Shown here: positions 1 through 24,000 of the stretch, piece after piece
Layout: every line of letters starts with the position of its first letter
How positions within the stretch are numbered: position 1 is the first letter of the stretch
Source: Georgenia muralis
GTDB lineage: Bacteria > Actinomycetota > Actinomycetes > Actinomycetales > Actinomycetaceae
DNA length: 24,000 bases
Reading direction: 5' to 3'
NCBI RefSeq assembly: GCF_003814705.1
Contig: NZ_RKRA01000001.1
Coordinates: 3,144,776-3,168,775 of the forward strand
The notes under the pieces: model-generated
Databases searched by the model: none
Seen by the model: the letters and a program-made list of their open reading frames with translations, nothing else
Told to the model about the DNA's origin: nothing
Made by a program: the position numbers and the translations under genes

Positions 1-135
1 CCCGACAGCGGGGCCGTTCCTCTCGCCCGGATGCGCGACCGGGTCGAGGCGGCTGGTGGTTCGGTGTCGGTCGCGCGGAGCGACGGACGTGCCGTCCTGG
101 AGGTCCGCGCCGCGTCGGCGGCGGCCGTGGCGTGA
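1..135 (+). CDS. Sensor histidine kinase, C-terminal fragment (5' end outside the window)
   Basis: Frame 1 is open from base 1 to TGA at 133-135. The translation ...LARMRDRVEAAGGSVSVARSDGRAVLEVRAA... resembles the extreme C-terminus of the HATPase_c domain of NarL-partner kinases (GLxGMRERVxxxGGxLxVxS pattern). Only 44 codons are visible. Confidence 0.5.
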   Translation, partial: PDSGAVPLARMRDRVEAAGGSVSVARSDGRAVLEVRAASAAAVA

Positions 136-145
136 GCTCGCGCGG

Positions 146-526
146 TCAGCGACGCGCGTCGGACCACGCCTGCTGGAGGCGGTCGGGCCCCAGGGCGGCC
201 TTGTGCAGGTAGGCGGCGGCACCGGACTCGGCCACGAGCTGCTCGCCGACGTCGTCGTCGTAGGTGGACAGGAGCAGCACGGTCGGGACCGGCGACCCGC
301 GGAGCAGCCGTCTGGTGGCCTCCAGACCGTCGATACGGGGAAGGTTCACGTCCATGAGCACGAGGTCCGGGAGCACCTCGGCGGCCGCGGCGACGGCCTC
401 CTCGCCGGAGGAGGCGACTGCGACGACCTCGAACCCCGGCGTCTCCCCCACGACGGAGACCATGGCGAGGAGGAACGCCGCGACGTCGTCAACCACCAGC
501 ACCCGCACGACAGTCAACGCCGACAC
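146..526 (-). CDS. Receiver-only (CheY-like) response regulator with no output domain
   Basis: The translation has RVLVVDD, the phospho-acceptor context DLVLMDVNLPRIDG, LLLST and a conserved Lys (AAYLHK). At about 120 aa there is no DNA-binding domain. The GTG at 526 has AGGAG directly abutting it. The TTG at 517 (MTVVRVLVVDD) sits 9 nt after that AGGAG and is the more likely start. Confidence 0.85.
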   Translation of the reverse strand: MSALTVVRVLVVDDVAAFLLAMVSVVGETPGFEVVAVASSGEEAVAAAAEVLPDLVLMDVNLPRIDGLEATRRLLRGSPVPTVLLLSTYDDDVGEQLVAESGAAAYLHKAALGPDRLQQAWSDARR

Positions 527-534
527 CTCCTGGG

Positions 535-3500
535 TTGATCATGGCGCTGGGGCCGGCGCCGGGGGAGGAGGTCAGCCGCACGACGGGCGGTGCCAGCCCC
601 ACGACTGCCGGTCACGGAGCCGAGGCGCCGGGCCGACGGGCGCCCGGAACGCGGCTCACGGGCGCGCCATCGGACTCATCGTGCTCCTACGATCAGGGGG
701 TGCCGACTCCGGTCCTCGCGACCAAGCTGTTCGCGCCGGCCCGGCGCTCGCAGGTGGTCGAGCGCCCGCGACTGACCGCACAGCTGGACGCCACCCTCGA
801 CGCGGGCCACCGGCTCACGCTCGTGTCCGCGCCCGCCGGGTTCGGCAAGACCACCGCGCTGAGCGACTGGCTGGTCCACCTCGCCCGGCGTCAGCCACAG
901 GTCCGCGTCGCGTGGCTCTCCCTGGATGACGCCGACAACGACCTCACCCGCCTGATGACGCACGTCGTCGCCTCCCTCGACGGCGCCGGCCTGGGCGTCG
1001 ACCCGGCCGTGCTGGAGGCTCTGCACACCGGGCCGCCCGCGACCGCGCTGACCGCCTTCGTCAACGACGTCACGCGCGCCGGTGGCAGCGCGGCGGGGAA
1101 GCGGTGGGTGCTGGTGCTCGACGACTACCACGTCATCGAGGCGTCGGACGTGCTCGAGGCGGTGGCCTTCCTCCTCGAGCACGTCCCGGACCATCTGCGC
1201 CTCGTGGTGGCGACCCGCTCGGACCCGCCGCTACCGCTGGCGCGGCTGCGCACGAGTGGCCGGCTCACGGAGGTCCGGGCCGCCGACCTCCGCTTCCGCC
1301 CCGACGAGGCGCGGGAGCTGCTCAACCGGGCCATGGGGCTGGATCTGACCCCGGCGGACGTGGACGCCCTCGAGGGGCGTACCGAGGGCTGGGTCGCCGG
1401 GCTCCAGCTCGCCGCCTTGTCCCTGCGCGGCATGACCGGGCCGGGTGAGGTCGCCGGCTTCGTCGAGGCGTTCACCGGCAGCAACCGGTTCGTCATCGAC
1501 TACCTCGCCGACGAGGTGCTGGCCAGGCAGGACAGCTGGGTCCGCGACTTCCTGCTCGACACCGCCGTCCTCGACCGCCTCACCGGCCCCCTGTGCGACG
1601 CCGTCACCGGTCGGGCGGACGGCACCTCGATGCTGGTGGACCTCGAGCGTGCCAACCTGTTCCTGGTCCCGCTCGACACCGACCGCCGCTGGTACCGCTA
1701 CCACCACCTGTTCGCCGACGTCCTCCAGGCGCGCCTGCGCGCCGACCGCCCCGACCGCGTGCCGGGGCTGCACCAGCGGGCCGGGGTGTGGCTCGGCGAC
1801 CACGGCCTCGTGGAGGACGCCGTCCGGCACACGCTCGCCGCGGGGGACGTCGGCCGTGCCGCTCACCTCATGGAGACGGCGCTGCCGGAGCTGCGCCGCA
1901 ACCGCCGGGACGGCGTGCTGCTGTCCTGGGTGCCGCTGCTGCCCGAGGCCGTGGTCCGGCGCAGCCCGGTCCTGAGCATCCTCTCCGGCTGGTCGCTGAT
2001 GATGTCCGGCGACCTCGACGGGGCCGAGGCCCGGTTCGACGACGCCGAGGTGGCGCTCGCCGCGGGCGCTGTCGACCCGGGCCTCGCCGCCGCCTGGGCC
2101 GACACCGACGACCTCCGCACGGCGCCGGCGATCCTGGCGGTCTACCGCGCGTCGCTGGCCCAGGCCCGTGGCGACGTCGCCGGAACCGTCCGTCACGCGC
2201 GACGTGCCCTCGAGCTCGCCAGGCCCGGCGACCACTTCGTGCGCGGGGCCGGTGCGGGGTTCCTCGGCCTGGCCGCCTGGGCGGCCGGGGACGTGCGCGA
2301 GGCCCTGTCCACGTTCAGCGGGGCGCTGCACAGCCTGCGTGCGGCGGGGAACCTCGTCGACGAGCTCGACGGCACCGTGGTGCTCGCCGACATGTGGGTC
2401 GCCACCGGCCGGCCCGGCCGCGCCCGACGGCTGTGCGAGCAGGCGCTGCAGACCGCCACCGACGGTGGTCACCCGTACCTGCGGGCCGCCGCCGACCTGC
2501 ACGTCGCCCTGGCCGAGCTCGACCGGGAGATCGACGAGCTCGCCGGCGCCGAGGTCCACCTCGAGACAGCCCGGGTCCTGGGCGAGCGGACGTCGATCAC
2601 CGAGAACCGGCACCGGTGGTTCGTGGCGATGTCGCAGGTGCGCGCCGCCCGCGGGGACCACGAGAGCGCAGCCGCCCTGCTCGACCAGGCCGAGCTGCTG
2701 TACCGGCACGGCTTCTACCCCGACCTGCGTCCGATCGCCGCCATGAGGGCTCGCGTCCACATCGGCGCGGGCGACCTGGCGGCGGCGCGCGCCTGGGCCG
2801 AGCGACGAGGGATCGGCGTCGGCGACGACCCGGACCTCCTGCGCGAGTACGAGCACCTGACTCTGGCGCGGCTCCTCCTCGCCGACCACCGCGCCGGACG
2901 TCACGACGCGGGCAGCGCGTCCCCGGCCGAGGTGCTGGGGCTGCTGGACCGGCTGCACACCGCGGCCGTCAGCGACGGGCGGGAGGGCAGCGTGCTGGAG
3001 ATCCGGGTGCTGCAGGCGCTCGCCCACGACGCCCACGGGGACCTCTCCTCGGCGCTGGCCAGGCTCGGTCGCGCCCTGGGGGAGGCGCCCGAGCCGGACA
3101 GCCACGTGCGCCTCTACCTGGACGAGGGTGCCCCGGTGCTCGCGCTGCTGGACCGGCTCGCGCGACTCCCGGAACCGACCGCCGGTGCCGACGACGAGGC
3201 CTTCCACGGCGAGGGTGGCGAAGCGGTGCCGGCGCGCGCGCGTCGGCTCCTCGAGCGTGTGCGTACGGTCGAGCTCGCCGAGCCCGCGCCGCCATTGGTG
3301 GAGCCCCTGAGCCACCGCGAGGTCGATGTGCTGAGGCTGCTCGCCACCGAGCTGACCGGACCCGAAATCGCCCGGGAGCTCTACATCACGGTCAACACCC
3401 TGCGCACCCACACCAAGCACATCTTCACCAAGCTCGACGCCAGGACGCGGGCGGCCGCCGTGCGACGCGCCCGCGAGCGGGGGCTCCTCCAGCCCCCGCT

Positions 3501-3546
3501 CGAGCCGCCGGGTCACCGGACCGTCACCACGTCAGTCACATCATGA
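535..3546 (+). CDS. LAL/MalT-type large ATP-binding LuxR-family transcriptional regulator
   Basis: Walker A SAPAGFGKTT (about 826-855), Walker B VLVLDDYH, and a long Ala/Leu-rich TPR-like middle region. The C-terminal LuxR HTH reads LSHREVDVLRLLATELTGPEIARELYITVNTLRTHTKHIFTKLD. The start is uncertain: TTG 535 or ATG 541 lie only 8-15 nt from the divergent regulator. The in-frame GTG at 700 (VPTPVLATKLFAP, a typical family N-terminus) would leave a 173-bp divergent promoter region. Confidence 0.9.
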   Translation: MIMALGPAPGEEVSRTTGGASPTTAGHGAEAPGRRAPGTRLTGAPSDSSCSYDQGVPTPVLATKLFAPARRSQVVERPRLTAQLDATLDAGHRLTLVSAPAGFGKTTALSDWLVHLARRQPQVRVAWLSLDDADNDLTRLMTHVVASLDGAGLGVDPAVLEALHTGPPATALTAFVNDVTRAGGSAAGKRWVLVLDDYHVIEASDVLEAVAFLLEHVPDHLRLVVATRSDPPLPLARLRTSGRLTEVRAADLRFRPDEARELLNRAMGLDLTPADVDALEGRTEGWVAGLQLAALSLRGMTGPGEVAGFVEAFTGSNRFVIDYLADEVLARQDSWVRDFLLDTAVLDRLTGPLCDAVTGRADGTSMLVDLERANLFLVPLDTDRRWYRYHHLFADVLQARLRADRPDRVPGLHQRAGVWLGDHGLVEDAVRHTLAAGDVGRAAHLMETALPELRRNRRDGVLLSWVPLLPEAVVRRSPVLSILSGWSLMMSGDLDGAEARFDDAEVALAAGAVDPGLAAAWADTDDLRTAPAILAVYRASLAQARGDVAGTVRHARRALELARPGDHFVRGAGAGFLGLAAWAAGDVREALSTFSGALHSLRAAGNLVDELDGTVVLADMWVATGRPGRARRLCEQALQTATDGGHPYLRAAADLHVALAELDREIDELAGAEVHLETARVLGERTSITENRHRWFVAMSQVRAARGDHESAAALLDQAELLYRHGFYPDLRPIAAMRARVHIGAGDLAAARAWAERRGIGVGDDPDLLREYEHLTLARLLLADHRAGRHDAGSASPAEVLGLLDRLHTAAVSDGREGSVLEIRVLQALAHDAHGDLSSALARLGRALGEAPEPDSHVRLYLDEGAPVLALLDRLARLPEPTAGADDEAFHGEGGEAVPARARRLLERVRTVELAEPAPPLVEPLSHREVDVLRLLATELTGPEIARELYITVNTLRTHTKHIFTKLDARTRAAAVRRARERGLLQPPLEPPGHRTVTTSVTS

Positions 3547-3630
3547 GGTGATGCCCCGTCACCCGGCCGGCTCCTAGGTTCCAGTCATCCCCGCGGCCCC
3601 CGCCGCGGACCGAGCCGAACAGGAACCGTC

Positions 3631-4311
3631 ATGACCGTCACCCGCACCACCCTCATCCGGTCAGCAGCCCTCGCCGCCGTCGCCGCCGGCCTGATCTTCA
3701 TCGGTGTCCAGATCGGCCACCCACACTCCGACGTCACGGCCGTCACCACGACCGAGTGGGCCGTGCGTAACTCGTTGAAGGTGGTGATGACCGTGCTGGC
3801 CCTGGCCGGCATCACCGGCATGTACCTGCGTCAGGTGAGGCAGACGGGTCTGCTGGGCCTGGTCGGGTACCTCGTCTTCGGCGCCGGCTACCTCGTCCTC
3901 ATGAGCACCGCCTTCGTCAGCGCAGTCGTCCTCCCCGCCATCGCGGGCACCGATCCCGGCTACGTCGACGACGTCCTCGCCGCCGCGACCAACGGCAGCG
4001 CCGTCGGTGACATCGGCCTCATGCAGGCTGCGCTCAGCGTCACGGGGATCACCTTCCTGGGCGGGGGCCTGATCTTCGGCATCGCCCTGTACCGGGCACG
4101 CGTCCTGGCCCGGTGGGCGGCCGCACTCCTCGCCGTCGCCAGCCTCCTGACCGCCTCGCTCGCCGTCCTGCCGGACGCCTTCTTCCGGTTCCTGGCCTTC
4201 CCCAACTCCATCGCCATGATCGGCCTGGGCTACTCCCTCTGGGTGTCCACGCGCGTCGCGGCCACCACGGCGGTGGGCGCCTCGCCCCGCACCCCGGCGA
4301 GCGCACGGTGA
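3631..4311 (+). CDS. Polytopic integral membrane protein, function unknown
   Basis: 226-aa ORF with high GC3 and about 6 hydrophobic segments (AALAAVAAGLIFIGV, VVMTVLALAGITGMY, LLGLVGYLVFGAGYLVLM, and others). I recognise no family. A TAGGTT -10-like hexamer lies at 3575-3580. Confidence 0.7.
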   Translation: MTVTRTTLIRSAALAAVAAGLIFIGVQIGHPHSDVTAVTTTEWAVRNSLKVVMTVLALAGITGMYLRQVRQTGLLGLVGYLVFGAGYLVLMSTAFVSAVVLPAIAGTDPGYVDDVLAAATNGSAVGDIGLMQAALSVTGITFLGGGLIFGIALYRARVLARWAAALLAVASLLTASLAVLPDAFFRFLAFPNSIAMIGLGYSLWVSTRVAATTAVGASPRTPASAR

Positions 4312-4468
4312 CCACGCCAACCGGGGTCGGGACCGCGCCGGCGAAGACGCTGACCACCGCCGCCTCGGTGAGCTCGGGCTGGGTCATCAATGCCGTCGTC
4401 GCCGAGGGGGTGATCCGCCGCCCGGCCACCCGTGGGGCGGGCCGCCGGTCTCGCTCGACGGGTGGGCG

Positions 4469-4807
4469 ATGATCCGGCGACAGCACGGGACGGCCCACTA
4501 CCAGATCCGGGTCGAGGGACACCTCGACGAGTGCTGGTCGACGTGGTTCGGCGGGATGTCGCTCACCCGTGACGGCGACGGCGCAACCACCCTGCGCGGG
4601 CCGGTCGCCGACCAGGCCGCGCTGCACGGACTCCTCGTCAAGGTGCGTGATCTGGGAGTCCCCCTGATCTCGGTGAGGGCGGCTGACGCACCTGACGCAC
4701 CTGAGGCACCTGACGCGTTGAGCGAGCGTCGGCCGGTCGACGAGCCGCCGGACCGGTGCACCCGGCCCGGTCGGAGGCTGTTTCCGGGGGTGACTAGGCT
4801 CGACGAG
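4469..4807 (+). CDS. Small conserved actinobacterial domain (HYQIRVEGHLD...WF.GM.L...DG.T.L.GPV.DQAALHGLL.KVRDLG..L.SV), read in frame into the downstream hydrolase with no stop codon
   Basis: The N-terminal 70 aa match a pattern I recall from stand-alone 80-100 aa actinobacterial hypothetical proteins. After ...LISVRA the ORF runs through a 9-bp tandem repeat (ADAPDAPEAPDA) and a lower-GC3 linker into the hydrolase ATG at 4808. The end coordinate is therefore nominal. Confidence 0.5.
4685..4717 (+). repeat. Tandem 9-bp repeat GACGCACCT, about 3.7 copies (gacgcacct gacgcacct gaggcacct gacgcg)
   Basis: Read directly from the sequence. In frame it encodes DAP-DAP-EAP-DA. An alternative reading frame contains four TGA codons (4684, 4693, 4702, 4711). 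Confidence 0.9.
4795..4800 (+). promoter_or_regulatory. TAGGCT -10-like hexamer positioned for a leaderless transcript starting at or next to ATG 4808
   Basis: TANNNT match. The last T is 8 nt before the A of ATG 4808 (MELLRDAVDEAAERTGFSGVV, a typical hydrolase N-terminus). The identical hexamer occurs before the leaderless-looking gene at 5891. Confidence 0.35.
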
Positions 4808-5798
4808 ATGGAGCTCCTCCGGGACGCGGTGGACGAGGCGGCCGAGCGCACCGGGTTCTCGGGCGTGGTCCGCCTGGACCGCCGGGGTCGCACCGAGTTC
4901 TCCGTGGCCTACGGGTTCGCCGACCGCGCACACCGGATTCCCAACTCGCCCGAGACCCTTTTCGCGACCGCGAGCGGGTCCAAGGGCTTCACCGCCCTGG
5001 CGGTCATGGCCCTGGTCGAGCGCGGGACGCTCGAGCTCGCCACGCCTGCGCGGGTCGTTGCTGGGCGACGACCTGCCCCTGGTCGCCGACGACGTGACGG
5101 TCGAGCACCTCCTGGCGCACCGCTCGGGGATCCGGGACTACCTCGACGAGGACGCCCTGGGCGACGTCAGCGACTACGTCATGCCGGTACCGGTGCACGA
5201 GCTCGCGACGACGGAGCAGTTCCTGCGGGTGCTGGGCCCGTGCGACGCCGTCTTCCCCGCCGGCGAGCGGTTCGCGTACAACAACGGCGGGTACGTGCTG
5301 CTCGCGCTGCTGGCCGAACGGGCGAGCGGTGTCGGCTTCCACGAGCTGGTCCGCTCACGAGTCTGCGAGCCCGCGGGGATGGTGGACACGGGCTTCTTGC
5401 GGTCCGACGAGCTTCCCGGGTCTGCCGCCCGCGGCTACCTCGCCGTCGACGGCCTGAGGACGAACGTGCTCCACCTTCCCGTGCTCGGGAACGGCGACGG
5501 CGGGATCTACTCGACGGCCGCTGACCTCACCGCGTTCTGGGACGCCCTTCTCGCCGGCCGGATCGTCTCCCCGGAGCGGGTCGCGCAGATGCTGCAGCCG
5601 CGCAGCGTCTGGGCGGAGGGGTCCAGGCGCTACGGCCTGGGGTTTCACCTCGGCGGGACCACCGACCGGGTGTGGCTCGAGGGCCACGACGCCGGGGTGT
5701 CGTTCGTGAGCCAGCACCTGCCGTCGTCGTCGACCACCTACACCGTCATCTCGAACTGGTCGGAGGGCGCCTGGCCTGTCGTCGACCTGCTCGACTGA
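4808..5798 (+). pseudogene. Beta-lactamase-family serine hydrolase (class C / PBP4*-like), interrupted by a +1 frameshift at about 5051-5054
   Basis: The SxxK motif (ASGSKGF) and N-terminal part are in the frame of ORF 4469..5524. The YxN motif (FAYNNGGY) and the rest (…HDAGVSFV…) are in the frame of ORF 5058..5798. The frames switch inside cGGG at 5051-5054: ...ELATPAR|SLLGDDLPLV... is restored by removing one G. 991 nt minus 1 gives 330 codons. Confidence 0.8.
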
Positions 5799-5836
5799 CG
5801 GCGCGGGAACCCTTCGCTCACCTCGGCACCGCGCTC

Positions 5837-5857
5837 GCCTCGGCACCTCGGCGAGGC
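5837..5857 (+). terminator. Hairpin GCCTCG-N9-CGAGGC after the hydrolase stop, inside a short CCTCGGCAC direct-repeat patch
   Basis: Inverted repeat read directly, 39 nt after the stop at 5796-5798. No U tract. Confidence 0.3.
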
Positions 5858-5878
5858 CGCAGGGCACACGACGCTGGG

Positions 5879-5884
5879 TAGGCT
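5879..5884 (+). promoter_or_regulatory. TAGGCT -10 hexamer, exactly 7 nt before ATG 5891 (leaderless mRNA geometry)
   Basis: TANNNT match. The last T is at 5884 and the A of the ATG at 5891, so the predicted transcription start coincides with the start codon. No SD sequence lies between them. Confidence 0.4.
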
Positions 5885-5890
5885 CGACCC

Positions 5891-6319
5891 ATGGCCTCAC
5901 GGTGGGTGCTGGTCGCGGTCTCAGCTGCTCAGCTGGCGGCCGGAGCAGCGGGGCAGGTCATCGCCCTCAGTGAGGGGCGAGCCTTCGACATCGACGTTTT
6001 GGGCTTTCGTGGGTCGCCCGCGCGGTTGGGCCGCGACTCGTGGCTGCTCGGGACCGGCTTGTCGGCTCCGGTCCTGATGCTGTCTGTCCAGGCGGTGGCG
6101 ACGATCCGTCTGGCGGCAGGGTCCAGCCGTGGTGCGACACGGGTGCTCGGGTCGTTGGGCGCGTTGATGACGTGCGGGTACCTCATCGAGAAGGAGGCCC
6201 GCGGCGCGCTGTCGCCGGCGGGCTGGAACCCGACGACGACGCCCGCCGTGGCGGCGGGGCTCACCCTCGCCGTGACGATGGCCGTCCTGGGCCCGCGGCA
6301 GGCGTCCAGCAGCAGCTGA
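5891..6319 (+). CDS. Small 4-TM membrane protein, function unknown (probably leaderless)
   Basis: 142-aa ORF with GC3 of about 87% and four hydrophobic segments (WVLVAVSAAQLAAGAAGQVIAL, LLGTGLSAPVLMLSVQAVATI, VLGSLGALMTCGYLI, PAVAAGLTLAVTMAVLG). I recognise no family. Confidence 0.6.
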   Translation: MASRWVLVAVSAAQLAAGAAGQVIALSEGRAFDIDVLGFRGSPARLGRDSWLLGTGLSAPVLMLSVQAVATIRLAAGSSRGATRVLGSLGALMTCGYLIEKEARGALSPAGWNPTTTPAVAAGLTLAVTMAVLGPRQASSSS

Positions 6320-6338
6320 TGCCGGCGCGCACCTGCGA

Positions 6339-6377
6339 GCCCCTCGCGGCCGGGTGTCGAGCCGGGCCGTGAGGGGC
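6339..6377 (+). terminator. Strong hairpin: 13-bp stem gcccctcgcggcc / ggccgtgaggggc (one G-U pair), 13-nt loop
   Basis: Read directly. It starts 20 nt after the stop at 6317-6319. It has no U tail, which is common in high-GC actinobacteria. It separates the 142-aa gene from the heliorhodopsin gene. Confidence 0.45.
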
Positions 6378-6572
6378 CCGCAAGGCGACTCTCAGCGGTG
6401 AGCGCGCGCGTGGCTGCGGGTCGATGGGAGACCAGGTGCCGATCATGCTCACGCCATGACCCCCGTCCGAGGTCCGGCCAGAGTCGATGGTCCCTGCCGA
6501 GCGGCGCACGTGATCCGCCGGCCATAGCCTCGCAGAACAGCGCGCCGGTTCGAGGACGAGCGCGGCAGGCGG

Positions 6573-7358
6573 GTGGGACCATCAGGCATGGAGGTCCGGT
6601 CGAACGAGGCGGAACGCCAGACCAGATCGCTGCGTCTGGCGAATGCCGGAGCAGCGGTGCTCCACGCGGTCCAGGCCGTCGCCGTGCTCGTGCTCGCCAC
6701 GGACTTCGCCCTGCCGGTGACCGCGAGCTACATGGCCGGTCCGCCGGGTACGCCGCCCTCGGAGCCCGTGGTTCTCCTCGACATCTCCACCGGGGCGGCT
6801 GTCGCGGCGTTCCTGGCCCTGTCCGCGCTGGCGCACCTCATCGTCTCCACGGCGTGGTGGCACCGGTACGTCGCGGACCTGGGCCGCCAGCGCAACCCCG
6901 CCCGATGGGTGGAGTACTCGCTCTCGTCGTCGCTCATGATCGTCCTGATCGCACAGCTGGTCGGCATATCCGACGTGGCTGCCCTGCTCGCCCTGTTCGG
7001 CGTGAACGCCGCCATGATCCTGTTCGGCTGGTTGCAGGAGAACTACGAGCGCCCCGGAGGCGGCTGGCTGCCCTTCGTCTTCGGGTGCGTGGCCGGTGTG
7101 GTCCCGTGGCTGGCGATCACCGTCTACCTGCTGTCGCCCGGCTCGACGTCGTCGGCCTCGCCTCCGGGTTTCGTCTACGGCATCTTCGTGTCGCTGTTCG
7201 TCTTCTTCAACGCCTTCGCCCTCAACCAGTGGCTGCAGTACCGCGCCAACGGCCGGTGGCGGGACTACCTGTTCGGCGAGAGGGCCTACATCGTGCTGAG
7301 CCTGACGGCGAAGTCAGCCTTGGCCTGGCAGGTCTTCGGGGGCACGCTGGCCGCATGA
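6573..7358 (+). CDS. Heliorhodopsin (7-TM retinal protein, inverted topology)
   Basis: Near end-to-end similarity, from memory, to heliorhodopsin 48C12. Shared blocks: DFALPVT, GPPGT, RWVEYSLSSSLMIVLIAQ, ALLALFGVNAAMILFGWLQE, LPFVFGCVAGVVPW, SPGSTS, PGFVYGI, FFNAFAL, GERAYIVLSLTAKSALAWQVF. The Schiff-base Lys codon is AAG at 7311-7313 and the counter-ion Glu codon is GAG at 6912-6914. The start is either GTG 6573 or, more likely, ATG 6588 (GGTGGGA about 10 nt upstream; 256 aa). Confidence 0.93.
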   Translation: MGPSGMEVRSNEAERQTRSLRLANAGAAVLHAVQAVAVLVLATDFALPVTASYMAGPPGTPPSEPVVLLDISTGAAVAAFLALSALAHLIVSTAWWHRYVADLGRQRNPARWVEYSLSSSLMIVLIAQLVGISDVAALLALFGVNAAMILFGWLQENYERPGGGWLPFVFGCVAGVVPWLAITVYLLSPGSTSSASPPGFVYGIFVSLFVFFNAFALNQWLQYRANGRWRDYLFGERAYIVLSLTAKSALAWQVFGGTLAA

Positions 7359-7448
7359 CCCTCGCGTCGAGGAAGCACCGCGTGGTCCGCCGAGTGGCGG
7401 GAAGGGCGGCCCGGCGCGGAGACGCGGCCCAGTAGTGTGGAAGGCGGT

Positions 7449-7472
7449 CGCGGCGCCTCGAAGGAGGCCGCG
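7449..7472 (+). terminator. Hairpin CGCGGC-N12-GCCGCG, 91 nt after the heliorhodopsin stop
   Basis: Inverted repeat read directly. A second hairpin, CGGTCGG-ctcctg-CCGACCG, lies at 7491-7510 just before the SD of the next gene. Confidence 0.3.
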
Positions 7473-7525
7473 GCACGTCCGTGCACGGGGCGGTCGGCTC
7501 CTGCCGACCGGGGAAGGAGCGGATC

Positions 7526-8302
7526 GTGGAGACCTGGGCCACCCAGGAGGAGCTCGGCCGGCGTCTCGGGGTCGATACCCAGGCCGCGGGGGAGCTGCTC
7601 ATCAGTGCTGGACTGAAGGTGGGCCGGGAGGCCACCCCCGACGCGCTGTCGCGGGGGCTCGCGGCGCCGGACGTCTCGCCGCTCGGCCGGCCGTTCCTCC
7701 GGTGGCAGACCGCGGAGGTCCTCCCGCTCCTCGAGCCCCTGGCGCGGCGCCTCCAGGAGGCACCGGCCGTCCCGGCCGCCCGTCCGTCCAGGACGCCTGC
7801 CAAGCGCCGCTCCCCTGCCACCCCCCCGAGGGCCACCCGTCCGCCCGCCACCGCGCCGGCAGCCGGCACGACCTTCGACGCGGTGATCGCGGTTCGCGCC
7901 GTCGCCGACCCGGACCCGGGGCCGACCGGCTGGGCCTACATGAACCAGCGCACCAGGGTCACCACGACCGGCGCGATGCCGTACGCGACGGAGAAGGAGG
8001 GCGAGCTGCTCGCCGTCCTTCACCTGCTGGACCACGCGCCGTCAGAGGCCCATCTCCTCATCAGGACCGACTCCGAGCACCTCGTGAAGGTCGCGACGGT
8101 GTGGGGGCCCACCTGGCATCGCAACGGCTGGAAGCAGCGCGACGGGCAGCGCCCGGAGGACCTCGCCCTCGTCGAGCCGCTCCTGACCACCATCGCGAAG
8201 CGGGCCGGCCGCGCCAGGTTCGGGCTGGCCGACAGCGGCGACGAGTTCATCGTCGCGGCGACCCGGAGTGCGCTGGAGGCCGCGCACCAGGAGAGCTCCT
8301 GA
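7526..8302 (+). CDS. RNase H-like domain protein with an unknown N-terminal domain and a Pro/Ala/Arg-rich linker
   Basis: The C-terminal 140 aa resemble RNase HI: GPTGWAY, EKEGELLAVL (E48 position), LIRTDSEHL (D70 position), WHRNGWKQRDGQRPEDLALV (compare E. coli [20 protein letters not shown]) and ADSGDEF. The ORF is open from GTG 7481, but GTG 7526 has GGAAGGAG ending 6 nt upstream and is preferred. Confidence 0.7.
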   Translation: METWATQEELGRRLGVDTQAAGELLISAGLKVGREATPDALSRGLAAPDVSPLGRPFLRWQTAEVLPLLEPLARRLQEAPAVPAARPSRTPAKRRSPATPPRATRPPATAPAAGTTFDAVIAVRAVADPDPGPTGWAYMNQRTRVTTTGAMPYATEKEGELLAVLHLLDHAPSEAHLLIRTDSEHLVKVATVWGPTWHRNGWKQRDGQRPEDLALVEPLLTTIAKRAGRARFGLADSGDEFIVAATRSALEAAHQESS

Positions 8303-8320
8303 CCGAGTCACCGACCGGCA

Positions 8321-8340
8321 GGGGCGGTCGCGGTCGCCCC
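8321..8340 (+). terminator. Hairpin GGGGCG-gtcgcggt-CGCCCC, 19 nt after the RNase H-like gene stop
   Basis: Read directly. No U tract. Confidence 0.35.
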
Positions 8341-8751
8341 CGCACGACGACCTCGGCGACAGTCCCGGCAGAGGGAGGGCAATGTGGCGTCCTTCTACCC
8401 CCCGGTCGACGCAGCACGTGTCCCTCATGTTCCACACCGGGGGCCGCACTCCCTGACCCGACCGGGCTGCTCGAGGGCGAGGGGGCGGTGTCCCAGGGTC
8501 GCGCGTTTCCTCGACGAGAGCGACCTCGAGGCCAAGGCACCTGCGCTCCGTGGCCCGGTTGCCGCCTGGATCGAGCTGAGGAGCGACCGTAGCCGTCGCG
8601 CGGACGGCGTGCTCCTGCCTCCCCGTGCTCACTGCTCCCGGGCGCCGGGGAGTACGGTCGGAAGACACAGCAGAGACGGACGCCGAGCTGCACGGGTCCT
8701 CGTGACGACGTGGCCCGCACCGCTGCGGCGTTCCAGGTGAAGGGACTCCAC

Positions 8752-9828
8752 ATGCGCGCTGCCCGGTACCACGGCCGAGGGGACATCCGGATCGAGGAGC
8801 TGCCGGAGCCGGAGGTGAGGCCCGGCGAGGTCGGCATCGACGTCGCGTGGTGCGGCATCTGCGGTTCCGACCTCCACGAGTACCTCGAGGGCCCGATCTT
8901 CGTGCCGGCGCCCGGCCACCCGCACCCGCTCTCGGGCGAGTCGGCGCCGATCACGCTGGGGCACGAGTTCTCGGGCGTGGTCTACGCCCTGGGCGAGGGC
9001 GTGGACGACATCGAGGTGGGCCAGCACGTCGTCGTGGAGCCGTACATCATCCGCGACGACGTCGACACCGGACCGCGGAGCAGGGACTACCACGTCTCGG
9101 CGGACATGGGTTTCATCGGGCTGTCCGGCAACGGCGGCGGCCTGGGCGAGAAGGTCTCCGTCAAACGCCGGTGGGTCCACCCGATCGACAGCGCCGTGCC
9201 GCTCGACGAGGCGGCGCTGCTCGAGCCGCTGTCCGTGGGGTACCACGCGGTGGACCGGTCGGGTGCGAAGGCCGGGGACTTCGTGCTCGTCGGCGGCGCC
9301 GGCCCGATCGGTCTACTGACGGCCGCGGTGCTCAAGGCGAAGGGCGCCACGGTGGCGGTGACCGAGCTCAGCGAGCTGCGCCGGCAGCGTGCCCTCGACA
9401 CGGGCGTCGCCGACCACGCGTTCGACCCCACCCAGGTCGACGTGGTCGAGGAGGTCAAGCGGCTGACCGGTGGTCGCGGCGCCGACGTGGCCATCGAGGC
9501 CACCAGCGCCCAGCCGGTGCTCGACACCCTCATGAACGCGCTGCGCCCCACCGGCGTCCTGCAGGTGGTGTCCATCTGGAGCAAGCCGGCGTCCGTCGAC
9601 CTCTTCCAGCTGGTCATGAAGGAGATCGACGTGCGCGGCTCGATCGCCTACGTCAACAACCACCCCGACACCATCGCGCTCGTGGAGTCGGGCACGATCG
9701 ACCTCAAGCCGTTCATCACCGGCAAGATCGGTCTTGACGACATCGTCGACAAGGGGTTCGAGACGCTCATCCACCACAACGAGACCGCCGTGAAGATCCT
9801 CGTCTCCCCGTCCGGGAAGGGGCTCTGA
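8752..9828 (+). CDS. Zn-dependent medium-chain alcohol dehydrogenase, 2,3-butanediol dehydrogenase-like
   Basis: MRAARYHG..DIRIEE.PEP...PGEV.I.V.WCGICGSDLHEY..GPIF.P....HP..GE.AP.TLGHEFSG is the butanediol dehydrogenase N-terminal signature. A GxGxxG-like nucleotide motif (LVGGAGPIGLL) is present. The start is taken at ATG 8752 with GAAGGGA upstream; the track ORF begins at 8710. Confidence 0.9.
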   Translation: MRAARYHGRGDIRIEELPEPEVRPGEVGIDVAWCGICGSDLHEYLEGPIFVPAPGHPHPLSGESAPITLGHEFSGVVYALGEGVDDIEVGQHVVVEPYIIRDDVDTGPRSRDYHVSADMGFIGLSGNGGGLGEKVSVKRRWVHPIDSAVPLDEAALLEPLSVGYHAVDRSGAKAGDFVLVGGAGPIGLLTAAVLKAKGATVAVTELSELRRQRALDTGVADHAFDPTQVDVVEEVKRLTGGRGADVAIEATSAQPVLDTLMNALRPTGVLQVVSIWSKPASVDLFQLVMKEIDVRGSIAYVNNHPDTIALVESGTIDLKPFITGKIGLDDIVDKGFETLIHHNETAVKILVSPSGKGL

Positions 9829-10646
9829 GCCGGCGCGGCCGGTAGCGGCGCAGGATCCTACCGGGCCGCCTCGCCGAGCCAGATCTCCGCCCGGATCCGG
9901 GCGCAGATCTCCAGCATGGTGGACGTCGACCGCCGGATGGACATGGACGACGTCGTGGTGTGGATGGGCCCCGGCCTGCACCTGGTCCAGTACCCCGTGC
10001 GCGCCGGCAAGCTCTACAACCAGGTCGCCGTCTTCCGCAGCCAGGAGTTCCTCGAGGGCAGGGCGGACTGGGGCACGCCGGAGGAGCTCGACCGCACCTA
10101 CGCCCGCATGTGCGAGCAGGTGCGCGTGGCCATCCCGGCGCTCGGGCGCGTCCACCGCTGGCCCATGGCCGACCGTGAGCCGCTCGGCACCTGGACGAAG
10201 GGCCGGGTCTCCCTCCTGGGCGACGCCGCGCACGCGATGCTCCAGTACCTCGCCCAGGGCGCCGGGCAGTCGCTGCTCGACGGCGCCGCCCTCGCCGAGG
10301 CCCTGCCGGGGCTGGGCGACGGCGCCTGGTCGAGCGAGGCGGTCGGCGCCGCCCTCGCGCAGTACGAGGACCAGAGGGTGGCGCAGCCGGGAACGTGCAG
10401 ACCACCGCGCGCGTGTGGGGCGACATCTGGCACGTTGACGACCACGTGGCGACGATCCTGCGCGACCAGGCGTTCCGGTCCCGGGACGTCTACGACTACA
10501 GCCTCGTGGACTGGCTGTACGGCCCGGTCCGCGCCGACCACGCGGCGGTCGTTGACGACGCCGCGCCGGCGTCGTTGGCCGTCCCGCCCGTCCCCGCCAC
10601 GCCCGCCCCCGCCATGCCCGCCCCCGTCACGACCGCCCACGCCTGA
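9829..10646 (+). pseudogene. 3-hydroxybenzoate 6-monooxygenase / salicylate-hydroxylase-type FAD monooxygenase remnant (N-terminally truncated and frameshifted)
   Basis: Only the C-terminal half is present: VVVWMGPGLHLVQYPVRAGKLYNQVAVFRS..., GDAAHAMLQYLAQGAGQSLLDG. The FAD-binding GxGxxG N-terminus is absent, and the open frame starts right after the ADH stop. Homology moves from the frame of ORF 9916... to the frame of ORF 10395..10646 (NVQTTARVWGDIWHVDD...DYSLVDWLYG) near ccggga at 10387-10392, consistent with a 1-nt deletion. Confidence 0.8.
9880..9912. repeat. 9-bp direct repeat CAGATCTCC (9880-9888, 9904-9912) flanking a perfect 14-bp palindrome GCCCGGATCCGGGC (9889-9902)
   Basis: Read directly. 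It lies at the 5' edge of the truncated monooxygenase remnant, 52 nt after the ADH stop. Confidence 0.85.
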
Positions 10647-10660
10647 GAAGGAGCCCACTC

Positions 10661-11776
10661 TTGACCACCACCGACCAGCCGATCGCCCACGGATCCGTCG
10701 AGAACGCGATGACGCAGGGCGACAGCCCCGAGCTGACCCAGCTGTACCGGGACCTCGACGCCGAGCACCTCCACCCGCTGTGGACCCAGCTCGACGACCT
10801 CATGCCGATGGAGCCGGCCCCCAAGGCCGTGCCGCACGTGTGGAAGTGGTCCACGCTGTACCCGCTCGCGCAGCGCTCCGGCGACCTCGTCCCCGTGGGG
10901 CGCGGCGGCGAGCGGCGCGCGATCGGCCTGGCCAAGCCCGGCCTGGGCGGCAACACCTACATCTCCCCGACGCTGTGGTGCGCGATCCAGTACCTCGGGC
11001 CGAAGGAGACCGCGCCGGAGCACCGCCACTCCCAGAACGCCTTCCGCTTCGTCGTCGAGGGCGAGGGGGTCTGGACGGTCGTCAACGGCGACCCGGTGCG
11101 CATGTCGCGCGGCGACCTGCTGCTCACCCCGGGCTGGAACTTCCACGGCCACCACAACGAGACCGACCAGCCGATGGCCTGGATCGACGGCCTCGACATC
11201 CCGTTCTCCTCCGCCAACGACGTGGGCTTCTTCGAGTTCGGCTCGGAGCGGGTCACCGACTACGCCACACCGAACTTCTCGCGCGGCGAGCGGCTGTGGA
11301 CCCACCCGGGCCTGCGTCCGCTCTCGGGTCTGCAGGACACCGTCTCCTCCCCGATCGGTGCCTACCGGTGGGAGCACACCGACCGGGCCCTGACCGAGCA
11401 GCTCCTGCTCGAGGACGAGGGCCAGCCGGCCACCGTCGAGCAGGGCCACGCCGCCGTGCGCTACGTCAACCCCACCACCGGCGGCGACGTCATGCCCACC
11501 ATCCGGGCGGAGTTCCACCGGCTCCGCGCCGGCACCGCGACCCCCGCCCGCCGCGAGGTCGGCTCGACGGTGTTCCAGGTCTTCGAGGGCTCCGGCTCCG
11601 TGGTCCTGGGCGGCACCGAGCACCGGCTCGAGGTCGGCGACCTGTTCGTGGTGCCCTCCTGGGTGCCGTGGTCCCTGCAGGCGGACACGCTGTTCGACCT
11701 GTTCCGTTTCTCGGACGCGCCGATCATGGAGCGTCTGCACTTCGACCGTGTGCACGTCGACGGAGGCAACCGATGA
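10661..11776 (+). CDS. Gentisate 1,2-dioxygenase (bicupin)
   Basis: 371 aa. Cupin metal-ligand context EHRHSQNAFRFVVEGEG and HGHHNETDQPM. Typical family blocks are LHPLWT, WKW, PTLWCAIQYL and RF.DAP. The TTG start at 10661 has GAAGGAG 8 nt upstream. Confidence 0.92.
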   Translation: MTTTDQPIAHGSVENAMTQGDSPELTQLYRDLDAEHLHPLWTQLDDLMPMEPAPKAVPHVWKWSTLYPLAQRSGDLVPVGRGGERRAIGLAKPGLGGNTYISPTLWCAIQYLGPKETAPEHRHSQNAFRFVVEGEGVWTVVNGDPVRMSRGDLLLTPGWNFHGHHNETDQPMAWIDGLDIPFSSANDVGFFEFGSERVTDYATPNFSRGERLWTHPGLRPLSGLQDTVSSPIGAYRWEHTDRALTEQLLLEDEGQPATVEQGHAAVRYVNPTTGGDVMPTIRAEFHRLRAGTATPARREVGSTVFQVFEGSGSVVLGGTEHRLEVGDLFVVPSWVPWSLQADTLFDLFRFSDAPIMERLHFDRVHVDGGNR

Positions 11777-12636
11777 AGCTCACCACCATCCGCCTGGCCG
11801 GCGGCGCGACGGTCGCCGCCCGCGTCGACGGCGACACCGCCGTCGAGCTCGGCTTCGCCGACGTCGGCGACCTCCTGCGCCGCGGTGACCTCGGCGCCGT
11901 CGCGACCGCCACCGGCGCCACGCACGACCTGGCCTCGGCCGAGCTGGCGCCCGTGGTCGTCGCGCCCGCCAAGATCGTGTGCGTCGGGCTGAACTACCGC
12001 AACCACATCCTCAAGATGGGCCGGGAGCTGCCCGAGCACCCGACCCTGTTCGCCAAGTACCCGGACGCGCTCGTCGGCCCCCGGGACGAGATCCAGCTGC
12101 CGCCGGAGTCGGACAAGGTGGACTGGGAGGGCGAGCTCGCCGTCGTCATCGGCAGGACGGTCCGACGCGCCGACGCCGAGCAGGCGGCGGCCGCCATCGC
12201 CGGGTACTCGGTGCTCAACGACGTCACCATGCGCGACTACCAGTACCGCAGCCCGCAGTGGTTCCAGGGCAAGACCTGGGAGCGCTCGACCCCCCTCGGC
12301 CCGGTCCTCGTCACCCCCGACGAGATGCCCGACGGCGCCCAGCTCGTCACCCTCCTGGACGGCGAGGAGGTCCAGCGCACCCCGGTCGACGACCTCGTCT
12401 TCTCCGCGGTCGAGCTGGTGCGGTACATCTCCACGATCTTCACCCTCAACCCGGGTGACGTCATCGCCACCGGCACCCCGGGCGGGGTGGGCCACGCGCG
12501 GAGGTCGGGCCGGTACATCACCGCCGGCCAGACCCTCACGACGAGGATCGACGGCATCGGCGAGCTCGTGAACGTCGCGGTGGCCGAGCAGCTCGACGCC
12601 GCTGCGGCGCGGGAGCCGGACGTGGTGCGGGCATGA
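11773..12636 (+). CDS. FAH-family hydrolase, probable fumarylpyruvate hydrolase
   Basis: Signature KIVCVGLNYRNH, WEGELAVVIG, NDVTMRD.Q, QW..GK and GDVIATGTPGGVG. The ATG overlaps the dioxygenase stop (ATGA at 11773-11776). This is the 3' part of the artificial 906-aa track ORF. Confidence 0.85.
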   Translation: MKLTTIRLAGGATVAARVDGDTAVELGFADVGDLLRRGDLGAVATATGATHDLASAELAPVVVAPAKIVCVGLNYRNHILKMGRELPEHPTLFAKYPDALVGPRDEIQLPPESDKVDWEGELAVVIGRTVRRADAEQAAAAIAGYSVLNDVTMRDYQYRSPQWFQGKTWERSTPLGPVLVTPDEMPDGAQLVTLLDGEEVQRTPVDDLVFSAVELVRYISTIFTLNPGDVIATGTPGGVGHARRSGRYITAGQTLTTRIDGIGELVNVAVAEQLDAAAAREPDVVRA

Positions 12637-13412
12637 GCACGACGACGGAGGAGGAGGCCCGCGCCGCCCTGCGCGAGCGCCTGGGTGCGGGGGCGCGCTA
12701 CGACGACCCGGCCGCCCCGGCGCGTGAGCTCGGGTGGGCCCGGCGCGGCACCGCCTACTTCGCGCGCAAGCTCAACGAGCTCAGCGACGACCAGCTCGAC
12801 GAGCCGAGCCTGCTGCCCGGGTGGAGCCGGCGCGCGCTGGTCGCGCACGTGGGCTACAACGCCCGGGCGCTGACGCGGCTCACCGAGTGGGCGGCGAGCG
12901 GTGTCGAGACGCCGATGTACGCCTCGCCCGAGCAGCGCAACGCCGAGATCGAGCGAGGCTCCACCCTGCCGGCCCGGGCCCTGCGCAACCTCTTCGCCCA
13001 CTCCGAGGTCCACCTCAACGTGGAGTGGCGTGACCTCCGTGCGCAGGCGTGGGACGCCGAGGTGGTGACCGCGCAGGGGCGGACCGTCCCGGCCCGGGAG
13101 ACGGCGTGGATGCGGGCCCGCGAGGTTTGGGTCCACGCCGTCGACCTCGACAACGGCGGGTCCTACCTCGACCTCCCGCCGGAGATGCTCGACGAGCTCG
13201 TGGCGGACGTGCTGCGGAGCTGGGCCCGCAGGGGCGAGGAGGTCGACCTCGTCCTGGCCCCGACCGACCGGTCGGCGACGCACGCCGTCGGTGCCGACGG
13301 CCCGACCGTCTCGGGCACCACCGCCGACCTCGTCCGCTGGCTGACGGGGCGGGGCGAGCGGCGCCTGACGTCCAGCACGGGCACCGTCCCCGCCGTGCCC
13401 CGCTGGCTCTGA
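12633..13412 (+). CDS. Mycothiol-dependent maleylpyruvate isomerase (MDMPI/DinB-like)
   Basis: 259 aa with an N-terminal DinB-like helical region (...LPGWSRRALVAHVGYNARAL...REVWVHAVDL...). Its position is after the gentisate dioxygenase and hydrolase. ATGA start/stop overlap at 12633-12636. Confidence 0.8.
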   Translation: MSTTTEEEARAALRERLGAGARYDDPAAPARELGWARRGTAYFARKLNELSDDQLDEPSLLPGWSRRALVAHVGYNARALTRLTEWAASGVETPMYASPEQRNAEIERGSTLPARALRNLFAHSEVHLNVEWRDLRAQAWDAEVVTAQGRTVPARETAWMRAREVWVHAVDLDNGGSYLDLPPEMLDELVADVLRSWARRGEEVDLVLAPTDRSATHAVGADGPTVSGTTADLVRWLTGRGERRLTSSTGTVPAVPRWL

Positions 13413-13422
13413 TGGCGCCCGT

Positions 13423-13450
13423 CCGGCCGGCGTGATCGCGCGCCGGCCGG
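13423..13450 (+). terminator. 10-bp GC stem CCGGCCGGCG-N8-CGCCGGCCGG immediately after the gentisate cluster
   Basis: Perfect inverted repeat read directly, starting 11 nt after the stop at 13410-13412. Confidence 0.55.
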
Positions 13451-13840
13451 GCCGCCGTCCTCCGTGCGCGGGAGGCGTGATGGTGGCGGCTCTCGTCCGC
13501 CCGGCGCCCGAGCCGTCCGGGACATGTGTTCTGCAGGTTGTCCGTAGTCCGAACATGGCGTCAGGTCTGGCGAAGGCGGTGCTCGCTCCGCCCGCTCCTG
13601 ATCGGTCTGCCAACAGGCGTGCGTGGATCGGACGTCGGTGCCGCATCTCCGAGCGCGGAGTTGGTCTTCCCGACAGTGCTGCGGCACACGTCCCCGACGG
13701 CGCTGATCACCCTCTCGTCGCAGTCCCGGAGCGGCGTCGTGCCACCAGGCGAGAAGGGATCGCCCGGATGGTGGGCAAGCGTCTAGCCTGCGCGGTGACG
13801 GACCGCCCTGCCGTCCCGGCCCCGCCGAAAGGACCCCACC

Positions 13841-14842
13841 ATGATGCGCCCCGCGCGCCTGCTCGGCGCCCTCGCCGCCTCCGCCCTCCTCCTCGCCGGC
13901 TGCGGCTCGACCGACGACGACGCGCCCGCCGGCGGCGGCACGGACGCCACCGGCGCCGCCGCAGAGACCGTCGAGATCGGCATCACCCAGATCGTCTCCC
14001 ACCCGTCCCTCGACGCCGCGCGGGAGGGCTTCAAGCGCGCGCTCGCGGAGAACGGGGTCGAGGCCACGTACGACGAGCAGAACGCCCAGGGTGACCAGTC
14101 CACCGCCACATCCATCGCCAACACGTTCGCCACGGGCGGGAAGGACCTCGTCCTGGCCATCGCCACACCCACGGCGCAGGCCGCGGCGCAGGCGATCACC
14201 GACGTCCCCGTGCTCTTCACCGCCGTCACCGAGCCGGCGGAGGCCGGGCTGGTGGACAGCTGGGAGGCGCCCGGCGGGAACCTCACCGGCACCTCGGACC
14301 TCAACCCGGTCCGTGAACAGCTCGAGCTGCTGGTCGAGATCGCGCCCGACGCCGAGACGGTCGGCATCGTCTACAGCTCCGGCGAGGTCAACTCCGAGGT
14401 GCAGGTCGAGCTCGCCAAGGAGGCGGCCGACGAGCTCGGCCTGACGATCGAGGAGGCCACCGTGAGCACCTCCGCCGAGGTCCAGCAGGCCGCCCAGTCC
14501 CTCGAGGTCGACGCGTTCTACATCCCCACCGACAACGCCGTCGTCTCGGCGCTCGAGTCCGTGATCGCCGTCGCCGAGCAGCGCCAGGTGCCCCTCGTCG
14601 TCGGCGAGTCCGACAGTGTGGAGCGCGGCGGCCTGGCCACCTACGGCATCGACTACGACAAGCTCGGCTACCAGACCGGGCTCATGGCGGTCCAGATCCT
14701 CACCGAGGGCGCCGACCCGGCCGAGATGCCGGTGGAGACGCTCGAGGAGCTCACCCTCGTCGTCAACAGCGGCGCGGCCGAGCGCATGGGCGTGAGCATC
14801 CCGCAGGCGGTCCTCGACCGCGCTGACACGGTCGTCGAGTAG
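13841..14842 (+). CDS. ABC transporter substrate-binding lipoprotein (ABC_sub_bind / COG2984 type, substrate unknown)
   Basis: Signal peptide plus lipobox: MMRPARLLGALAASALLLAGC. Family blocks are IGITQIVSHPSLDAAREGFK, LAIATPTAQAA, PVLFTAVTEP and NLTGTSD. Confidence 0.9.
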   Translation: MMRPARLLGALAASALLLAGCGSTDDDAPAGGGTDATGAAAETVEIGITQIVSHPSLDAAREGFKRALAENGVEATYDEQNAQGDQSTATSIANTFATGGKDLVLAIATPTAQAAAQAITDVPVLFTAVTEPAEAGLVDSWEAPGGNLTGTSDLNPVREQLELLVEIAPDAETVGIVYSSGEVNSEVQVELAKEAADELGLTIEEATVSTSAEVQQAAQSLEVDAFYIPTDNAVVSALESVIAVAEQRQVPLVVGESDSVERGGLATYGIDYDKLGYQTGLMAVQILTEGADPAEMPVETLEELTLVVNSGAAERMGVSIPQAVLDRADTVVE

Positions 14843-15744
14843 TGGTCGTCGCCGTCGAGCTGGGCCTCCTCTACGCCGTCATGGCGCTGGGGGTCTATCT
14901 CACCTTCCGGATTCTCGACTTCCCCGACCTCACGGTCGACGGGTCGTTCACCACGGGCGGTGCGACGGCGGCCATGCTCATCATCTCCGGCACCCCGCCG
15001 CTGCTCGCGACGGCGGCGGCGGGCGTGACCGGACTGGCCGCCGGGGTCATCACCGGCGTCCTGCACACCAAGGGCAGGATCAACGGCCTCCTCGCCGGCA
15101 TCCTCACCCAGATCGGGCTGTACTCGATCAACCTGCGGATCATGGGCGGCAAGGCCAACTTGCCGCTGCTGCGCGAGGAGACGCTGTTCACCCCGCTGCG
15201 GGACTCGGCCCTGCTCGGCACCGCGGTCGCCGTCGGCATCTTCACCGTCGGCGCCCTTGCCCTCAAGCTCGTGCTCGACTGGTTCCTCCACACCGACACC
15301 GGCCTGGCCATGCAGGCCACGGGCGACAACGAGGAGATGATCCGGTCCTTCGGTGTCTCCACGGACTTCATGAAGGTGCTCGGGCTGGCGCTGTCCAACG
15401 GCCTCGTCGCGGTGTGCGGGGCGCTCATCGCGCAGTACCAGGGCTTCGCCGACGTCGGCATGGGGATCGGCCTGATCGTCGCCGGTCTCGCGTCGGTCAT
15501 CATCGGCCAGGCGATCGTGGGCCAGCGCGTCATCGTCGTCGCCACGCTCGCCGTCGTCGTCGGCTCGGTGCTCTACCGCGTGGTCATCCAGGTGGCCCTC
15601 GGCGCGGGCCTGAACCCCAACGACATGAAGCTCATCTCGGCCGTGCTCGTCGTCCTCGCCCTCGTCCTGCCGCGCTGGTCGGTGCTGCGGCGGTTCAAGC
15701 CGGCCCGGCGGGTGCGGGACGTGACCGCAGGGGCGGAGGCCTGA
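14842..15744 (+). CDS. ABC transporter permease (COG4120 type)
   Basis: 300 aa and highly hydrophobic (about 8 TM). The GTG start overlaps the binding-protein stop (TAGTG). Confidence 0.88.
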   Translation: MVVAVELGLLYAVMALGVYLTFRILDFPDLTVDGSFTTGGATAAMLIISGTPPLLATAAAGVTGLAAGVITGVLHTKGRINGLLAGILTQIGLYSINLRIMGGKANLPLLREETLFTPLRDSALLGTAVAVGIFTVGALALKLVLDWFLHTDTGLAMQATGDNEEMIRSFGVSTDFMKVLGLALSNGLVAVCGALIAQYQGFADVGMGIGLIVAGLASVIIGQAIVGQRVIVVATLAVVVGSVLYRVVIQVALGAGLNPNDMKLISAVLVVLALVLPRWSVLRRFKPARRVRDVTAGAEA

Positions 15745-16535
15745 TGCTCCACGTCGACGGCGTCACCCAGACCTTCTTCCCGGGCAGCGTGAACGAGCGG
15801 GTCGCGCTGCGGGAGGTGGAGCTCCGGCTCTTCGAGGGCGAGTTCGTCACCGTCATCGGGTCCAACGGTGCGGGGAAGTCGACGCTGCTCAACGTCGTCT
15901 CCGGCAAGCTCCGGCCGGAGGCGGGGAGGGTGCGGATCGACGAGCGGGACGTCACCCGGCTCGCCGACTTCCAGCGTGCCCGCTACATCGGCCGGGTCTT
16001 CCAGGACCCGATGGCCGGGACGGCCCCGCACATGACGATCGAGGAGAACCTCGCGATCGCGTTCGAGCGTGGCCGCCGGCGCGGCCTGCGGCGCGGGGTG
16101 ACGGGCGCGAAGCGGGAACGGTTCCGCGAGGACCTCGCCAGCCTCGAGCTCGGTCTGGAGAACCGGCTGCGGGCGAAGGTCGGTCTGCTCTCCGGCGGTC
16201 AGCGCCAGGCCCTCTCGCTGCTCATGGCGACCTTCTCCGAGCCGCGCATCCTGCTGCTGGACGAGCACACGGCAGCTCTCGACCCGCAGCGCGCAGCCCT
16301 GATCTCCCGGCTCACCGCCGAGCTCGTCGAGCGCCACCGGCTGACGACGCTCATGGTCACGCACAACATGGAGCAGGCCCTGAGCATGGGCACGCGGCTC
16401 ATCATGATGCACGAGGGCCGCATCATCCTCGACGTCGACGACGCCCGGAAGTCGCGCATGAGCCCGGCCGACCTGCTGGCCGAGTTCGAGAAGATCAAGG
16501 GCGGCGGTCTCGACGACCGCACCCTCCTGCAGTAG
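15744..16535 (+). CDS. ABC transporter ATP-binding protein (COG1101 type)
   Basis: Walker A GSNGAGKST, signature LSGGQRQAL, Walker B ILLLDEHTAALD and H-loop VTHN. The ATG overlaps the permease stop (TGATG). Confidence 0.92.
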   Translation: MLHVDGVTQTFFPGSVNERVALREVELRLFEGEFVTVIGSNGAGKSTLLNVVSGKLRPEAGRVRIDERDVTRLADFQRARYIGRVFQDPMAGTAPHMTIEENLAIAFERGRRRGLRRGVTGAKRERFREDLASLELGLENRLRAKVGLLSGGQRQALSLLMATFSEPRILLLDEHTAALDPQRAALISRLTAELVERHRLTTLMVTHNMEQALSMGTRLIMMHEGRIILDVDDARKSRMSPADLLAEFEKIKGGGLDDRTLLQ

Positions 16536-16583
16536 CACGGTTCCACGGCGCCCGAGAAGGACCTGGACCGCACGTCGCCCGGC

Positions 16584-16620
16584 GTCCGGTCGGACCCGGG
16601 TCCGAGCCCGGGGGCCGGAC
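16584..16620. terminator. Nested palindromes between convergent genes: GTCCGG ... CCGGAC enclosing the 14-bp perfect palindrome CGGACCCGGGTCCG (16591-16604)
   Basis: Read directly. It lies between the ABC ATPase stop (16535) and the antiporter stop (16627), so it is a candidate bidirectional terminator. Confidence 0.4.
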
Positions 16621-16626
16621 GGGAAC

Positions 16627-18515
16627 CTACCGACCACGGGGCCCACCGGCGGCCCGTCGTGACGCCTCCAGCGCCCGGGCCAGGGACTCTGTGTCGTGGG
16701 GGCCCGTGTGCCGGGCCTCCCCGACGAAGAAGGTGGGCGTGCCGCGCGCCCCGCTGGCCTCCGCGCTCGCCACGTCCGCGCGGACCAGGGCAGCGGTGTC
16801 CTCGTCGTCCAGGTCACGCAGGAAGGCCTCGACGTCCAGGCCGAGGTCCCGGGCATACCCGGCGAGGTCGGCGACGTCGAGCTGGTCCTGGTGCGAGAAC
16901 AGCAGGTCGTGCATCTCCCAGAAGCGGCCCTGCCGCTGCGCGGCGACCGCGGCGCGGGCGGCCCGCTCGGCCCGGGGGTGCACGTCGACGAGCGGAAGGT
17001 GGCGGAAGACGTAGCGGAGGTCGTCGCCCAGGCGCTCCCGGAGCTCGTCGGTCACCCCGGTGGCGCGGGCGCAGAACGGGCACTCGAAGTCGCCGTACTC
17101 GACCAGCGTGAGGGGTGCGTCGACGGGGCCACGGATCTGGTCGCGGGCCGGGTCCACCGGCCGGTCGAGGAACCGGGGGAGGTCCGCGTCGGTCTGGCCG
17201 CGGAAGACGGCGGCGGCACGGAAGACCGCCCAGCCGAGCGCGGTCCCGACCACGGCGGCGATGAGGACGCCGACCGTGGCCTGGTCACGCAGCGCCGGGT
17301 CGTCGAAGGCGAGACCGGCGATGAGGAGGGCGACGGTGAAGCCGATCCCCGACAGCGCCGCGCCGCCGAGGACGTGCCCGAACCCGACCCCGGCGGGCAG
17401 CCGGCCCAGACCGGCTCGCACCGCAGCCCGCGTCGTCAGGCCCACACCGAGAAGCTTGCCGACGACGAGCGCGACCACCACCGCCCACGTGAGGCGGGAC
17501 GAGAGCGCCTCGACGAGCACGCCGTCGCGCAGGTCGACCCCGGCGTTGGCCAGGGCGAACAGGGGCACCACGACGTAGCCGGCCCAGGGGTGCAGGGTGG
17601 TCTGGAGCCGCTCGTTGACCGACACGGCGCGGACCAGGCCCAGGCGCGCGGACCGGCCGACCACGACGTCGGGAGACTGGCGGAACGGCGGAACCGCACC
17701 GCCGCTCCCTCGACCAGGTCGCGTGCGGGCGGGTGGGCCGCCACCAGCAGGCCGCCGAGCATGCCGGCGATCGAGGCGTGGAGACCCGCCTGGACGGCGG
17801 CCACCCACAGCGCGAGGCCGACCGCGGCGTACGGTGCCGCCCGCCACACGCCGAGCCGGCTGAACACCGCCAGCAGCGTCCCCAGGGCCGCCATGGCGAC
17901 GAGTGCGGCCACGTCGAGGGACTCGGTGTAGAACACGCCGATGACGCTGACGGCGACGATGTCGTCGATGACCGTCAGGGTGAGGAGGAAGACCCGCAGC
18001 TGGGTGGCGAACGTGGGGCCCACCACGGCCAGGGCGCCGAGCATGAAGGCCGTGTCGGTCCCGATCACCACGCCCCACCCGCGGGCCGCGTCACCACCCG
18101 GTGCCAGCGCGAGGAAGAGCAGCGCCGGGACGGCCAGGCCGCCCAGGGCGGCGGCCACCGGGACGGCGGTGCGCCGGAGGTCGGTGAGCTCACCGACCGA
18201 GAGCTCGCGCCGGACCTCCAGGCCGATGACGAAGAAGAACAGCGCCATGAGGCCGTCGTTGACCCAGTGGCCCAGATCCGTCGACAGCTCCCAGCCGGCC
18301 ACCGAGACGCCCGCCTCGACCGCCCAGAACGAGAGGTAGGCGTCGGACCACGGCGAGTTCGCCCAGGCCAGGGCGACCACGGTGGCCGCCAGCAGCAGCC
18401 CTGCGCTCCCGGCCTCCGTGCTGAGGAACCGCCGGGCTGGTGCCGACAGCTGGGCGAGGAGGGCGCGCCGACCCGCCCGGGTCTGCACCCGTGCCGGTGG
18501 TGGATCGGCAGGCAT
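16627..18515 (-). pseudogene. nhaA: Na+/H+ antiporter NhaA fused to a C-terminal DsbA-like thioredoxin domain, frameshifted by an 8-bp tandem duplication
   Basis: The N-terminal NhaA part (…[21 protein letters not shown]…[11 protein letters not shown]…) is in ORF 17436..18515. The rest of NhaA ([11 protein letters not shown]…[15 protein letters not shown]) plus the DsbA domain ([16 protein letters not shown]) is in ORF 16627..18078. The frames join at the duplicated ggcggaac/ggcggaac. 1889 nt minus 8 gives 627 codons. Confidence 0.88.
17679..17694. repeat. Perfect 8-bp tandem duplication GGCGGAAC GGCGGAAC (minus strand GTTCCGCC x2)
   Basis: Read directly. Removing one copy gives ...[17 protein letters not shown]... 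and restores a single 626-aa reading frame. Confidence 0.9.
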
Positions 18516-18542
18516 GGCGGTGGTGGTGGCCGGACGGGGCGG

Positions 18543-18884
18543 TCAGTTGCCTGCCGCGCGGTACCTCTCGACCACGTCGGCGCTGATGCGTCCGCGTGGG
18601 CTGACGGTGATGCCCTGGCCCACCGCCCACGCGCGGACGGCGGCGGGGTCGAACCCCCGCTTCGTGGTGCTCGACGCCGACGTCCGGCGGTGCTGGGAGC
18701 CCACCTTCCGGGCGGCCGCGAGGTAGGGCGCGAGCGCCTTCTCGAAGGCGGCGACCTCGTCGCTGGTCAGGTCGACCCGGTAGAGCACGCCCTCGTAGGA
18801 GAAGTCGACCGACCGGCCCCTGCCGCGCTCGACGGGCCGGCCGGAGAGGTCGGAGACCAGCTCGGTGATCGTCTTCGTCGCCAT
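18543..18884 (-). CDS. lsr2: Lsr2-family nucleoid-associated protein
   Basis: MATKTITELVSDLSG...VDFSYEGVLYRVDLTSDE matches the Lsr2 dimerisation domain. This is followed by a basic linker and the C-terminal DNA-binding motif VRAWA.GQG..VS.RGRI.ADVVE.Y. ATG 18884 is preferred. A TTG at 18893 overlaps the upstream gene's stop (TTGA). Confidence 0.85.
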   Translation of the reverse strand: MATKTITELVSDLSGRPVERGRGRSVDFSYEGVLYRVDLTSDEVAAFEKALAPYLAAARKVGSQHRRTSASSTTKRGFDPAAVRAWAVGQGITVSPRGRISADVVERYRAAGN

Positions 18885-18889
18885 GGTCG

Positions 18890-19411
18890 TCAACCTAGCC
18901 TGCTCGGTGGCCCGTCGAGGCCGGAGAGGGCGCTTGCGTCACCGAGCTTGTCGGCCGGGATGACGCTGAGGGTGCCGTCGCTCTCGAGGACGATCGCGGC
19001 CACGTCGGCCATCGAGCCGAGGCCGGTGCTCCGCACGGCCTGACGCAGCTCCTCGACGGTGAGGCGCTGCTCGCGCACCGCCGGCAGCGGCTCGCCGTCG
19101 CGCAGCACCAGGGTGGGCCCCGACGTCACGGCGGAGCGCAGGTGCGGGCGCCGGGACGACGTCCACGTCACGGCCAGCTGCAGGACCGCGAGGACGCCGA
19201 GTGCCAGCGCGCCCTCGCTCCACGAGATGTCTGAGCTGAGCAGGATGGTGGCCAGGGTCGACCCGAGCGCCACGGTGACGACGAGGTCGAAGGCGTTGAG
19301 CTTGGCCAGCGCTCGTTTCCCGGCGACGCGGAGCACGACGACGACCGTGACGTAGGCGGCCGTGCCGACGACGGCGATGCGGAGGAGGTCGGACCACGAG
19401 TCGAACCACAT
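18890..19411 (-). CDS. DUF421 (YetF-like) membrane protein
   Basis: MWFDSWSDLLRIAVVGTAAYVTVVVVLRVAGKRALAKLNAFDLVVTVALGS... is the typical DUF421 N-terminus, followed by a C-terminal soluble domain. ATG 19411 has GGGAGG 7 nt upstream; the track ORF starts at 19468. Confidence 0.8.
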   Translation of the reverse strand: MWFDSWSDLLRIAVVGTAAYVTVVVVLRVAGKRALAKLNAFDLVVTVALGSTLATILLSSDISWSEGALALGVLAVLQLAVTWTSSRRPHLRSAVTSGPTLVLRDGEPLPAVREQRLTVEELRQAVRSTGLGSMADVAAIVLESDGTLSVIPADKLGDASALSGLDGPPSRLG

Positions 19412-19556
19412 GCGGCCAGCCTCCCAGGGTCGCGAGCGACGTGCGGTCACCTCCGGGCCCTGTGTCACGGGAACGCCCCGATGTGAGCGCTAACCTGGCT
19501 CCGGACCCGGACAGGACGACGCCCGCGACGACGCCGGGCGAGAACGGAGCACTGCG

Positions 19557-21176
19557 ATGGAGCACCAGGACGAGGCACAGATCCGTGCCGCGCTGACCGA
19601 GGGACGCACGGCGCTGGGGATCGAGCTGGGCTCGACGAACATCAAGGCGTCGCTGATCGGGCCCGACCAGGCCCCGCTCGCCAGCGGGAGCCACGCGTGG
19701 GAGAACGAGTTCGTCGACCGGGTGTGGACGTACTCCCTCGACGCGGTGTGGGCCGGGGTGCAGGCGGCCGTGGCGGCGGTGCTCGCCGACGCCGAGCAGC
19801 GCCACGGCGTCCGCCCCGCCACGGTGGGGGCGGTCGGCGTCTCGGCGATGATGCACGGCTACCTCGCGCTCGACGAGGGCGGTGAGCTCCTCGTGCCCTT
19901 CCGCACGTGGCGCAACACGAGCACCGGGGCCGCGGCCGCCGAGCTCACGGACGCGCTGGCCTTCAACGTGCCCCTGCGCTGGTCCGTCGCCCACCTGTAC
20001 CAGGCCGTTCTCGACGACGAGCCGCACGTGCCGCAGATCCGGTTTCTCACCACGCTCGCCGGCTACGTGCACTGGCGGCTGACGGGCGAGAAGGTGCTGG
20101 GCGTGGGTGACGCGTCGGGCATGTTCCCGATCGACCCCGCCACCGGTGACTACGACGCCGGGATGCTCGCCACGGTGGACGGGCTCCTCTCCTCGCACGG
20201 CGCGGACGTCCGTCTCGTCGACGTGCTGCCGCGGGTCCTGCCCGCGGGTGGCGACGCCGGCACCCTGAGCGAGGAGGGGGCCGCACTCCTCGACCCCAGC
20301 GGCACCCTGCGCGCCGGGGTGCCGCTCTGCCCGCCCGAGGGCGACGCGGGCACCGGGATGGTGGCGACCAACGCGGTGGCCCCGCGCACCGGCAACGTCA
20401 GCGCGGGCACGAGCATCTTCGCGATGGTCGTGCTGGAGAGGGCGCTGGAGCGCGTGCACCACGAGATCGACGTCGTCACCACGCCGGCGGGCGACCCGGT
20501 GGCGATGGTCCACTGCAACAACGGGGCGAGCGAGCTCGGCGCCTGGGCCGGGCTGCTCGGCGAGCTGGCCGCGGCGCTGGGCCACCCCGCCGAGCCGGCC
20601 GAGGTGTTCGGCGCCCTGCTGCGCAGCGCCCTGGAGGGTGAGGCGGACGGCGGTGGCCTGCTCGCCTACAACTACCTCTCGGGCGAGCCCATCACGGGGC
20701 TCGAGGAGGGGCGGCCGCTCTTCGTCCGCACCCCGGGCTCGCGCCTCACGCTCGCCAACTTCGCGCGGACCCAGGTCCTCGGCGTCTTCGCCACCCTCAG
20801 CCTGGGGATGCGGGTGCTGGAGGAGGAGGGGGTGGCCGTCGACTCGATGTTCGCGCACGGCGGCCTGTTCCGGACCGCGGGGGTGGCGCAGCGCCTGCTC
20901 GCAGCGGCGACGGGTGCGCCGGTCGCCGTCGGCACCACGGCGGGCGAGGGCGGCGCGTGGGGGATCGCCGTGCTCGCCGCCTATCGCCGGGCGGTCGCCA
21001 ACGGCAGCGCGGGGGATCGGGACCTGGCGACGTGGCTGGCGGAGGAGGTCTTCGCGGACGTCACGCTCGACGTCGTCGAGCCGGACGCCGACGACGTGAC
21101 CGGGTACGCCGCGTACCTCGAGCGCTACACCGCCGGCCTGGCCATCGAGCGGGCCGCCGTCGAGGCGGTCCACTGA
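19557..21176 (+). CDS. FGGY-family carbohydrate kinase (xylulokinase-like; substrate not assignable)
   Basis: 539 aa with the N-terminal actin-fold phosphate motif [12 protein letters not shown]. Also present are ...FRTWRNT..., [13 protein letters not shown], and the C-terminal HGGLF...[10 protein letters not shown] typical of FGGY kinases. Confidence 0.85.
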
Positions 21177-21179
21177 CCG

Positions 21180-21959
21180 TCACACGAGGAGCGACTGCCC
21201 GCCGTCGATCCACACCTCGGTGCCCGTGATGTGGGCGGATGCGTCGGAGGCGAGGAACAGGACGAGGTCGGCCACCTGCTGCGCGCTGCCGGGCCGGCCG
21301 TGGGTGAGCGGGATCTGACCCTCCGGGTACTCCACCGGGACCTGGACGTCATCGAGGTCGCGCTGCTCGGTGTTGTCGTCGATCTCGGTCTCGATGGCGC
21401 CCGGGCAGATGACGTTGACGCGCACCCGGTCCTGGGCGAGCTCGACGGCCACCATCTTGGCGAAGGCCACCTGGCCCGCCTTGCTGCTGCTGTACGCCGA
21501 GGCGCCGGTGTTGCTGAACGTCCGCGTGCCGTTGATCGAGGACGTGATGACCACCGAGCCCCCCTGCCGCCGGAGCAGCGGGGCGGCGTACTTGACCGTG
21601 ATGAACGTGCCGGTGAGGTTGGTGTCGATGGTGGTGCGCCACTCGTCGACCGTCAGCTCCTCGAGCGGCGCCCACACGCCGTTGATCCCGGCGTTGGCGA
21701 GCACGACGTCCAGCCGTCCGAACCGCTCGTCGACCTGGTCGACGATGCCGGCCATGCCCGCCTCGTCGGCGACGTCCCCGCCCACCGCCATGCCGGTGCC
21801 GCCGGCGCGCTCGATCTCGGCGAGGACGTCGTCGGCGTGCTCCTTCCGGTGGCCGAGGACCACGACCGCTGCCCCGGCGCCGGCCAGCGCGAGGGCCGAC
21901 GCCCTGCCGATCCCCGAGCCGGCCCCGGTCACCAGCGCCACCTTGCCGTCGAGTCGCAT
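21180..21959 (-). CDS. Short-chain dehydrogenase/reductase (classical SDR)
   Basis: TGAGSGIGRA cofactor motif, NAG, and the catalytic S...YSSSK. AGGAGG lies 6 nt upstream of ATG 21959. Only the last 259 codons of the 688-aa track ORF are genic. Confidence 0.9.
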   Translation of the reverse strand: MRLDGKVALVTGAGSGIGRASALALAGAGAAVVVLGHRKEHADDVLAEIERAGGTGMAVGGDVADEAGMAGIVDQVDERFGRLDVVLANAGINGVWAPLEELTVDEWRTTIDTNLTGTFITVKYAAPLLRRQGGSVVITSSINGTRTFSNTGASAYSSSKAGQVAFAKMVAVELAQDRVRVNVICPGAIETEIDDNTEQRDLDDVQVPVEYPEGQIPLTHGRPGSAQQVADLVLFLASDASAHITGTEVWIDGGQSLLV

Positions 21960-22027
21960 GCGTGCCTCCTGATCGTCCGAGGCACCAGGGTGGGGGGCGT
22001 CGTGCGGGTCGGCAAGCGGGAACCAGG

Positions 22028-22504
22028 TCACGACGCCGGCTGGAGCTCGCCGTCGCTCTCCGCCGTGCGGTCCCAGTCGCGGGGGGTGAGGTCGGGACGG
22101 CGGTTCTCGTAGTCGCTGCCCAGGAGCGGGGAGGAGATGAGCATGTCCGCCGTCGCGACGTTGCACGCCATCGGGACGTTCCACACGGCCCCGATCCGCA
22201 GGAGCGCCTTGACGTCGGGGTCGTGCGGCTGCGCCTCCAGCGGGTCCCAGAAGAAGACCAGCATGGTGATGCTGCCCTCGGCGATCCTGGCGCCGATCTG
22301 CTGGTCGCCGCCGACGGGGCCCGAGAGGAAGCGGTGGACGGGCAGGCCGAGCTCGAACTCGAGCATCGTCCCGGTCGTGCCGGTGGCGTAGAGCTGGTGC
22401 TGGGCGAGGGTGCCGCGGTTGTACTCCGCCCAGCGCAGCAGCTCCACCTTCATGTTGTCGTGGGCGACGAGGGCGATGTGTCGGGGCTTGATGTTCGGGC
22501 TCAT
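22028..22504 (-). CDS. mgsA: Methylglyoxal synthase with a 30-aa C-terminal extension
   Basis: [47 protein letters not shown] and VWN.P.A.N are the MgsA signatures. ATG 22504 has GGAGGA upstream. Confidence 0.9.
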
Positions 22505-22800
22505 GGCGAGCTCCTCCGGTCGAGCAGTGGTGCAGGACCGCCGCCGCGCCGTTGCACGCGCCGTGGCACCAACACTGGCGCATGCCGGGCGGACTGTCAC
22601 GAGTCGTGGCGCTCTCGTGCCCGGCGAACCATCCTCGTCCGTCGCTGACCTGCACAGACGCCGCCGGAAGTGACCGAGGGCACGGTACGCCGGGGTGCGT
22701 CGTCGACGCCGACGTCCTGGTCCTGCACGTCACCCAGGGACCGCGAATGCCGGACCACCGCACCCTGGCGGTATCGGGCCTGTCCGACATGTGAGAACCG

Positions 22801-22829
22801 TTGACACCATGCGGACCGTCCCGCAAACT
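22801..22829 (+). promoter_or_regulatory. Candidate promoter TTGACA-N17-CAAACT, with the predicted TSS on the A of ATG 22836
   Basis: Perfect -35 hexamer at 22801-22806, a 17-nt spacer, and a -10 at 22824-22829 with A2 and T6. The ATG begins exactly 7 nt after the -10. The promoter is bracketed by the inverted 8-mers GACATGTG (22786-22793) and CACATGTC (22833-22840). Confidence 0.45.
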
Positions 22830-22835
22830 CGACAC

Positions 22836-22925
22836 ATGTCCACGGCCCGGTCTCTGAACTCGCTCTCCGCGAGCTCCGTCGACGTCTCGTCGATGTGCCG
22901 TTGCCTGTGTCGAATGTGCCGCTGA
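22836..22925 (+). CDS. Candidate leaderless sORF, 29 codons: MSTARSLNSLSASSVDVSSMCRCLCRMCR
   Basis: The start codon coincides with the predicted TSS. 24 of 28 sense codons after the ATG end in G/C. All four exceptions are rare codons: TCT at codon 6, then CGT, TGT and CGA clustered in the Cys tail. ATGTGCCG is repeated at 22893 and 22914. The call rests on no homology, only on geometry and composition. Confidence 0.35.
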   Translation: MSTARSLNSLSASSVDVSSMCRCLCRMCR

Positions 22926-23094
22926 CCTCTCGCGTCCGGTCCCCTCAGCTCTGAGGAGCCCCAGGCATGACGCCTGGACCGCGTGGACCCTCCCGCTGCA
23001 TCGCGGCGCACCCCGACACCGCAGGACCTGGCAGGAACCAGGGCGCCCGGCGTCGGCCCGGACCAGTGCATCACCGAACGCCGAAGGAATCGAC

Positions 23095-23358
23095 GTGTCG
23101 AACCCCAGCCGTACCGACGTCCTGCCCATCCAGGAAGTGGTCGCCAAGGCCTCCCCGAGCGCGTGGCTCGACGGCCTCGTCCTCTCCAGCCGTCCCGCTG
23201 AGCTCACCGTCGTCCTGCTGGACGGCGGCGTGCGGACGCTGACCACCGGGGCCGGCGCGCCCGTGGGCGAGCCCGTCGCCGTGCACCCCGTCGCCGAGCT
23301 CGTCGCGGTCGGTGGGGTGTGGTTCTCGGCGCGAGCCGAGGTGGCCGTCGAGGCCTAG
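23095..23358 (+). CDS. Hypothetical 87-aa protein
   Basis: GTG start with GAAGGA 6 nt upstream and very high GC3 throughout. I recognise no family. The stop TAG (23356-23358) shares the tetranucleotide CTAG with the stop of the convergent gene. Confidence 0.6.
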   Translation: MSNPSRTDVLPIQEVVAKASPSAWLDGLVLSSRPAELTVVLLDGGVRTLTTGAGAPVGEPVAVHPVAELVAVGGVWFSARAEVAVEA

Positions 23359-23759
23359 GCGCTCGTCATCGACGACATCATCGACGAGCACGCCTCGACC
23401 ATGGCACGGCAGGCCATGGCGCAGACCCGGCAGTGCTCGGACATGGCGGCGTGCGTCTCGCACTCCGCCGCGCAGGCCTCGCCCATGGCCATGCACGCCG
23501 ACGTCATCGCGGTCATGACGGCCATGTCGTAGCCCGTCGGCCGCATCATCATGCGCATCATCGCCGTCGCGACGTCGGCGGTGTTGGTACACATGGCGGC
23601 GCAGCGCCCCATGCCCTCGCCCGCGTCGGCGTCGGCGCACATCGTCGCGGCCATCGCCGCCGCGGAGCACGCCTCGATGCACTGCTGCATCATGGGCATC
23701 TCCATGCCGGCCTTCTCGGCCATCGGCATCGACTTCATCATGTCGGCCATCATGTTCAT
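23355..23759 (-). CDS. Four-helix-bundle Cys-rich copper-binding-family protein (DUF326), unusually methionine-rich variant
   Basis: Family signatures are CIEAC, RPTGYD, EACAAECETHAAMSEHCRVCAMACRAMVEAC (compare the recalled consensus ...C..EC..HA.MHEHCRVCAEACR.CE.AC). By direct count there are 31 Met and 12 Cys in 134 aa, and the N-terminus is MNMMADMMKSMPMAEKAGMEMPMM. GAGGGTGGG lies upstream of ATG 23759. Confidence 0.85.
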   Translation of the reverse strand: MNMMADMMKSMPMAEKAGMEMPMMQQCIEACSAAAMAATMCADADAGEGMGRCAAMCTNTADVATAMMRMMMRPTGYDMAVMTAMTSACMAMGEACAAECETHAAMSEHCRVCAMACRAMVEACSSMMSSMTSA

Positions 23760-23777
23760 CGCAGCTCGCCCACCCTC

Positions 23778-23807
23778 GTCGTCACGTGACCTCTGTCACG
23801 TGACGAC
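23778..23807. promoter_or_regulatory. Perfect 13-bp inverted repeat GTCGTCACGTGAC-ctct-GTCACGTGACGAC, i.e. two copies of the 10-bp palindrome GTCACGTGAC
   Basis: Read directly. It lies 19-48 nt upstream of the DUF326 start codon and 29 nt downstream of the stop of the partial minus-strand gene. It could be an operator, a 5'-UTR stem-loop or a terminator. Confidence 0.5.
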
Positions 23808-23835
23808 GTTACGCCGGGCGTGATCCGCCACGCCA

Positions 23836-24000
23836 GAGGGCGGTTTGCCCGGAACCTACGGGGTGAGCTCGACGTCCTCGCCGCGGAGCAGGGCCCGGAA
23901 CCCGTCGTCCTGGACCGTGACGTCCCGGAGCACGAGGCCCTCGGGCAGTCCTTCGAGCTCGTGCTCGATGGTGACGAGCTCGCGCACGAGCGCGGCGAGG
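23836..24000 (-). CDS. Hypothetical protein, C-terminal fragment (start outside the window)
   Basis: The minus-strand frame is open from the window edge to the stop (cta at 23836-23838). The translation is ...LAALVRELVTIEHELEGLPEGLVLRDVTVQDDGFRALLRGEDVELTP. 52 of the 54 sense codons end in G/C. It is absent from the ORF track because no start codon lies in the window. Confidence 0.5.

Follow-up and report, generated by a model that had tools for sequence, protein, structure and literature searches.

We conclude that the open reading frame at 6588-7358 of a 24-kb stretch of the Georgenia muralis genome (the window, meaning the whole 24,000 nucleotides analysed) very probably encodes a functional heliorhodopsin (HeR) of the 48C12 subfamily, one that would not transport ions and would most likely act as a light-dependent regulator of a partner protein. 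The protein is already known: its 256 residues are identical to WP_170175308.1 / RPF28325.1 / UniProt A0A3N5A4N3, and it is named in RefSeq and UniProt ('heliorhodopsin HeR [Georgenia muralis]'). The family is also large, with 7,865 proteins at E <= 1e-20 among the candidates examined and 447 HeR loci confirmed in species-representative genomes. Cultured carriers include Nocardioides agariphilus, N. koreensis, N. gilvus, N. flavus, Janibacter terrae, Knoellia and Actinomadura. Because the exact protein is already named and its family is very large and well described, we regard this HeR as ordinary, and there is nothing unusual in its sequence. An earlier note on this DNA had ranked the gene as the most valuable object in the window. 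That ranking does not hold for a protein that is annotated and has more than 7,800 homologs, in a family whose cultured-actinobacterial members have been expressed and measured, specifically the HeRs of N. dokdonensis (555 nm) and Knoellia aerolata (553 nm) (PMC7807009).

Family membership, functional residues and start codon

At the sequence level, the match to the heliorhodopsin family is far beyond chance. The Pfam model PF18761 (Heliorhodopsin) was matched over its full length (model 1-242/242) with 342.6 bits and an E-value of 1.4e-102, against a score cutoff of 26.7 bits, and the NCBIfam equivalog NF038020 ('heliorhodopsin HeR') gave 343.9 bits (model 1-244/244) against a cutoff of 100 bits. 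When the protein was compared with the PDB using HMMER, the best match was 48C12 (6SU3/6UH3/9LJJ; E about 1e-95), with 62% identity across 245 aligned residues. The Thermoplasmatales HeR (6IS6) was also matched, with an E-value of 8e-63. The blocks of 48C12 that the earlier note had quoted are all found in the alignment to 6su3/6uh3/9ljj, namely DFALP(V/M)T, GPPGT, RWVEYSLSSS..., ALLA.FGVNA.MILFGWLQE, LPF.FGC.AG.VPW,.PGSTS, PGFVYGI, FFN.FAL and GERAYIVLSL.AKSALAWQ.F. In addition, dN/dS was 0.13-0.22 against eight relatives (dS 0.26-0.88), which indicates purifying selection on the gene, and the third-codon-position GC of the open reading frame (0.90) is similar to that of neighbouring genes. 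The host is a cultured and named species of Actinomycetota, in line with the cultivable-type, high-GC actinobacterial context suggested from the letters, and as a monoderm prokaryote it follows the distribution rule for prokaryotic HeRs. Together, the family models, the alignment to solved structures, the fold match described below, purifying selection and the cultured actinobacterial host agree with the description of the gene as a bona fide heliorhodopsin.

The residues expected of a heliorhodopsin are in place (Table 1). The lysine and glutamate codons lie where the earlier note had put them, and correspond to K241 and E107 of 48C12; the two conserved histidines align with 48C12 H23 and H80 (H26 and H83 from the ATG, or H31 and H88 in GTG numbering). 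K242 aligns with the Schiff-base lysine of the solved 48C12 structure on helix G and falls inside the corresponding helix of our structure model, so that the expected location of this lysine in TM7 is borne out. There is a single glutamate counter-ion in helix 3 (E109, in RWVEY), a serine (S238) at the position of Asp212 in type-1 rhodopsins, and a pair of histidines (H26 and H83) lining the Schiff-base cavity. K242, E109, H26, H83, S238, S79 and S113 do not vary among 50 aligned homologs, although this is a shallow alignment whose rows are all at least 76% identical. We also mapped in full, by alignment, the list of 43 important 48C12 residues taken from Kovalev et al. 2020 (PMC7049168), which comprises the Schiff-base stabilisers, the Schiff-base cavity, the hydrophobic barrier, the Glu149 region, the surface polar clusters, the retinal pocket, the positive-inside residues, the AB-loop proline and the dimer contacts. 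Identity was found at 41 of the 43 positions, and the other two are K to R substitutions.

The distribution of lysine and arginine (four in the N-terminus, four in the BC loop, five in the FG segment and none in the AB and EF loops) fits a topology with a cytoplasmic N-terminus, as the earlier note had expected, and an outside C-terminus; a positive-inside/negative-outside charge pattern explains the inverted topology of 48C12 (PMC7049168). The AlphaFold2 model predicts seven transmembrane helices and a beta-hairpin in the AB loop, with the retinal lysine in the last helix, helix G (227-255). Its confidence is moderate (pLDDT 69.5, pTM 0.64) because of the shallow alignment. In a Foldseek search with this model, 10 heliorhodopsin chains came out on top (TM 0.72-0.78, E 1e-17 to 6e-12), of which 48C12 (6SU3/6SU4; TM 0.77, E 1e-17) and TaHeR were the best fold matches, and bacteriorhodopsin and other type-1 rhodopsins reached E-values of only about 1e-2.

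Re-reading of the plus strand gave the open reading frame at the same coordinates as before, with 261 aa from GTG 6573, 256 aa from ATG 6588 and a stop codon at 7356-7358. Both lengths put forward by the earlier note thus exist, but the GTG was rejected as a start and the ATG is the real one. Several observations lead to this choice: in the relative L001, the counterpart of the GTG does not lie in the reading frame of the conserved ATG; a conserved upstream block, GGGTGGGACCATCAGGCATG, contains the Shine-Dalgarno-like sequence GGGTGGGA; independent gene callers picked the equivalent ATG in the related contigs L081-L086; and the deposited protein in public collections is the 256-aa form, the 261-aa form having no match in a 15-billion-protein collection in which the 256-aa form is present. 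The block GG(G/A)TGG(G/C)ACCATCAGG(G)CATG is common to the window, L081 and L001. We infer that GGGTGGGA acts as the ribosome-binding site, and the nucleotides between the GTG and the ATG are probably an untranslated leader.

Table 1. Features of the heliorhodopsin locus (positions in the window; residue numbers from ATG 6588)
Feature	Position	Strand	Evidence
142-aa membrane-like hypothetical protein (WP_123918465.1), upstream of HeR	5891..6319	+	exact G. muralis match
GC-rich 21-nt inverted repeat (hairpin), just past the stop of the 142-aa ORF	6334..6382	+	dG -49.5 kcal/mol, z -4.6 vs shuffles
Shine-Dalgarno-like GGGTGGGA, 9 nt before ATG 6588	6571..6578	+	conserved upstream block
Five in-frame codons added by the alternative GTG start	6573..6587	+	GTG out of frame in L001; 261-aa form absent from collection
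Heliorhodopsin CDS, 256 aa + stop	6588..7358	+	Pfam, NCBIfam and PDB matches, exact database match, dN/dS
His codon, H26 (= 48C12 H23), helix A	6663..6665	+	alignment
S79 (= 48C12 S76)			alignment
His codon, H83 (= 48C12 H80), helix B	6834..6836	+	alignment
GAG, counter-ion Glu E109 (= 48C12 E107) in RWVEY	6912..6914	+	alignment
S113 (= 48C12 S111)			alignment
S238 (= 48C12 S237)			alignment
AAG, retinal Schiff-base Lys K242 (= 48C12 K241), helix G	7311..7313	+	6su3 alignment; model helix 227-255
RNase H family protein, 258 aa (WP_123918467.1), 167 nt downstream of HeR, co-directional	7526..8302	+	Pfam RNase_H, E 4.4e-9

Genomic surroundings and the cassette of close relatives

The window carries, in order, an orphan response regulator, a MalT/LuxR-type large regulator, a membrane protein, a frameshifted beta-lactamase-family serine hydrolase, the 142-aa hypothetical protein, HeR, the RNase H-family protein, a zinc alcohol dehydrogenase, a gentisate-pathway trio, an ABC importer, a split NhaA-DsbA gene, Lsr2, YetF, xylulokinase and methylglyoxal synthase. 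Exact G. muralis database entries were found for four of the neighbours (the 142-aa hypothetical protein, a 246-aa fragment of the serine hydrolase, the 258-aa RNase H family protein and xylulokinase). The 142-aa protein gave no Pfam match and has an 86% identical ortholog in L081. The hairpin just past its stop codon is terminator-like and would separate HeR from this upstream gene, so HeR probably has its own promoter within 6383-6587. Folding of the DNA after the HeR stop codon gave no significant hairpin in comparison with shuffled sequences (z 0.24), and read-through into the RNase H-family gene is therefore possible. A sigma-70 promoter scan returned 0 sites, which says little for DNA of 73% GC, and the single terminator-like match of the scan lies inside the HeR coding sequence.

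The RNase H-family gene is the sole consistent follower of HeR, limited to Georgenia-type contigs. Specifically, the order hydrolase / 141-142-aa ORF / HeR / RNase H-family was seen only in L081 and L086, both Georgenia-type metagenomic contigs, and is also kept in three Logan contigs that encode an identical HeR protein. The RNase H-family gene adjoins HeR in none of 80 other HeR loci, and the 142-aa protein is likewise not linked to HeR in the other genomes (80 related loci). More generally, a tblastn comparison of 13 window proteins with 80 HeR loci found none that is linked to HeR, and the context therefore points to no partner or output. With regard to the partners reported for other HeRs, the 24-kb window contains no glutamine synthetase, no photolyase and no exporter-type ABC system; an ABC system of the importer type lies at 13.8-16.5 kb, 6.5 kb from HeR. 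Retinal-synthesis and carotenoid genes (crt/blh) are also absent from these 24 kb; blh is often missing from genomes in which HeR is the only rhodopsin.

In close relatives (HeR 85-91% identical; L002-L009, L013-L015, L021 and L025), HeR lies within a conserved cassette. This cassette includes, on the opposite strand, a MerR_1 + B12-binding_2 + B12-binding protein with the architecture of CarH/LitR, and a Sigma70_r4_2 gene divergent from it. HeR either overlaps the sigma-like gene or starts at most 58 nt after it, a gene of the SOUL heme-binding family follows about 20 nt past HeR, and TerC and DUF4397 genes are often nearby. The divergent intergenic region (~140 bp) is strongly conserved and contains TTGTACA/TTGTGCA repeats. 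By analogy with the LitR/LitS and CarH systems (PMC11519972), this arrangement suggests that HeR is induced by light in a B12-dependent manner in the cassette-bearing genomes. Most of the neighbour content of the cassette has been noted previously: SOUL domains and cobalamin-binding proteins are among the common HeR neighbours (Chazan et al.), and MerR-family and TerC groups have been listed as well (Cho et al.). A link between heliorhodopsin and LitR was not found in the literature searched. Nor did any paper in that literature deal with both Georgenia and heliorhodopsin, so that the G. muralis protein is annotated but unstudied.

The Georgenia gene does not lie in such an arrangement (MerR-B12 / sigma-like / HeR / SOUL). 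Searches of the window with the TerC, sigma-like, MerR-B12, DUF4397, SOUL and HTH proteins gave an unrelated ABC ATPase as the sole match. The putative operator or promoter motifs of the cassette, CTTGTGCAAACC and TTGTACAGACTA, were rejected for the window, where they occur at chance level only and never near HeR. In a neighbour-joining tree without support values, the HeRs of the window and of L081 nest inside the cassette clade, yet the window contains no cassette proteins, nor the repeat motif above chance level, and we therefore read the Georgenia copy as a cassette-type HeR in a different location. Horizontal transfer from Nocardioidaceae is possible on these sequence grounds; we did not accept it as established, considering that the tree carries no support values, that paralogy is common (three HeR copies in one MAG), that the composition of the window is uniform and that the close relatives are mostly MAGs. 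A further step, in which a relocated or transferred cassette-type HeR lost its wiring and is now coupled to the downstream RNase H-family protein, is very doubtful. If it were true, a light-modulated nucleic-acid-processing pair would be present in a cultivable host, and knockouts could show a physiological output of HeR.

Proposed mechanism and alternative readings

We propose a membrane protein of seven helices whose N-terminus faces the cytoplasm. All-trans-retinal would be bound to K242 through a protonated Schiff base, and E109 would serve as its only counter-ion, with S79, S113 and S238 stabilising this glutamate. Retinal binding is predicted from the conserved pocket residues, and absorption near 550-556 nm is predicted because the equivalents of Q148, Q213 and A240, together with GPPG, are those of the >550 nm class. 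If the protein behaves like 48C12 and TaHeR, green-yellow light near these wavelengths would convert the retinal to the 13-cis form. The Schiff-base proton would then pass to an internal cavity formed by water, His26 and His83 without being released from the protein, and a seconds-long, O-like late state would be next. HeR would not move ions in this process, because its extracellular half keeps the hydrophobic residues of 48C12. Its output would most probably be to regulate a partner protein in response to light, via the cytoplasmic loops of HeR. Regulation of partners has been described for AbHeR and glutamine synthetase (PMC9529153) and for TfHeR and a photolyase (PMC9769723), and OcHeR is reported to regulate the OmrDE ABC exporter (PMC11109279). 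In view of these three systems, the statement in the earlier note that the output of HeRs is largely unresolved is dated; the same applies to its statement that the characterised members show no ion pumping, given that proton-transporting viral HeRs are known (PMC9448325). Expression of the Georgenia gene would start from its own promoter, and HeR may share a transcript with the downstream RNase H-family gene.

Four alternatives to this reading were weighed, and each is unlikely. Some HeRs do move protons (PMC9448325), and the Schiff-base lysine, the counter-ion and a glutamate equivalent to E215 (E231) are all present in the Georgenia protein, which could speak for an ion (proton) transporter. 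Against this, the positions of E191, W195 and E205 in the viral V2HeR3 are occupied by L203, F207 and Q217 (ATG numbering), residues identical to those of 48C12, a protein without detected transport and with a hydrophobic extracellular half (PMC9448325). The glutamate at 191, tryptophan at 195 and polar extracellular half of the proton-transporting viral type are thus missing, and with 62% identity to 48C12 and all pocket residues conserved, we consider a transporter barely credible. A light-dependent enzyme or lipid handler that serves membrane repair or remodelling under photo-oxidative stress, as hypothesised by Chazan et al., is improbable too. In its favour, oxidative-stress families and DegV/DUF2177 are over-represented among the neighbours of HeR across taxa (Chazan et al.), lipids are bound at the fenestration in HeR crystals, the equivalents of N207 and N138 that line the fenestration pocket are conserved here, and a SOUL gene lies directly downstream of HeR in the close relatives. 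The window itself, however, is devoid of DegV, DUF2177, SOUL, glutaredoxin and catalase genes, and the literature consulted reports no catalytic activity for any HeR.

It could also be argued that the specific target of HeR is the product of the downstream RNase H-family gene, in the manner of TfHeR and photolyase, so that the two would form a light-modulated nucleic-acid enzyme pair. The genes are co-directional, 167-172 nt apart with no hairpin between them, and are kept together in three Georgenia-type sequences at a dS of ~0.26; side-by-side genes for an HeR and its partner have a precedent in PMC9529153, PMC9769723 and PMC11109279. Yet the pairing is found in one lineage only, where ordinary synteny explains it, and does not occur at any of the 80 other HeR loci. 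RNase H is moreover outside the ten recurrent neighbour groups of PMC11109279, and the Pfam match of the downstream protein is partial (model 15-96 of 141), which leaves this pairing highly improbable as a functional one. The remaining alternative is an intact but physiologically idle opsin in a host that may not make retinal. The 24 kb contain no carotenoid or retinal genes, blh rarely co-occurs in genomes with HeR only, and the nearby serine-hydrolase gene is frameshifted, so the stretch tolerates decay. An idle gene is nevertheless very unlikely in view of a dN/dS of 0.13-0.22 and the full conservation of the retinal-pocket residues; in addition, an alternative retinal route of unknown nature has been inferred for actinobacteria, and our view of the gene content covers 24 kb of a 4.14-Mb genome.

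As a discovery, the G. muralis HeR carries little weight, being correctly annotated and part of a large family with solved structures. In practice it is of modest value: G. muralis can be cultivated, and its HeR is stand-alone within the window and retains all functional residues. A cultivable host with a stand-alone, intact HeR is therefore one of many possible hosts for work on the output of prokaryotic HeRs, and the control of HeR expression may become clearer from a comparison with the relatives in which the gene is preceded by a B12-photoregulator/sigma pair.

Comparison with known heliorhodopsins

With the viral V2HeR3 (PMC9448325), the Georgenia protein has in common the fold family, the counter-ion glutamate and the glutamate equivalent to E215, but it differs by L, F and Q in place of E191, W195 and E205 and by a hydrophobic extracellular half. 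With the regulatory HeRs (AbHeR, TfHeR and OcHeR), it shares the family and, by analogy, the probable character of a non-transporting sensor with a slow photocycle; these three proteins are the source of our working model, in which a partner is regulated through the loops. Unlike in those systems, the genes for their partners are not adjacent to HeR in G. muralis, and in the scheme of PMC11109279 the Georgenia gene falls into 0 of the 10 recurrent-neighbour groups. The HeRs of N. dokdonensis and K. aerolata carry the same signature of the >550-nm class (Q148/Q213/A240 equivalents and GPPG); the named HeRs from Nocardioides, Marmoricola and Nocardioidaceae are 77-87% identical to the window protein, a comparison that covers HeRs other than that of N. 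dokdonensis. The close relatives, mostly Actinomycetota MAGs (L036 is labelled Nocardioides sp.), have cassette-borne HeRs, whereas the G. muralis HeR is stand-alone and lies elsewhere.

The fullest likeness is to 48C12, which was described from a freshwater actinobacterial fosmid by Pushkarev et al. 2018 and has been solved in PDB entries 6SU3, 6SU4, 6UH3 and 9LJJ. In contrast to 48C12, the window protein has two K to R substitutions at the cytoplasmic FG side, differs by single-residue indels in the BC loop and the DE loop, and is known from its sequence. Its host is a cultured actinobacterium (soil/wall), whereas that of 48C12 is an uncultured actinobacterium from a lake. The Schiff-base lysine, the glutamate counter-ion, both histidines, the serine triad, the Glu149 region, the pocket residues and the GPPG of the AB loop are identical in the two proteins, and 48C12 is the best fold match to the model of the Georgenia HeR.

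Placement of the Georgenia heliorhodopsin and HeR paralogy in relatives

In an NJ tree without support values, the G. muralis heliorhodopsin (HeR) lies within a group of HeRs in which the named members come from Nocardioidaceae. The Nocardioidaceae proteins are 81-87% identical to it and those of Janibacter and Knoellia only 76%, and current NCBI taxonomy places Georgenia in the order Allobogoriellales. Horizontal transfer is a possible explanation of this placement, judged from that unsupported NJ topology. A single metagenome-assembled genome (MFD09848.bin.1.114) carries three HeR paralogs (loci L006, L026, and L041) in three kinds of context, namely cassette type (see below), TerC+HTH type, and TerC+DUF4397 type. 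In this group, both the number of HeR copies and their genomic setting are thus fluid, and calls of orthology or horizontal transfer become harder.

Upstream region and neighboring genes

Both Georgenia-type metagenomic contigs, L081 and L086, contain a segment of ~430 bp between a hypothetical 141-aa ORF and HeR that is missing in G. muralis (see table), and we therefore recognize a lineage-specific indel directly 5' of the HeR promoter region. On its minus strand, the segment carries an ORF of 126 aa, for which we found no Pfam match. Further upstream, the frame of a serine hydrolase gene is broken by one additional G within a G-run when compared to the intact orthologs of L081 and L086 (327-329 aa). 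Three independent Logan assemblies carrying an identical HeR, as well as RefSeq (WP_281274888.1), also contain only the 246-aa C-terminal piece, and the gene thus appears to be genuinely truncated or a pseudogene, and not the product of an assembly error.

The gene for an NhaA-DsbA fusion is likewise divided: Pfam Na_H_antiport_1 matches at positions 2-236 in one frame and at positions 242-373, together with Thioredoxin_4/DSBA, in the other, which points to a frameshift at roughly 17,620-17,730. We also observed a gentisate-degradation cluster downstream of HeR and, at the start of the window, a tail-to-head overlap between a response-regulator receiver gene and a STAND regulator gene.

Features of the window and of related HeR loci
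Feature	Sequence	Position	Strand	Remarks
Response-regulator receiver gene	window	146-538	-	orphan
MalT/LuxR-type STAND regulator	window	region 146-3546	+	roughly 1000 aa; AAA_16, TPR_MalT, GerE
Beta-lactamase-family serine hydrolase	window	4469-5798	+	two frames; frameshift near 5051-5053
Counterpart of extra segment	window	6420-6448
HeR	window	6588-7358	+	256 aa
Bicupin gentisate 1,2-dioxygenase-like gene	window	within 10709-13412	+	gentisate cluster
FAA-hydrolase (fumarylpyruvate hydrolase-like) gene	window	within 10709-13412	+	gentisate cluster
Mycothiol-dependent maleylpyruvate isomerase	window	within 10709-13412	+	gentisate cluster
ABC importer	window	13841-16535		after gentisate cluster
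NhaA Na+/H+ antiporter fused to DsbA/thioredoxin domain	window	16627-18515	-	two reading frames
Extra segment	L081	5427-5861
Extra segment	L086	1551-1931
Cassette example	L003	4391-7373

The cassette of close relatives

Close HeR relatives (loci L002-L009, L013-L015, L021, and L025) share a cassette in which HeR comes immediately after a Sigma70_r4 gene and before a SOUL-family gene, with a MerR+B12-binding gene of CarH/LitR type divergent from the Sigma70_r4 gene. The sigma-like member is not named in the published lists of HeR neighbors that we consulted. The cassette's intergenic region (~140 bp) is highly conserved and contains TTGTACA/TTGTGCA repeats. Together, the regulator and sigma-like genes and this conserved, repeat-bearing region suggest that HeR is under B12-dependent light induction in the genomes that carry the cassette.
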